Positions 1-64,000 are shown, numbered from the stretch's first letter. The stretch is 64,000 bases of DNA from Planctomycetota bacterium (GCA_965222115.1 CBDCTJ010000001.1:64001-128000), one strand, 5' to 3'. A program made the numbers and translations. The notes: a model not told the origin generated them from the letters alone.

Positions 1-1
1 A

Positions 2-2221
2 CGTGTTCAGGATCGTTTCGGATCTGGGCTCACGCCGAGCTATCCGACGGTCACCATCCAGCACGATAAGACGGGTCGCGTCACGGAGATCAAAGACCCG
101 CTCAACAATAAGACGACCTACACGTACGACGCCGCGGGACGTCAGGTCAAAGTGAAGGACGCAATCGGAAATGAAACCGAGTGGATCCTCGATGCGCGCG
201 GAAAAGCCACCAAGATCAAGCGCAAGGACATTCCTACGGCAGGTGGATCCGAGACTTTTGAAACTGAGTTTGTCTATGATGCTCTGGGCCGCCTCACGTC
301 CAAGCGCGAGATCGACCGGCTCAACGCTTCGAACATTTTGACAACGAATTTTTCGTATGACAGTCGCGGAAATTTGACCTTCCGCGTAGATGCCGAAGGG
401 AGTCCTGTTCGCTGGACCTACGATCTCGCAAATCGCCAAACGAGTTATGAGCGCGCGCTTGCCACTGGCACGTCGATTGACGATTTCACAAATAGCATTC
501 TTGAGACAGCGAGCTTTGACGCCGCGGGCCGTTTGACGTCGGTGACTGACGACAATCTGAACACGACGTCGTACTCTTACGATGCCCTCTCGCGCGTATT
601 CAAGACGACCTTTGCCGACACGAAGTTCGTGACCCGAACTTTCGATAAGAACGATCGCGTCAAGACGTGGACGGATCAGAACGGCTCTGTGGTGACGAAC
701 ACGTATGACGCCCTCAGTCGCTTGACCTCGCGCGCGGTCAATCGTGCCACCGGTGTCTTGGGAACGACGTCAGAGACCTATTCTTACGATGCGCTAAACC
801 GCATGCTCACCGCGAAAGACAATGACTATGAGGCGCAGTTCACGTATGACAGCGTAGGCAACGAGCTGAAGGAGACGCAGGGCTACACAGTGACAGGGCA
901 AGAGAAGTGGCGCACGGTCACTTCGACGTATACCGACGCGGGTTCGCGCAGCGCGATTCAATATCCCAGTGCCTTCAGTGTGCTTCACCAACGCGACGCC
1001 ATCTACCGCATGACGGCAATGGTGGATTCCGCAGCCTCCACCAACATCGCAAGTTTCACGTTCCAGGGCGCAGGCCGCTTGGCCAAGACGACCAACCAAA
1101 ACTCGACCACGACAGATCACGGGTACGACGGCTTTGCGCGTCTCTCGCAGCTCGATCACAAGAACGGATCTTCTCAGAGTTTCCACACATTCGACTACTT
1201 GTATGACAAAGCCCACAACCGTCGGATGGAGAAGAACTCGTTCAACTCCACTTGGATCAACTCGTTGCCGACCGGGATCCAACCATTTCTGAACGCTCGA
1301 AACGGCAAGGGCGATGTCTATGCCTACGACATGGCCTACCGCATGGTGGACACGCGCTACGACGTGACCAATCCCGCGACGGAAGTGGCCACGCCGGGTT
1401 CGCAGACCTACGTCACCAAGCAAGTCTATACGCTTGATGGCCTCGGCAACCGCAGCCAGACGCAGCAGACCCCATGGGGCGGCTCGGCCACAACGGTTAG
1501 CTATTCGTTCAACGCGATGAACGAATACACGGCGATCGGCGGCACCTCCCGCACGCACGATAGCAACGGCAATCTGACGGACGACGGCTCGCAGACCTAC
1601 CACTACGATTACAAGAATCGTTTGGTCGAGGTGCGGGTCAGCGGATCGAGCACAGTTGTAGCGAAGTACAAGTACGACGCGCTTGGGCGGCGGGTTGAAA
1701 AGCACGTCGTTTCCGGCGCGGTCATGACGCGCTACATCCTTGATGGCCAGGACATCGTCGAGGAGTTTGACGGGAACAACACGTGGCTCGCGCGCTACTT
1801 CCATGAGGATCGCATTGACCATCCGAGGGCGATGGACCGGGCGGATATTTCAGACGTGGATGGCGATAGCAACACGGCAGAGATTCTGAGGTTCACTTAT
1901 CACCAGAACGCGCTTGGGAATGTGAGCGAAATTTCAGCGCCCGGTGGCGGAGTAGTTGAATGGGTGACGTATGACGTCTACGGGAAGGCGACCGCTCGAA
2001 ACTCGGCGGGAACCACACAGGGGTCGAGTTACGTGGGCAATCCGTTCCTGTTTACGGGACGGGAGTTCGACGCCGAGTCGGGGATGTATCACTATCGTGC
2101 AAGGGCATATGACCCCGAGGCGGGGAGGTTCTTGCAGAGAGATCCACTAGAGTTTGCGGACGGTGCAAACTTCTATGATTATGCTGCTGGAAGTCCCTCG
2201 ACAAATTCAGACCCCTTTGGT
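2..2221 (+). repeat. Rhs core duplication, partner at 38213-40432
   Basis: Same offset of 38211 at base 2 (cgtgttcagga) and at the DPxG codon (2210 vs 40421); differences mostly at third codon positions. Confidence 0.95.
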
Positions 2222-3040
2222 CTTGAGTCTTGGGACGAGTGGCGTCGGCGACACTATGGGAAGGTGATGAAGTGGAAGTCGGCTTCCGAGAGCAATCTAT
2301 CGGCGGCTATAAATGGTGCTTATGCCATACTGTACATGGCCGCCGGAGGTGTGGGCGGCGCGATGGGAGACAGTGGTGACACGATTGCAGATACTCTGCT
2401 CGACGGAACCGTGGCGGGAATCAATGCGGTATCGACGACCTTGTCGGAAGTCATAGGTAGAGAACTCGGCCGGACTCACACTGCCGCCGCGGTGTCGCGC
2501 TTTGCGGGGCAACAGTACTCGACATTTATCCGAGGCATGTCTTCTCGTCTTGGCGTCGTTGCCCGGCATGGGGCAAGCATTGGACGCGTGGCTCAAGCTG
2601 TCAGTAGAGTTTACCCCAAAGGTGGAAGTCTTAAGGGTAGTTTGGGAAGGGCCGGAGCCGGCGCGGCAGCGGGACTTCTAGCAGAGCGCCACATGGCTGG
2701 TAGGAGTAGGAGAAAATTGAAAGGGCTCGTCAAGAGTTGGACGAAGAAAATTGAGACGTTCAGATTTGCTGAACTGGCGCGCATCGAGAAACACGCCAGT
2801 CAGCTGATGGATCTTATTGATCAGATCTACAATAGGGGCCGTGGGCCAGGTCGGAGGCTAGAATGCAAGTATCGTGATGGTAAACCTGAACTTGATTGGC
2901 CACCTTGGACCTATACGCCTGAGGAGGTACTCGGCAAAGCGGGTGGAGAGAAAGCCGCCAGGAAACTCATTGAGAGTGCGCGTGAGGCGGGGTGGGGGCA
3001 ACCGGGAGGGCCTGGTGGGAATGCGAGCGGAGGAAAGTGA
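2..3040 (+). CDS. Rhs/YD-repeat polymorphic toxin (5'-partial), copy 1, with Gly/Ala-rich C-terminal tip
   Basis: Frame open from base 2 (RVQDRFGSGLTPSYPT...); many YD repeats; Rhs core NPFLFTGREFDAESGMYHYRARAYDPEAGRFLQRDP; DPFG at 2210-2221; colinear with 38213-40432. Confidence 0.95.
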   Translation, partial: RVQDRFGSGLTPSYPTVTIQHDKTGRVTEIKDPLNNKTTYTYDAAGRQVKVKDAIGNETEWILDARGKATKIKRKDIPTAGGSETFETEFVYDALGRLTSKREIDRLNASNILTTNFSYDSRGNLTFRVDAEGSPVRWTYDLANRQTSYERALATGTSIDDFTNSILETASFDAAGRLTSVTDDNLNTTSYSYDALSRVFKTTFADTKFVTRTFDKNDRVKTWTDQNGSVVTNTYDALSRLTSRAVNRATGVLGTTSETYSYDALNRMLTAKDNDYEAQFTYDSVGNELKETQGYTVTGQEKWRTVTSTYTDAGSRSAIQYPSAFSVLHQRDAIYRMTAMVDSAASTNIASFTFQGAGRLAKTTNQNSTTTDHGYDGFARLSQLDHKNGSSQSFHTFDYLYDKAHNRRMEKNSFNSTWINSLPTGIQPFLNARNGKGDVYAYDMAYRMVDTRYDVTNPATEVATPGSQTYVTKQVYTLDGLGNRSQTQQTPWGGSATTVSYSFNAMNEYTAIGGTSRTHDSNGNLTDDGSQTYHYDYKNRLVEVRVSGSSTVVAKYKYDALGRRVEKHVVSGAVMTRYILDGQDIVEEFDGNNTWLARYFHEDRIDHPRAMDRADISDVDGDSNTAEILRFTYHQNALGNVSEISAPGGGVVEWVTYDVYGKATARNSAGTTQGSSYVGNPFLFTGREFDAESGMYHYRARAYDPEAGRFLQRDPLEFADGANFYDYAAGSPSTNSDPFGLESWDEWRRRHYGKVMKWKSASESNLSAAINGAYAILYMAAGGVGGAMGDSGDTIADTLLDGTVAGINAVSTTLSEVIGRELGRTHTAAAVSRFAGQQYSTFIRGMSSRLGVVARHGASIGRVAQAVSRVYPKGGSLKGSLGRAGAGAAAGLLAERHMAGRSRRKLKGLVKSWTKKIETFRFAELARIEKHASQLMDLIDQIYNRGRGPGRRLECKYRDGKPELDWPPWTYTPEEVLGKAGGEKAARKLIESAREAGWGQPGGPGGNASGGK

Positions 3041-3300
3041 GCGATCCTGAGCATAAAGAACGTCGTGTAGGCATCGACGACATCTATAGGCGCGGTAGAA
3101 AATCGACCTGGGATACCCCTAGTAGCTGGCTGATTTTCGCGGCATTCGCGATACTTTTGTCCACAACAATAGTTGAGAGGGCCATCGCGCCAGCCAATGG
3201 TTGCCTTCGCCGCCTCCTGGACGCGGCGACCCTCCTGGGATACGTCCTTTGGATTGGGGCATTTTACCGGAGATGGCGTAATGAACGGCATGATAATTAG
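3037..3300 (+). CDS. Putative immunity protein for Rhs copy 1 (87 aa, two hydrophobic helices)
   Basis: GTG start overlaps the toxin stop (GTGA at 3037-3040); hydrophobic segments WLIFAAFAILLSTTIV and AATLLGYVLWIGAFY. Confidence 0.7.
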   Translation: MSDPEHKERRVGIDDIYRRGRKSTWDTPSSWLIFAAFAILLSTTIVERAIAPANGCLRRLLDAATLLGYVLWIGAFYRRWRNERHDN

Positions 3301-3322
3301 ATAATTAATAGTGAGCGTTCAG

Positions 3323-3470
3323 GATACTGAGGTGCCTCGTTTTCTCCCACCAACTTCGTGACTTTCGACTTTCGTACGCACCGCCGAGTACGTTCCGTGT
3401 AATTCACCGGTGCGACCCGCCCCGAAGATTGACGACCGTGGAGACAAAGAGCCAGTTTGCGGCCCAATCT
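3323..3470. repeat. Conserved imperfect-hairpin element downstream of Rhs cassette 1 (partner 42344-42480)
   Basis: TTTTCTCCCACCAACTTCGTGACTTTCG...CCGAGTACGTTCCG...ATTCACCGGTGCGACCCG...GTGGAGA is shared by both copies. Confidence 0.85.
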
Positions 3471-3528
3471 CTCCTTTGACATCTTCAAGAGTGTCGAGCA
3501 CATCGCCTTGTCACGGTAAACTAAAGAA

Positions 3529-4014
3529 ATGCCCGGTCGCCCACTACCGCACCGCCTGCGTCGACTGATATGGACGGCTTGTATTCCCGCAGCAGTTGCC
3601 GCGATCATCATGTCTATTGAGTTCGTAAGCAACAAGCAGCGCGCGTTGCCAAAACCATTTACATGGATTCGACCTCACGTGGAGGCGCCAGCATTGGCAA
3701 TAAAGCCAATCGACAACACGTTGCTCCATCTCATGGAACGGATGCACCCGTATCCAGCCCGGGCGGCTACGCCTAGAAACCAGCAACTATCCGCACCGAC
3801 CATCCCACCCCTACGCGCCTTCGCCGTCTCCATGTGGATACACGGTGATTCTGGAACTACGCTGACTCTTCGCTGCAAAGATCCAGCCCACGACATCGCC
3901 TATTGCATTGGCACTGACAACCCTGATCGAGACGTGAAGTTGGTACGAGCGGATGTGGACGACAAACTTGCGCGGTTTACTGTCCGTCGCGGCAATGAGC
4001 AGCACACGTTATAA
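3529..4014 (+). CDS. Single-pass membrane protein; C-terminus resembles a GspC/PilP HR-type domain
   Basis: N-terminal TM (LIWTACIPAAVAAIIMSIEFV), Pro-rich linker, C-terminal YCIG...VKLVRADVDDKLARFTVRRGNEQHTL; truncated paralog at 42674 supports coding. Confidence 0.65.
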   Translation: MPGRPLPHRLRRLIWTACIPAAVAAIIMSIEFVSNKQRALPKPFTWIRPHVEAPALAIKPIDNTLLHLMERMHPYPARAATPRNQQLSAPTIPPLRAFAVSMWIHGDSGTTLTLRCKDPAHDIAYCIGTDNPDRDVKLVRADVDDKLARFTVRRGNEQHTL

Positions 4015-4077
4015 GTTCAATCGCAGCCGCGAATTTCACAGCAGCGTGATTCGTTTTAGTCCGCCAATCCCCCCCAC

Positions 4078-5121
4078 CTACCAAGTCATCTCAATCTCCT
4101 CCCACCACGCCTCAAGCGCCTGCGGATCAAGCTTCATCGCCGCTTCGAATCTTGTGCCCTCAGGCAAAGGAACGAGTCTGGCGAGCGTCTTCCCGATGGA
4201 ATCACGGATTGCCGGCTTAACGCGAGGCAGTACCTGATAGAGCGACAACGAATCTTGTGGCCGCGCCTTCGATGCCATGTCACCGAGCGAGTCGACGTCT
4301 CCCGCAATCAACGCCAAAACGCGTTTTCGAAGGTCAGGATTCGCGTCGTCAAACCAAGCGATGCCAGGACCATCGCGTTTTGAACTCGTGCACGACGCGC
4401 CCGCCGGAACATGCACGTGCCACGAGCTGTTCTCCAGCGATACGGACCCGGCGGTTACACGCAAATGGCTGCGCCCCTCGTCGTCCACTTCCAATTCGTA
4501 GGCACACCCCAAGTCCACCGCCCTTGCACTCGGCGTATCCACCACAAATAGCCGCGGCGGGGCATTGACTACGGCGCTCAACTTGCCGCGCGCAAGTTCC
4601 ACGCGGTGCGCGGCATTGTGCGACTCGACAATGCGAAGTCGGGAGTGCTCATGCACACTCAATTCACCGATATCGGCGACTTCCAATCGCACCCGTTCGC
4701 GGTCGCCTGTCTCTAACCAAGTTCCTAGCGGCAAATGTCCCGGCACATTCTGGCCTTCATTGACCATCGACCATTCATGTCGCGATCCTTCGTGGGACAC
4801 ACTCGTGGCGCCGGGTGCCGATGTGGATGCACCGTGTCGACTTTGTTCGATCATCCATACGGTGAGTCCAACCGCTGACAGGACCGTGGCTGCGACGGCC
4901 ACTACGCGTGGCCACACCGTGGAGGACGTTGCATTGGACGGAATCGCTCCTTCCTCGGCCAATGGTCGCAGTGCACGTTCCAAACTGACTATCTCCTCGT
5001 CTGGACTTGCTTGTGGATTCCACAAGTAGTCGTGCTCGGCGCCGTCCAGCGACTCAAGTCGCTTTCGTTCGTCTTCGCTGAGGGTTTCGTCCCACGACGA
5101 ATTCGATTTGGATGTCGTCAT
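4078..5121 (-). CDS. FecR-domain anti-sigma factor
   Basis: ATGA overlap with sigma stop; DYLWN motif, one TM, FecR-like LETG...SRLRIV...VELARG...FVVDTPSARAVDLG. Confidence 0.85.
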   Translation of the reverse strand: MTTSKSNSSWDETLSEDERKRLESLDGAEHDYLWNPQASPDEEIVSLERALRPLAEEGAIPSNATSSTVWPRVVAVAATVLSAVGLTVWMIEQSRHGASTSAPGATSVSHEGSRHEWSMVNEGQNVPGHLPLGTWLETGDRERVRLEVADIGELSVHEHSRLRIVESHNAAHRVELARGKLSAVVNAPPRLFVVDTPSARAVDLGCAYELEVDDEGRSHLRVTAGSVSLENSSWHVHVPAGASCTSSKRDGPGIAWFDDANPDLRKRVLALIAGDVDSLGDMASKARPQDSLSLYQVLPRVKPAIRDSIGKTLARLVPLPEGTRFEAAMKLDPQALEAWWEEIEMTW

Positions 5122-5636
5122 GCGCGCTCCTGATCTACGCCGAGTGCATGGCGCAACTTCTTTAGGCCTCGATGCAGGTTGACGCGCACCGAACCGGGTG
5201 TCATGTCCAATCGCTCTGCGATCTCCGGACCGCTCATTCCGCAAACAAGTCGCATCAAGAGCGGTTCGCGAAATGCATCGGGCAGCGCTCGAATCGCGTT
5301 CAAGACTTCGCGAGCCTCGGCGAACGGCACGAAACGCGACGCAACGTCGGGCAATGCTGTTGATGCATCTCGCGTGCGACCACGAAGCGCATCGGTGGCG
5401 CGATTTCGTGCAATGGTCATCAGCCAGCCCGAAAACGCTCGGTCATCGCGCAACGTGCCAAGCCGCGCCAGTGCTTTGGTGAACACGTCTTGCATAAGAT
5501 CGTCTACGTCTCTCACCGGTGCGCGTGCGAGGAGCACCGCCCGCACAGCCAGTTTGTGATTCTGGTAGAGCGTCCCCCAGGCCGCGGAACTACCCGCCCG
5601 TGCGGCTGCCACGAGCGACGTCGTGACGTGGCGCAT
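5118..5636 (-). CDS. ECF-type RNA polymerase sigma-70 factor
   Basis: Region 2 DDLMQDVF...FSGWLMTIARNRATD; region 4 LPDAFREPLLMR...GPEIAERLDMTPGSVRVNLHRG; start approximate. Confidence 0.92.
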   Translation of the reverse strand: MRHVTTSLVAAARAGSSAAWGTLYQNHKLAVRAVLLARAPVRDVDDLMQDVFTKALARLGTLRDDRAFSGWLMTIARNRATDALRGRTRDASTALPDVASRFVPFAEAREVLNAIRALPDAFREPLLMRLVCGMSGPEIAERLDMTPGSVRVNLHRGLKKLRHALGVDQERA

Positions 5637-5743
5637 CGAGTGCGTGGCTCCGGACCCATTGGACAACGTGTTGCTCCTTGCCCTACCAGACGCGCGGCGC
5701 GCTGTAGCGTTATCCGCTGCGCGCCAAAATCCGGATCGATTGG

Positions 5744-6187
5744 CTATTCGAGCGCTTCGTCCCACGAAACGCTGCGTTCGCAATAGGCGCATCGAAAGGT
5801 GTAGGGAAACTCACCAATCCGCTTAAATCGAGACGCCACCTCTTCGGTCCGCGTAATACACGTCGGATTTCCGCAGCGAATAACCCCGAGCAGTTCGGGC
5901 GGCACCGTGAGCACGTTCTTATGCACAACCTTGCCCGACGCTACCTGGGAAACGGTGATTTCGCGGCCGAGCAGCGCAAGACGATCCAACTCGGCGCGCT
6001 CAAGAATCATGCCCTCCACGCGCACAATGTCTTTGCGACCGCGCGTAGGACTGGGGACGTTTATGCCCACCGTGATGGGACCTTCCCTTGGCAACGATAA
6101 CAACGTCAATGCGCGCGGCGCCGTTCCTACGGGTAGGTGATCGATGACTGTGCCATCGAAGAGTCGGAAGTCGGGCGTGCGCGTCAT
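5744..6187 (-). CDS. pyrI: Aspartate carbamoyltransferase regulatory chain
   Basis: DGTVIDHLP, G-RKDIV, zinc Cys motifs CGNPTCIT and CAYCE; coupled to pyrB. Confidence 0.93.
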   Translation of the reverse strand: MTRTPDFRLFDGTVIDHLPVGTAPRALTLLSLPREGPITVGINVPSPTRGRKDIVRVEGMILERAELDRLALLGREITVSQVASGKVVHKNVLTVPPELLGVIRCGNPTCITRTEEVASRFKRIGEFPYTFRCAYCERSVSWDEALE

Positions 6188-7179
6188 GCTGCCCCTCCCG
6201 GTGATGTGCCCCCGAGAATCAAGTGAAGCAATGCCATGCGCACCGTTACGCCATTGCGACTCTGCTCGAAATACAGGGCGCCGGGATGATCATCCACATC
6301 GCGAGACACTTCATTTACGCGCGGCAACGGATGCAAAATCTTTAGGCCGGGTCCAAAGCGCTCGAGGGCGTCACGATCTACCCGATACGCATGACGAATG
6401 CGTTCATAGTCTACGGGGTCAGGGAAACGCTCTTCTTGAATGCGCGTAACGTAGAGCACATCCAAGTCACCCACGTCATCCAGTGATTCAACTTCGCATG
6501 CAAGCCGACCCGAGTCTGCAACCCGTTGGCGCAACTCGGAAGGAAGTCGCAACTGCGGCGGCCCCACGAACTTGAGCTCCACATCAAATTCGGAGAGTGC
6601 GGTGGCCAAGCTATGAACGGTGCGGCCGTATCGAAGGTCGCCCATAAAGCCAACGCGTAACCCGTCGAGCTTCTCTGTGGCTTCGCGAATCGTGTAGAGA
6701 TCAAGCAGCGTCTGCGTGGGATGTTGATTACTGCCGTCGCCGCCATTGATGACGGGAATCGAAGCTACCTCAGCGGCCAACCGAGCGGCTCCCTCTCTAG
6801 GGTGGCGCAATACAATGGCGTCGCAATAGCCCTCGACGACGCGGATGGTGTCCATGAGAGACTCGCCCTTGGAAAAGGACGACATGCGTGCATCGGCGAA
6901 ACCCAACACGTTGCCGCCCAATCGCAACATGGCGCTTTCGAAGGAGAGGCGCGTGCGGGTAGACGGCTCGAAAAAGAGCATGCCGAGTACACGTCCACGA
7001 AGGAGGCCACCCACATGGTGCCAATCAAGGCCATTCGCATCGGAGTTAACGCCTTCTGGGTTGGGCGCAAACGCGCGGGCGGTGTCCAATACCGCGAGCA
7101 ACTCGTTCTTTCGAACGTCTTCAGCGGAAATCAAGCTCCGTCCACGAAACGAAGCGGCGGCGACGTCGCCGTCGGGCAT
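6184..7179 (-). CDS. pyrB: Aspartate carbamoyltransferase catalytic chain
   Basis: FFEPSTRTRLSFE, SKGESL, HPTQTLLD, GDLRYGRTVHSL, TRIQEER, HPLPR. Confidence 0.97.
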   Translation of the reverse strand: MPDGDVAAASFRGRSLISAEDVRKNELLAVLDTARAFAPNPEGVNSDANGLDWHHVGGLLRGRVLGMLFFEPSTRTRLSFESAMLRLGGNVLGFADARMSSFSKGESLMDTIRVVEGYCDAIVLRHPREGAARLAAEVASIPVINGGDGSNQHPTQTLLDLYTIREATEKLDGLRVGFMGDLRYGRTVHSLATALSEFDVELKFVGPPQLRLPSELRQRVADSGRLACEVESLDDVGDLDVLYVTRIQEERFPDPVDYERIRHAYRVDRDALERFGPGLKILHPLPRVNEVSRDVDDHPGALYFEQSRNGVTVRMALLHLILGGTSPGGAA

Positions 7180-7326
7180 GCGTGCTCCCGGTGCTAGGGC
7201 GCGAGGAGTGTAGCCGCCACCCCTCCCGAAACAAGCCCGGCGCCCAAACAATCAGTTGGATGAGAGACTTCGGCTCTGCGGATTGTTGGGTGATAATAAA
7301 GGGGTCGAACCGACGACGGAGAGCCC

Positions 7327-7770
7327 GTGTTCCTTTTCTCGTTCCCCCACCGAGTTGCCCGCCGCGGGATCGCAAGCGCCGTCCTCCTGGTCACGGCGAG
7401 TCTTGTAGGCGCCTGCGCAAGCGACTTCACGCTTGAAAATCGCGAAGTGCCGATTCACGTCTGGCTGAGTGCGCCGGGCTTTGCCAACGATGGCGGATCC
7501 ATGCATGCGCGCATTTACGTCGACCGATCGCGCTCCGTAGACGACGTGGTTCGTTTTCCCAAGGGCTCCCCCACCGTCAACCTTCCGTCCGTCTACTTGC
7601 GCACCGGTCCCAAAACGGTGACCGCCGAGTTCGGACGCGGGCAGATTCGCGTACAGAAACAAGTCGAAGTCGAGGGTGAGTGCTGGATTCAGATCACGGT
7701 CGCCGGGCAGGAAGCCAGCATCTTAATGTTCGACGAACAACCCTCGCCTTGGGGAACGCTCGAGCGGTGA
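7327..7770 (+). CDS. Putative lipoprotein, unknown function
   Basis: Signal peptide with lipobox LVGA-C; beta-rich mature part. Confidence 0.7.
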   Translation: MFLFSFPHRVARRGIASAVLLVTASLVGACASDFTLENREVPIHVWLSAPGFANDGGSMHARIYVDRSRSVDDVVRFPKGSPTVNLPSVYLRTGPKTVTAEFGRGQIRVQKQVEVEGECWIQITVAGQEASILMFDEQPSPWGTLER

Positions 7771-7828
7771 ACGACTTTCTGGGCGTAATGCCGGGGTTCT
7801 CGAGGTCGTTCACGGGCATAATGCCCGC

Positions 7829-9460
7829 ATGGCGAAAATCATAAGCAACGACATCAATGCCGACGACTACGACATCCGCAAGGAACACACGCGGGTGGCC
7901 TATCCCGATGTCGTGATCGGCGACAAACGACTCAACCGCGGCGTCGCCGAGATTCGCATCAGCGGCGAGATTGAGTCCGACGCCACGCGCACGGTGCGAA
8001 AGGCATGGAACGACGCGCTCTTTCCGAGCACGTTGGATCGAGAGGCCCCGGTCATCTTTCTTGGATGGCCAACACACGGTCCGTTTGTGTCTGCACCGCA
8101 TGGAGTCTATTTCGATGGCTACTTGGCGGTCGCGCAAAAAGTGCTCGACGAGCGTCACCCGCGTTTCAAAAAAATGCTTCACGATTTGGAAGACGCGGGC
8201 GTCATGTTGCGGCGCGAAATCGCTACCGACGACTACCTCGCTCGCGATCCCGAAAACTTGGTTCGCACCCCTGCCGATCTTGCGGAATTGTGGGATCGCA
8301 CCCTTAGCGAGCGCTGGCCTATTAATGGCGGGTACGACACGTTCTTTAGTAGCAGCGGCGCTGAGGCCGGTGAAGCAGCGATCAAGCTCGCCTTTCAAGT
8401 CAAGTACAAGACGTTTCTGGAGCAGTTTGGCGAAGCAACGTTCAAGAAGGTCCAATTCGAACTCGGCCACAAGCCGATTCCCTACTTCGATCGCGACACC
8501 GCGCTCACCGACCACACGGTGTACGACGACTACCCATTTGCGCTCATTGGATGTGAAGGCGCCTTCCATGGGCGCACGCACGGAGTCCTGTCGCTCACGT
8601 GCAGCAAGCGCGCGCATCGCCTCTCCTACCCACACCTTTGGCAGGTCTACGCGACACCGTTTAACGCGTCCGATGAGGACGTGCGTGCCCTCATCGATTG
8701 GCGCGACCTCAAGGAGATACTAAACATCCCAGGAGAGCTGCGGCGTGTCATGCGCGACGAGCGAATGATCCCCAAGGATTTGCTCGCAGGCTGCATGGCC
8801 GAACCTTTCCAAGGTGAGGGCGGCTACGTACCGGCCACACCGGAGTTCTTCGGATCGTTGCGACGCGTGTGCGACGAGGCAGGCGCCCTACTTATCACCG
8901 ATGAGGTGCAGACCATTGCGCGCACGGGCAAGTTGCTGATGACCGAGCATCTCGGCGTACGGCCCGACGTAGTATGTACGGCCAAAAGCATGGTGATTGG
9001 TACCACCGTCGCTCCGTCACGGCTTGCGAAGTATTGTCACAATGGCTGGCACAGCAATACATGGGGATCGGGTCGCGTATTCGATACGAACTTTGCCTAT
9101 CACACCTTGGATACGATTCTGCATCACAAGGATCCCGTCTTCGGCGGCTTGACGTACATTCAAAATGCTGAGGTCAAGGGGCGCTATCTAAAGGAAGGCC
9201 TGGAACGACTTCAAAAGAAGCACCCCGACCTACTTGTAGGTCAGCGTGGATACGGATTGATGCGCGCCATACTTGTGAAGCGCCGCGAAGAAGTGTTGGC
9301 GGCGGCCTGGAAACGTGGCCTCAAGCTCTTGGGTTGCGGCTGGAAGGGCGAAGTTTCGGGCATTCGCCTACTCATGCTGGCAGACACGCTTGCGCGCGAG
9401 GTCGACGCGTTCTTGCATGCGTTCGATCTCGCGTTGAGCGACGTAGCCTCGACGTCTTGA
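7829..9460 (+). CDS. Class III PLP-dependent aminotransferase
   Basis: SSGAEAGEAAIKLA, GAFHGRT, EPFQGEGG, LITDEVQT..RTG, catalytic Lys in CTAKS. Confidence 0.92.
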   Translation: MAKIISNDINADDYDIRKEHTRVAYPDVVIGDKRLNRGVAEIRISGEIESDATRTVRKAWNDALFPSTLDREAPVIFLGWPTHGPFVSAPHGVYFDGYLAVAQKVLDERHPRFKKMLHDLEDAGVMLRREIATDDYLARDPENLVRTPADLAELWDRTLSERWPINGGYDTFFSSSGAEAGEAAIKLAFQVKYKTFLEQFGEATFKKVQFELGHKPIPYFDRDTALTDHTVYDDYPFALIGCEGAFHGRTHGVLSLTCSKRAHRLSYPHLWQVYATPFNASDEDVRALIDWRDLKEILNIPGELRRVMRDERMIPKDLLAGCMAEPFQGEGGYVPATPEFFGSLRRVCDEAGALLITDEVQTIARTGKLLMTEHLGVRPDVVCTAKSMVIGTTVAPSRLAKYCHNGWHSNTWGSGRVFDTNFAYHTLDTILHHKDPVFGGLTYIQNAEVKGRYLKEGLERLQKKHPDLLVGQRGYGLMRAILVKRREEVLAAAWKRGLKLLGCGWKGEVSGIRLLMLADTLAREVDAFLHAFDLALSDVASTS

Positions 9461-9531
9461 CGAATCGCGGCCCGCGTTACGCCCAATAACCGACAATTGA
9501 AGACCAACGCTTGAGTATTCATACTCACGCG

Positions 9532-10572
9532 CTAGTTCTTGTTGCGCAACAGCTCCACGATTTCGCGCTGCAGCGAACTGTATGCACGCGGATGGGGTCG
9601 ATCGGAACTTGCCTCGGCCTTTTCGACCCATGATCGAAACGCAGGACCCTGTAACCCGTACCAGCGCCGCCTGGCAAACTCGCTCAGCGTACGAATCAAT
9701 GCTGGGGATGACGGCCGAGTTTCTCGTAGCGCGAGTTCGCGGTTGCTTGTGCGCCACAGGGAGACGAGATTGGCGACACGAAGCGTTCGCGCCGCCAAGC
9801 GCGTTTTGAGCACGTAGTCGGTCTCCTTGCCGTTCCATGTCGAGCGAAAGAGAAGCGCGGGATAGTCGAGTCGAGCGAGCCACGAAGTCCCGTCAGCGTC
9901 CTTGACGATCTGAGCATCCAAATCAATCACCTGTTCGTCGCTCGCCACGATCGATTCCAACTGTTCGCTGCGGTCCCCGCCGAATGCCAAAACGGCGTCA
10001 TCCATAAATGTGTAGTTGGCGCTGGAAAGGGCGCCAAGGATAAAGACGCCGCGACATCGATCGATCGGTACTTCTCGTAGTAGCCGTTGAATGGCGGTGG
10101 ACGGATCCTCGGGACCATGGGCCGCGACCAACAACAGGTCTAGCGCTCCACCTGGATCGGTGCGTTCTCCTGACTGGCGTACGACCTCCAACCATGTCGC
10201 CAGGCGCGTGGCCGCCAAGCTCGTCGATGCCGACGGAGCCGTCGCAAGGACAAGCGCAAACGGATCGGTCGCCGTGGAAGGTTTGTCCGGGGCACTCGCA
10301 ACCCACGCCATATACGTGGTGCGAATACCTTCTTCATCGTCGCTCTGCTCAAACCAATCGCTGCTACCGGGAGCCATAGAAGCGCCTGCCAGCTTCAGCT
10401 CATTTGAGACATAGACGATAGCGTGATCCTGATCGTCGCCTGCCTCCAAGAACTCCTGCACCATGGCCTGATCGTGATCGATTCGACGTGCCATCGCTTC
10501 GATATCTGCTTGCTCTGCTGCTGTCCAAGATGCGTGGTGCGCGTCGGCGGCATCCCGCATCAAGAACCACAT
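9532..10572 (-). CDS. Exported/membrane-anchored protein, possibly degenerate M28 peptidase-like fold
   Basis: Long ORF with alternating beta/alpha pattern (LDLLLVAAHGPED, GVFILGAL, YPALLF); true start uncertain because a hydrophobic helix extends upstream to about 10615 without a canonical start codon. Confidence 0.5.
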   Translation of the reverse strand: MWFLMRDAADAHHASWTAAEQADIEAMARRIDHDQAMVQEFLEAGDDQDHAIVYVSNELKLAGASMAPGSSDWFEQSDDEEGIRTTYMAWVASAPDKPSTATDPFALVLATAPSASTSLAATRLATWLEVVRQSGERTDPGGALDLLLVAAHGPEDPSTAIQRLLREVPIDRCRGVFILGALSSANYTFMDDAVLAFGGDRSEQLESIVASDEQVIDLDAQIVKDADGTSWLARLDYPALLFRSTWNGKETDYVLKTRLAARTLRVANLVSLWRTSNRELALRETRPSSPALIRTLSEFARRRWYGLQGPAFRSWVEKAEASSDRPHPRAYSSLQREIVELLRNKN

Positions 10573-10712
10573 CGAAAGAACCGTGAGAGCTACGGCAGCA
10601 ACCGCGATGCAAAATCTTCCCCCAACCCGAACGCCTGCGAAAACGATCGAAGGTGTTTCGTCAGTCGCTGCGGCTCTTCCGCGGAGGACTGATTGCTTAC
10701 CCGCGTGGAACG

Positions 10713-11699
10713 CTATTTCGTCCTCTTTTTCTTCTTCAAGTGACCGCGCTTGATGAGTTCTTTGTTTTCGTCGATCCAGGTTTTTAGAGCTTTGGGCTTG
10801 ACGATCGGCTCGCCGGTAATGGCTTTCACGGCCGATACCATTGCCTTGTACGCATTGGGCCGCGCGCGTTTGGCTCGACGACCGTACTTCGCTTTCCATT
10901 TGGCTTTGGCAGCTTTCGCGTCTTTGTTGCCGGCGGCGCCCGTGTCTACCGTGACAGAACCACCCGCCCAGGATGCACCGTCGGGATAATAGTGATACCA
11001 CTCCAGAATAATGGGGAGCGCGCGATACTCCTTCGTTCGTTCGCAGAACTGAATCATCGCGATGCAGACATCGTCATTGTTGTGGTGAATGAACCCTTTG
11101 ACGATATCCCATGCCTCCCGGTAATCGAGGCGATTGAGGCTGCTAATCGCGTTCGTGAGTACACGGGCCTCGATGATCTGCTCGGCCTCTTCGTCTTCGT
11201 TGGCAAACTCGGGCTTGTTGCCATACTCCTTATACTTCTTAAGCCCGGCGACGAGTACACGTGCTGCTTTACCGGCACTCTGATGCTGATGGCCCAAGCC
11301 TTCCGCCGCAGCCGCCTTCAATTCGTTGTCTTTCTCCTTTCGAAAGACCTTGGTCAGCGTCTTGAGCACACGCGAATGGCGATAGTTGCCCAACCACCGG
11401 AGAATGCGAATGCGGCGATCCATATCCTCCGACTTGTAGTCACTGTCGAAGCGTAGATAGGCCTCCTTCACCTGTTCGTCGGTGTGGGGGCGCGTGTCGC
11501 GAACGACAGGCTTGGGAGCTTCTTTCTTCGCGTCGTCTTTTTTCGCGCCCTCCTTTTGGGCGTCAGCCGACTTTCCGGCATCCGGCGATTCTTTGGCGTA
11601 GGCGAACGGCGATATGGGCGCCGAGACGATGAACGATGCCGCCAGCACGATGGTGGCGATCCGGGCCGCTACCGACTGAGCAAAGTGAGGGCGTTCCAT
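10713..11699 (-). CDS. Secreted HEAT-repeat protein
   Basis: Signal peptide ending AYA-K; helical repeats (LKAAAAEGLG, AISSLNRL, RALPIILEW). Confidence 0.75.
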   Translation of the reverse strand: MERPHFAQSVAARIATIVLAASFIVSAPISPFAYAKESPDAGKSADAQKEGAKKDDAKKEAPKPVVRDTRPHTDEQVKEAYLRFDSDYKSEDMDRRIRILRWLGNYRHSRVLKTLTKVFRKEKDNELKAAAAEGLGHQHQSAGKAARVLVAGLKKYKEYGNKPEFANEDEEAEQIIEARVLTNAISSLNRLDYREAWDIVKGFIHHNNDDVCIAMIQFCERTKEYRALPIILEWYHYYPDGASWAGGSVTVDTGAAGNKDAKAAKAKWKAKYGRRAKRARPNAYKAMVSAVKAITGEPIVKPKALKTWIDENKELIKRGHLKKKKRTK

Positions 11700-11837
11700 G
11701 AGCATCTCCTAACGGGTCTGGCATCGTAGCACGCACCAGAAAATCTCAGGCGGTGCGCGACAAGACCGGGCGTAGAGTTGAGCCAAACGCGATGAAACCG
11801 GGCCTTCCGGGATTCGCGCCACACGGCTGGAGTCGCC

Positions 11838-12293
11838 ATGGCTGAGTTTGCCCGTTCCCCGTCAAGTTGGGCCACACGCCTCACGCTGGTACTGGTCGTG
11901 GGGATGCTGTGGGGATGCCAGAACACCCCCGGGGACTCATCGAGCGATTCGGACTCACCTTCCATCGGTTCGCGGGCACGCGCAAAAGGCACACGCACAA
12001 AAGACAAAGGTACGTTCGACAATCATGCCAGCCCGCTCCGGCTTGCTGAGATTGAGGCCGTTCGGGAGCGCCTGCGGCGAGAGCGCCAGGCCAACCCCAA
12101 TGTCGACCTCCCGAGTGTGGATGACGAGGATGCGGAGTGCGCCCATGTGTGGGAGCAGATCGGCAGCCACCCGTGGCGCAAGCCGGGCATGGGCGGCGTT
12201 CCGATGATGGCGATGTGCGCCATCAGTCGCTGCACCAAGTGCGGAAAGATTCGCCACGAGTGCCAGCAGAAACGAAGAACACGGCGGAAGTAG
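11838..12293 (+). CDS. Putative lipoprotein with C-terminal Cys/His zinc-ribbon-like motif
   Basis: Lipobox LWG-C; CAHVW...CAISRCTKCGKIRHEC. Confidence 0.7.
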   Translation: MAEFARSPSSWATRLTLVLVVGMLWGCQNTPGDSSSDSDSPSIGSRARAKGTRTKDKGTFDNHASPLRLAEIEAVRERLRRERQANPNVDLPSVDDEDAECAHVWEQIGSHPWRKPGMGGVPMMAMCAISRCTKCGKIRHECQQKRRTRRK

Positions 12294-12347
12294 CGATCAC
12301 GTGGGATCTGCGCGCGGTCGCTGCCGCGCCCGTACACTACGCGTCTG

Positions 12348-13445
12348 ATGTCCGCCCCATCTGCCCCCACAGCACCCTCATCGAACGCAAAACCATGGCG
12401 CGATTCCCGTGCACTCACGGAGCGGGTGTTTCACATGGGGCAAGAACTTCGAGACGGCCTTGCCACGCGCATTGTGGGGCTTGATCGCGTCGTCGATCAA
12501 GTGCTCACGTCGCTGTTGACGAGCCAACACACGTTGCTCGAAGGTGTGCCGGGCCTTGCCAAGACATTGCTGCTGTCATCGGTCGCAGAGTTGCTCGATC
12601 TCTCCTTCTCTCGAATCCAGTTTACGCCCGATCTCATGCCGTCCGATGTGACGGGCAGCGAGTACCTCATTCAAGATCCGGTGACCGGCGAGCGATCGTT
12701 CCGCTTCTCGCGCGGCCCACTCTTTGCCCACATTGTATTGGCCGACGAAATCAACCGCGCGCCGCCAAAGACGCAGGCCGCATTGATGGAAGCGATGGAA
12801 GAGTCGCAAGTCACAAGCCTGGGCAAGCAGTACGACTTGGAAGAACCGTTCGTCGTGCTCGCCACGCAAAACCCCATCGAGCAAGAAGGCACCTACGAAC
12901 TGCCATTCGCGCAGCTCGATCGTTTCCTGTTCAAGGTTCACTTGCGATATCCGTCGTTCAGTGACGAAGCTGCGATTGCTCGGTTGTCCGCCCGTGCGTG
13001 GCCTCGAACACTCGCACCGATCGTGAGCCGCAATGAGTTTCTGGAAATTGTGCGCGGCATCGAGTCCCTTGACGTGCCAGCCTCCATCTTGCGCTATGCC
13101 GTTGAACTCGCGCAGGCCACACGTCCCGGTCAGCCCGGCGCCAGCCCATCGGTGACCGAATACGTCGAGTGGGGCGCCGGTCCGCGCGCCGCCCAAGCGC
13201 TGGTCATTGCAGCGCGTGCTCACGCGTGCCTTCACGGTCGTGCCGTTGCCACCATCGACGACGTGCGTGAAGTCGCCCCATCCGTGTTCCGCCATCGCCT
13301 GGTGATGACCTTCGCCGCCCAAGCCGACGACATGACCACCGATTCCGTCGTCCAGGCCATGCTCCGCGAAGTCGGCGCCCCCGGCCGCGACACACGCCCT
13401 CCCGCCAAAGAATCATGGCTGCGGCGGTTGTGGAAGAGTGCCTAA
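12348..13445 (+). CDS. MoxR-family AAA+ ATPase
   Basis: LLEGVPGLAKT, RIQFTPDLMPSD, LADEINRAPPKTQAAL, ATQNPIEQEGTY.LP.AQLDRF. Confidence 0.96.
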   Translation: MSAPSAPTAPSSNAKPWRDSRALTERVFHMGQELRDGLATRIVGLDRVVDQVLTSLLTSQHTLLEGVPGLAKTLLLSSVAELLDLSFSRIQFTPDLMPSDVTGSEYLIQDPVTGERSFRFSRGPLFAHIVLADEINRAPPKTQAALMEAMEESQVTSLGKQYDLEEPFVVLATQNPIEQEGTYELPFAQLDRFLFKVHLRYPSFSDEAAIARLSARAWPRTLAPIVSRNEFLEIVRGIESLDVPASILRYAVELAQATRPGQPGASPSVTEYVEWGAGPRAAQALVIAARAHACLHGRAVATIDDVREVAPSVFRHRLVMTFAAQADDMTTDSVVQAMLREVGAPGRDTRPPAKESWLRRLWKSA

Positions 13446-14479
13446 CGAAGGAGCGACACGGCACGATCCACAAGCGTGTCGATGGGGAGCTTGTTCATAC
13501 AAGGATGCGGCAGCGGTTCTTCGATAGGACAGGTGCGGCGGTGGCACCCTAGGCATTCGAGCGACTCGTTACGGATTACGGTTGCGGTTGAATGCTCGCT
13601 CCACGCAGGGTCCGTAGGTCCCATCCACACCAACGTAGGTACGCCCAAGGCTTCTGCAATATGCCTGGGCCCCGCATCGGTTGTCGCCATCAATGCAGAA
13701 CGCGCGAGGAGCCCTTTGAGTTCGCCAATGTCGGGTGGCGATTCATGAGTAGACACACGCGAACCTGATAAACGATCGGCGATGGACTTACAGATGGATG
13801 TCTCGGTGGGACCGCACAGTAGGAGCGGCGTCACGTCTACACTCGCTGCGAGTCGATTGAGGAAGGATGCGATGCGATCGGGCGCGAGCACTTTGCTTGC
13901 ACCAAAGGCTGCCCCGGCATTGACAGCCACAAGGGGACGATCCGATGGCACGTGGGCAAGTCGAATATCGGCGCGTTCGCAATCGTAGGGCTCCGTGACG
14001 AGCAGGGGCGCGCCCTCCGTGGTTGCACCAAAGGGCCGAACAAGATCCGCATAGTGCGAAACCATGGAACGCGGTTTCAACGCGCCCCGTTCGTCGAGGG
14101 GTACGTCAATGACATGGGTCATTAGCGCGGCACGTTTTTGAATTCCTGTGCCGACACGAATCGCAATGCCTGCGACGCGCGCGGCAAGCGCAGACCGTGC
14201 CGAGTTGGGGAGCAAGAGTGCCGCGTCGCAGTCGAGATGACGAAGCACTTTCTTGGCACGCCAGGGCGAACGTATCCCGCTAACCAACCGCCCGGCCATC
14301 GACACAACGCCATCGCGATGTTTGAGACCCGCGAGCGCGGCCAACGGTGCACGTGCTCCGCTCCACAAGATCGTGGCCTCGGGCAGTGCGTTTCGAAGTG
14401 CGCGAAGGGCGGGCGTTGCCATTACCGCGTCGCCAAGCGGCGTAGGCAAAAACACCAGCAGGCGCTTGACGCGCGTCAA
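13442..14479 (-). CDS. waaF: LPS heptosyltransferase II-like (GT9)
   Basis: LGDAVMATP, NAGAAFGASK, TTDAGPRHIA, GPTDP, C-terminal Cys cluster; start approximate. Confidence 0.88.
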   Translation of the reverse strand: MTRVKRLLVFLPTPLGDAVMATPALRALRNALPEATILWSGARAPLAALAGLKHRDGVVSMAGRLVSGIRSPWRAKKVLRHLDCDAALLLPNSARSALAARVAGIAIRVGTGIQKRAALMTHVIDVPLDERGALKPRSMVSHYADLVRPFGATTEGAPLLVTEPYDCERADIRLAHVPSDRPLVAVNAGAAFGASKVLAPDRIASFLNRLAASVDVTPLLLCGPTETSICKSIADRLSGSRVSTHESPPDIGELKGLLARSALMATTDAGPRHIAEALGVPTLVWMGPTDPAWSEHSTATVIRNESLECLGCHRRTCPIEEPLPHPCMNKLPIDTLVDRAVSLLR

Positions 14480-14508
14480 CTCGCTCGGCGCGGACTCGGT
14501 GCTCGCAA

Positions 14509-15513
14509 TTAGTCGTCCCAAAGTGCCGCCACTGTATCGACGACGCGATCTGACCACGCCTGAACCGACCAGCGTTCGCGCACCACGCGCTGTCCCTCGC
14601 GGCCCATCCGTTCGCGAAGGGCCTCATCGCGCATCAATGTCAAAATGCCCGTTAGCAACTCCTCATGATCACCAACGAGGAACCCGGTCTCGCCCTCCAC
14701 GACCTGCTCGGCCTGCACACCCACCGCCGCGGCGACGACCGGGCGACCCACGGCCATCATCTGCAACACGCGCAAGCCACACTTTCCTCGCGTCCAGGGG
14801 TCATCGGGCAGTGGCGCCAAACCAATGTGGATGTCGGTGAGATGATGACGCCAGGTATCCAACTGCCACGGAACAAAGTCAACGGCAATGCCCGGCGGCA
14901 TATCGGGCGCAACATCAGCAATCGCGCGAAGTTTGACGGGGCGACCCGAGGCAACGATGGCGGAGAGCACAAGCGAGCGCGCCTCCAAATAGGGCATCGT
15001 CACGCTGGATCCAATCCACCCCAGGATCGGTACGTCCATCGGCGGTTCCGGTCGCCACGGTTCATGAGTCATGTCGACCGTGGTGGGCAGGATGAGACCC
15101 GGTTTACCAGCGCGAATGGCGAGACTTCGCAAGTAGGCATTCCCGCACGTGACCGCATCGGCGCGACGAACGATCGCCTTGAAACGACGCCATCGTGTGG
15201 CCGAACGCGCTGCGCCCCGCGCGGTATCGCGAAAGGGAAGCGCGTCATCGAAATCAAACAGGAGTCGATGCGCGTGACGACGAACGGTCAGCACATCGCG
15301 CCGCGCCAACAACCGTGACGAGACCACGACCGCATCGCCACTTGCGCATTGCCGAATGGAGGCCGCGCGAACCGCACGGTCTTTGGGCCACGGTGCAATT
15401 TGCATCACAATGCCCGCAGCGCCAAAGGCATCGCGGTAGGCGAGCCAGCGATGGCGCACAACGGGCCCGTCGGGATCCGACGTGAGCACAATCAGGAGCT
15501 TCGTTCCAGTCAC
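14509..15513 (-). CDS. Glycosyltransferase family 4
   Basis: FDFDDA, GWIGS, GLAPLPDDPWTRGKCG, GRPVVA..VG, GETGFL. Confidence 0.9.
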   Translation of the reverse strand: MTGTKLLIVLTSDPDGPVVRHRWLAYRDAFGAAGIVMQIAPWPKDRAVRAASIRQCASGDAVVVSSRLLARRDVLTVRRHAHRLLFDFDDALPFRDTARGAARSATRWRRFKAIVRRADAVTCGNAYLRSLAIRAGKPGLILPTTVDMTHEPWRPEPPMDVPILGWIGSSVTMPYLEARSLVLSAIVASGRPVKLRAIADVAPDMPPGIAVDFVPWQLDTWRHHLTDIHIGLAPLPDDPWTRGKCGLRVLQMMAVGRPVVAAAVGVQAEQVVEGETGFLVGDHEELLTGILTLMRDEALRERMGREGQRVVRERWSVQAWSDRVVDTVAALWDD

Positions 15514-15579
15514 TACGAAAGCCTATGCGTGCAGGTTCCATTTCGACGCATTTCATTTGTGTGGCGCACTCACCGGCAA

Positions 15580-16725
15580 CTACGCCTCAGGTAGCTCGGG
15601 ATAGTTGACGCAGATGTCCAACACGCGGTCGAGCGCGGTCGCCCATCGCTGGCGACGCGCAACGTAGCGCGCATCATCGGCCGTTACGGCTCGTAGCGCG
15701 TCATCGGCAAGCACGCCCATGGCAAAGGCGATTTGCTCGGGGTCCCCGGGCGTCTCCACCACGATCCCGCCACGTTGTCCCATGACATCGCGCACACCAT
15801 TCATCGGCGTCGTGATCACGGGTATGCCCATGCTAAGTGCTTCAAGACAGACCAAGCTACATGGATCAAACCACGTGGGATGCAAGAGCAGATCGGCGGC
15901 GGCATACATCGGACACAGATCATCCACCTCGCCCATCATGTGTACGCGCTCCCCCACACCCAGACTTCGAACAAGTTTACGCGTGGCGCGGCGGGGCAGT
16001 TGCCCCGCCATGATGAGATGTACAGGGCGACTGAAATCGCGCACACGCGGTTCCACCAATGTGCGAAGCGCCGTATGGGCTCCCTTGAGCGTCCAGTTGG
16101 AAGCGACAAAGAGCGCGATAATCGCATCGTCGATGCCCAACGATGTTCGCAGGGCTTTCCCTGAATCCGCATGATGCTCTGGATCAAAGTGGTCGCTGTC
16201 TACGCCATTGACCACGCAACGCGCTCGCTCCTTGAGCGCCGGATAGATCCCCACCATGCGCGTGAGTAGCATGGGCGAAACCGCAATCACCGACGGGCCC
16301 GTCGCACCGGCGAGCATGGCTTGCTCCGCCTCAACGAAGAACGCCTCCTTGCGACTTCCGCGCGCGGTTTGTGATACACCGTGTTCGCCTGCCAATGACT
16401 TGAGCTTGGCGTCGCGCGCATCCAGCACCAAGCCTCCATGAGGCATGAACACGTCGGCGCGAAGTGCATGGCGAATGGCAAAGACCACATCACAGTCCGC
16501 CGCCTTGAGTGCGGCGTGGCCATCCAACGCAAAGCATCGATCGCGCGCAGGTCGTCGCCGCGGCGCGCGAATCGTGACCGTCTCGATATCGCGCGGCCCG
16601 CCTCGATCGAGCGTTGCCAAACACACGTCCACATCGCGTTCCTTCGCTCGTCGCATGAGCGCAAGCGTGTGTCGCTCGGCGCCGCCCGCGCGACGCCAGC
16701 CATCGAGCAGTACACCGAGCTTCAC
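15580..16725 (-). CDS. Glycosyltransferase family 4 (WaaG-like)
   Basis: GGAER, NGVD...F, KGAH, YAAADLLLHPTWFDPCSLVCLEAL.MG.PVIT. Confidence 0.9.
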   Translation of the reverse strand: MKLGVLLDGWRRAGGAERHTLALMRRAKERDVDVCLATLDRGGPRDIETVTIRAPRRRPARDRCFALDGHAALKAADCDVVFAIRHALRADVFMPHGGLVLDARDAKLKSLAGEHGVSQTARGSRKEAFFVEAEQAMLAGATGPSVIAVSPMLLTRMVGIYPALKERARCVVNGVDSDHFDPEHHADSGKALRTSLGIDDAIIALFVASNWTLKGAHTALRTLVEPRVRDFSRPVHLIMAGQLPRRATRKLVRSLGVGERVHMMGEVDDLCPMYAAADLLLHPTWFDPCSLVCLEALSMGIPVITTPMNGVRDVMGQRGGIVVETPGDPEQIAFAMGVLADDALRAVTADDARYVARRQRWATALDRVLDICVNYPELPEA

Positions 16726-17546
16726 GGCGATGAGCCGTCCTTTGACGTGGGCCGCGCCGCATCCCCCACCGGCGTTTTGGGCACGTGCGCTCGTATGCGT
16801 TCAGCCTTGGCTTCGACTTTCTGGAGCAAGAGCGCGCCATACGCATCGATGCTCAAATGGCGATACGTCATATACGACGAGAGAAACCGTAGTCGATTGG
16901 TGCGCCGCACACCGGCGTCCAGGGCACTGGCAAGCAGCGCCGCGAGGTCCTTCACCACGTAGCGACCCATCGCGCCCTTATGTTCCCCATAGCGCTCCCA
17001 ATCAATGATCGTTGGCTCGGGATGGTCCTGATGCGGGTCAACATATATGTGATTGAGGTAGAGATCGCGATGATGTAATCCGGCGTTATGCAATGCGGCA
17101 GCCGCACGCGCCAAGTGAAAGAGCGTGGCACGTCGTTGCGACCGATTCAAACGACGTTCGCGTACAAGTTGGTCGAGCGGAACGCCAGCTTCAACGGCGC
17201 GGGTCATGGTCAATGCACCCAGTTTCTTGTCCACGCCGCTGCACACAAGCGTGGGCACACGTACACCGACGCGCCTTGCCGCGTGAATTCCTTCGGCTTC
17301 CAATGCGGTTCCGGGTGCCTTGGATCGAAACAAACCCCGTTGCGGCTTGCGAAGTTTTAGATGCAGCGTGAGGCGAGTTCCGTCCGGGAGTGAAGCTTCG
17401 CACTCGTAATTTGCGCGGTCATCAATATCGCGAATGCATGAAGACGACGCGATGAGTTCCGCCATGGACGAGATCGTGGGAGCCAATGCTGCTTGCACCG
17501 CTTCGTCATACCAGGTGAGATCGCCGGTTCGTTGTGTGGGGCTCAT
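16722..17546 (-). CDS. LPS core kinase (Kdo/WaaP family)
   Basis: LHNAGLHHRDLYLNHI, IIDWER, KDLAAL. Confidence 0.88.
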   Translation of the reverse strand: MSPTQRTGDLTWYDEAVQAALAPTISSMAELIASSSCIRDIDDRANYECEASLPDGTRLTLHLKLRKPQRGLFRSKAPGTALEAEGIHAARRVGVRVPTLVCSGVDKKLGALTMTRAVEAGVPLDQLVRERRLNRSQRRATLFHLARAAAALHNAGLHHRDLYLNHIYVDPHQDHPEPTIIDWERYGEHKGAMGRYVVKDLAALLASALDAGVRRTNRLRFLSSYMTYRHLSIDAYGALLLQKVEAKAERIRAHVPKTPVGDAARPTSKDGSSP

Positions 17547-18871
17547 GCGGTCCCCTCGGCACGGGCGCGATTGGCGTCGAGTTGCTTCTTGAGTGCAGGG
17601 GGTTGAAACGATCCGCGCTCGCGCAGTCGATCCATGCGCTTACGTACGTTTCGAATCCAGGGGCGCGCCGACTTCAAACTTCCTCCGAGGTAGCCGCGCA
17701 AGATGCCGCGCCGAAACGCAGGACATGCCAAAGCTTCAATCGATAGTGCGAGCGGCGCGAGGCCCTTCACGGCCTGCCTTCGTGACACGCGGGGAGCACC
17801 ACGTTCGAGCCGCATGAGGTCAATCGTCGAAAACGATGGCGGTAAACGCGAGTCATCGTCGTCCACAAAGATGTGCCATGCTTGAAGATCGCGGGGGAAT
17901 AGACGCGCCGTATGAAGTCCGCGAATGTATCGACCCAGGCCGCGTGCTACACGCGCGCCATGCACGCCTTCTCCGCCGTTTGACTTGTGGAGCCAAACGT
18001 CGAGGGCCGTGCCGGGAGCCGCTTCGGTCACTAGCGCACCCATACGCTTTCCATTCGAGACGCCTTCGAAGCAAAGCCACGGTTTGGGCGCACCAAAGCC
18101 TGCGGCGCGCACAGCCAATGTGTGCTGGAACTCCATCAGCGGGCTTCGACGTCGGTCAAGCGGTCGCGTTCGTTTGAGATACACAACCGTGCTCTCAAGC
18201 GTTAGGCGATGCACAACGCGGCGGCCCTCGCCTTCGACGTGCTCACCGTCTTCGGTCTCGGCCCAGCGATCCCACGACGCCCACCCCGTTCGCGCGAGCA
18301 CAGGAAGTGCATCATCATGAACATAAGCGGTCCAAGTCCCCGAGGAACGATCCAGGATGCGGTCGTGCTGTGTGGTGGGTCGTACGGGGAGTGCAAGCGC
18401 TGTCGATGAATGTCGCTTTTCATCGCCAACGAACACCATAGCGATCCCCAACCGCGCATTGGTTTGGCGCTCGGGCAGCGTGGCCAAGTTGTAGTCCTTC
18501 CCTTTTGCATGCACATCGGGCCGGAGTTCGTCGAGGAGCGCATCTACCGTGGCATCGTCGAACACAAACGCGGCGCTCACGGCGCCAAGCGATGCCACAA
18601 CTTCAACGCGCTCATGGGCCGGCACCTGGGGTCGCCCCGCCCCTCGCGTACGTCGCACGTGGGCATCACCGTTAACGGCCACCAACAGTACGTCACCGTG
18701 CTTGGCCGCGTCGTTCAACATGCGCACATGACCCACATGCAAGAGATCAAACACGCCATTGGTCAACACAATGCGCTTGCCCGCCGCACGTTGTGCACGC
18801 GTCCACGCGCTCACCGTTGCCCGCCTCAAAACGACACCCGTTGACGCAGACGTTGCACTCGGTTCATTCAT
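17543..18871 (-). CDS. Fusion of HldE-type adenylyltransferase domain and Kdo/WaaP-family kinase
   Basis: N-terminal TNGVFDLLHVGH...PDVHAKGKDY...HSST; C-terminal YLKR, LVTE, PRDLQAWHIF, IDL. Confidence 0.85.
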   Translation of the reverse strand: MNEPSATSASTGVVLRRATVSAWTRAQRAAGKRIVLTNGVFDLLHVGHVRMLNDAAKHGDVLLVAVNGDAHVRRTRGAGRPQVPAHERVEVVASLGAVSAAFVFDDATVDALLDELRPDVHAKGKDYNLATLPERQTNARLGIAMVFVGDEKRHSSTALALPVRPTTQHDRILDRSSGTWTAYVHDDALPVLARTGWASWDRWAETEDGEHVEGEGRRVVHRLTLESTVVYLKRTRPLDRRRSPLMEFQHTLAVRAAGFGAPKPWLCFEGVSNGKRMGALVTEAAPGTALDVWLHKSNGGEGVHGARVARGLGRYIRGLHTARLFPRDLQAWHIFVDDDDSRLPPSFSTIDLMRLERGAPRVSRRQAVKGLAPLALSIEALACPAFRRGILRGYLGGSLKSARPWIRNVRKRMDRLRERGSFQPPALKKQLDANRARAEGTA

Positions 18872-19515
18872 GGGGTGATGGGCTCCCCGGGCGACGTGGG
18901 AAGGGCAATGCCATCTTCCTTGAGTATAAACAGGGACGCTTCACGCATATCGCGTGCGACAAAGTCAGGATCAAAGGGCCCGCCCACGGGCAGGGGCCAC
19001 TTGTCGCGTGCCGCCGCAAGCAACACCGCACGCGTTCCGGCTCGCTTACCTGCAACGACATCGCGCTCGCCGTCGCCAATGGACCATGACTGTGAAAGAT
19101 CAATGCCATGCTCCTTGGCCGCTACGCGCCACATGCCATCCCCCGGCTTTCGATTTGGATGATCGGTGCAATACGGCGGCACCGTTCCATCGGGATGGTA
19201 GGGACAGTAGTAGGTTGCCAAGAGGGACACACCGAGTTCCTTAAGGGCCAACACAACACGAGCGGCCACCTGTTCGTAGCGTGCCACCGAGTACTTGCCA
19301 CGCGCAATGCCACTTTGGTTGGTCACAATGACCAAGTCATAACCAGCAGCCGTAAAGGCACGCAACGCTTCGACAACGCCGGGTAATAACAGGACACCAT
19401 CGGGATCATCGAGATAGCCGGGATCGTGAATGAGTGTCCCGTCGCGGTCCAGAAAGATGGCGCGCCGCACGGTCGATCCCTCTGTAGCAGCCGTGTCATC
19501 ACTAGCGGGATCCAA
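18868..19515 (-). CDS. gmhB: D-glycero-D-manno-heptose 1,7-bisphosphate phosphatase
   Basis: FLDRDGTL, VTNQSGIARG, CPYHP, RKPGDGM, IGD...D. Confidence 0.93.
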   Translation of the reverse strand: MDPASDDTAATEGSTVRRAIFLDRDGTLIHDPGYLDDPDGVLLLPGVVEALRAFTAAGYDLVIVTNQSGIARGKYSVARYEQVAARVVLALKELGVSLLATYYCPYHPDGTVPPYCTDHPNRKPGDGMWRVAAKEHGIDLSQSWSIGDGERDVVAGKRAGTRAVLLAAARDKWPLPVGGPFDPDFVARDMREASLFILKEDGIALPTSPGEPITP

Positions 19516-19524
19516 CGTGACCTC

Positions 19525-21021
19525 CTACGACGACGGACGAGCCTGATTGCCAATACGTTCGATCGTGCTTGTCGTGCTGCGACCGTCAAGCAGTTCAATC
19601 AACGCAACGCGTCCGCCGTAGGCTTCCACAACATCGCGTCCAACGACTCCTTTATCTTTCCAGTCCATGCCCTTGACAAGCACGTGTGGCTTCAGGGAAC
19701 GAATCAGCTCAAGCGGATCGTCTTCATCGAAGAGCACGACATGCGTAACCGCCGCAAGGCCAAGTAACACTGCCGCGCGATCGTCCTGCGCATTGACAGG
19801 GCGCGTCGGCCCCTTCAATGCGCGCACGCTGCGGTCAGTATTGAGGCCAACAACCAACACGTCACCCATGGCGCGCGCCTTGGCAAGGTAGTGAACGTGG
19901 CCAGCATGAAGAATATCGAAGCAGCCGTTAGTAAAAATGACGATTCGGCCATCATCGCGGTACTGCTGACAAAGCGATACGGCCACATCGTGCGCGGTCG
20001 CCGAGAGCCCCGCCATGCCTTCGCGCGCGGCCATCACGGCCAACCGCTTGGCAATGTCGGAGCGCGTAATGGGCACAACGCCGGCGTGTTCCACTTCGAT
20101 ACCCGCGGCTACGTTGGCAAGTGCGGCAGCGTCGTGCGGCGATGCGCCACCGGCCAGCGCAGTCCCCAACACGGCCAACACCACGTCACCGGCACCCGTC
20201 ACGTCAAAGACCTCACGAGGTTCGGTGGGCATGTGCGTTGCACGACGTTTGTCGCCTGATTCGGCGAAGACCATGCCATCGCGGTCGATCGTGGCCAACA
20301 CGAACGACACATCGAGTTCGTTCGCAAGGGACGATGCTGCGGTGCCCACCTCATCCGTCGTCAACGTCGGTAATCCCGTGGCTCGACGAAGCTCGTGGCG
20401 ATTGGGTGTGATCGCAGTCGCGCCGCGATAACGCTCAAAGTCGGTCGCTTTGTAGGGGTCCACGATCACGGGCGTGTTGGCGGATCGAGCGGATTGAATC
20501 ACGTACGCAAGTAGCGATTCGCTGAGAAGCCCCTTCCCGTAGTCGTTGATCAACACGACATCGCAATGTTCAAGCACCAGATTGACACGCTGCTTGAGCG
20601 CGTCTTCGGTTGGCTCTCGAACGGCATCCGTGGACTCTCGATCCACGCGCAACACCTGTTGGGCGTTCGCTGGACTTGTGGCGACATGCCTCGTCTTCGT
20701 GCTTGTCTCACGACCCGCCTCGACCACGACGTCCAACGTAATCTCGAGCTCGCGTGCCAGCGACTGCACCCGCACGCCCGCGTCGTCATCTCCAACGACC
20801 GCAATCATCGTCACCGATGCGCTAAGCACCCGCGCCACATGTGCGCTGAATCCGGCACCGCCCAGGCGCTCGTTTTCTTTGGTTACGCGTAAGATTTGAA
20901 TCGGTGCCTCGGGACTGATCCGATCCACGGTGCCGTGGCAATAGCGATCGAGGATGAGGTCCCCGATGACAAGCACGCGGGGGGATGACCACGCGGTGAG
21001 CACGGATTGCAGCGCGTTCAT
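19525..21021 (-). CDS. hldE: Bifunctional heptose 7-phosphate kinase / heptose 1-phosphate adenylyltransferase
   Basis: RISPEAP, DYGKG, TPN..E, DVTGAGD; FTNGCFDILHAGH, KGPTRPVN, STT. Confidence 0.96.
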   Translation of the reverse strand: MNALQSVLTAWSSPRVLVIGDLILDRYCHGTVDRISPEAPIQILRVTKENERLGGAGFSAHVARVLSASVTMIAVVGDDDAGVRVQSLARELEITLDVVVEAGRETSTKTRHVATSPANAQQVLRVDRESTDAVREPTEDALKQRVNLVLEHCDVVLINDYGKGLLSESLLAYVIQSARSANTPVIVDPYKATDFERYRGATAITPNRHELRRATGLPTLTTDEVGTAASSLANELDVSFVLATIDRDGMVFAESGDKRRATHMPTEPREVFDVTGAGDVVLAVLGTALAGGASPHDAAALANVAAGIEVEHAGVVPITRSDIAKRLAVMAAREGMAGLSATAHDVAVSLCQQYRDDGRIVIFTNGCFDILHAGHVHYLAKARAMGDVLVVGLNTDRSVRALKGPTRPVNAQDDRAAVLLGLAAVTHVVLFDEDDPLELIRSLKPHVLVKGMDWKDKGVVGRDVVEAYGGRVALIELLDGRSTTSTIERIGNQARPSS

Positions 21022-21992
21022 GAGACCGGCCCTTGATCAAGCGCATGCAAAATGGCCATACGCAGAAGCGGCACCATGATTTCGTGATGGCCCGCGAGGT
21101 CATACCCACGCACTGCAGGTCGCCGCAACACATTCGTCGTCGTTCGGTAGTGGCGTTGCATGTCGAGGTTGCCCGTCACGATGCGGAGACGCGCGCCATC
21201 GCGTCCATGGTGGGCCATGGCAACGGCTTTCAAGAAAACCTCCGGTAACACAACCGCGCTGCCCACATTGAGATAAACGCCTTGATCAAGACCACGCACC
21301 ATGGTGACCAAACGCAAGAAGTCGTGATGACTTGCAGCGCCAACGTGCTCACCTTTGCATGCGGGATGCATGTGTACGGTGTCGGTTCCAATGCCCACAT
21401 GAACGGTCACCGGCAGATCGGCGGCGGCGGCGTAACAAAGTAGCGAGGCGTCGGCGTGTGGTGGTGACATCGCTGCAAGGGAACGGCTAAGGGCGGTGCC
21501 CAAACCAATGGACTCAGCGCATGCCCGCGCCGCCGCATCGGCAAACACGTGTTCCCGTTTCGTCTGCGCTTCCGTACGTTCCGTTGAACAGCCCCGCCTC
21601 AACATCTTCGGACGTGCTTCCCGCAAGGGCACATTCGACATCGTGAATGGCCGCGGCGCCGTTCATGACGAAGCCGTGCACAATGCCACGTCGCGCAAGA
21701 TCCATCCAAAGCGGTGCGAGCCCCACCTTGATGACGTGACCGCCGAGTCCCACAAGCACGAGACAATCGCCTTGCACCGACGTGGCAATGGCGGCGGCCA
21801 GCCCACGCAACGATTCCGTCCCAAGAAACGCGGGCAGACTTTCGAGGAAGCGCGCCACGCTCGGCATCTAGGCGGAACTACCTTGGCAAAGCGGTCGATG
21901 CCGGCCTTGTGACCACGCCCGGCGAGCGGCGCAACCGAAAACCCAGATGGATCGGCCGGAGGCATCGGTTCGTTGGGAGCATCGGGGGCCAT
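21018..21992 (-). pseudogene. Deoxyhypusine-synthase-fold hypothetical protein split by two frameshifts (pseudogene or sequencing indels)
   Basis: Three overlapping ORFs join into one plausible protein: ...RFAKVVPP / SVARFLESLP...GGHVIKVGL...MNGAAAIHD.E.ALAGSTSEDV...ETG / VFADAAA...VTVHVGIGTD..HMHP...NVGSAVVLPEVFLKA...GHHEIM; shifts near 21870 and 21550. Confidence 0.8.
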
Positions 21993-22092
21993 GACGCAGC
22001 GATGCTACCGCGGTTGCCGGGGAACCTTCATGAAGCGCGCGTTGTTGGCGGCGAACCAGGCGCGCGGCCTGCGGAACCGTGGAACGTCCGGA

Positions 22093-23100
22093 TTAGGAAC
22101 CGGACCCGCGGTCGCTGTTTCGTCGAATGCGGTCGGCGAGTGCGGCACCGGTCGTGAGGGCGCCATCTGAACGCGTGGGTGCCGTCGCAATCACGCGGCC
22201 CGACGAGGCCACGGCTTCCTTAGGTTCACGAACATCGGGTTGGGCCGGCATGTCCATGGCATCGAGCGGTGGAAGTTGATCGGCGGCACGCGAGAGTTCC
22301 TCGTGTCCCGAGAGTCGTTTCACGGGATTGCGCGCTCTTGTCTTCCAGATCAGCGAAAGGAATACGAGCAGCACCAAACCCAGGGCACCAAAGAGCAAAT
22401 GGAAGAGGTGCTGCTCAAGGAACGGAATGTTGCCCGTATTCGAGACCACTCGCATCGTCCCCGTGACACCCGACCAAAGTGACTCGTAGTCATCCAGTTC
22501 ACTTTGCGGCACATCCAGCGTCATTAAGATAAACGTGCGATCTTTCGCGGTAATGGCCAGACGAAGGTGACGAGACGGATCACCGGCTTTGACGTTTTGG
22601 TAGCTCATGTCGCTGACGAGGCCCACCATGTCGCTGTTGATCTGGCGACGCGTGCAGCGATGCAACGCGAGCGAAGGCAGATCATGAAGAGACGACTCGA
22701 TACGTCGGAGTACGTCCCGGTTGGGCTGACTGCGAATGACATCGTCGCCGCGCGTGTCGGCCAACTCCCACGTACAAATCGTGATGGATGCACTGGGCTT
22801 GTTCTTGGCATCGAGTCGCGCATACATCTGCGCATCTTGCTCTCCAACGAGCAACACATCGAGGGCCGCTGCAATCTTGGCCGCGCGCTCGCGCGCCTCG
22901 GCACGGTCGTTGAGCGGAGCTTGGACGTACCCGCGCGGCACCACATAGCGCAGACGAGCGCCGTCCACACGCTGAATCGCGTGTGCCGCGAGGGGAAGGA
23001 GCAAAACGCACCCAACAAACAGTGCGAAGGCGATGAGACGAGGCGTGCGCACGATCAGAGCTCTCCGAAAATGAAGGACCGTGTTCACCCTTTCGGACAT
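22093..23100 (-). CDS. Hypothetical exported protein with C-terminal membrane anchor
   Basis: Signal-like helix ending AHA; TM FHLLFGALGLVLLVFLSLIW; start may be 23052. Confidence 0.7.
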   Translation of the reverse strand: MSERVNTVLHFRRALIVRTPRLIAFALFVGCVLLLPLAAHAIQRVDGARLRYVVPRGYVQAPLNDRAEARERAAKIAAALDVLLVGEQDAQMYARLDAKNKPSASITICTWELADTRGDDVIRSQPNRDVLRRIESSLHDLPSLALHRCTRRQINSDMVGLVSDMSYQNVKAGDPSRHLRLAITAKDRTFILMTLDVPQSELDDYESLWSGVTGTMRVVSNTGNIPFLEQHLFHLLFGALGLVLLVFLSLIWKTRARNPVKRLSGHEELSRAADQLPPLDAMDMPAQPDVREPKEAVASSGRVIATAPTRSDGALTTGAALADRIRRNSDRGSGS

Positions 23101-23198
23101 GAGCGCTGCGAACAGTGAGTTGCAATCGTCAGAATTCGCCGCTGGCGCCCATGCGTTTTGGAGACGTGGTGATGGACGCAAGTTTTGATTGTATTTTG

Positions 23199-24185
23199 TT
23201 AGCTAATTGCAGCATCGGAGAATTGCGGCCTCGCCGGCACGACACCTGGGAACCGCGCATACGCAGGCTCACGTGGACCAGGAACGGCATTGGGCGGGCG
23301 GGTCTTAAAGCGTCGATGGCACCAGTTGTATTGCGAGGGATTCCTACGAATGAGGGTCTCGAGGGCCGTGTTCATCGCCGCCAGGAATCGTTGTACGGAT
23401 GCATCGGATTCCTCTGACAAATCCACTTCTAGCCGCTTGGCGATGTATTCGAATTGGGTGGGATTGACGCGAGAACGCTCGTTGACCACCACGTACACGG
23501 GTACCCGGTACCGAAACGCCAGCGTCGCTGGCGTCGTGAACGTGCACGCAGGAATTCCAAAGAAGGGCGCAAAGATGCCGTGTTTCCCAGCATTTTGATC
23601 CGCCAAGATAATGACCCACTCACGCTGTTTAAGGGCACGGACGGCGCCTCGCATCGCCCCCCTTTTGGCAATGACGGAAGACGCCCCCCCACGCTGCTTA
23701 ATCGCCAGCTCATTGATGACCGGGTTTTCTAGCGTACGCATGATCGCACGGTACGGCACGCCCACTCGTCCCAACCAGCGCGCGCCCAGTTCCCAGGAAC
23801 CGTGGTGCGCAGAAACGAGCACACCGCCCCGTCCAGCACGAACATCCTTCAGAATCTCGGGCCAATCACCCATGACAACCGCTCGTCGTCGGTAGGCCCC
23901 GGCCGATCCGATCAGACGCTCGCCGATCACCGATTCGGCCGCTGCACGTGCCAAGGAGCCAAAGGAGCGTCGCGCCATCTGTATGCGTTCCGTCTCGGAA
24001 CACTCCGGAAACGCTAGGCGGAGGTTTTCTAGCGCAATCTCACGGCGATCACGATGAAGCCGAAACCAAAGCCCCCCACAGCGACCGGCCCAAGCCAACA
24101 TGCGCTCGGGCGGGATCGCATGAATTGCGGTGTGCAAGAGGCGCATGGCGCCTTGTATGAGATACTGCTTCGCCGTCCGGAGCAT
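23199..24185 (-). CDS. Lipid A late acyltransferase (LpxL/HtrB family)
   Basis: ALENLRLAFP, SAHHGSWE, LADQ, FFG, QYNWCHRRFK. Confidence 0.9.
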   Translation of the reverse strand: MLRTAKQYLIQGAMRLLHTAIHAIPPERMLAWAGRCGGLWFRLHRDRREIALENLRLAFPECSETERIQMARRSFGSLARAAAESVIGERLIGSAGAYRRRAVVMGDWPEILKDVRAGRGGVLVSAHHGSWELGARWLGRVGVPYRAIMRTLENPVINELAIKQRGGASSVIAKRGAMRGAVRALKQREWVIILADQNAGKHGIFAPFFGIPACTFTTPATLAFRYRVPVYVVVNERSRVNPTQFEYIAKRLEVDLSEESDASVQRFLAAMNTALETLIRRNPSQYNWCHRRFKTRPPNAVPGPREPAYARFPGVVPARPQFSDAAIS

Positions 24186-24285
24186 TGGCAGAGCATACGC
24201 CCGAAACCGCGTCCGGCATCGGGCTAGCCCGGAAACGTCGATCAATAATCCGAGCCCTTCCATTGCCCAACACGAGGAGTCGACC

Positions 24286-24558
24286 ATGACTGGCAAAGCG
24301 CCCGGCGAGGAACCGGAACTAGAGGTCTACGACCGCCCGGAGATGCCCTGGGAGCGCGAGGCCGAATCAAAAGGCGGCGGCTCCAAGATGGCAACCGCCG
24401 GGCTTGAGTTTGCACTCTTGGTGGTCGTGTTTTTCGGCGGAGGTTGGTGGCTCGACCAGCATTTCGGCACCGAACCCTGGCTCTTTATCGGCCTCGGAAT
24501 GCTCGGCGTGGCCGTGGGCATGTGGCGTTTGATCTCGCGGGCCAATCGGGGGTCGTAA
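24286..24558 (+). CDS. AtpZ/AtpI-family protein
   Basis: GAGGAG RBS; GWWLDQHFGTEPW motif; first gene of atp operon. Confidence 0.85.
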   Translation: MTGKAPGEEPELEVYDRPEMPWEREAESKGGGSKMATAGLEFALLVVVFFGGGWWLDQHFGTEPWLFIGLGMLGVAVGMWRLISRANRGS

Positions 24559-24729
24559 CGCGCCCTCGTTTAGCCGCCCGACCGCACCAAAATTGTCACG
24601 TTTTCACGCCTGACCGCTCCTTGCGATTTCGCCCGGGCGTGTTTCCCTTGCGGCCAGTTTGTCCGTGGAATTCGATTCAAAAACGACGCCGTCGTTGCCA
24701 GCGGAATCGGACCCGGACGTGAGACCTCC

Positions 24730-25161
24730 ATGGCCTTTGCCCTTCGCGCATTTCTGACCGCCCTTGCAAGCCTAGGTGTGCTTGCTTATCCAGCGTGGTT
24801 ATGGGGCAAGCAGGATGGTGTCTTGGCACTTGGCGTTGCGATTGCCGTGTGTTTCGTGGGTGCACTTGTAGGTCACCTTCCGCACCATTTCTTTCGCGGC
24901 CGAGATGAAGATGTCGCAAACGCAACGATGGCGGGCTTTGGGTTGCGCATGCTTACCACAGGTGCGATTGCATTTGCCATCGCGTCCATGTCGTCCCTAC
25001 CACGCACGCAGTTCATGATCTGGGTCGCGGTCGTGTACCTCGTCTTCTTGGTACTTGAAGTCATGGTGATGACGCGACAGTTGAGCGCACGCGAAAACAC
25101 AGCAGCCACTAGCGAGTCTACGGTGCCCGTTTCCCGCGGGTCGGGAGAGCAGTCCGCATGA
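24730..25161 (+). CDS. ATP synthase protein I-like membrane protein
   Basis: Four hydrophobic helices, G..LRM motif, ATGA overlap with atpB. Confidence 0.7.
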   Translation: MAFALRAFLTALASLGVLAYPAWLWGKQDGVLALGVAIAVCFVGALVGHLPHHFFRGRDEDVANATMAGFGLRMLTTGAIAFAIASMSSLPRTQFMIWVAVVYLVFLVLEVMVMTRQLSARENTAATSESTVPVSRGSGEQSA

Positions 25162-26000
25162 GTTGTTCGGCGATGACAATCAAGCCGATGGCACACGTGT
25201 TGGGTGCGGGCATGGACATGCAGTCCATTCTCGACCATGTGCTTCCGCACAAGTTGTTTGAGATCGGGAACTACACGTTCACCAACCATATGTTCATGTT
25301 GGTGCTGTCGGCCCTGTTGCTGATGATCATTGTGCCGATCGCGGCCTCAAAGACGGGCTTGGTACCCAAGGGGTTTCGCAACTGCCTCGAAGCCGTGATG
25401 CAGTACATTCGCGAAGACATTGCGCGTCCACTCCTTGGTAGCGTCACCGATCGCTGCATGCCGTTTCTTTGGACGCTCTTCTTCCTGATTCTCACTGCCA
25501 ACCTACTGGGAATGATTCCCCTTAGTGCCGCGGCGGCCGGCATCGACGCCCACTTGCAGCATTTGGGCGGCACCGCCACCGGCAACATCAGCATTACGCT
25601 AGGCCTCGCGCTATGCGCGTTCTTTTACGTGCACATTACGGGCATGCGCGTACAGGGCGTGGGCAAGTACTGGAATAATTTCTTCTTTGGTCACGCCCCT
25701 ATATGGATGGCACCTCTCATGATTCCGCTCGAGATTGTGGGCGCACTGGTCAAGCCGTTCGCGCTCTGCGTTCGTCTCTTTGCGAACATGACGGCCGGGC
25801 ACATCGTGTTGGCCATCTTCCTCGGTTTCGCCGTCGTGGGCATCAAAATGGGCGGCGCCATGCTCGGCGTCACGCTCGCTTCGGCCCTTGGCGCACTTGC
25901 CATTTCATTGTTGGAGCTGTTCGTCGCATTCCTGCAGGCCTACATCTTCACATTCCTGACAGCACTTTTCCTGGGAGCCGCCGTTCATAGCGACCACTAA
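25158..26000 (+). CDS. atpB: F0 subunit a
   Basis: NLLGMIP, TATGN, KPFALCVRLFANMTAGH, ELFVAFLQAYIF. Confidence 0.96.
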   Translation: MSCSAMTIKPMAHVLGAGMDMQSILDHVLPHKLFEIGNYTFTNHMFMLVLSALLLMIIVPIAASKTGLVPKGFRNCLEAVMQYIREDIARPLLGSVTDRCMPFLWTLFFLILTANLLGMIPLSAAAAGIDAHLQHLGGTATGNISITLGLALCAFFYVHITGMRVQGVGKYWNNFFFGHAPIWMAPLMIPLEIVGALVKPFALCVRLFANMTAGHIVLAIFLGFAVVGIKMGGAMLGVTLASALGALAISLLELFVAFLQAYIFTFLTALFLGAAVHSDH

Positions 26001-26124
26001 GAACACGACCCCACCCCTTGTTTTCGCTTGGGAAGCGATTTCGTTTCACCAACCAAGCAATCACCACAGAAACCGTGCCGCGTGGCGTCCGCTACACGGC
26101 CCCGACCATGGAGGAGACCCAATC

Positions 26125-26385
26125 ATGGGCCTCGACATTACCTTTCTCCCGCTTGCTGAAATGCTCTTCGACTTGACCAAGTTCGGCGCCTTCATTGGTG
26201 CGGGCCTCATCACGATTGGCGCTGCCAAAGGCATTAGCGCCATTGGTGCCAAGGCCGTGGAATCGATCGCACGTCAGCCCGAAGCGGGCGGCAAGATCCA
26301 GACGGCGATGATCATTTCAGCAGCGCTCATTGAGGGATTCACCTTCTTCGCGCTCATCATCTGCTTCTTGAAGGCCGGCGCGTAA
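26125..26385 (+). CDS. atpE: F0 subunit c
   Basis: GGAG RBS; GAGL..IGA, ARQPE, ALIEG. Confidence 0.96.
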   Translation: MGLDITFLPLAEMLFDLTKFGAFIGAGLITIGAAKGISAIGAKAVESIARQPEAGGKIQTAMIISAALIEGFTFFALIICFLKAGA

Positions 26386-26517
26386 CAGCGTTCGTTCTTC
26401 GAGAAGCGTTCGTTGCGCCAACGCCCGCACGCCCGTCTCTTGAGGGGCATCGGAATCTTTGGTGCTACGTATGCGCAACCTTCGTGTTCTTTCCGCAATG
26501 GGTTTCGGAGTGAAACC

Positions 26518-27138
26518 ATGGTTATGAGTCGTGTGCTGCGAAGCAGTCTCGCACTGTTCTGCGTGCTTGTGGGGCTGGCGGTTCTATCGGCGGCCCCCTG
26601 TATGGCTGCGGACACTGGCGGTGACGCGGGTGGCAAGTTGTTGGACGTTGACTGGAAGGCCATGCTCACCACGGTGGCGGTCTTTGCCCTTCTGTTGTTC
26701 GTCTTGAGCAAGACGGCGTGGAAGCCCATCCTCAATGGGCTGAAGCAACGTGAAGAGACGATTCAGAAAGCGCTAGACGACGCCAAAGAGGCCAACGAGA
26801 AGGCGCGCCAGTTGATCACGGACTACGAGCAAAAACTCGAGACCGCGAAAGACGAGGCTGCAGCAATCGCCGATGAGGCCCGTCGTGACGCTCAGACGAT
26901 TCGATCGCAAATCGAAGAGGATGGGCGCAAGACGGCAGCCGAAACGGTAGCGCGCGCCAAGGTGGAGATCGAACAGATCGCTGCCAAGGCCCGCGAGTCG
27001 GTGGTCAACGAGGCAGCGGGTCTCGCCACGGCTGCGGCTGCAAAGATCGTTAAGGGTCGCCTGAGCGACGACGATCACGCCGCGCTCGTGAGTGATGTCG
27101 TGGCCGACTTTGCCGCCAAGCACCGGAAGGACGCCTAG
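26518..27138 (+). CDS. atpF: F0 subunit b with N-terminal signal-like extension
   Basis: TM then AWKPIL..L..RE..I and a long coiled coil. Confidence 0.92.
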   Translation: MVMSRVLRSSLALFCVLVGLAVLSAAPCMAADTGGDAGGKLLDVDWKAMLTTVAVFALLLFVLSKTAWKPILNGLKQREETIQKALDDAKEANEKARQLITDYEQKLETAKDEAAAIADEARRDAQTIRSQIEEDGRKTAAETVARAKVEIEQIAAKARESVVNEAAGLATAAAAKIVKGRLSDDDHAALVSDVVADFAAKHRKDA

Positions 27139-27755
27139 TGTCTAACCACGCAACCAACGAGGCGTCGGGAAGCGAACATCTCTTCGCCGACCCGGGCGGT
27201 GTGGTCTATGCGCGGGCGCTCTTCGAAGCGGTCGATGCCGCGAACGGCACCGAGGGGCTCAAGCATTCGTGCGAGATCCTCGAGTCGATGCGCGCCGCGT
27301 GGGACAAGGACCGCACGTTTCGTGCGTTCTTCATGGCGGCTGAGGTGCGCGACGGGCAAAAGCTCGAAGCGCTCAACAAGATTGTGTCCGAGCGCTTTCC
27401 CAAGCTCACGGCCAACTTCTTGCGCCTCCTGCTACGTCGCGAACGCTTGCACCTGTTGCCCGACATTGCCGTGTCGTTTCGCGCGTTGCTCGACGAGCGA
27501 GTGGGTCGCACGCCGGTCACACTCACCACCGCGGTGCCCGTGCCGGAAGATCAATTCTTGGCCTGGGAAGCACAGATCCGCGACACCCTTGGCGGGGAAC
27601 CCGACATTGAACACATTGTCGATCCCAGCATTCTCGCCGGCGCGATATTGCGCGTAGGCGATTCCGTCACCGACGGCAGCGCCCGTCGCCAACTCAACGA
27701 CCTTCGTAAGCGAATCATCGAAAGAGGAACGAGTCCCCATGCGGTTCAATCCTGA
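27138..27755 (+). CDS. atpH: F1 delta subunit
   Basis: YARALF, NFLRLL...[15 protein letters not shown]...DGS. Confidence 0.92.
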
Positions 27756-29277
27756 AGAAATCACCTCCGTCATCCGCAAAGAACTCGAAGAGTTCGATGC
27801 CCACGTAGATGTCGCCGAAGTCGGCACTGTCTTGGAAGTGGGTGACGGTATCGCCCGCATCTATGGCCTGGAGCGCGCGGGCGCGGGTGAAATGCTCGAA
27901 TTCGAAAACGGTGCGCGGGCCCAGGTCTTCAACCTGGAAGAGGGCTCGATTGGTGCCGTCGTATTCGGCGATGACCAAGACCTCAAGGAGGGCATGACGG
28001 TACGTCGTACGGGCAAATTGCTCGATATGCCCGTGGGCGAGGCCATGATTGGTCGTGTGGTCAACGCGCTGGGCGAGCCGCTCGACGGCAAGGGCCCCAT
28101 CAATACCACCGCCCGTCGTGAGATGGAGTTGATTGCGCCCGGCATCGCCGATCGCCAACCTGTAAAGCAGCCGCTGCAAACAGGTATCAAGGCCATCGAC
28201 GCCATGACGCCCATCGGTCGCGGTCAGCGTGAGTTGATCATTGGCGACCGTAAGACTGGCAAGACGGCCATCGCCGTAGACACCATCATCAATCAGAAGT
28301 CAGAAGATGTGACGTGTGTCTATGTGGCCGTGGGTCAGAAGGACTCCACCATTGCCGGCGTGGTTGCCGACCTCGAAGCCGCAGGTGCCATGGACTACAC
28401 CACCGTCGTTGTGGCTGGTGCCAGCGACCCGGCGCCCATGCAATACATCGCGCCGTATGCCGGTTGCGCCATCGCTGAAGAGCAGATGTACAAGCACGGT
28501 AAGCACACGCTTGTGGTGTATGACGACTTGAGCAAGCAGGCCGTTGCCTACCGCCAGTTGTCACTCCTACTTCGTCGTCCTCCGGGTCGTGAAGCCTATC
28601 CCGGCGACGTCTTCTACTTGCACAGCCGCTTGCTTGAGCGCGCCGTGAAGTTGAGCGACGACCTCGGTGGCGGCTCATTGACGGCGCTGCCCATCATCGA
28701 AACGCAGGAAGGTGAGGTCTCGGCCTACATCCCCACCAACGTGATTTCGATTACCGATGGTCAGATCTACTTGCAGCCCGACTTGTTCCGCGCCAATGTG
28801 CGACCCGCCGTCGACGTGGGTATCTCGGTTTCGCGTGTGGGTGGCTCGGCGCAGGTAAAGGCCATGAAGCACAAAAAGGTGGCGGGTGGTTTGCGACTCA
28901 ACCTCGCCGCCTTCCGTGAGCTCGAGGCCTTCGCGCAGTTGGGTACCGATCTCGACGCCACCACACAGGCACAGCTCGACCGCGGGTTCCGCATGGTTGA
29001 GATCTTGAAGCAGCCGCAATACAAACCGCTGGATGTGATGGACCAGGTCATCATCATTTATGCCGGTGCCAATGGCTTCCTCGATAATGTGGAGTTGAAA
29101 GACGTGGCCCGTTACGAGCAAGAAGTCCACGCCTACTTCCGCGACAACCACGCTGAGTTCCGCAACAAACTCGACGAGGAAAAGAGCCTCGACGAAGACA
29201 CCGAAACCGAGCTCAAGCGCGTCTTGGGTCTATTCACCGACGCGTTCGTGAAGGGCACGAGTCCCGATCCGCGTTAG
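27739..29277 (+). CDS. atpA: F1 alpha subunit
   Basis: [49 protein letters not shown]. Confidence 0.98.
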
Positions 29278-29330
29278 CCGGTTTCTCACGTTCACAAGTT
29301 CACAAAGCTTTCACCTACATCTGAGGCCCT

Positions 29331-30191
29331 ATGGCAAAGCCCCGCGCCATTCTCAAGCGACGCAAAGCCGTTCAGAACATCTCCAAGATCACCAAGACGA
29401 TGCAGATGATCGCCACGGCCAAGTTCAAACGCGCCAATGACCGCGCGGTTGCCGCGCGTCCCTACACGGACAAGCTCACCACGCTCATTGGCGAGTTGTC
29501 GGCGGCGGCAGGTGACTTCCACCACCCGCTAATGGACGCCCGCGAACCCGAGCGGGTCGCCGTCCTCGTCGTTAGCAGCAATCGTGGCTTGTGCGGCGGC
29601 TACAACAGCTCCATCGCCAAGGTATTGGCGGGCACACAAGAGGCCATCAACGAGCGGGGCCTTCCGACCGAACTGCACGCGTGTGGCAAGAAGATCAAGA
29701 GCATCTTGAAGTTTCGCGGGATCGACACGGACAGCTTTCACGACCACTTTGAAGACAAGCCCACGTTTGAAGAGGTGGATGCCATCGCCTCCGAGTTTAT
29801 CGAGCGCTACATCGCGGGTGAGATCGACGAGTTGCACGTTGTGTACACCAAGTTCAAGTCGGCGGCACGCCAAACGGCCGTGTCTGAGCAGGTGCTCCCG
29901 TTGAAGCAACCCGAACAAGCCGACGGCGGGGCACCCGACTACATCTATCACCCGGACGCCACGTCGATTTTGAGCGACTTGTTGCCGCGCAGTGTGCGCC
30001 TGCACTTGTTTCAGGCGTTCCTCGATGCCGCCGTGAGTGAACAGACCGCGCGCATGGTGGCTATGAAGGCCGCCACCGACAACGCGGGCGAGATGATCAA
30101 GGATTTGACGATGCTCTACAACCGCAGTCGTCAGACCCTCATCACCACCGAACTTTCCGAAATCATCGGCGGAGCCGCGGCGCTTGAGTAA
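29331..30191 (+). CDS. atpG: F1 gamma subunit
   Basis: KITKTMQMIA, NRGLCGGYN, SEQTARMVAMKAATDNA, ITTELSEI. Confidence 0.97.
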   Translation: MAKPRAILKRRKAVQNISKITKTMQMIATAKFKRANDRAVAARPYTDKLTTLIGELSAAAGDFHHPLMDAREPERVAVLVVSSNRGLCGGYNSSIAKVLAGTQEAINERGLPTELHACGKKIKSILKFRGIDTDSFHDHFEDKPTFEEVDAIASEFIERYIAGEIDELHVVYTKFKSAARQTAVSEQVLPLKQPEQADGGAPDYIYHPDATSILSDLLPRSVRLHLFQAFLDAAVSEQTARMVAMKAATDNAGEMIKDLTMLYNRSRQTLITTELSEIIGGAAALE

Positions 30192-30223
30192 GGCGCGCGA
30201 CTCTTTCGATTCACCAGTATTGA

Positions 30224-31696
<1,473 letters not shown>

Positions 31697-31700
31697 CCTC

Positions 31701-32114
31701 ATGAGCGACGGCACACTCCAAGTTTCAGTCGTTACGCCCGAGGGCGCGGCATTCGATGGTGCCGCCACCAGTGTCGTTGCGCCTGCATTTGACGGTGAGG
31801 TGGCCTTTTTCAATGGGCACGCACCATTCGTGGGCATGTTGGGCGAAGGCGAACTCCGCGTCCAACCCGCGAGCGGAGGGGCCACCGAACGCTACTTTCT
31901 CACGGGCGGCGTCGTCCAAGTGCGCGACAACGTTGTAACGATTCTTGCCGAGGCCGTTGCCGACGCCGATTCGATTGATGTCGAAGAAGCCACCAAGAAC
32001 CTAGCGACGATTCAAGCCGAAAACGCCGTTGGCGAAGAAGCGCTCGACCGCCGCGAATCACGCGCACGCGTCGAGCGCGCTCGCATTCGCGTTGGAAGCA
32101 ATACAACTCACTAG
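31701..32114 (+). CDS. atpC: F1 epsilon subunit
   Basis: VVTPE, GHAP, GGVVQV..N.VTILAE. Confidence 0.94.
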   Translation: MSDGTLQVSVVTPEGAAFDGAATSVVAPAFDGEVAFFNGHAPFVGMLGEGELRVQPASGGATERYFLTGGVVQVRDNVVTILAEAVADADSIDVEEATKNLATIQAENAVGEEALDRRESRARVERARIRVGSNTTH

Positions 32115-32144
32115 ACCGGTTCAGTAGCGATTGGGGTGTGATCT

Positions 32145-32612
32145 TTGAGCACCGAACAGAGCCTTCAAGATCGCTACGCACCCAAGAACGCTTGTTTCGG
32201 CTGCGGCCCGGCCAACGAAAAGGGCCTGCAGCTCAAGAGCATCGTTAGGGGCGACGTTGTCGTATGCGACTGGCAACCCGCCAAACACCACGAAGCGTTC
32301 GACAACATGCTCAACGGCGGCATCTGTGGTGCCCTGCTCGACTGCCACAGCAACTGGACCGCCGCGTATCACTTGATGAAAGCGTCCAACGAGTTGATTC
32401 CACCCTGCACCGTCACCGCCGAGTTTCACGTCAAACTCAAACGTCCCACCCCCACCAATCAACCGGTTCATCTCGAAGCCACCTTGGTGGAACTCAAAGG
32501 AAGCCGCGCGGTCATCGAAGCCACGCTTTCGTCAGGCGAGCACGTGACGGCAACGTGCAGGGGAACGTTTGTTGCGGTGAAGCCAGGACATCCTGCATAT
32601 CACAGGTGGTAG
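32145..32612 (+). CDS. PaaI-family hot-dog thioesterase
   Basis: CFGCGPANEKGL, NGGICGALLDCH, VKLKRPTP; TTG start. Confidence 0.88.
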   Translation: MSTEQSLQDRYAPKNACFGCGPANEKGLQLKSIVRGDVVVCDWQPAKHHEAFDNMLNGGICGALLDCHSNWTAAYHLMKASNELIPPCTVTAEFHVKLKRPTPTNQPVHLEATLVELKGSRAVIEATLSSGEHVTATCRGTFVAVKPGHPAYHRW

Positions 32613-32615
32613 GCC

Positions 32616-32855
32616 GATACTGTGTCAGGGACGAATTCACACTTTTCGTGGAGTGTGAGCGGGTTCTGTGTGGTCGTACGCAATTCATCTCACACAGAGA
32701 CGCCAAGTTGCAGAGGCGCAGAGAGCGCAAGCGTTAGGGGGAGCCGCTTGGTGAGAGCAGGCGTGGTTGGTTGTGGTGCGCTTCTTGGAAGAAGAAGGCT
32801 CTCACGAAGAACACTAAGATCACCAAGCGCAACCGTGTTGCGGGGAATATCCGGT
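32616..32855. repeat. Copy of dispersed repeat family (partners 42480-42610 and 53781-54160)
   Basis: GATACTGTGTCAGGGACGAATTCACACTTTT end motif; internal GAGAGCGCAAGCGTT...AAGAAGAAGGCTCT...AGATCACCAAGCGC shared with 53860-53975. Confidence 0.8.
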
Positions 32856-33548
32856 GAAGTCGTTTATATCCGCGCGCAAAGAAGCGGAGACCGCAGAGGC
32901 GCAAGCGACGGGGAACGAAACTTGCAAATACGCGGAACGGATTTCAATCGGTTCGACTCTTGGCGGATCTCACTAAGATAATCAACGTCCTCGCCGGTTG
33001 CGTTCCGCAACACTGTCAACGGCCTCGCAGGGGCCACGGAACAATAGCCCGGGGCGAGCATAGCGAAGCGACGCGCAGCCCTGGGTTTGCGTTCACACCC
33101 AAACATTCCGCCCTGTATGGGCGGCGGAAGCGCGGTTCCTGCAGCAGCACTCGCACATCGACATACATCCGTGACTCCGCATGTGCATCCGCAGTGGCTC
33201 GTGTAACGCACGCGTGTTGGTTGTGTCACGCTGCATGTTGCCTAGGAAACGGCTACACAAACGCCGTTCCAAACGCGCAAAGCCGCAAGCAGGCTAGCGT
33301 TGGACGTGTTTGACGCGTCGTTCATACAAGATGTGCTCCTAAGAACACGGGTTGATTTACTGCGAAAATCGTTGCGAATTTACGCGCCACCGGCCGCGCA
33401 TGTCTCTAGTGTCGATTTTGCGCTGTCGAGAAGCACGCGCGAGTCGCCGTGTTCCTCGTTTTCTCCGCAACGAGCGACAGTCACACATATTGGGGTACGT
33501 ATCCGCGCCAATCGCGGAGTGGATAGCTTCCCCGGTTAGGGGACACAG

Positions 33549-34784
33549 ATGACCAACGATACATTGGATAAGAAGGGGAATCGCGAGCCAAAGCAAGACC
33601 ACGAGCGTGAAGTTGGTTCCTCGGGTCGCGTTGATCGCGCGCAGAAGGTGAGGCGCGCTGCACCTGTCGCCGGTGTGATGCTTGTTGCGCTTGTAGCGGC
33701 GGTGATTACCGCGGCACCCACGCCGTATGAAGCTGATTTGGCGCTTTTGTCGAATGTCGATGCTCAGAAGCGCCAAGACGCGAGCGATCGTCTGGGAAAG
33801 GGAGGTAGCAAGCAGGCCACAAAGCTCTTGGACGAACTTGCAGGCAAACACTCCGCCGTCACACGCGCCGGTCTTGTGCGCTCTCTTTCAAAGCTACCTG
33901 TGGGTGGTGATCACGTGAGCGCACTTCGCGATCTCTTGGCGAGCGATAATGTGAACATTGCAGCCAGCGCAGCGCTGATTCTTCAGAAGGCGCCTAAGGC
34001 ACGCGACAAGCTTGTTGCCGAACTTGCGAATGTTCTTGCCGATGATCGGGTAGCCGATGGTGTCAAGGCTCGTGCAGCGCGTGCGCTCAAGGGAATCACC
34101 GGTACGGGCGCGAAGGCCCTGGAGGCCGCAGCCGCAAGTTCGGGGCTCACTAAGCTTGCCGCCATTCGCACGCTTGGGTTCATTCCAACGTCTGGCCCCG
34201 GCAAGCTCGCATCGATCGCCACGGATGAAAAACGCGAAGATCGAGATCGAGTTCTCGCGATGCGTTCTCTTGGTGAAGTCACGGGCAGCAACGCGAGTTC
34301 TGCTTCTTCCCAACTCAAGACGCTCGTGAAGAACACGTCGGGGTTTGTGCGCGAGCACGCCACAGCAGCACTTAGTGCGAGGGGCGAGTCTGGAAACACC
34401 TCGACGTTCGTCACGCTTGCGAAAGACAAAGACGCGCGCGTTCGGCTGGAAGCACTTCGCGCCATTCAGAAGGCGAAGGCAGTTTCAAGCGAGAAATCCA
34501 CGGTCAAGACGCTGCTATCCGATTCGGATGTTCGCGTGCAAGAACTTGCCTTGCGTCTCGCGGCCGCTGAGAAGCCGTGGGACTTGTCCGATGTCAAGAG
34601 CACATTCGTTTCCGAGCTTGGTTCCAAGAACTTCAAGATCCGTCTCGGTGCTGCCTTAGCGCTTGCCGCGTATGGCGACAAGGGCGGGCTTCAAACCATG
34701 AAGACCGACAAGGATTCATCCACCAAATCCGTCGCGGCCCAAGCCAAGGCCGCGTACGACCTCATTGACAAAATCGAAGAGTAG
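33549..34784 (+). CDS. Exported HEAT-repeat protein immediately upstream of Rhs copy 2
   Basis: Hydrophobic signal/anchor; HEAT repeats (VREHATAAL, DKDARVRLEALRAI, DSDVRVQELAL, KIRLGAALAL). Confidence 0.85.
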   Translation: MTNDTLDKKGNREPKQDHEREVGSSGRVDRAQKVRRAAPVAGVMLVALVAAVITAAPTPYEADLALLSNVDAQKRQDASDRLGKGGSKQATKLLDELAGKHSAVTRAGLVRSLSKLPVGGDHVSALRDLLASDNVNIAASAALILQKAPKARDKLVAELANVLADDRVADGVKARAARALKGITGTGAKALEAAAASSGLTKLAAIRTLGFIPTSGPGKLASIATDEKREDRDRVLAMRSLGEVTGSNASSASSQLKTLVKNTSGFVREHATAALSARGESGNTSTFVTLAKDKDARVRLEALRAIQKAKAVSSEKSTVKTLLSDSDVRVQELALRLAAAEKPWDLSDVKSTFVSELGSKNFKIRLGAALALAAYGDKGGLQTMKTDKDSSTKSVAAQAKAAYDLIDKIEE

Positions 34785-34840
34785 GGCGCAACGCATCACC
34801 GAAAACCATCAAGCAAGGTGTGAGCGAGATTGGGGTAGAC

Positions 34841-37800
34841 ATGGCCAGCAAGAACAGAAACAGTCGAAAGCGTTCAAAGAAGGACAGCCGCCCGGAAACA
34901 CCTCGCCCATGGGTGCATACGCCTCTGGGGCTGGTTGCCGTAGGGCTTGCAACCTACGCTCTGGCATTCCTCGTGCTAACCGGTGGTCGTCGCATTCTTG
35001 CTGAGGCGGCGCCTCCAAGTCCGATCGTCATCACCGACTTCGGAATGAAGGACACGAGCACCACAGGAAATCCAAAGGAGTCGTACAACTTGGCCGGGCA
35101 GGCTGGCGGCATCTACCAGGTCGATAACGCGAACCGCCATGCGGTTTCGTTCACGTCACTAAAGCCCGCCCACTCCAACAACGCGGTTCAGCAGATTGAC
35201 TTGGATAAGACTTCCGGGGATGTCATCTACGGTGCGAGCAACGGTGAGATTGTTCGCGTTGACATGACGACCAACACGTCAACCACTGTCGGAACGGTTT
35301 CGGGTGCAGATTTCAAGGTAGCCGCGGCCGACAACAACTCCTCAAGTGTGGATGCCTGGGCGATCGACGCGAATACCAACTCGCTTTATGAGTTCAAGTC
35401 CAGTGGTCCGTCGGTACTCGGTAATCCCTCGTTTGGTCAGGGTCCAACCGAACTGGCCGGCCCCAAGCCCGGTAACAACAACGTCGTCGCTTTGGGAGAC
35501 GGTTCGGCTGAGATCTATCGTCTCGATGTGACGCTCTTAGTTGACTACGACGACACGTTTGCCGGTACCAATGTCGAGCCGACGGGTCTTGCGGTGGCCG
35601 ACGCAGACTATTGTTACGTCTCGATCAATGACGGCTCGACAGCAAAGGTCTTGCAGGTTGACTTGCGGGCATCGACCTTCGGTTTTGTGACGCCTGTTAT
35701 GGGCACGTACTCAAACGTGAGTGCGGTGGACATTTCTGTTGCCGGTCCATGGGTCACCGTACTCATGTCGGATAGCGCGAACAACGAGACGACCGCGCGC
35801 GTGTTTGATGTCGGCGTTCCAAGTTCGCCGCTTTACGTGGGCAGCGTGGACTTGTCGTTGGGCTACCAAGCCTACGGCGGGTTGACCACTTCGCTTATTG
35901 GCGGGGAGACCTATGACGATCTCGAATTTGTTTGGGCAAACGCCACCCAAGACATGAGCGTGACGACTGGACGAGATGTTGACAACGAATGGACCTATGG
36001 GACTGCGACAACGGTTGCTTCCGGCTTAAATCCTGTCGTGACACCCGCAGCGCCGGGATCACACAATCAAGCGGCGCTCGGCTGCTGCGGGCCTTGTCCA
36101 CCCTGGGGGCCCGAGGGCCAAGGCGAAGTTCGTCACAACGGCACGTGCGGCACAGCCACGATGTTTCCGGGTGGGGCAAGTGGCGGAGGCAGGATTCAGG
36201 GAAGCACGGGAGGTGCGTTGTCAATCTGCTCACTCGGCTCTTTCCCAGGCAGAGGCAAAGGTCTAGAGATTGAGCTGACCTATCGGTCACGTAGTAACTT
36301 TCCATATCGATACGGGAACGGGTGCAATCTCAGCCAGGATGTCCGCCTCAAGACCGAGACAAACGGCGACCTGACGTTTCAAAGTGCGTATGGACGCATG
36401 GATACGTATGTAAGCAACGGTGCGGGCGGATTCGTGAGCCCCCGACATTACGACACTACGCTAGTTGCGAGCGGGTCGGGGCATACGATCACGGATCGAT
36501 TTGGCCAGACAGCTACATTCGACGCGAATGGATACAGAACCAGTCTGGCGGACAGATATGGCAACACTCACACGTTTACCTATTCTTCAGACAAGCTGAC
36601 GAAGATCACAGATTCACTTGGCCGGATCTACAATTTTAATTACGACACCACGGGCCGACTTTCAAGCGTAGTAGACTTCGGCGGGCGAACGTGGACACTC
36701 AAGTATGATTACATTGGCAATCTGCGGCAACTGACAACTCCCGCATCTGCTCAGTTTCCTAACGGCCGTACAACCACATACTCATATTCGCCAAGGAACG
36801 CGGACTCCCGGCTCCAGGGCAACTTGATTCATGTAGAGAACCCCGGCGATGAGGTTGTGCAGACTCTGAAGTACAATGAGCACGACATGGTCGTTGAAGA
36901 AGTTCGAGGCGACACTTCGAAGATCATCAGTTATGACATCACGAACAACCAGACGACCTTCGTAGACCATGCGAGGAATACGACGCGATGGACTTTTGAC
37001 GCGAACGCGATGGTGACTGAGACGAAGATTTACACCAAGGGCCTGAGAACCGGGGAACCTACAGCGTTCACAACCGCATACACAATCGATTCAGTATCAG
37101 GATTTGTTAAGGCCGTCGTGTACCCGCGCGGCAACCGAACCGACTACACATATGACAGCTCCCTCAATCTCACTGAGGTCCGGCACCGGACGACGGACAC
37201 CAGCACCAACAGCGGCACGGATCTCGTTACCTCGTACCAGTACACGGCCCAATACAACCAAATGAGCCAAGTGACCGACCCCAAGGGCAACGTCACGTCC
37301 ATGACGGTTGATTCCTCTGGGAACACGACGGCCGTATCGCGACCTGCGGTCACGCAGCCGACGAGCCAGTCCATCGCAGAGACTTTTGCATACGATTCCT
37401 ACGGGCGCATCACGTCGGCAACCGATGCGGAGAGTCGCGTAACGAATTTTGTGTATTACACATCTGGTTCCCAAAATGGATACTTGCACAAAGTCATTCG
37501 TGATCCTGACGGGCTCTCGATCACCACGACGTTCCAATATGATCAGTATGGAAACGTAACCTCTGTAACAGACCCGAGTGGTGCCACGACGACCATCACG
37601 GTGGACGCCGAAAACTTTGTTACACAGATACAAGCGCCTACGCCGCTTAACTACAAACGCAAGTTCACCTACGATGCCAATCGAAATCTCACGCTGCTTG
37701 AAACGGAGAACCGCGACAAAGACGGCACGCTCGATCCCACCACGCCCTGGATTGAGACAAGTTATACGTACAACGAGATGGGCTGGCGTTTGACTGCCAC

Positions 37801-40800
37801 CCAAGATCTGACGTCGTCAAGTCAAGCGGTAACGACATATGAGTACGACGGCGAGGGCAAGGTCACCAAAATTCAAAGCCCGACGGGCGAAGAGACGAAG
37901 ATCGAGTACGACGAGCGAGCGTTGCTTTTCAAGCTCACGCGGGGCTACGGCGCGGCTGAAGCCTCGACGATTCAAGTGGACTACGATGCCAACGGCAATC
38001 GCAGCAAGACGATCAATGGCGAAGGCGACGCGACGAATTTCACGTACGATCTCTTTGACCGCGCCACGAAGCGAACGAACGCGCTGAGTCACTATGTTTC
38101 TTGGACCTACGATAAGAACGGAAACGTCCTGACGGCGGCAGCCTACAACGCCTCGAACGTGCTTCAGGCCAAGACGACGAATCATTTTGACGAAGTGAAC
38201 CGGATCTGGAAGCGTGTTCAGGATCGATTTGGCTCGGGCCTCACGCCGAGTTACCCGACGGTCACCATCCAGCACGATAAGACGGGTCGCGTCACCGAGA
38301 TCAAAGATCCGCTCAACAATAAGACGACCTATTCATACGACACTGCAGGACGCCAGACCAAGGTCCAAGACGCCGTTGGAAACGAAACCGAGTGGGTCCT
38401 CGATGCGCGCGGGCAAGCCACCAAGATCAAGCGCAAGGACATTCCTACGGCAGGCGGTTCCGAAACGTTTGAAACCGAGTTTGTCTACGATGCCCTGGGC
38501 CGCCTAACCTCCAAGCGCGAGATCGACCGGCTCAACGCTTCAAACATTTTGACGACGAATTTTTCGTATGACAGCCGCGAAAATTTGACCTTCCGAGTAG
38601 ACGCCGAAGGGAATCCTGTTCGTTGGGCGTACGACCTCGCGAATCGCCAGACGAGCTATGAGCGCGCGCTTGCTATTGGCACGTCGATTGACGATTTCAC
38701 CAATAGCATACTTGAGACAGCGAGCTTTGACGCCTCGGGCCGATTGACGTCGGTGACTGACGACAATCTGAACACGACGTCCTATTCTTATGACGCCCTT
38801 TCGCGCGTGTTCAAGACGACCTTTGCCGACACGAAGTTCGTGACCCGAACTTTCGATAAGAACGATCGCGTCAAGACGTGGACGGATCAGAACGGCACCG
38901 TGGTTACCAATACCTATGACATGCTGAGTCGTCTGACTTCGCGCACGGTCAATCGCGCCACCGGTGTCTTGGGAACGACGTCGGAGACCTATTCCTACGA
39001 TGCGCTAAACCGCATGCTCACCGCGAAAGACAATGACTATGAGGTGCAGTTCACGTATGACAGCGTGGGCAACGAGCTGAAGGAAACGCAGGGCTACACA
39101 GTGACAGGTCAAGAGAAGTGGCGCACCGTCACCTCGACGTATACCGACGCGGGCTCGCGTAGCGCGATTCAGTATCCGAGTGCCTTCAGTGTGCTTCACC
39201 AACGCGACGCCATCTACCGCATGACGGCCATGGTAGATTCCGCGGCCTCCACCAACATCGCGAGTTTCACATTCCAGGGCGCAGGCCGCCTTGCCAAGAC
39301 AACCAACCAGAACTCGACCACGACGGACCACGGGTACGACGGCTTTGCGCGTCTCTCGCAGCTCGATCACAAGAACGGCTCGGCTCAGAGCTTCCACACA
39401 TTCGACTACTTGTATGACAAAGTCCACAACCGTCGGATGGAGAAGAACTCGTTCAACGCCACCTGGATCGGCTCGTTACCGACCGGGATCCAGCCCTTCC
39501 TGAATGCGCGAAACGGCAAGGGCGATGTCTATGCCTACGATATGGCCTACCGCATGGTGGACACGCGTTACGACGTAACCAATCCCGCAACGGAGGTGGG
39601 CACACCCGGTTCGCAGACTTACGTCACCAAGCAAGTCTACACGCTCGATGGCCTCGGCAACCGCAGCCAAACGCAGCAGACTCCGTGGGGCGGCTCAGCC
39701 ACAACAGTTGCTTACTCGTTCAATGCGATGAATGAGTACACGGCGATTGGCGGTACTTCGCGCACACACGATAGCAACGGCAATCTGACGGACGACGGCA
39801 CGCAGACTTACCACTACGATTACAAAAATCGCTTGGTCGAGGTGCGGGTCAGCGGATCGAGCACAGTTGTAGCGAAGTACAAGTACGACGCGCTTGGGCG
39901 GCGGGTTGAGAAGCACGTTGTTTCAGGCGCCGTGACTACGCGCTTCATTCTCGATGGCCAAGATATCGTCGAGGAGTTTGACGGGAACAACACGTGGCTC
40001 GCGCGTTACTTCCACGAGGATCGTATTGATCACCCGCGAGCGATGGACCGGGCGGACATTTCAGATGTGGATGGGGACAGCAATACGTCGGAGATTCTGC
40101 GGTTTACGTATCACCAGAATGCGCTAGGAAACGTGAGCGAGATTTCCGCGCCTGGTGGTGGCGTCGTTGAGTGGGTGACGTATGACGTCTACGGGAAGGC
40201 GACCGTTCGAAACTCGGCGGGGACGACGCAGGGGTCGAGCTATGTAGGAAATCCGTTCCTGTTCACGGGGCGGGAGCTCGACGCTGAGTCGGGAATGTAT
40301 CACTATCGTGCGAGGGCGTACGATCCTGAAGCTGGAAGATTCTTGCAGAGGGATCCACTTGGATATGTGGATGGTCTGGGGTTGCACGAGTATTGTAGTT
40401 CGTCTCCCGGCACGCTTGTTGATCCAAGTGGCCGCGCCGACAAAAGACCGTCTAGGGATGAGCTGAAGAAGATGTCAGCTACCGCGAAGGGGAAAGTCGC
40501 GGCAAAGGCTGCGCGTGACGCCATCAAGAAAAAAATTGAAACTCTTAATAAGGCCAAGGGAGATCTTCAAAAGGCGATTGACGCCGCTGCCGACGCGCTA
40601 TGGGAAGCTGCGCAACAGGACGAGGAGTGGAAGAAAAAGCACAAGGGAAAGAAGCCGGAATGCTGGACTCGAAGTTCTCTGAAGAAGGCCGGGTTAAAGC
40701 CAAGCGATGCTCTCAAAAAACTCCTCGATCAGCTAGACGCGCTCGAAAAGAAGTTGGCCGCAGCGCAAGCGGATCTCGTGAACGCGGAGAAGGAGGTGAG

Positions 40801-41206
40801 CGATTACGATTCCGGGAAAAAGGGCCCAAGCAGGTACCTATTCATGTCGGGCGCAGGCACAACAACCAACGCAAACACGCCGCGACCGGGCATAGATGAC
40901 AAAGTTCGTGAGGATGGATCGCCCGGAGGTTTGTCGGCCGCGGAGACGCCAGGTCATCTAGGCGACCAAACCGGAAATTGGGGTACCTACCGCGTCATTG
41001 ACACCGGCGCAGCCCCTAGCTTAGGATATCAGCGAGATGGAGGGGCCAATGGAGGTCATGTAACGATTCGGCCTAGCACCAACGCAACTACACAAAGTGT
41101 GCGAGCGTGGGCAAGCACACGAGGATCGTCGAATACTGGGGATGGTGTACATCGCGCCACATCGGCGCTGATGGGAGCGAATGTCGGAACGGGTACGAAC
41201 AGATGA
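34841..41206 (+). CDS. Full-length Rhs/YD polymorphic toxin, copy 2: N-terminal TM/signal, beta-propeller-like region, Cys-rich linker, DUF6531-like plug, YD shell, coiled coil plus putative toxin tip
   Basis: About 2120 aa; basic N-terminus plus TM; LEIELTYRSRS...YGNG plug motif; YD repeats; core ...GRFLQRDPLG; DPSG at 40421-40432. Confidence 0.95.
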   Translation: MASKNRNSRKRSKKDSRPETPRPWVHTPLGLVAVGLATYALAFLVLTGGRRILAEAAPPSPIVITDFGMKDTSTTGNPKESYNLAGQAGGIYQVDNANRHAVSFTSLKPAHSNNAVQQIDLDKTSGDVIYGASNGEIVRVDMTTNTSTTVGTVSGADFKVAAADNNSSSVDAWAIDANTNSLYEFKSSGPSVLGNPSFGQGPTELAGPKPGNNNVVALGDGSAEIYRLDVTLLVDYDDTFAGTNVEPTGLAVADADYCYVSINDGSTAKVLQVDLRASTFGFVTPVMGTYSNVSAVDISVAGPWVTVLMSDSANNETTARVFDVGVPSSPLYVGSVDLSLGYQAYGGLTTSLIGGETYDDLEFVWANATQDMSVTTGRDVDNEWTYGTATTVASGLNPVVTPAAPGSHNQAALGCCGPCPPWGPEGQGEVRHNGTCGTATMFPGGASGGGRIQGSTGGALSICSLGSFPGRGKGLEIELTYRSRSNFPYRYGNGCNLSQDVRLKTETNGDLTFQSAYGRMDTYVSNGAGGFVSPRHYDTTLVASGSGHTITDRFGQTATFDANGYRTSLADRYGNTHTFTYSSDKLTKITDSLGRIYNFNYDTTGRLSSVVDFGGRTWTLKYDYIGNLRQLTTPASAQFPNGRTTTYSYSPRNADSRLQGNLIHVENPGDEVVQTLKYNEHDMVVEEVRGDTSKIISYDITNNQTTFVDHARNTTRWTFDANAMVTETKIYTKGLRTGEPTAFTTAYTIDSVSGFVKAVVYPRGNRTDYTYDSSLNLTEVRHRTTDTSTNSGTDLVTSYQYTAQYNQMSQVTDPKGNVTSMTVDSSGNTTAVSRPAVTQPTSQSIAETFAYDSYGRITSATDAESRVTNFVYYTSGSQNGYLHKVIRDPDGLSITTTFQYDQYGNVTSVTDPSGATTTITVDAENFVTQIQAPTPLNYKRKFTYDANRNLTLLETENRDKDGTLDPTTPWIETSYTYNEMGWRLTATQDLTSSSQAVTTYEYDGEGKVTKIQSPTGEETKIEYDERALLFKLTRGYGAAEASTIQVDYDANGNRSKTINGEGDATNFTYDLFDRATKRTNALSHYVSWTYDKNGNVLTAAAYNASNVLQAKTTNHFDEVNRIWKRVQDRFGSGLTPSYPTVTIQHDKTGRVTEIKDPLNNKTTYSYDTAGRQTKVQDAVGNETEWVLDARGQATKIKRKDIPTAGGSETFETEFVYDALGRLTSKREIDRLNASNILTTNFSYDSRENLTFRVDAEGNPVRWAYDLANRQTSYERALAIGTSIDDFTNSILETASFDASGRLTSVTDDNLNTTSYSYDALSRVFKTTFADTKFVTRTFDKNDRVKTWTDQNGTVVTNTYDMLSRLTSRTVNRATGVLGTTSETYSYDALNRMLTAKDNDYEVQFTYDSVGNELKETQGYTVTGQEKWRTVTSTYTDAGSRSAIQYPSAFSVLHQRDAIYRMTAMVDSAASTNIASFTFQGAGRLAKTTNQNSTTTDHGYDGFARLSQLDHKNGSAQSFHTFDYLYDKVHNRRMEKNSFNATWIGSLPTGIQPFLNARNGKGDVYAYDMAYRMVDTRYDVTNPATEVGTPGSQTYVTKQVYTLDGLGNRSQTQQTPWGGSATTVAYSFNAMNEYTAIGGTSRTHDSNGNLTDDGTQTYHYDYKNRLVEVRVSGSSTVVAKYKYDALGRRVEKHVVSGAVTTRFILDGQDIVEEFDGNNTWLARYFHEDRIDHPRAMDRADISDVDGDSNTSEILRFTYHQNALGNVSEISAPGGGVVEWVTYDVYGKATVRNSAGTTQGSSYVGNPFLFTGRELDAESGMYHYRARAYDPEAGRFLQRDPLGYVDGLGLHEYCSSSPGTLVDPSGRADKRPSRDELKKMSATAKGKVAAKAARDAIKKKIETLNKAKGDLQKAIDAAADALWEAAQQDEEWKKKHKGKKPECWTRSSLKKAGLKPSDALKKLLDQLDALEKKLAAAQADLVNAEKEVSDYDSGKKGPSRYLFMSGAGTTTNANTPRPGIDDKVREDGSPGGLSAAETPGHLGDQTGNWGTYRVIDTGAAPSLGYQRDGGANGGHVTIRPSTNATTQSVRAWASTRGSSNTGDGVHRATSALMGANVGTGTNR

Positions 41207-41724
41207 ACCGTATTCAAGTCATTACACATGATTCATCGCCGACCGAATGGGTGAGACATCTACGTAAAATTCGGTTCGAGAGACCGATGTTAAGTGACGA
41301 GGAGTTGGTGACCGTGCTCGAATGTTTGCAGGGGCCTAGCTGGCCCTTGTGTGGTCAGCCAGAAGCAATGATCTTAAGGAGTGGTGAAAGGGCCATAGCA
41401 CCGATTAGGAACGTGCTTCGGGGATGCGATGACGAATGGCAAGCGACAATCATAGAGAGAATAGTTCGCTATTGGCCCCTGGTGTGGATCAACAGCGTAT
41501 CACCGGAGTTAAAGTCACTAGCACTCGATTCCGCCGCCAACAACAAACGAGAGATCATTCTCGCTTGTGTTTCACTTTGCGTTGAGTGTGGATTCATTTC
41601 GCCAGTGCAGGCTTGTATGCGGCTAGAGTCGATTTCCGATTTTGATTCGGAGGGAGATTTTTCCTCGGGATGGGCCGAACAGAAGCGCAATCTTCTGGAC
41701 GCGCTTAGGTCAGTTGCGTCGTGA
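41203..41724 (+). CDS. Putative immunity protein (DUF5071-like)
   Basis: ATGA overlap with toxin stop; LECLQGPSWP...GERAIAPIRNVL..DDEW motif. Confidence 0.75.
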   Translation: MNRIQVITHDSSPTEWVRHLRKIRFERPMLSDEELVTVLECLQGPSWPLCGQPEAMILRSGERAIAPIRNVLRGCDDEWQATIIERIVRYWPLVWINSVSPELKSLALDSAANNKREIILACVSLCVECGFISPVQACMRLESISDFDSEGDFSSGWAEQKRNLLDALRSVAS

Positions 41725-41799
41725 CCCCGCGCTCGCGAGTAGTAGGCTCTGTTTTCGTTCCCTCACACTCTCGTGGTGATTGCCGCAATTCGATTTTGA

Positions 41800-42315
41800 A
41801 TGGACTCGCATATGGATAAGCTAATCTTAGGTGTCACCAAGTTGAATGCCGAGGACAGGCTCATCGCCATGCATCGGCTGAGGTTTGGTGAACCCATCTT
41901 AGATGACAGAGCTATATATGCACTTCTTAACAGTCTAGGGGCACTTGACAAGCAGTGTGGCGCGTGGGTGAGCTCTGTCCTACTGCGAGAAGGAAAGCGG
42001 CTCGCCGAACCCGTAGCCAAAATCCTTAAGGCCCAAGACGATCATTTGATCAGCGTGGTCGTGTGCGAAATCGTTTGCAAATGGCCGCGCCAGTGGGTAC
42101 GTCTAGTTCGAAGCGAGCTGTTAGCACTTGCGCGCAATTCTGACAACAGGGAACTCGGGGGCGCCACACTGGTATGCGTCGAAATTGCTTTAGATAGCGG
42201 CCTCCTGAGTGAAGACGAGGCCCACGCCTTCGTTACGCGATTCATTGAGAGCGAGCAAGGGAGGCGTTATCGATCGGAGGGACTTGAGATTGTCGCTGCG
42301 CTTGACTTGCCGTAG
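41800..42315 (+). CDS. Second putative immunity protein, paralog of 41203-41724
   Basis: Aligns with upstream protein (LRFGEPILDD vs IRFERPMLSD; KWPRQWV vs YWPLVWI; ELLALA.NS.NRE vs ELKSLA.DS..NNKRE). Confidence 0.75.
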   Translation: MDSHMDKLILGVTKLNAEDRLIAMHRLRFGEPILDDRAIYALLNSLGALDKQCGAWVSSVLLREGKRLAEPVAKILKAQDDHLISVVVCEIVCKWPRQWVRLVRSELLALARNSDNRELGGATLVCVEIALDSGLLSEDEAHAFVTRFIESEQGRRYRSEGLEIVAALDLP

Positions 42316-42343
42316 GCGGAAGATACCGTGCCGAAGATACCGA

Positions 42344-42480
42344 GATACCGTGCCGCGTTTTCTCCCACCAACTTCGTGACTTTCGGCATTCACACCCCCG
42401 AGTACGTTCCGCGTGATTCACCGGTGCGACCCGGCCAAAGAATGACGGTCGTGGAGATGAAGAGCAGTTTCGGGGCCAAG
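42344..42480. repeat. Second copy of the post-Rhs hairpin element, preceded by short AGATACCG tandem units
   Basis: Aligns with 3323-3470; AGATACCG(TGCCG) occurs three times in 42320-42355. Confidence 0.85.
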
Positions 42481-42610
42481 ATACGGTGTCAGGAACGATT
42501 TCACACTTTTCCGAATTCGCAAGCGTGACAAAAAATACGGCGTACGGGCAAAATCCACACTTTTCGGGGAAGTGTCAGATTCGTTGCCAGAAGCCGAGCA
42601 ACGATCACAC
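42480..42610. repeat. About 130 bp insertion holding two tandem end-motifs of the dispersed repeat family
   Basis: ATACGGTGTCAGGAACGATTTCACACTTTT at 42481 and ATACGGCGTACGGGCAAAATCCACACTTTT at 42535; absent at the equivalent position (about 3468) of cassette 1. Confidence 0.75.
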
Positions 42611-42673
42611 TCTCATCCTTCGACAACAAGAACGGCGCCGGAACGCATCTACCCGCCACGGTAAACTAGCAAC

Positions 42674-42826
42674 ATGTCCGGTCGCCCACTACCGCACCGC
42701 TTGCGTCGCCTGACGTGGATGGCTTGTGTTCCCGTAGCTATCGCCGCGATCCTATTGATCCTTGATTTCGTGAATGACAAGCAACGCGCGACACGAACGC
42801 CATTCAAGTGGACTAAGGATCTCTGA
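42674..42826 (+). pseudogene. Truncated (50 aa) paralog of the 3529-4014 membrane protein
   Basis: MSGRPLPHRLRRLTWMACVPVAIAAILLILDFVNDKQRATRTPFKWTKDL* vs MPGRPLPHRLRRLIWTACIPAAVAAIIMSIEFVSNKQRALPKPFTWIRP... Confidence 0.8.
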
Positions 42827-42903
42827 TCCGTGCCGTGCGCATCGAAGGGCCGAACTAGAGCGAGCGTTTTTCCCCATTACGCGCTATTCCTCCGATTCGA
42901 AAC

Positions 42904-45078
42904 TCACTTCCCCGCCCGTTCTTCGAGTTCAACTCGCAGCTTCTTAGCGGGCGCCCGAATGCGCTGTACCGAGTCAGCGTACCCGGTCTTGAGAATCTTG
43001 AGCGTCCCCTCGCCAGGCGCGGCGTTCTTGAGCTTGAAACTGCCATCGGGACGAAGTTCTGCCACCGCGCTCTGACGCGTTCTTTCGTTGCGAAAGGACA
43101 CGTGCCCGGAGGGCTGTGGTTTACCCGACGGGTTGATAACAACGCCCGACACCTCAACGCCCAACGCAACACGCACCACAAGGTCGTCTTCGCCGGCACG
43201 CACACCCTCTACGAACTTCGACAAGAGGCGCTGCCCCTGCCCGCCTGGTTCAGATGCGTGCACTGTGATGTCTACGGTTTCGTGGGCGGGAACGTCACTC
43301 ACTTCAAATGTTGCGTCACTCGCGATCTTGAAGCTCTTCTGGAGTCTCGTCTTGCGCTTCGCGTCGCCCCAACGAGCGTACACCGTCCCGCGATCGATGA
43401 CGACACCTTCGGGACCCACGACGCGTCCGCGAATGCTCATGCCACGTTCAAGCCGCGTCACCAGATCTTCTTGCCCCTCTGCGACATTGAACCTCGCGGG
43501 AGTGATGTATCCCTTGGGCGCAAGTATCCGAACAGTTTGAATCGACCCTCTGAGTCCTACGGCATGCCAGTGCCCGTCTTCATTTGTCTTGACGTACCGG
43601 CCTCCTACCCGCACCGACAGCCCAGCCATCCCATCGCCATCTTCGTCCACAACGCGTCCGCAGAACGCGGCACCCTTCTTCAAACGAATTGTGATGAAGC
43701 GACCTCGCTCCTTTACCGACACGGTGGCGCCCAACAGATTGAGGGGCGCGCCCGCACTATCCCGCGGCTGGGCTACGCGTAGTGACCCAGGCAGCGACGT
43801 TGCGGCAACCTCGAAATCGAAACCACCGTCTTGGACCTCGTGTTCGATGAAAACCGGCCGCTTTCCCGACTTAGATGCCCAACCGATCTTGCATTGAGAA
43901 ATCGCAACACCGTCTTCCCCAATGACTTCGCCTCGAATACGCACAGGACGAGGCGGATTGCACCGAAAGACGAGATCCTGGGCGGGCACGTCTACGCCCT
44001 TGGCAATCACAGCACTCCAACCCCCACGGGAACTAGCTTCGAAGGAAGCGCGACTCTTGTGAACTTGATGAATGACGAATTTGCCGTCTTGGCCCGTGTT
44101 GGTGATTGTATTGTCGGACGGATGGAATTCACTTTTGAGCAACACTTGAATGCCTGCTAGCGGCTTGTCGCCTGGACCCAAGACGATCCCAGACGTTACG
44201 CCCACAACACTGAACTTAAGGATGAGCCCGTCTCGCGTTTCACCGGGCTTGAGATCAAACACATTGAGGCGCGCTTCCCCTTGCTTTCGGTAGGCGTGCA
44301 GGTTGATGGGCGCGCTCGGTAAATCCGTAAACTCGAACCGGCCTTGTGCATCGGACGTGTCGCTAAGACTTCCGGCGACGTATCGAATGCGGCCACCAAG
44401 TCCCACGCGCTGGTCGGCAATCGGTTTCCCATCTGTGTCTACGACAACACCACGAATCGTGCATGGCTGGGCCAAATAGAGCACGAAATTTCGCGTAGCG
44501 TCACTCCCTTCCCATGTCTGCTCGAAATCAAACTGGGGACCGGCCACGCTTCCATAGCCCACCTTGCGCGCCATGAGGCGTAGCCGGTGAAACTTGTCGA
44601 GCGTTTCACTCAGATCTACACGAAACGTGCCTCGCTTGTCGGTCGTAGCGAGCGCCGTCGCCCCCGGCTTGCCACCACCTCGCCCAACATGGATGGTCGC
44701 GCCCTCTACCGGTCGCTTGTCGGGACCTAGCACCGTGCCCGATACGATCCGCGGTTCGCGATCCGGATCGTCTGTTGGAACGACACCGCGCTTTCGCTCG
44801 GTTGCATAGGCGCCTGAGTTGTTAGGGTTGGTCTGTTGAGTCTGCCTGCCCCCGGTCCGTCGTGTGGTTTGAGATGTCTTGCTTCCCGGAGGAGCTACAA
44901 GCGTCGTATCGCGATCTCCCGTGAGCGACTTGTTGTTGCGCCCAAACTCTGGAGCCTCTTGCACAGTCTCGATTGAATCTTCCGCATCATGGGAACCGAG
45001 AACATCCATGAGCAAGAATACGCACGCAACGATCGCTATAAGCGCAGCAGCGAGCATCACGATCCACGACTTGTTCAC
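42904..45078 (-). CDS. Membrane-anchored protein with tandem carboxypeptidase-regulatory-like (prealbumin-fold) repeats
   Basis: N-terminal TM; repeated I.G.V.gpDG.P..G..V and TD..G.F motifs (about 6 units). Confidence 0.85.
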   Translation of the reverse strand: MNKSWIVMLAAALIAIVACVFLLMDVLGSHDAEDSIETVQEAPEFGRNNKSLTGDRDTTLVAPPGSKTSQTTRRTGGRQTQQTNPNNSGAYATERKRGVVPTDDPDREPRIVSGTVLGPDKRPVEGATIHVGRGGGKPGATALATTDKRGTFRVDLSETLDKFHRLRLMARKVGYGSVAGPQFDFEQTWEGSDATRNFVLYLAQPCTIRGVVVDTDGKPIADQRVGLGGRIRYVAGSLSDTSDAQGRFEFTDLPSAPINLHAYRKQGEARLNVFDLKPGETRDGLILKFSVVGVTSGIVLGPGDKPLAGIQVLLKSEFHPSDNTITNTGQDGKFVIHQVHKSRASFEASSRGGWSAVIAKGVDVPAQDLVFRCNPPRPVRIRGEVIGEDGVAISQCKIGWASKSGKRPVFIEHEVQDGGFDFEVAATSLPGSLRVAQPRDSAGAPLNLLGATVSVKERGRFITIRLKKGAAFCGRVVDEDGDGMAGLSVRVGGRYVKTNEDGHWHAVGLRGSIQTVRILAPKGYITPARFNVAEGQEDLVTRLERGMSIRGRVVGPEGVVIDRGTVYARWGDAKRKTRLQKSFKIASDATFEVSDVPAHETVDITVHASEPGGQGQRLLSKFVEGVRAGEDDLVVRVALGVEVSGVVINPSGKPQPSGHVSFRNERTRQSAVAELRPDGSFKLKNAAPGEGTLKILKTGYADSVQRIRAPAKKLRVELEERAGK

Positions 45079-45113
45079 GAGGGCTCCCTCGTCCGGGCTA
45101 CACGCTCACGCCC

Positions 45114-45983
45114 CTACTTCCTCTGCACCACCGCCACCGTATGGGGCCCCGCCGCATCGTGTACCGCAATCGATGCAATCGGCTTGTCACTCCGAAATGA
45201 ACGACTGACTTCAAACGGCGATATCACCTGCGCTACCATCCCCTTGGGCGGTATGGAGACAAATCGATACTGCGGAGGAAACGTAGCGGCGGGCGAGTCT
45301 TCAAACTGAGACTGCCATCCGGCGGCTGGGTGATTCCCCGTGGCAATCAACTTCACTGCCGTTCCACGTTGCTCCGCGCGATACGTAACGCTCTTTGCAA
45401 CGGCGATCATTGCCGGTGTGGGCTTCGATGGCGGGGTGGGCTTTACGGGTGGCGTTGGTTTTGTTGGTGGCGTTGGTTTTACGGGGGGCTTGGGCTTCTT
45501 CGATGCCACACGTTCCATTGTGAGCACATACGAGGTCTGTTTGTTCTCTTTCACAATGAGTCGAATCACGCCGTTCGCACTCGCGTCGTAGCTAAGCTCA
45601 AACTGTGGCCACGCAGCCTTGTCGCTATCCACGCGAGACAATGAATACAAAACGCGGTTGCGCCCCGAGGGATCTTCGACGGCTTGTGGTCGAATGTTCA
45701 CGGCCACCGGTTGTGCGGCCATGCGCGTGCAAATGGTGCGATCCCCAAACGGGTTCACTTGGCATGCGTTGGGATCTAAAAGCAACGTGCCGCGTTCCCC
45801 CAATGCACCACGGAGTGAAATGGTGTGTGCACCGGCAATGGTGCGCGCCATGTAGGCCGTGGTTAGGGACACGTGTTCCGCGGCGTCCTCTTCCGCACAT
45901 ACGTTTGCGCTCATCACGAACGCACCTGTCGATAACAACGCGAAGCAAGCGATAACACGTAGCGAGAGACGCTGAAACCTCAT
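45114..45983 (-). CDS. Secreted two-domain protein with Pro/Lys linker; C-terminal domain resembles PrcB-C/protease-inhibitor-like folds
   Basis: Signal peptide; KP(T/K)PP hexapeptide repeats; C-terminal PPKGMVAQVISPF. Confidence 0.7.
   Translation of the reverse strand: MRFQRLSLRVIACFALLSTGAFVMSANVCAEEDAAEHVSLTTAYMARTIAGAHTISLRGALGERGTLLLDPNACQVNPFGDRTICTRMAAQPVAVNIRPQAVEDPSGRNRVLYSLSRVDSDKAAWPQFELSYDASANGVIRLIVKENKQTSYVLTMERVASKKPKPPVKPTPPTKPTPPVKPTPPSKPTPAMIAVAKSVTYRAEQRGTAVKLIATGNHPAAGWQSQFEDSPAATFPPQYRFVSIPPKGMVAQVISPFEVSRSFRSDKPIASIAVHDAAGPHTVAVVQRK
45414..45500 (-). repeat. 18-bp coding tandem repeats (KPTPPx)
   Basis: KPKPPVKPTPPTKPTPPVKPTPPSKPTP. Confidence 0.8.
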
Positions 45984-46029
45984 GGCAACTCCTCAACATG
46001 AACGGCGATTGAATCCTAGCTGCGGAACG

Positions 46030-47082
46030 CTACGCGCGCGCGGCACGACGCACGGCAAACCGGTGGGCCTCGTGCGTTAGACACGCTTTCGCACGTTCGG
46101 TTTCCAGCCAAACGAGGGTGTGGTCCGGTTCACTGGCGTGGCCCAGCGGATCGCCAAACACCGCACGGAAGAAGGTGCACTCCTTGATCCAGCCACTACC
46201 CGCGTTTTGTCCGCGTCCGTGAACGTATTGCCCCGCAGCGCCAAGGGGCTGCAGATCGCGGACGTCGCGTCCACACTCCTCAGCCACTTCGCGCCGGAGC
46301 GCCTCCTTGAGCGTCTCGCCAGCGTCTGCCCCCCCGCCCGGAAGGTAGTGACCCGACGGGGTGCGCATAACGGCCACTTGATTCTGATCGTTCGTGATCA
46401 CCGCGTATGCCCCCGGGCGCGGCGTGTAGGTGACACCGGGCAACGGTGTTCCATAGCGATGCATAAGTAGGGTCGTTCCAAACGAGGCGGGCACATCGCG
46501 CTGAAGACGAAGCCTTCGGATGTACTCGCCGCGTCGAACCGAAACGCAACCAAACTGAGCCAAGTGCCCTGTTTCGAACTGCACATCCAACAACCCGAAG
46601 CCGCGGTAGCGCAAATGGTCTACGAGGTGCGCCAGCGCAATCTTTGAGGCATCGCGCTCGCGCATAAACTTTGATTCGGCAGCGAAGGCACCGCCAATGG
46701 CCACGCCATACGTCCCGCCGACCAATCGGTCTCCATCCCACACTTCGACGGAATGGGCATGTCCGGCGCGGTGAAGCGCGCGGTAGCACTCGATCATCTC
46801 TTCGTGGATCCACGAACCGTTACGGTTCTCGTCGCAGGCGCGCATGACGGCTTCAAAGCGCTCGTTGATGCTCACGCGGAAGGGGGCGGCTCGAAGGGTT
46901 CGACGCAGTCGTCGCGAGACGTGGAAGGACGAGAGCGGGATGATGCCGCGCGGATCCGGTGACCACCAAAGCACGGGATAGCCGGCGTCGTACCAAGGAA
47001 ATACGCCCTCGCGGTAGGCCGCGTAGACATGATCGGGATCCAGACCGCCGGCAGTGATAGCGACTTGGCTCTCCCCGGGCAC
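46030..47082 (-). CDS. aat: Leucyl/phenylalanyl-tRNA-protein transferase fused to a NUDIX hydrolase
   Basis: AYREGVFPW, WWSPDPRG, AHSVEVW, ESKF, DASKIAL, LLDVQ; intact Nudix box GGADAGETLKEALRREVAEECG; in-frame upstream FP motif suggests a possible CTG start at 47136. Confidence 0.9.
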   Translation of the reverse strand: MPGESQVAITAGGLDPDHVYAAYREGVFPWYDAGYPVLWWSPDPRGIIPLSSFHVSRRLRRTLRAAPFRVSINERFEAVMRACDENRNGSWIHEEMIECYRALHRAGHAHSVEVWDGDRLVGGTYGVAIGGAFAAESKFMRERDASKIALAHLVDHLRYRGFGLLDVQFETGHLAQFGCVSVRRGEYIRRLRLQRDVPASFGTTLLMHRYGTPLPGVTYTPRPGAYAVITNDQNQVAVMRTPSGHYLPGGGADAGETLKEALRREVAEECGRDVRDLQPLGAAGQYVHGRGQNAGSGWIKECTFFRAVFGDPLGHASEPDHTLVWLETERAKACLTHEAHRFAVRRAARA

Positions 47083-47384
47083 CCACGCAAGCCGAGGAAA
47101 TAGCGCGCGGCAGGTGGGTGACGGCGTGTCCTTCAGCGCGAATCCTGACTGCTCAGCGAATGGCTCCGTCTAAGCAAACAATAACCTTACAAAGGGCGGC
47201 GTAATTTGCCGCATGTGCTCGAGTGGGTGAATTCGGGCAAGCCCCCTTCTACCAAAACAACCGGGGGCTGGTACCGCGCCGCCTCAGGTCGAATTTCTGC
47301 GATTGTTGAAGTCGCGATGGCTCTAGTCAGCCTAACTGGGGGCCGATTAGTCAGTGTGAGGGATCTCCCCTAGGGAGGGAACGT

Positions 47385-48446
47385 ATGTTCTTCACACGTA
47401 AGTCAGTTTTTGCGCTGCCGGTCGCCATGGCGATGGGCGCTGCGCTCCTCTTGACCACTGGCTGCCAAACCGGCGGCATGAGCTCAGATGGTCAAGGCGG
47501 AGTCTTTGGTAGCGGCAGCGACTCGATGATTGCCGATGTCACCTCGATTTCCGGAGCGGGCAAAGGCAATTGGACCACGCCACCACCGGTTGGCAGCACA
47601 GCTCCAAGCGCGACGATCGCTGCACCGAGCTACTCCTTGCAGCCTGCGCCCGAACAGAGCGCAGCCTCGTTCTATGGCGCCTCGACGCCCCCACCGCCTC
47701 CGCCGCCGCCCCCGCCAAGTGCGAGTTTGAGCGACGGATGCGACACGGTGGCACCGGCGCCCGCGGCCGATCCTTGCGGTGTTGTAGATGCGTGTGCCGG
47801 AGACGCGTGTGGCATTCCGGCCGCACCACCTGCGGTTGCAAGCATGCCAACACGCCGTCGTTGCGTACCACGCAGTTTCGGCAAGGCGTATAACCCATGT
47901 GCAGGTCTGGCGTGTTGCCAAGGCATTAGCCAGTGGCACATTCGCGCGGTTGGTGGTGGCAGCTTCTTCTTCGGCGACGATGCGCCGGAAGAGTGCAGCT
48001 ACTTCGGCGCCGACATTGGTCGCACCTTCTGCGGTTGCTGGGGACTTGACGCCTATTACCGGCACAACACGGGTCGCTTGGACCGCCAGGTGATTACGGG
48101 ACAAGCTGCCCCCGTAACTCAGATTGATGAGGACGGCGGCGAATGGCACCACGTGGGCCTCAAGGCAACCATTGAACGTCCCCTGTATGGCAACCGCCTT
48201 TACGGATGGGCGGGCGTTGGTGCCGGCTACTACTGGACCGAAGGCTACATCAATGACGACGATGGCTTTGAAGGCTACGCCGAAGCCGGTATTGGCTACA
48301 TGCTGACAAGTCGCTTGCGCCTACGCGCAGGTGTCAATGTGCATGCCATGGATACCGAGGTTACGCGCGAAGACCCCGCGGATGACGGAGACTCCCGTTG
48401 GCTCTTCTTGGTTGCACCGGTTCTGGAACTGGAAGCCACCTTCTAA
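47385..48446 (+). CDS. Lipoprotein with Pro/Cys-rich linker and C-terminal outer-membrane beta-barrel
   Basis: GGAGG RBS; lipobox TTG-C; poly-Pro; alternating beta-strands (YGWAGVGAGYYW, GYAEAGIGYML); terminal LELEATF. Confidence 0.8.
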   Translation: MFFTRKSVFALPVAMAMGAALLLTTGCQTGGMSSDGQGGVFGSGSDSMIADVTSISGAGKGNWTTPPPVGSTAPSATIAAPSYSLQPAPEQSAASFYGASTPPPPPPPPPPSASLSDGCDTVAPAPAADPCGVVDACAGDACGIPAAPPAVASMPTRRRCVPRSFGKAYNPCAGLACCQGISQWHIRAVGGGSFFFGDDAPEECSYFGADIGRTFCGCWGLDAYYRHNTGRLDRQVITGQAAPVTQIDEDGGEWHHVGLKATIERPLYGNRLYGWAGVGAGYYWTEGYINDDDGFEGYAEAGIGYMLTSRLRLRAGVNVHAMDTEVTREDPADDGDSRWLFLVAPVLELEATF

Positions 48447-48475
48447 CACCTACCGTTCTCAGTTAGAAACATCTC

Positions 48476-48515
48476 GCGCGCGCCAGCTTACGGTTGGCGC
48501 GCGCTGTTCGTTTTG
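48476..48515 (+). terminator. Rho-independent terminator candidate
   Basis: Stem GCGCGCGCCAGC / GTTGGCGCGCGC, 5-nt loop, followed by TGTTCGTTTTG. Confidence 0.7.
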
Positions 48516-49120
48516 TCGATACCGGCATAACCCTCACACGCCACCGTCGTGACGAACCGAGCATGACCACACAACCCGATTGCATCCGTCGTGACGTAAA
48601 GGAGATGTGTGGTTAGTCCGTTCTCCGGCGACCAACAGGCAACGCGTCGCGCCCCGTCAGGCATACAAGCACAAACAACGTCCGCCGAACCGCCGATCAG
48701 GTCGTCTCCGTGGTGGAAAAAGCCAAATTTGACTCAAGTTCCGGGGCCTCACCCGGTTGTGTTTCCATGCCTCCCCCGTCTACCATGTTCACCGATTGAA
48801 ACACGCGGCGAGGCACTTAGACAACGTGGGGGCGCTCGGCGTCGCTTAGTTGTGGTCGCGATTCGATCGTAAGCACCGGTGATTAGGTCAATTACGGTCT
48901 TGAACCTCCATTGACGTAACCATCGTGGCCCAGATGGCCTGGGATGTGCCTTGTCCCCAACATCTGAAATCCATCGCAACGCGTAGTCGAAATTTGGCTA
49001 TGCCGAGGGATTGGAACTCGGAAAACGATTCAGATGAAGTCGCCGTCTCGCGGAGGCGTCGAGTTCATCGCAGCGGTTCACATCCGTGCAGGACTTTAGA
49101 ACAACCAGGAGACCCAAGGG

Positions 49121-51175
49121 ATGATGACTTGGAAGAACAGTATCTGCGCAGTCGTCCTCATGACGCTCGCGGGCTGCGGGTGCGATACGGACAGCGAGTT
49201 TTCGTCGCTCGTGACCTCGCCGGCCGTTGAATCGGCGGCGCCCGAAGTAGGGACAACGATTCCTCCTTGCGAACTCACACCGCCTACAAGTGATGCGCCG
49301 GTACCCATCGACGTACTCTTCTTGCTTGACGACGGCGGAACGATGGAGCAAAGCCGCTTGGGTATCCTTCCGGATAACCTTGGCTTTGACACGCGCACCC
49401 GCACAGAAGGCGCGCAAGGCATCATGGCCGACTTCGAAGCGCAAATCTTGGCCGACTTGCAAGCGCGCTATCCCGGTCGCACGTTCGACTTGGCCTTTGG
49501 TGTGGCGCGCTACGAAGACTACGGCGGATCGTTTGCTTCCGATCCGAACGGTCGCAACATTCCCGATGAAGTGGCGCGCCCCTTTATCTTGAATATGCCC
49601 ATCCTTCGTCAAGCCCGTGCCGACTTTGATGCGAAGTTCGCTGAGGCCTTGGCCAAGACCGCGCCGGGTGACGGACGTAAGCTCGACACGTCGGGTCCCG
49701 CGCCCATCTTGGACAACCTTGACCCCAACACGGTGATCGAAGCCCTTTGGCAAGCCGCTGTCGGTGATGGATTCGATGGCAACGGCGACGGCGACACGGG
49801 CGACAGTGGTGCGCCTTGCTCCGCAACATCGCAGACCGCGCCGGGCGACTCCGGTGACGTGCCCGCCGTTACGTGGACTGCCGCAGGCAACGACGCCGAT
49901 GGCCGTCCCCAGTTCACCGCCGCCGACAACGCCGAGTGCGTCGCGTCCGGCAACTTGGGTGGTGTTGGCTGGCGTAACGAAGCCGCGCGCTTTGTCATTA
50001 TGTCGGGCGACATCGCGACCGTCGCGCCCTTCAGTGGCACGGTCCCCGCCAACATTCAGAGCACCGCAGGTGACGCCGGTGGCGGACTTCAGGGTGTACT
50101 GCCCGACTGCTGCCCGCGCGAAGCACGTCTCATCGACAGCACCGCGTTTGACAACAACACGGGCCGTTTCGGCGAACTCGCTGGCAATCCCAGTATTGCT
50201 CCCCTTGGCGCCGCCACGGTGGAAGAGACCATTGACGCGTTGAACGCACTTTGCATTGAAGTCATGGCGATAGGCGCTCCCTTCTTGGTGCCCGGCGATG
50301 TCAAGCCCAACGGTTCGCAGGGTTCCCACATCGAGGCCATCGGCCCCGGTAGTGGTCCCGGCACCTATGGCGATCCCACGCTTACATACTGGACGATGGC
50401 GAGCGCCATCTCCGTACTCACGGGTAGTGAAGTGAGGGCAGTCGATGACACGCTCACCGAGCGCGTGTTCCCGGCGGTGTACAACATCGGCACGGTATGG
50501 CCCTGGAATCAAGGTACTGCTTCGGCCGATCCGGTCACCAACTTTGTGCGTGAAGACTTTGGTCAACTCACCGACGCGTGGTTCGCATCCGAATGCCTCA
50601 CCACGGGTGGTAGCTCATCGCTCAACGTTCAGCCCGAAGACATCCCCTTGCTCTTCTTGGATGTAACGCTCACCCCCATGCCGGGTCCGGGCTTTGGTAC
50701 GGAAGTGGTTCCCACGGTTCCCCTTGCTCCTGAGACCATTACGATTCCGGTACCGGTTTACGTGACGGGACAGACGGCGCCTGCCGGTGCGCGCACCAAC
50801 TTCACCGCCTGGGCATTTGCACCCGCAAGCGAAGAGCTGGCGTTCCCCATCACCGACTCGTTGCCCTTCCAAATCACCATGGCCGTCAATCGCATCGAGC
50901 AGCAGCCCGGTGCCAACCAAGCCACGCACGACGTGTTGCTCGCGCTGTTGCGCGAGAAGCTTGTCAATCTCAATGGCGATGGCCCGGACTTTATCGGTGC
51001 CGAGGCGGTTGCCCGCCTTGAGCTTGAAGAAGTACCGCCCGACAGCACCGAAGAGGTCACAATCTCAACCGTGGTGCGTGGCTGTGGCTTCTTGGTGCCC
51101 GAGCCCGAGGCAGCCGACGTGTTGTTTGGCACACAGCCTTGCAACCCGTTTGACACTGATCAGGGCGCGCCCTAG
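49121..51175 (+). CDS. Large lipoprotein with vWA-like domain and DxDxDG loop
   Basis: Lipobox LAG-C; DVLFLLDDGGTM, FGVARYEDY, EALWQAA.G.GFDGNGDGD, GGVGWRNEAARFVIMSGD. Confidence 0.75.
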   Translation: MMTWKNSICAVVLMTLAGCGCDTDSEFSSLVTSPAVESAAPEVGTTIPPCELTPPTSDAPVPIDVLFLLDDGGTMEQSRLGILPDNLGFDTRTRTEGAQGIMADFEAQILADLQARYPGRTFDLAFGVARYEDYGGSFASDPNGRNIPDEVARPFILNMPILRQARADFDAKFAEALAKTAPGDGRKLDTSGPAPILDNLDPNTVIEALWQAAVGDGFDGNGDGDTGDSGAPCSATSQTAPGDSGDVPAVTWTAAGNDADGRPQFTAADNAECVASGNLGGVGWRNEAARFVIMSGDIATVAPFSGTVPANIQSTAGDAGGGLQGVLPDCCPREARLIDSTAFDNNTGRFGELAGNPSIAPLGAATVEETIDALNALCIEVMAIGAPFLVPGDVKPNGSQGSHIEAIGPGSGPGTYGDPTLTYWTMASAISVLTGSEVRAVDDTLTERVFPAVYNIGTVWPWNQGTASADPVTNFVREDFGQLTDAWFASECLTTGGSSSLNVQPEDIPLLFLDVTLTPMPGPGFGTEVVPTVPLAPETITIPVPVYVTGQTAPAGARTNFTAWAFAPASEELAFPITDSLPFQITMAVNRIEQQPGANQATHDVLLALLREKLVNLNGDGPDFIGAEAVARLELEEVPPDSTEEVTISTVVRGCGFLVPEPEAADVLFGTQPCNPFDTDQGAP

Positions 51176-51188
51176 ACCTTTCACGAAG

Positions 51189-51230
51189 CGTGTGTGGCGT
51201 GCTGCATTACCCGGTAGCGCGCCACACAAC
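51189..51230 (+). terminator. Hairpin downstream of vWA lipoprotein
   Basis: TGTGTGGCGTGCTGC / GTAGCGCGCCACACA inverted repeat; weak U tract. Confidence 0.5.
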
Positions 51231-51468
51231 TTGAACTCGATGCCCTTGCCAGGGCGCATCTGAAACTCAAGAAACTCCGAACGCGCGGTCATCCACAGAG
51301 GATGGCCGCGCGGCTTTCGTTTTGCCCGACCGACCGGCGAGTGGATTCGGAGGATTCAAGCGAATGCGTCGAGTTTGTAAATCGTTGCCTGGTAGACATT
51401 TGTGGCCCCTGCAGAACAGTGGATGATGAGTGGGCTCGGCGCGTTTCGCGCCCGCAGGAGCTACCGCC

Positions 51469-53772
51469 ATGGCCCAGACTCGCTCATCGACCTACTTCGC
51501 GGCGCTACGCGCCGTGCCCATCACCCTTTCGTTGCTCGCGCTCACGGCATGCGGCGGAGGAGGCGGTGGCGGCGGCGGTGGTGGTGGTGGTGGCGGCGGC
51601 GGGGGGGGCCCACCCACCCTCGTCGTAAACTCGGTGATGGGTAGCTCCTCTGTGCTGCCTGGAGATACCTACACCGTGGACTTCACCGCCAACGGAGGCG
51701 GACTCGCCAACGTGACAGTGTTTCTTGATGGGGACGGAAATCTCGGCACCGTGGGCGACCAGTTTGCCATCTTTGGCCCCACGCCCGATGCGGGCGGCGT
51801 TGCGATCTCACCAACGTTTCCGATTCCACCCGGCATCGCGCCAGGCACTTATTCCATGATTATGCGCGTGGACGACGGCGTGAACCCGCCGGTTGACGCT
51901 GTACTCGTACCAACGGTCCTGATCTATCCAGCGTTGGCCGGCGTAAACGGGCCCGCCAACAGTAATAGCTACGGGGTGGTTAATGGCGTTGTGGCCTTCA
52001 GTCGAGGAGAAGTTCAGGACAACAACATGGCATTGAACGCGGATGGGGTCGCAGACGGTGACGCGGTCATGTTTCTCTTCGACACAAACACAAATACCGC
52101 GGTCCAAACCTTGACTACGATAGACGACACGGCGGCGCCAAACGGAGCGCCCATCATCCTTGACGACAACGGGACCGGCCACCTCGCGTGGAAGACATTG
52201 GAGTTTGATGAGAACGTCGATTTTGATGCTGACGGCAATCAAAGCGACACGGTCATGTCGTTTGCAACACCCGCCTTGTCCATGACCCCCACGACCAACT
52301 CGGTTACGGGCGTCAATGCGATTGTTGGAATTGGACCCAACGCCATCATCGCCGAGTACCAAGAGAATCTATTTCGACCGGGCGGCACGAATCTAAATCC
52401 CGCGGGACTTGGAACGCCGGACGTGGACGTACTTGACCGTGTATTTGGTCTCATTGACCCCAATGCGGTTGCGCCACCCAATGATTTTACAAAGCTCAAC
52501 TCGTATCAATTTGCGCGTACCAACAACGCGTTCAAAGGATTCGAACAAAGCCCGTCGGGGGTCATGGCCGCGTTTCAAGTGTTTGAAGGGAGCCAAGGCA
52601 ACAGCGATCTAAATGGTGATGGCGACACCGCGGATTCCATGCTGGCGTGGGCACCCATGTTTCCGCCGGCCCCCCCTCCAGGACTTGTAGGCATGGGCTT
52701 CGCGCCCGCAACGCCCGCACCCAATGTGGACACGGCCGCGCGATTCGCTGTGACCGACGCGGGCCTCGTGGGGTACTACATCAACGAACCGAACGCGGGC
52801 GTCGATCGAAATGGCGACTTTGCATTTTCATGGATCCCGGCATTCTACAACACTGCATCCGGCGTTGAGACGATGCTGCCACCCCCCGTGGGTGGCTTCA
52901 TGGGTGCCACGTCCGCCAACCCCACGATGTGGTTTTCAGGGCCGCTCATGCTCTTCAGTGTCAGTGAACTCATCGTGGGCCCCGCCGCCGACCTCAATGG
53001 GGACTTCGATCCCTTCGATCAAGAGATCCTGTGCTGGACCGATACGTCGTTGGGCGCAGGCGCCACATCAACCACCTTGAATGTTGCCGGCGTGCCGGGC
53101 ATGGGAACCCTTCAGTCGATCAGCGTACAAGGCGGCGCGGTGCGCCCACTCGACGGCACGTGGTTCGGCGTGGTCGTTCAAGAGAACGCCAACGGCGGAG
53201 TTGACATCAATGGCAACGGAACCGTTGACACGGCGTTTCTCTTGGTGAACGCAGTCCTTCCCGCGCCGCAAGTGTTCAACCCCATGCTCAACACGTTGCC
53301 CATGCCCGCACTTGGCAACATTCCCGATACCGGCATTGCCGACGGCGGCGGCGTCCTGGTGCGCATCCAAGAAAACCTCAATGGAGGCGACCGTGACGGC
53401 GATGGCAATGGTGCCGAGTTGCTATTTACCTACTTGCCCTTCTTCTCCCCCACGACGCCCATCTTCTTGGATGCCGGTGGCGACTTTGCGCATCTGGAAG
53501 GCGGGCACATCGCAGTAACTGCGTTTGAATCCAACACGGGCGAAGACTACGACGGCAACGGCAACACGACCGACCACGTGTTCCGCGTCTTCGACACGTT
53601 GGGCAACGTTGTGGAGCCCGGAATTTCGTCAACCCAATTCTCCCAACCTACAACGGACGCGGCCGGAAGTGTCTGGGCATTCCTGCGCATAGAATCGGTC
53701 GGCGGCATTACGCAGGACCTAAACGGCGACGGTGATACGACGGATTTGATCCTGGGTATCTGGAGGCCGTAA
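51469..53772 (+). CDS. Lipoprotein: poly-Gly linker, Ig-like domain, about 10 DxNGDG-type calcium-loop repeats
   Basis: AGGAG RBS; lipobox LTA-C; 19 Gly; repeats DFDADGN, DLNGDGDTAD, DRNGDF, DLNGDFD, DINGNG, DRDGDGN, DYDGNGN, DLNGDGDTTD. Confidence 0.85.
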   Translation: MAQTRSSTYFAALRAVPITLSLLALTACGGGGGGGGGGGGGGGGGGGPPTLVVNSVMGSSSVLPGDTYTVDFTANGGGLANVTVFLDGDGNLGTVGDQFAIFGPTPDAGGVAISPTFPIPPGIAPGTYSMIMRVDDGVNPPVDAVLVPTVLIYPALAGVNGPANSNSYGVVNGVVAFSRGEVQDNNMALNADGVADGDAVMFLFDTNTNTAVQTLTTIDDTAAPNGAPIILDDNGTGHLAWKTLEFDENVDFDADGNQSDTVMSFATPALSMTPTTNSVTGVNAIVGIGPNAIIAEYQENLFRPGGTNLNPAGLGTPDVDVLDRVFGLIDPNAVAPPNDFTKLNSYQFARTNNAFKGFEQSPSGVMAAFQVFEGSQGNSDLNGDGDTADSMLAWAPMFPPAPPPGLVGMGFAPATPAPNVDTAARFAVTDAGLVGYYINEPNAGVDRNGDFAFSWIPAFYNTASGVETMLPPPVGGFMGATSANPTMWFSGPLMLFSVSELIVGPAADLNGDFDPFDQEILCWTDTSLGAGATSTTLNVAGVPGMGTLQSISVQGGAVRPLDGTWFGVVVQENANGGVDINGNGTVDTAFLLVNAVLPAPQVFNPMLNTLPMPALGNIPDTGIADGGGVLVRIQENLNGGDRDGDGNGAELLFTYLPFFSPTTPIFLDAGGDFAHLEGGHIAVTAFESNTGEDYDGNGNTTDHVFRVFDTLGNVVEPGISSTQFSQPTTDAAGSVWAFLRIESVGGITQDLNGDGDTTDLILGIWRP
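51553..51609 (+). repeat. GGN trinucleotide tract encoding 19 glycines
   Basis: ggc gga gga ggc ggt ggc ... ggg ggg ggc. Confidence 0.9.
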
Positions 53773-53780
53773 AGGCGCTC

Positions 53781-54160
53781 GATACGAAGTCGGGGCAACG
53801 TTCGCACTTTTTGAGTCGTAGTTGCCTGACCTCACGCAGAGCCGCAGTGGTGCCGAGGCGCGGAGAGCGCAAGCGTTGGTGGAAGCCGTATGGCGAGTTC
53901 GTACGCAACCTGTTGGGGAGCGCGTCTTGAAAGAAGAAGGCTCTTACGATGGACACCGAGATCACCAAGCGCGACTGTTTAGGGGCAAACTTGCCGGCTT
54001 GTAATCGGTTGCATCCCAAGAATTGAAATTAGGGCATTCGATCTTAGGCGGCGCGCCTCGAATCAAAGCCGGCCATGAGAGCGAGGTCTTTACTCTGCGC
54101 CTCTGCGTGAGGTCAAACACCTACGACCCGAAACGTGTGGATTTTGTCTTGACACCGTAC
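53781..54160. mobile_element. MITE/REP-like non-coding element with 66-bp imperfect terminal inverted repeats
   Basis: 53782-53847 vs reverse complement of 54095-54160: 49/66 identical without gaps (hand count), core TGACCTCACGCAGAG; lies between convergent genes; related copies at 32616 and 42480. Confidence 0.65.
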
Positions 54161-54177
54161 GGGGCTACGACGCGGCA

Positions 54178-55731
54178 CTAAAACTCAAAGAACGCAATCA
54201 CCGCATGAATGAACACGACCGCTACCAGCGCCCAAAGCAACGTTTTGTGGATGCCCTCGATGACTTGTTTGGAGTTTCGCTTGGGACGTATGCCAATGCG
54301 AAAGGCAATCGCCGCTACGGCAAGCGCGCAAAGACCGACTTTGACGGCGATCCACACGAAATGACCGGCTTCGAGTTCGCGCGTAAAGTTGGCGGCGAAA
54401 AAGCGAACACTAAAACCGGGGTGAAGCACTAGATACACGAGCATCGACATGAAACCCGCGGCCGCAATCGAAGTAACGGTTGTGAGCCATGAGGCGAGAA
54501 TCTGCCCAAGAGCCGTGGGTTGGAGCAAGTGCCGTCGCAGCGGTATACGCATTAACCGCAGTGCGTCCACCTGGCGAGTCAAACTCATATGCCCGATATG
54601 AGCCGCCGCCGCGGCGCCGAGTTTGGCGGCGAGCAAAACCGACACCATCATCGGCATGGCAATGCGTGTGAACACCATGCCAAGCCCGGCCAATAGATCG
54701 TCTTGCACGAGTGGTCCGGTGTACTTGCGCTTAGGCAGGTGCTCAAAGAGGAAGTACGTTCCGGTGAGTGCCACCATCAGCGCACATGTTCCCGTGAACA
54801 TCACGACGCCCAGGCGCACATCTCGGCGCAACACGTGGCGAAAGCGCGGTCCATCGAGCGGATGGGCCATGCGCGCAAGCCCAATTGGAAGCGCCGCAAG
54901 CGAGCCCAGATCGGCGCCCGCATCGGCTAATGCCAACGACGCCTTGCGCCAACGATGCGCTGCGCGTGCTGCCAAGGACGCACGCTTGGGGGGCGCCTCC
55001 AGCGCAGGCTCACGCACTTCCATGATTTCTTCAACGCGGGCCCAAGACTCTGGGTTGGCATCGAAGCGGCGCAATACGCGATCGCGAGGATCAAGCACGA
55101 GGATGACATCCACCGCACCGCGAAACGCTTCGTAGTCGTGTGAAATGGCAAGGCTCAAGCGTCGATGGCTGTCTTGAAAGGCGCCTAGAACACTCTTGAC
55201 GGCCGCAGGATCAAGTCCCGTGGTGGGCTCGTCATAGACCAGCACCTGGGCGCCACGAAGTAGCGTGCGGCAAATCGCAATACGCATGCGTTCGCCACCG
55301 GAGCACTCATGGACCTTGCGTTCCAAGTGGTCGAGACCGAGGCTTGAGGCCAACGCGGATCGCTCCTCCGGATCGTCACTTCCGAAGCGCAGATTTTGGT
55401 CCACCGTCAAGTCGTCGAATAAGCCGAGCGCATGCAATTGAAATACTGCGCCCAATTGCATATCCATGAATTCGGGTGAGGCGCCCAACAATTCGTCGCC
55501 TTGAAAGGTGAGCGAGCCTTCCACACGCAAACCCGGTGTAGCCGGACCGGCGAAACCAAAGATGAGGTCAGTAAAGAGCGACTTACCACTACCCGATGGA
55601 CCCACCAGCAACACACGTTCGCCTTCGCGCAACTCAATGTCGCTGGGCGCAATGAGCATGCGTCCTTGTACATCCACGCGAAGTCCGCGCGCGCGCAGCA
55701 GCACGCCTTCCGATGGTGATGAGGACGTCAC
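54178..55731 (-). CDS. Fused ABC ATPase (MlaF-like) plus MlaE-family permease
   Basis: Walker A GPSGSGKS, signature CSGGERMR, Walker B LVYDEPTTGLDP, ISHD; MlaE-like PMMVSVLLAAKLGAAAAAHIGHMSLTRQVDALRLM. Confidence 0.88.
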   Translation of the reverse strand: MTSSSPSEGVLLRARGLRVDVQGRMLIAPSDIELREGERVLLVGPSGSGKSLFTDLIFGFAGPATPGLRVEGSLTFQGDELLGASPEFMDMQLGAVFQLHALGLFDDLTVDQNLRFGSDDPEERSALASSLGLDHLERKVHECSGGERMRIAICRTLLRGAQVLVYDEPTTGLDPAAVKSVLGAFQDSHRRLSLAISHDYEAFRGAVDVILVLDPRDRVLRRFDANPESWARVEEIMEVREPALEAPPKRASLAARAAHRWRKASLALADAGADLGSLAALPIGLARMAHPLDGPRFRHVLRRDVRLGVVMFTGTCALMVALTGTYFLFEHLPKRKYTGPLVQDDLLAGLGMVFTRIAMPMMVSVLLAAKLGAAAAAHIGHMSLTRQVDALRLMRIPLRRHLLQPTALGQILASWLTTVTSIAAAGFMSMLVYLVLHPGFSVRFFAANFTRELEAGHFVWIAVKVGLCALAVAAIAFRIGIRPKRNSKQVIEGIHKTLLWALVAVVFIHAVIAFFEF

Positions 55732-56945
55732 TTGGATTCCGACTCCGATGCGGGTGATGTCGGCTCCGGCGACGCTGGCTCCGGAAAGGACGGCGCTTGA
55801 CGCTCTTCATCTCGATGGAGCAATAGCAGTGCGGTCTTCTTATTCAGAAGATTGTGCCGAAGCATGCTGGTAAAGCGGATGCGAAAGCCGCCGTGGGGCG
55901 ATTCGATGAATGTGTCGGCGGCGCGGCGCATAAGCACCTGGCCGTCCTTTTCGAGTCGCTTTCCGTGGCGTTCAAGAATCGGCTGCATGAGTTCATCGCG
56001 GAATGCGTGCCAAAGTTCGCCGGTGACCCATTCCTGCAAGGCACCGCCGTGCTCGCCGAGGCCCTCACCCACCTCGCTAAACACGCGCTTTTGATTGGCG
56101 CTCCACCATTCAAGCGATGCGTCACGTGCAACGGGCACAACTTCATCCTTGAGCCCCTTCGCGTCGCCGCTTACGACCTTCACGAGTAGCCCGAGACGAT
56201 CCAGCAGATCAAACTTCTTCTTGATGCGCTTGGTCACGTGGTTGGCGAGGTTATCGAGCAACGGCTCGAGTCGAGCGAACAGCGTTTTGCCAATCGATTG
56301 AAAGAGCTGCTTGGCTTCTGTGTCTTCCGTGGGATTGATGCGTTTCAAAAACGACGGCAACTGCTTCTCGGCTTCCGGAAGGATGGCTTCCTTCCACGTG
56401 AGCTTCATGCGCTCAGCGGCGAATGCCGCGAATTCACGGGCCGCCTCTTCGGGCACCGCCAATCGAAATGCCTCGCCAAGCTTTCGACTGGGAGGAAAGC
56501 CTTCGATGCGCCAAGGTCCTTCGGCTGCCACCTGGGGCGCGAAGCGAATGCGGATACGCACCCCCTGCGCCTTTACGTCGCGGTCCTCATCCTTGGCCAC
56601 CACAAGATTGGGGGTGACCTCCACCACATGACCGATGGGGCGCGCCGCCCCCTGTTCATCAAAGCCGTAGACGGGAAGCCCCTTGTGAACGCCTTTTGAA
56701 AAGGGGAGCGAAATCACAATGTCGTCATCGCGTTCGCCATCAAACGCGCTACCCACGGCGGCGCTCACGCGCGATACAGCACGCGTAAATGTGGGACGCG
56801 TCACGCCAACAAGCGTCGCAATGCCAAGCGTGCCAAGAAGCAGGCTCCCCATGGCAACTCGACGCCCCTCGCTCCGCCGCGCTCGAACGAGCGGTGACGG
56901 GACAGGCGGCGTGTCCGATTGTTCGTCGCTACTTGGCGGCGTCAT
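55728..56945 (-). CDS. Divergent MCE/MlaD-like protein with long helical C-terminus
   Basis: One TM, then FSKGVHKGLPV...PIGHVVEV resembling the MCE motif; GTGA overlap with ABC-permease fusion; start approximate. Confidence 0.65.
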   Translation of the reverse strand: MTPPSSDEQSDTPPVPSPLVRARRSEGRRVAMGSLLLGTLGIATLVGVTRPTFTRAVSRVSAAVGSAFDGERDDDIVISLPFSKGVHKGLPVYGFDEQGAARPIGHVVEVTPNLVVAKDEDRDVKAQGVRIRIRFAPQVAAEGPWRIEGFPPSRKLGEAFRLAVPEEAAREFAAFAAERMKLTWKEAILPEAEKQLPSFLKRINPTEDTEAKQLFQSIGKTLFARLEPLLDNLANHVTKRIKKKFDLLDRLGLLVKVVSGDAKGLKDEVVPVARDASLEWWSANQKRVFSEVGEGLGEHGGALQEWVTGELWHAFRDELMQPILERHGKRLEKDGQVLMRRAADTFIESPHGGFRIRFTSMLRHNLLNKKTALLLLHRDEERQAPSFPEPASPEPTSPASESESK

Positions 56946-58542
56946 CCTGCTCGCCACGTTCCCCTTCGTCCTTTGGCGCCTCCTTCTTCTTACTGGCTTC
57001 ACTCCGATTGGGATCGTCGTCGTTCGCACTTGACCGAATGAACTTGGCTGTGGTCACGCGGTAGTTCTTCGCAATACGTTCATCGATCGCCTTGAGCTCA
57101 TTCGCGGGAATCGCAATGTCGCTTTCCAATCCCTCAAGTTGAAGTACGTGAAACTCGCCCTGGGGTGATTTGAGGGCCTCCTCGACGTCGCCAATCGTGA
57201 GAATGCGCTTGCCATTGACCGAACGCAATGCGTGATTGCGCATAGTCTCAAAGCCTTTGTTGGACGGATCCGGTAGGACGTGATCGAGAATCACAATGCG
57301 TCGCCCGGGCTCCCCCGTATCCCACCCATCGCGTTCCGACAATCGACGAATGATGTCGGCGCCACCGCCGCGCCCCGAACTCATCCCGCCGTGCATTTGC
57401 AAAATGACGTAACCGCCCACCACCAAGAATTCGGTACGGCCATCGTCTGCAGATTCCGGAATCAGCTCGTGTTCAGGGGCACGCTTGCCCAGCTTGAGTG
57501 TGACATCTTTGGCCGCACCGTCCCGCAGGACGCGCACCGTGACGGAATCACCTGCGTGGCGTTGGCCGCGCAGCAGATACCAGAAGTAGAGTCGTCCATG
57601 AACCTTGTGGCGAAACATACCTTCGTCGTCGATATCGTAACCATCGACATGGGTAACGACATCGCCCGGTTGAAACGTGCCATGGCCGATGTAACCCGGT
57701 GTCACGCGTGAAATAACCACACCGTGTTCACTGTCGGGAACCTTGAAATGCTTCCGAAGATCGTCGCGCATGAGGTAGTGAATCCACTGCCCGCGACCGG
57801 GAAGTCCGGCGTAGTGACCATCGGCAAGATCGTCGAGGTAGTGGCGGATGGAATCCAGCGAGAGAACCGTGGCCTCCTGCCGAAACCGATTCGTACTCTG
57901 AACCATCCCCACGAGCTTGCCATCGCGCATCACCGCTTGACCATCGCCCGAATCTGACAGTGTCGTCTTGCAGCGGTTTACAAGCGTGTTGCGCATGGCT
58001 TCAACGCGCGCGACGGTGGCCTTGTAGCGCTCCACCATGTTGTCTTGCCCGAGCTGCGCGACGTCCAACGCATCGTCGAGCTTTGCCGACACGCCGAGCG
58101 CTAACGGCTTGAGGCGTTCTTTGAGTTCCTCGTCCAGCACGTCCACCAGCGCAAGCCCCATGTCGCGATCTTTGTGGTGGAGCTTGGCCTCAAAACGGCG
58201 CGTGCTATTAGCCTCCATGACCTCAATAGAAATGGCACGTGACACGAGTCGCGAAAACGTAAGGATGCGACCCGGCGCCACCACCACACCGCGACCCAAA
58301 CGCGTGCTCACCGACGTCTTGCGCCACGGCTCCCGCAGGTCATAGCCTTGACTCGTAACGCGCAACTTCACAAGCGCGGAACGTAACAACGCCGCCTCGT
58401 CACCCGCGGTGGGCTCGGGCGCGGGTTTGGCGGGTGTTTCCTTTGCCTGCGCCCTAGGCGCAAGTGCAATCGCGCCTACCACCGCCAACATGAATAGAAG
58501 ACAACGTCGTTGCGCCGATAGTGACGATCGCTGACCGCTCAT
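56929..58542 (-). CDS. Deg/HtrA-family PDZ protease homolog lacking catalytic His and Ser
   Basis: Paralog of upstream protease; ILTFSRLVS replaces LVSNAHVVS and LSDSGDGQAV replaces INPGNSGGPV; two PDZ-like regions; signal peptide. Confidence 0.8.
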   Translation of the reverse strand: MSGQRSSLSAQRRCLLFMLAVVGAIALAPRAQAKETPAKPAPEPTAGDEAALLRSALVKLRVTSQGYDLREPWRKTSVSTRLGRGVVVAPGRILTFSRLVSRAISIEVMEANSTRRFEAKLHHKDRDMGLALVDVLDEELKERLKPLALGVSAKLDDALDVAQLGQDNMVERYKATVARVEAMRNTLVNRCKTTLSDSGDGQAVMRDGKLVGMVQSTNRFRQEATVLSLDSIRHYLDDLADGHYAGLPGRGQWIHYLMRDDLRKHFKVPDSEHGVVISRVTPGYIGHGTFQPGDVVTHVDGYDIDDEGMFRHKVHGRLYFWYLLRGQRHAGDSVTVRVLRDGAAKDVTLKLGKRAPEHELIPESADDGRTEFLVVGGYVILQMHGGMSSGRGGGADIIRRLSERDGWDTGEPGRRIVILDHVLPDPSNKGFETMRNHALRSVNGKRILTIGDVEEALKSPQGEFHVLQLEGLESDIAIPANELKAIDERIAKNYRVTTAKFIRSSANDDDPNRSEASKKKEAPKDEGERGEQDDAAK

Positions 58543-60044
58543 CGGTTCTCTCCTTCGCTCTTCGTCTCGGAGACGCCTTCGACATGTCGATGCGTGGTGA
58601 TGCCGAACTTCTTGCAGATCTCGTCGTGTGCGCCATCCGCTGTCCCACGATTGATTACGAGCGGCGGTGTATTGACGCCTTCAAATGCGATATGGATGAC
58701 GTCACCGCCGGCATCCACGAGGTGAACGAAATGAGCAAAGTCTTTGGGCTCTTTGCCATTCACCGTTGCCACGATGTCATTGCGATACGACTGGTAACGC
58801 GTGGTGCGATGCGGAAAGACTTTGCTGATCACGACGAGTTGTTCGCGCGTCTCCCCCTCTTTCGCCTCCAATCGGTAGTACTGATTGAAGTAATAACGCA
58901 GTTCGGTGCTGGCACCGGATTGAGAGAGATAGTTAGACGTGACGGGGCAGAACATGTAGCCCCCCCACACCATGAATTCCGGCTTCTTGAGGTATCGCGT
59001 GGCCGGCGTCATGCGCGCTTCCCAGGCCTTGAGCGTTACTGTGATCTCTTTGGGCTCTCCGCCGCGACGAATGTTGAGCTTCACGGTTTCGCCCACTTGC
59101 TTGTCTTCTACAACATGCGTGTACTCAAAGAAGTCGTCGTCGATCTCAATCGTTCCGTCGTTCTGAACCGGATGCCCGTCGATGGCCTGCAAAACATCGT
59201 TGCGCTGGACGTGACCGACGGCGCTTGCATAGGGCATGGCCTTCAAAATCAGCACGCCCGACTCGCCATCGGGGACGCCGAGATACTTACGCAGCGCGTC
59301 GTTCTCGAGTTTCTCGGTGTAAAGCCCAAGCTCCGGATACCCGTGATAGACGTTGTCCTCGACGTCGCGCAGAAAGTGGCGCACCACGGAAGGCGGAATC
59401 ATGTAGCCAATGCTCTGCGAAAAGAACTGCCCCTGAAACGCGACGCCCACGACCTTGTCGCCTTGAATCACGGGGCCGCCGCTGTTGCCGGGATTGATGG
59501 CCGCATCGATTTGAATCGCAAGGTGTTCATCGGCATTGGAGTGTACGTAGTTCTGCACTTCAATGCGCGACACCACGCCTTCGGTCATGCTCAACTTACT
59601 ACCGCCCGTGGGATACCCCACGGTGGCGACCGTAGATCGCATGGCCGGTCGATCACCAATCTCAAGGGGCTTCATGCCCTCGAAGAACGACTTGTCGTCG
59701 GTGGTGAGCATGGCGAGGTCGCAGTCGTTTCCAGCAAACAGCACGCGGGCTTGATAGCGCTTGGGTGAATCGGCGCGTTTGACCATCAAGTTGCGTGCGT
59801 CACTCACCACGTGGGCATTGCTCACTAGGCGATCACCGCCAATGAAAAACGCGCTACCGCCCGACATCGATGCGCGCGGGCGCTGCCAAGGACGCACGTA
59901 GTCTTCTGGCTGTGAGGTGGTAAACACCTGCACGACCGAGGCGCGCATGGCCTTGATATCAAGTTCCGGGCGCGTTGCCGTTTCGGCCCGAAGTGGTGTG
60001 GAAGTCGCGAACAGGCACGCGACGACGAAAAGAAAGATTCGCAT
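58539..60044 (-). CDS. Deg/HtrA-family serine protease with two PDZ domains (Deg2-type)
   Basis: Signal peptide; SNAHVV, DCDLAML, QIDAAINPGNSGGP, GVAFQ; PDZ DVLQAIDG. Confidence 0.93.
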   Translation of the reverse strand: MRIFLFVVACLFATSTPLRAETATRPELDIKAMRASVVQVFTTSQPEDYVRPWQRPRASMSGGSAFFIGGDRLVSNAHVVSDARNLMVKRADSPKRYQARVLFAGNDCDLAMLTTDDKSFFEGMKPLEIGDRPAMRSTVATVGYPTGGSKLSMTEGVVSRIEVQNYVHSNADEHLAIQIDAAINPGNSGGPVIQGDKVVGVAFQGQFFSQSIGYMIPPSVVRHFLRDVEDNVYHGYPELGLYTEKLENDALRKYLGVPDGESGVLILKAMPYASAVGHVQRNDVLQAIDGHPVQNDGTIEIDDDFFEYTHVVEDKQVGETVKLNIRRGGEPKEITVTLKAWEARMTPATRYLKKPEFMVWGGYMFCPVTSNYLSQSGASTELRYYFNQYYRLEAKEGETREQLVVISKVFPHRTTRYQSYRNDIVATVNGKEPKDFAHFVHLVDAGGDVIHIAFEGVNTPPLVINRGTADGAHDEICKKFGITTHRHVEGVSETKSEGENR

Positions 60045-60094
60045 CGGCGAAGTGTACTCGCAGCCCATGCCAGCGGCGCTGCGGGAATGGGTTC

Positions 60095-60745
60095 CTATCC
60101 CAAATCGGGTGGTGGTTCATAGGGCGCCACGGCTCCTTCGGCCATTTCGTGCAGCTTCTTGCGGTGCGTGTCGATGAGGGCATCGGGTCGGCAGCTAAAG
60201 AGGCGACGGCCATCTAAGTCCAAGACCTCAAATCCCACGGTTTGCGTGTGATCCACCACCACTTGAAAATCCTCGGCACCGGCGTCGAGCAGCGCGCGAT
60301 AGACCAACGCTCGATCACGCTTGGCCACGCGCACTTCCGACGGTCGATCCATGGTGTTCGCAGCGAGCTTGGCGAAGTGAAACTCGATGGCACGTTCGTA
60401 TCGAGGCGAACCGGGCAACGCGTTGAGTGCCATACGCACGCGGGCTTCAAAGCGCTCAACCAACGAACCGCTACTCGTGGCCAAGACCGCGTTAACTTCA
60501 CGCTCTGCCGATCGCATGCAGGCCGCTTCCGCCGTGGCGCCGCGTTTCGATCCCTGTTCCCGCGCCGCCGCCGCGAGCGATTCCAACTCGTCCTCCGCCG
60601 CACGCACAACATCTCGTGCGCGATTCAATGCGCGGTCATGCACACGTCGGCAGGAAACCTTGGCGTCGGCCAACACGGTGTCGATCAATTTCTGAAACGG
60701 GTTGATCGCGCTAGCGGATGATGGGGACGATGGATCGTGCGTCAT
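60095..60745 (-). CDS. A/V-type ATPase subunit E-like protein
   Basis: N-terminal coiled coil KLIDTVLADAK...SAERE, then Y..I, V...D, GFEVLDLDGR C-terminal domain; ATGA overlap with subunit I. Confidence 0.75.
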   Translation of the reverse strand: MTHDPSSPSSASAINPFQKLIDTVLADAKVSCRRVHDRALNRARDVVRAAEDELESLAAAAREQGSKRGATAEAACMRSAEREVNAVLATSSGSLVERFEARVRMALNALPGSPRYERAIEFHFAKLAANTMDRPSEVRVAKRDRALVYRALLDAGAEDFQVVVDHTQTVGFEVLDLDGRRLFSCRPDALIDTHRKKLHEMAEGAVAPYEPPPDLG

Positions 60746-62712
60746 GTCGTCTCCCTTCTGCTCGACGAAGAAGCATCCGTTGCGCACTGAAACGGTGAGA
60801 ACGGACGCGTGAGTCCACGCGTGCCGAAGGCCACGTCATACGGCAATCCCATCGCCACGTGCGCGGGATCGGCCACGCAAGCAACAAGGCCCACAAGCAC
60901 CGCGACCGGCGCAAGAATCCACGCCCACACACTACCTGAGGCCAATCCCGCAAATCCTTGGTCGGCAATCCATGCTGACAACGACACGACCGCAATGAGT
61001 CGAATCATCACTGTGGTTTCGAGCGTTAGGCGCATCAACGGATGTCGTCCGCGATCCAACCAAAGTAATACGGAGAGCGGTGCAACCAGCCAGGGGACGA
61101 CCCACCATGCTGTTTCGCTGCCAGACACTGTTTCGCTGCCAAACACAATGGCGGGCCACTGCCACACCATCCACCCCACACCGGCAACGGTTACGTATTC
61201 GAGTGCGGCGCGAAGTCGAGACGGTGCGGCACGCCCTTTTAGCAACGCAGCGAGTGCACAGGCGCCAGCCCACACGGCACATGCAAACGCAATCCAACCC
61301 ATGAAGAGACCGGTGCCTCTCACGATGTCGAGGTGCAATACGTCGCCCGGGGCGCTGCCGAGTGCGTGTCGTATGGCCGCCTCCGGTGCGGCACCCCAGG
61401 TTCCGTCAAGTAGTGCTTGCCCCGCTGGCCCCGCCACCCGTCCGAAGCACACGCCAAAGATTGTGGCAACCACTCCGGCGCTCAACGCCATCCACCCCAC
61501 ATCGCGACGTGGTGAACTTCGTCGTGCGGAAAACCAAAGTAGGGCGCCCAACGCCATCAACAGCACGCCCGCACCAACGTCGCTCCAGGCCGCGCCACAA
61601 GCCAGCGGCGCTGTGGTTGCCAAGGCCGCGGTCACCGAGTGCTGCCCCATGGCTCGCGGATGCAATCCAACCAACGCCGAAAGCGGCAACTCGGCGACGC
61701 GATGGACAACGGTGGGCGCGTCGGTGGATTCGTCGAGCGGACGCACAACAACGACGTCGCCATGTTCGTCATGGATCGCGCGACGAAGTGTTTCTTCTTC
61801 TTCCGCGGGTACAAAGACGCGCGCTGCAACGACGTGGCGCGTTGCGGCAAGTTTGTTGCGCGCGTTTCTTCGATCCTGGGCGTCCTGTAGCGTGCTCCAA
61901 AGCAGACGCCCGCGCTGCCCCACTTCCAACACCGTCGTAGCGAGTCCGGCACGCGCGTCGCGTTCCGCCGCGCGTGCCTCTTCGCGCATCGACTGAAAGC
62001 GCTCTCGTGCTGCTTGAAGGGGGACGCCCTTTGTGTCGGAAGGCAACGTAAGGCTTGTTGCACCGTACGCAACGGCCGCGCGGTCGGCTTTCTCGGGAAG
62101 TGCTGCACCGGATCGAACCACGACGGCATGACAGCGATGCCCCTCGGCACGTGCAACGAGCAGGCCGAGCCTGCGAAAGCGTTTGGCCAATGCGCGCGCC
62201 GCGCGACGACCGCCGCGAAGCACGAAAAAATGGCCGCCAACCGATGTTTCGCCGCTCTTTTCAAGGGCGCGAAATCCGGCGTAGAGCCCTTCGGCCGATT
62301 CCAACGACGCCTCGGCGGATTTGAGGGACTCGAGCGATGCGTGGAGTCGCTTGGCAATCGTTTCGGCTTCTTCTTGCTGGCTCAAGATGGCGGCGCGGTG
62401 CATATGCCCCGGGCCGAGTTCCCAGTGGATGGTTTGGGAACGAACGTGCAAGCCAGTGTCTTGCTTTAGCGTATGAGCCGGCGGGAGCACGCGCTCAACG
62501 CCCTGCAACCAGCGAAACGCTTCGCCTCGCAGGACATCGCTCTCGAGTTCATCGGTCGTGGGCGCGGGGCGCGCAATGCCCTCAACACCTTCCAAGCCAC
62601 GTATGGCGTCGGCTAGGTGACACACACCCGTGCCTTGAAGCGTTGCAATCCACCCGTCGAGTTCGTCGCGTGGCCCAAGAATCTCAAGATGCACAAGGTC
62701 TTTACTGCGCAT
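60742..62712 (-). CDS. A/V-type ATPase subunit I (a)-like protein, degenerate
   Basis: LEILGP...LQGTGVCHL N-terminus; KLAATRHV..RVFVP; APT; CGAAWSDVGAG; IFGVCFG; MIRLIAV; C-terminal RPFSPF; several TM helices. Confidence 0.78.
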   Translation of the reverse strand: MRSKDLVHLEILGPRDELDGWIATLQGTGVCHLADAIRGLEGVEGIARPAPTTDELESDVLRGEAFRWLQGVERVLPPAHTLKQDTGLHVRSQTIHWELGPGHMHRAAILSQQEEAETIAKRLHASLESLKSAEASLESAEGLYAGFRALEKSGETSVGGHFFVLRGGRRAARALAKRFRRLGLLVARAEGHRCHAVVVRSGAALPEKADRAAVAYGATSLTLPSDTKGVPLQAARERFQSMREEARAAERDARAGLATTVLEVGQRGRLLWSTLQDAQDRRNARNKLAATRHVVAARVFVPAEEEETLRRAIHDEHGDVVVVRPLDESTDAPTVVHRVAELPLSALVGLHPRAMGQHSVTAALATTAPLACGAAWSDVGAGVLLMALGALLWFSARRSSPRRDVGWMALSAGVVATIFGVCFGRVAGPAGQALLDGTWGAAPEAAIRHALGSAPGDVLHLDIVRGTGLFMGWIAFACAVWAGACALAALLKGRAAPSRLRAALEYVTVAGVGWMVWQWPAIVFGSETVSGSETAWWVVPWLVAPLSVLLWLDRGRHPLMRLTLETTVMIRLIAVVSLSAWIADQGFAGLASGSVWAWILAPVAVLVGLVACVADPAHVAMGLPYDVAFGTRGLTRPFSPFQCATDASSSSRRETT

Positions 62713-63064
62713 CGTGTTCGTCTTCCCCGCACAGGTAGCGCAGCGCATCGTCGACCAGCGCGGTCAACGTCGTTTCGCTGGTTTCGATCCACCGATCGAT
62801 GGACTCACGCGCATGCCGCACGCGCGACGCCGCACGTGCCTCGGCATCGGCCACCGCAAGCTGTTCAGCCGCACGTGCCGCTTCGTCTATCGTCCCCTGG
62901 CCGGCTTCTTGGATGCGAACGGCATCGGACTCGGCTTGCGTGACGCGCTCGGCCGCGTCGCGCTCGGCGTCTTCGATCTCGTCCCGCGCCCAATCTTCGA
63001 CCGCAAGAAAACTGGGCAACGCACTTCGGCCAGGAATCGGAGGCGGGAAGTCGGGACCATCCAT
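62702..63064 (-). CDS. A/V-type ATPase subunit H/G-like peripheral-stalk protein
   Basis: 120-aa Ala/Glu-rich coiled coil (VEDWARDEIEDAERDAAERVTQAESDA) overlapping the start of subunit I. Confidence 0.7.
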   Translation of the reverse strand: MDGPDFPPPIPGRSALPSFLAVEDWARDEIEDAERDAAERVTQAESDAVRIQEAGQGTIDEAARAAEQLAVADAEARAASRVRHARESIDRWIETSETTLTALVDDALRYLCGEDEHDAQ

Positions 63065-63115
63065 GGCCCGAGAATACGCGAAACCGCCCCCCGGCAAATC
63101 TTCCCCTGTGTGGCG

Positions 63116-64000
63116 CTATCTCAGGGGGACGTCTTGGAACCGCAATGTGATGGTGCCCTGATCTTCGTGCTCAAACCACGTGATCGCAACGGCCTTGGGA
63201 TCGCCTGTACCGAGTCGGTAGACGCGCGCCGGCATATGCAGCATGCCATCGGCGCTCACGCTCCGACCCCCCGTGACATACATGGGATGCCAGCGTCCGT
63301 CGGCCGCCTGAATCGCAATCGAGGCCGACTGCCTTGCAACGTCGCTCGGTAGATGGGCACGCGCCTCGGCCGTGTAGCTGCCGCGCGGACCTTGGCTCAC
63401 GGACTCAAGCGATCGCAGCTCAATGCGTTTTCCGCGTTTCGACGTGAGTCGCGCGCCTGATGCATCCTTGTGTGCCGGAAGAGTCTCGAAGTCATTGAAT
63501 GTGACGACGCGTTTGCCGTGACGCAAACGTAATGGAAACGCAAGCTCCAAGCTCGCGAGGGTCGATCCGCATTTGGCATGGTCTGCGCGCAGGGACACGT
63601 CGATCGTGCGACGAAACGTGCCCTGCGAAACGCCCATGACGCTGGAGCGGGTCTTCGCAATCGGTGACGAGAATGTGTTTCCCTGCTTGTCTTTGGCTTC
63701 CACAATGCGCGGTGGAGAAAACTGACGCAACGAAACGCTGGGCGCGAAATCGAGTTCGAGCTTGAGGGCGTAGAGCGGTAACGTCGGTGCACCGAAGCTC
63801 TTCGTGGAAGAGACCGACACAACGCGCGCGCGCAGGGGCCCCGTTGTAGCGGATGGAATGGGAGTTCCACCTTCGATGGCCGGCGGCATGGCACGAATCG
63901 AAACCATCCCCGCACGGGTGGGCGGACCCGCCACATCCAACTTGGTTGCTCGTAGCACCTCATCCAAGGCGGTGAAGTAGCTCACGTTTCGCACGTCAGC
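63116..64000 (-). CDS. Hypothetical protein (5'-partial), beta-rich
   Basis: Frame open to window edge; no recognisable ATPase motifs. Confidence 0.7.
   Translation of the reverse strand, partial: ADVRNVSYFTALDEVLRATKLDVAGPPTRAGMVSIRAMPPAIEGGTPIPSATTGPLRARVVSVSSTKSFGAPTLPLYALKLELDFAPSVSLRQFSPPRIVEAKDKQGNTFSSPIAKTRSSVMGVSQGTFRRTIDVSLRADHAKCGSTLASLELAFPLRLRHGKRVVTFNDFETLPAHKDASGARLTSKRGKRIELRSLESVSQGPRGSYTAEARAHLPSDVARQSASIAIQAADGRWHPMYVTGGRSVSADGMLHMPARVYRLGTGDPKAVAITWFEHEDQGTITLRFQDVPLR

Follow-up and report, generated by a model that had tools for sequence, protein, structure and literature searches.

This analysis identified a conserved five-gene unit in a Planctomycetota bacterium, in which the genes for three proteins like the stator subunits G, I and E of V/A-type rotary ATPases (g1, g2 and g3) are joined to those for an MCE protein (g6) and a fused MlaFE-type ABC transporter (g7). 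The constant adjacency of the stator-derived genes to the MCE/ABC transporter suggests that a stator has been reused as a transporter accessory. The explanation preferred here, held with middling confidence and drawn from sequence comparisons, is that the G/I/E-like proteins may have become accessory subunits of the transporter after the loss of their rotary partners.

If this is true, the conserved rotor-less set would provide a clear example of a stator in a new role, as well as a new kind of accessory module for MCE lipid transporters, whose energy coupling and regulation remain under debate. The capabilities of subunit a and the peripheral stalks on their own could also be studied in it as a natural system. 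To our knowledge, there is no description of the a/I, E and G stator subunits of rotary ATPases working apart from the rotor. Full-text literature searches turned up no account that places V-ATPase stator-like genes with MCE/Mla systems, and passages of PMC10665443 and bioRxiv 10.64898/2026.10.01.756066 contain none. The reach of the finding is so far one family of uncultured Planctomycetota, on genomic evidence.

Organization of the locus

The window, which is the whole stretch of 64,000 nt that was analysed, contains seven minus-strand ORFs (g1 to g7) at positions 54178-63064 (Table 1). Neighbouring genes overlap at g1/g2 (11 nt), g2/g3 (4 nt), g4/g5 (4 nt), g5/g6 (17 nt) and g6/g7 (4 nt), and a gap of 50 nt lies between g3 and g4. 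A preliminary description of the region had reported overlapping junctions and one 50-bp gap in seven same-strand genes, a further gene ending about 50 bp upstream, and an inverted-repeat element downstream. The ORF coordinates confirm all of the junctions, the same-strand gene g0 ends 51 nt before g1, and the arms of the inverted repeat have been located (53783-53847 and 54095-54159; 65 nt, 75 % complementary). A blastn comparison of this element with the genome returned 28 rows, including the element itself and two arm-to-arm matches; the other 25 are partial and diverged, with 71-87 % identity. The element is not part of the machine. Three sequencing runs, all from one study, contain the DNA, with no RNA run among those listed.

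Table 1. Features of the locus, with positions counted from the first nucleotide of the window
Feature	Position	Strand	ORF and start	Description
g0	63116..64000	-		Secreted protein (predicted); gene cut by the window end
g1	62702..63064	-	ORF 62702-63097; conserved start 63064	120 aa, helical; resembles peripheral-stalk subunit G of V/A-ATPases
g2	60742..62712	-	ORF 60742-62748; start 62712	656 aa; predicted divergent homologue of V/A-ATPase subunit I (a)
g3	60095..60745	-	ORF 60095-60787; start 60745	216-aa protein resembling V/A-ATPase peripheral-stalk subunit E
g4	58539..60044	-	ORF 58539-60068; signal-peptide start 60044	Predicted periplasmic Deg2/Deg9-type HtrA serine protease, triad intact
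g5	56929..58542	-		g4 paralogue, predicted pseudoprotease
g6	55728..56945	-	ORF 55728-57029; start 56945	Predicted divergent MCE-domain protein
g7	54178..55731	-		Single-chain ABC transporter: N-terminal MlaF-like ATPase fused to MlaE-like permease
Inverted-repeat element	53783..54159	.		Between the g7 end and the convergent downstream gene

In a consensus scan, no sigma-70-like promoters were found, where 3.0 were expected. The same scan gave 10 terminator-like hairpins, which is at chance level (11.6 +/- 4.4 expected), and none of these 10 is in the g3-g4 gap proper. The region is best explained as one same-strand operon around the conserved five-gene unit g1-g2-g3-g6-g7.

The upstream gene g0 may be a member of this unit. 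Its full sequence (G000:C1:127116-128507) encodes 463 aa with a signal-like hydrophobic stretch at the N-terminus, and the relatives also have it upstream of the cluster, adjacent in some and separated by 1-3 kb in others. No Pfam family was assigned to g0, and NCBIfam and PDB sequence searches found nothing significant; sub-threshold matches were to HEAT_2 in five out of seven members and to STN in three out of seven.

Conservation in related genomes

The order g1-g2-g3-g6-g7 is present, tightly packed, in all 10 of the relatives' loci that span g2 to g7, and coordinates give the same gene order in three more genomes (G004, G014, and G021). The two nearest relatives are represented by proteins, with identities of 76-95 %. 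Of 41 related genomes, 14 have g2, and 15, the same 14 included, have both g6 and full-length g7. All of these carriers belong to one family, and neither g2, g6, nor g7 was found in any of the 16 genomes outside it. In the one genome with g6 and g7 and without g2, the start of g6 is 538 nt from the contig end. Since all of the carriers are from a single uncultured family, the conserved order and the co-occurrence partly reflect common descent and are not independent observations.

Inherited synteny within the family is also what would be expected if two independent systems share one operon. The G/I/E proteins would then form a membrane complex of their own, for example a scaffold or ion pathway that serves some other partner, the MCE/ABC transporter would work without them, and the link between the two would be co-regulation or inherited order. 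The spacer between g3 and g6 fits such an arrangement, being about 40-280 nt in the relatives and looser than the other junctions. Foreign genes have entered this junction in two lineages, the Deg protease pair (g4 and g5) here and an asparagine-synthase-like gene in G008, therefore the two halves tolerate separation. Independence is nevertheless rather unlikely, based on the strict co-occurrence in the 41 genomes, to which the sole apparent exception is at a contig end, and on the retention of gene order despite an identity of only 33-42 % in g2. Nor is any other candidate partner conserved beside g1-g3. ORFs of about 230 aa between g0 and g1, and a membrane ORF of about 240 aa after g7, are present in some relatives; neither has a homologue in this genome, and they were ruled out as core parts of the unit.

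The preliminary description had instead joined the stator, a protease/pseudoprotease pair, and the MCE/ABC transporter into a joint machine, the role of which would be quality control of the envelope or the degradation and uptake of lipoprotein or lipid substrates. Judged from its sequence, g4 is an active Deg2/Deg9-type protease, with the Pfam domains Trypsin_2, PDZ_2, and PDZ_3 and with its His, Asp, and Ser aligned to those of chloroplast Deg2 in the PDB (E 1.9e-81). The second protein of the pair had been called a catalytically dead pseudoprotease, rightly so: g5, a paralogue of g4 (25 % identity, BLASTP E 3e-39), scores below the Trypsin_2 cut-off, and in the g4/g5 BLASTP alignment the triad retained by g4 is replaced at all three residues (His by Arg, Asp by Gly, and Ser by Asp). 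These are the only such Deg pair found in the genome and are embedded with overlapping junctions (g4/g5 and g5/g6). Both proteins have signal-like sequences at their N-termini, which probably places them in the compartment of the MCE domain. However, the 10 loci of relatives that extend from g2 to g7 are all devoid of Deg genes. In relatives, the g5 orthologues have a g4-like neighbour at another genomic site, the pair being on other contigs in G001, G003, G004, and G012. In the sister family, the pair is present in all 10 genomes and the cluster was not found in any of 11. The proposed linkage of the three modules thus fails for the protease module, which lies outside the conserved unit, and stands for the stator-like and MCE/ABC genes, which are linked in every relative examined. 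As a conserved machine, the three-module arrangement is largely refuted, and it is very unlikely to explain the locus. These comparisons identify the Deg pair as a later, lineage-specific insertion between g3 and g6, which would be carried along by co-transcription or, at most, be a local addition to the conserved five-gene unit.

Proteins of the conserved unit

Based on profile comparisons, g2 is a remote homologue of V/A-ATPase subunit I (a), with a predicted cytoplasmic N-domain followed by a multi-helix membrane domain. Its profile matched Thermus subunit I in the PDB (E 3.6e-13), and an hhalign comparison with 11 bona fide subunit I sequences of Planctomycetota gave a prob of 98.5 (E 2.5e-15) over columns 2-433 (416 columns). 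In these two comparisons, the detectable homology to V_ATPase_I spans the soluble N-domain as well as the first membrane helices. A search of 1.84 billion proteins returned 26 own-family matches at E<=1e-30, followed by V_ATPase_I proteins, and all 12 of the latter that were tested among the non-family matches pass Pfam. For g2 and all four of the other family members tested, there is no Pfam match to V_ATPase_I (PF01496), and the NCBIfam subunit I model scores 41.5 bits on g2 against a cut-off of 777.

The membrane domain of g2 was assessed by sequence alignments and by hydropathy, the pattern of which agrees with that of the canonical family. In subunit a, TM7 is a long tilted helix with an essential arginine that faces the c-ring. 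A membrane arginine is invariant in the g2 family (11 out of 11 sequences) and aligned to the essential TM7 arginine in five out of six canonical alignments, these five being the only ones to reach the region. The C-terminal membrane half alone gave E 0.08 against canonical subunit I. The TM8 position of the second canonical arginine is a glycine in the g2 family, whose last membrane segment contains a new invariant motif, A-D-P-A-H-x-A-M-G-x-P-Y-D. In the carrier G020, g2 is shortened to 443 aa, and a complete membrane domain may therefore be dispensable.

The other two stator-like proteins resemble subunits G (g1) and E (g3) with weak scores, and all three proteins, g2 included, score under the curated family cut-offs. 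The top four PDB matches to the g1 profile (eight homologues) are to Thermus V-type subunit G, with E of 0.03-0.05. Six of the eight g1 members match Pfam V-ATPase_G_2 (PF16999) below the cut-off, with a best E of 0.0011, which helical low-complexity composition can inflate. The g1 gene is placed directly before the I-like g2. For g3, in which a long N-terminal helix precedes a conserved C-terminal globular domain, hhalign against three bona fide Planctomycetota E subunits aligned the full length (188 columns, P 1.4e-4, prob 52). The only four PDB matches to g3 are all Thermus subunit E (E 0.7-2.2), and one out of eight members matches Pfam vATP-synt_E (PF01991; E 0.016), also below the cut-off. 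Scores of g1 and g3 to FliH are faint (E 0.06-0.07). Bona fide Planctomycetota V-type operons read as G?-C-I-K-F-E-A-B-D, an order that is followed by the G-I-E of g1-g2-g3.

The c-ring and the V-type subunits C/d, D, F, A, and B were not found in the genome or the family, apart from two ATP-synt_ab matches on contig C7. These two are among four ATP-synt_ab matches in the genome; the remaining two are in the F-type operon of the window, as is the sole ATP-synt_C match. A genome-wide search with PF01496 found no match, and subunit D is above the cut-off in none of 29 family genomes. There are no rotor genes hidden upstream of the window, where only g0 and an EF-G paralogue are present. The rotor-less character given to the stator module in the preliminary description therefore holds for the genome as assembled, which is 90 % complete, so that absence of the V-type rotor and head is not proven. 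It is highly improbable that g1-g3 are functionless, decaying leftovers of a lost V/A-ATPase operon, since, although rotor, head, and central-stalk genes were not found, the proteins fall under family cut-offs, and g2 is shortened in one genome, 14 genomes retain full-length open frames at an identity of 33-42 %, invariant columns number 72 for g2 and 34 for g3, a pattern for which purifying selection is needed, and the junctions are of the translationally coupled type.

On the transporter side of the unit, the AlphaFold2 model of g6 (pLDDT 82.9) predicts an N-terminal membrane anchor, a beta-barrel domain, and approximately 210 aa of long helices ahead of the last strand. The 10 best rows from VIA-align are all MlaD, LetB, or Mce1 chains, with Z of 7.5-7.8 (one of them aligned over 75 residues at an rmsd of 3.0 A), although a Z below 8 alone can reflect a common arrangement. 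The top Foldseek match is Mce1A (E 0.02), and hhalign against six canonical Planctomycetota MCE proteins gave P 6e-4 over the anchor and MCE domain. The model, VIA-align, and hhalign together point to a seven-strand MCE beta-barrel behind an N-terminal anchor. Pfam MlaD (PF02470) matched none of 22 g6 family members at E<=5, and searches of Pfam, NCBIfam, and PDB sequences with g6 found nothing significant. In every relative's locus examined, g6 adjoins g7.

Pfam identifies both ABC_tran (3.3e-22, 80 bits) and MlaE (6.6e-23, 81.9 bits) in g7, above the cut-offs; MlaF and MlaE are thus in one chain, in agreement with the fused transporter module first described. The Walker A, Q-loop, signature, Walker B (D-E), and H-loop motifs are invariant in 10 sequences. 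All of the 60 g7 homologues found are from this clade, 57 of them with both domains. Routine annotation misses or mislabels the divergent MCE family and the fused MlaF-MlaE. A canonical MlaE is also encoded elsewhere in the genome, as it is in all 15 carriers and in 40 out of the 41 genomes, and the cluster is therefore a second system. It had been considered as a substitute for the canonical Mla system, since the canonical MlaD matches looked complementary to the cluster, but the presence of canonical MlaE in every carrier does not support this.

Proposed mechanism and comparison with known systems

In the preferred explanation, g1, g2, and g3 would have arisen from stator subunits of a rotary V/A-type ATPase, and the I-like g2 would be in the cytoplasmic membrane beside the MlaE domain of g7. 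The cytoplasmic N-domain of g2 and the E/G-like coiled-coil stalks would reach the ATPase domains of g7, where the stator-like parts may brace or regulate the ATPase, much as peripheral stalks hold the A3B3 head. In known enzymes the N-domain of subunit I is cytoplasmic, and so are ABC ATPase domains. With no hydrophobic stretch at the N-terminus of either g1 or g3, the topology is therefore consistent with this model. The cargo would most likely be lipids or other hydrophobic molecules, carried between the cytoplasmic membrane and the outer envelope, by a system working beside the canonical Mla-type transporter encoded elsewhere. More tentatively, it is possible that the V/A-ATPase stator, without rotor or head, has become an integral part of the MCE/ABC system, with the ABC domains replacing the A3B3 head. 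In such a non-rotary chimera, lipid movement may be gated or partly driven by the proton gradient through the g2 arginine and the Asp/His/Asp of the new motif.

The stator of the V/A-type ATPase of Thermus thermophilus (I/a, E, and G) is matched by g2, homologous along its length and with the TM7 arginine kept, by g3 and g1, similar to E and G, respectively, and by the same relative gene order. It differs in the g2 family's change of the TM8 arginine to glycine and new invariant motif, and in that no V-type rotor or head genes were found in the genome or the family, the two matches on C7 aside. A stalk-protein relative is also present in a machine other than ATP synthase in the case of FliH, of the flagellar/type III export ATPase; FliH is an established relative of rotary-ATPase peripheral-stalk proteins, as bioRxiv 10.1101/2021.01.01.425057 also states. 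FliH, however, holds the FliI hexamer, itself a relative of the F/V-ATPases, whereas the only ATPase of the cluster is the ABC domain, and the cluster also has a homologue of subunit a/I. Of the two inserted Deg proteins, g4 is like chloroplast Deg2/Deg9 HtrA in its triad, PDZ_3 domain, and Deg2 match; it is unlike them in being paired with the dead g5, and it is in this genome only that the pair is inside a stator/MCE cluster.

The mycobacterial Mce1/Mce4 systems (YrbE, MceG, Mce, and LucB/Mam) likewise have an MCE domain followed by long helices, as well as extra accessory membrane proteins, and Mce1A is the best Foldseek match to g6. They differ in having six MCE genes where the cluster has one, and in the cluster's fused ATPase-permease and accessories of wholly different origin. 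In MlaFEDB of E. coli and relatives, as here, an MCE protein with a membrane anchor is encoded together with an ABC ATPase and a permease of the MlaE type, and the topology is the same, with an N-in anchor and a periplasmic MCE domain. In contrast to MlaFEDB, the ATPase and permease of the cluster are fused in one chain, g6 goes undetected by Pfam and has its helical region before the last strand, and, with no STAS-type MlaB seen in the cluster, it is three stator-like genes that are in the accessory position.

Gene layout and conservation of the cluster

In the ORF listing of the window, positions 54178 to 63097 contain seven ORFs, all on the minus strand. As in the preliminary description, these genes overlap at their junctions (by 11, 4, 4, 17 and 4 nt), a single 50-nt gap separates g3 from g4, a further same-strand gene (g0) ends close upstream, and an inverted repeat follows g7. 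The arms of this repeat are 75 % complementary. In consensus scans, the patterns of which may not fit this phylum, no promoter-like sites were found against 3.0 expected, terminator-like hairpins were about as numerous as chance predicts (10 against 11.6 expected) and none lay in the g3–g4 gap. The first half of the inverted-repeat element is part of a family of dispersed and diverged repeats, for which blastn gave 25 rows elsewhere in this genome (71–87 % identity), one copy being at approximately 32689–32836 of the window.

Coordinates of the features (window positions unless a contig or a relative's locus, L, is named; starts of g1 to g7 are those best supported in alignment to homologues)
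Feature	Location	Strand	Remarks
g0, secreted protein	G000:C1:127116-128507 (this genome; window part ends 63116)	-	463 aa, signal-like N-terminus; extends past window end
g1, subunit G-like	62702-63064	-	
g2, subunit I-like	60742-62712	-	
g3, subunit E-like	60095-60745	-	
g4, Deg protease	58539-60044	-	
g5, g4 paralogue	56929-58542	-	
g6, putative MCE protein	55728-56945	-	
g7, MlaF-MlaE fusion	54178-55731	-	
Inverted-repeat element	53783-54159		between g7 and convergent gene; 247 nt separating 65-nt arms
F-type ATP synthase operon	~26182-31327		c, alpha, beta subunit matches; ~30 kb from stator-like genes
~230-aa ORF family	L042:6841-7548, L040:5845-7487, L046:5392-6081, L049:5698-7469, L043:6841-7593, L039:4836-5459		relatives' loci

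Matches to g2 were present in 14 of the 41 related genomes, this genome counted (13 out of 24 in the same family, 0 out of 16 outside it). Profile-detected g6 and full-length g7 were each found in the same 15, namely these 14 and G018, in which the g6 start is 538 nt from a contig end. Locus order was read by tblastn with all eight proteins, using nine loci taken from the g2 search and 12 from a GTDB scan of one genome per species, the latter all from MAGs of Planctomycetota that in part coincide with the genomes of the former. Wherever a locus includes enough DNA, the order is (g0)-g1-g2-g3-g6-g7, with no match to g4 or g5 at E<=1e-3 in any relative's locus; among distinct loci spanning g2 to g7, the order without the Deg genes is seen in 10 out of 10. 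Coordinates in G004, G014 and G021 agree with this order, and in G011 and G012 the cluster halves are on separate short contigs. The proposed linkage of three modules is thus borne out for the stator-like and MCE/ABC genes, together in all loci with enough DNA, but not for the Deg pair, which in relatives is located elsewhere. The conserved unit is stator-like G/I/E, MCE and MlaF-MlaE.

An EF-G paralogue immediately precedes g0, the pair spanning G000:C1:127116-130541, past the window end, and this pair is kept upstream of the cluster in relatives (e.g. L042:3096-6546). HEAT-like and STN-like matches to g0 are both sub-threshold; this protein might be the partner of the MCE system in the periplasm. 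Several relatives have, between g0 and g1, one or two copies of a soluble ~230-aa ORF family with the motif C-P-L-Y-P-G-x-T-C, which has no Pfam match and no homologue in this genome.

Stator-like proteins

A profile of 11 g2 family members matched, among PDB entries, subunit I of the V/A-ATPase from Thermus thermophilus (E 3.6e-13) and, by hhalign, 11 bona fide subunit I proteins of other Planctomycetota (probability 98.5, E 2.5e-15) over columns 2–433, the soluble N-domain and first membrane helices. By itself, the C-terminal half aligned to subunit I only at E 0.08; hydropathy profiles of the family and canonical subunit I are alike. When six canonical proteins were aligned to the profile, five alignments reached the region; in these, the invariant Arg of the family fell on the essential TM7 Arg and C-terminal motifs corresponded. 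The canonical TM8 Arg is replaced by Gly. The retained Arg and a new invariant Asp/His/Asp motif might serve proton coupling. Among 1.84 billion representative proteins, the g2 family itself accounted for 26 matches at E<=1e-30, followed, past a score gap, by proteins of ~620–670 aa, of which all 12 tested passed the Pfam V_ATPase_I cut-off; none of four tested g2 family members had a Pfam match. In G020, g2 (L021:2301-3632) is shortened to 443 aa, its soluble domain lacking ~110 aa and the stretch from arginine helix to final motif being much shorter.

Full-length alignment of g3 to three bona fide Planctomycetota E subunits gave P 1.4e-4, its PDB matches being Thermus subunit E only (E 0.7–2.2). 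Matches of g1 to subunit G were sub-threshold, both in the PDB (E 0.03) and to Pfam V-ATPase_G_2 (six of eight family members, best E 0.0011).

In this assembly (90 % complete, 7 contigs) the sole ATP-synt_C match is inside the F-type operon, there is no V_ATPase_I match, and two of the four ATP-synt_ab matches are the F-type pair, the other two being on contig C7. None of 29 family genomes had a subunit D match above the cut-off. The stator-like set can therefore still be called rotor-less, as far as incomplete assemblies allow.

Transporter and protease genes

ABC_tran and MlaE are on a single chain in g7, and every ATPase motif is invariant in 10 sequences. The permease half had 60 homologues among 5.8 billion proteins, all from this clade, 57 with both domains. 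In G008, g7 is split between two frames that overlap, through a possible frameshift or sequencing error.

No Pfam match was found for g6 here or in 22 family members. Its AlphaFold2 model (pLDDT 82.9) has a membrane helix at the N-terminus, then a beta domain (76–150), long helices totalling ~210 aa and a last strand (373–378). MlaD, LetB or Mce1 chains make up all of the best 10 VIA-align rows (Z 7.5–7.8; for example, rmsd 3.0 Å over 75 residues), the best Foldseek match is Mce1A (E 0.02), and local hhalign to six canonical MCE proteins of related genomes covers anchor and domain (P 6e-4). On these three lines of evidence g6 is accepted as a divergent MCE protein, although each score is modest alone.

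Canonical MlaE is encoded elsewhere in all carriers of the cluster (40 of 41 genomes overall); the cluster is therefore a second MCE system, and replacement of canonical Mla was rejected. Carriers have one canonical and one divergent fused MlaE. The sister family (G025–G035) has two or three canonical-type MlaE genes (~152–236 bits), each adjoining recognizable MCE genes.

The protease g4 is of Deg2/Deg9 type (PDB Deg2, E 1.9e-81, triad aligned). Its paralogue g5 (25 % identity, E 3e-39) has Arg, Gly and Asp at the catalytic positions, in agreement with its description as a dead protease. Genes like g5 adjoin g4-like genes off the cluster's contig in G001, G003 (G003:C96:29683-32564), G004 and G012, and the pair is present in 10 out of 10 genomes of the sister family; searches did not find the cluster there. 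Since the pair occurs apart from the cluster, g4/g5 is a two-gene module in its own right, inserted at the g3/g6 junction in this lineage. Adjacency across two families suggests obligate pairing of an active Deg with a triad-less paralogue (56929–60044 here), independent of the cluster. P0005, a near relative's g6 (82 % identical), also has the N-terminal extension by which g6 overlaps g5 here, hinting at the same insertion there. In G008 the junction contains an asparagine-synthase-like gene (L016:5111-6556 = L045:10896-12341) where the Deg pair is here, so that insertions seem to recur at this junction.

Role of the stator-like genes

The stator-like proteins may well be accessory subunits of the transporter, the mode of contact being inferred only. 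This reading is favoured because co-occurrence of g1–g3 with g6 and g7 is strict, no other conserved partner was seen, the frames remain full-length at 33–42 % identity and keep many positions invariant, and the predicted location fits the cytoplasmic ATPase domains of the transporter. In known enzymes the I-type N-domain and E/G stalks are cytoplasmic, as are ABC ATPase domains; the I-like N-domain and E/G-like stalks would share that side with the ATPase domains of g7.

The main rival, rather less probable, is that shared descent and co-regulation hold two separate systems together: the carriers are all related to one another, and the g3/g6 junction took insertions twice. A single machine of stator, protease pair and MCE/ABC transporter, as first proposed, is improbable, the Deg pair being absent from 10 out of 10 loci and found on other contigs. 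That g1–g3 are decaying remnants is the least credible, given their persisting frames.

Public annotations encountered for these proteins are hypothetical or 'ABC transporter permease', and no description of such a cluster was found in the portion of the literature reached by full-text search. With an accessory role for g1–g3, the cluster would be an MCE/ABC transporter whose accessory genes are without precedent; their order matches that of the bona fide V/A operons of the phylum (G?-C-I-K-F-E-A-B-D) minus C, K and F.
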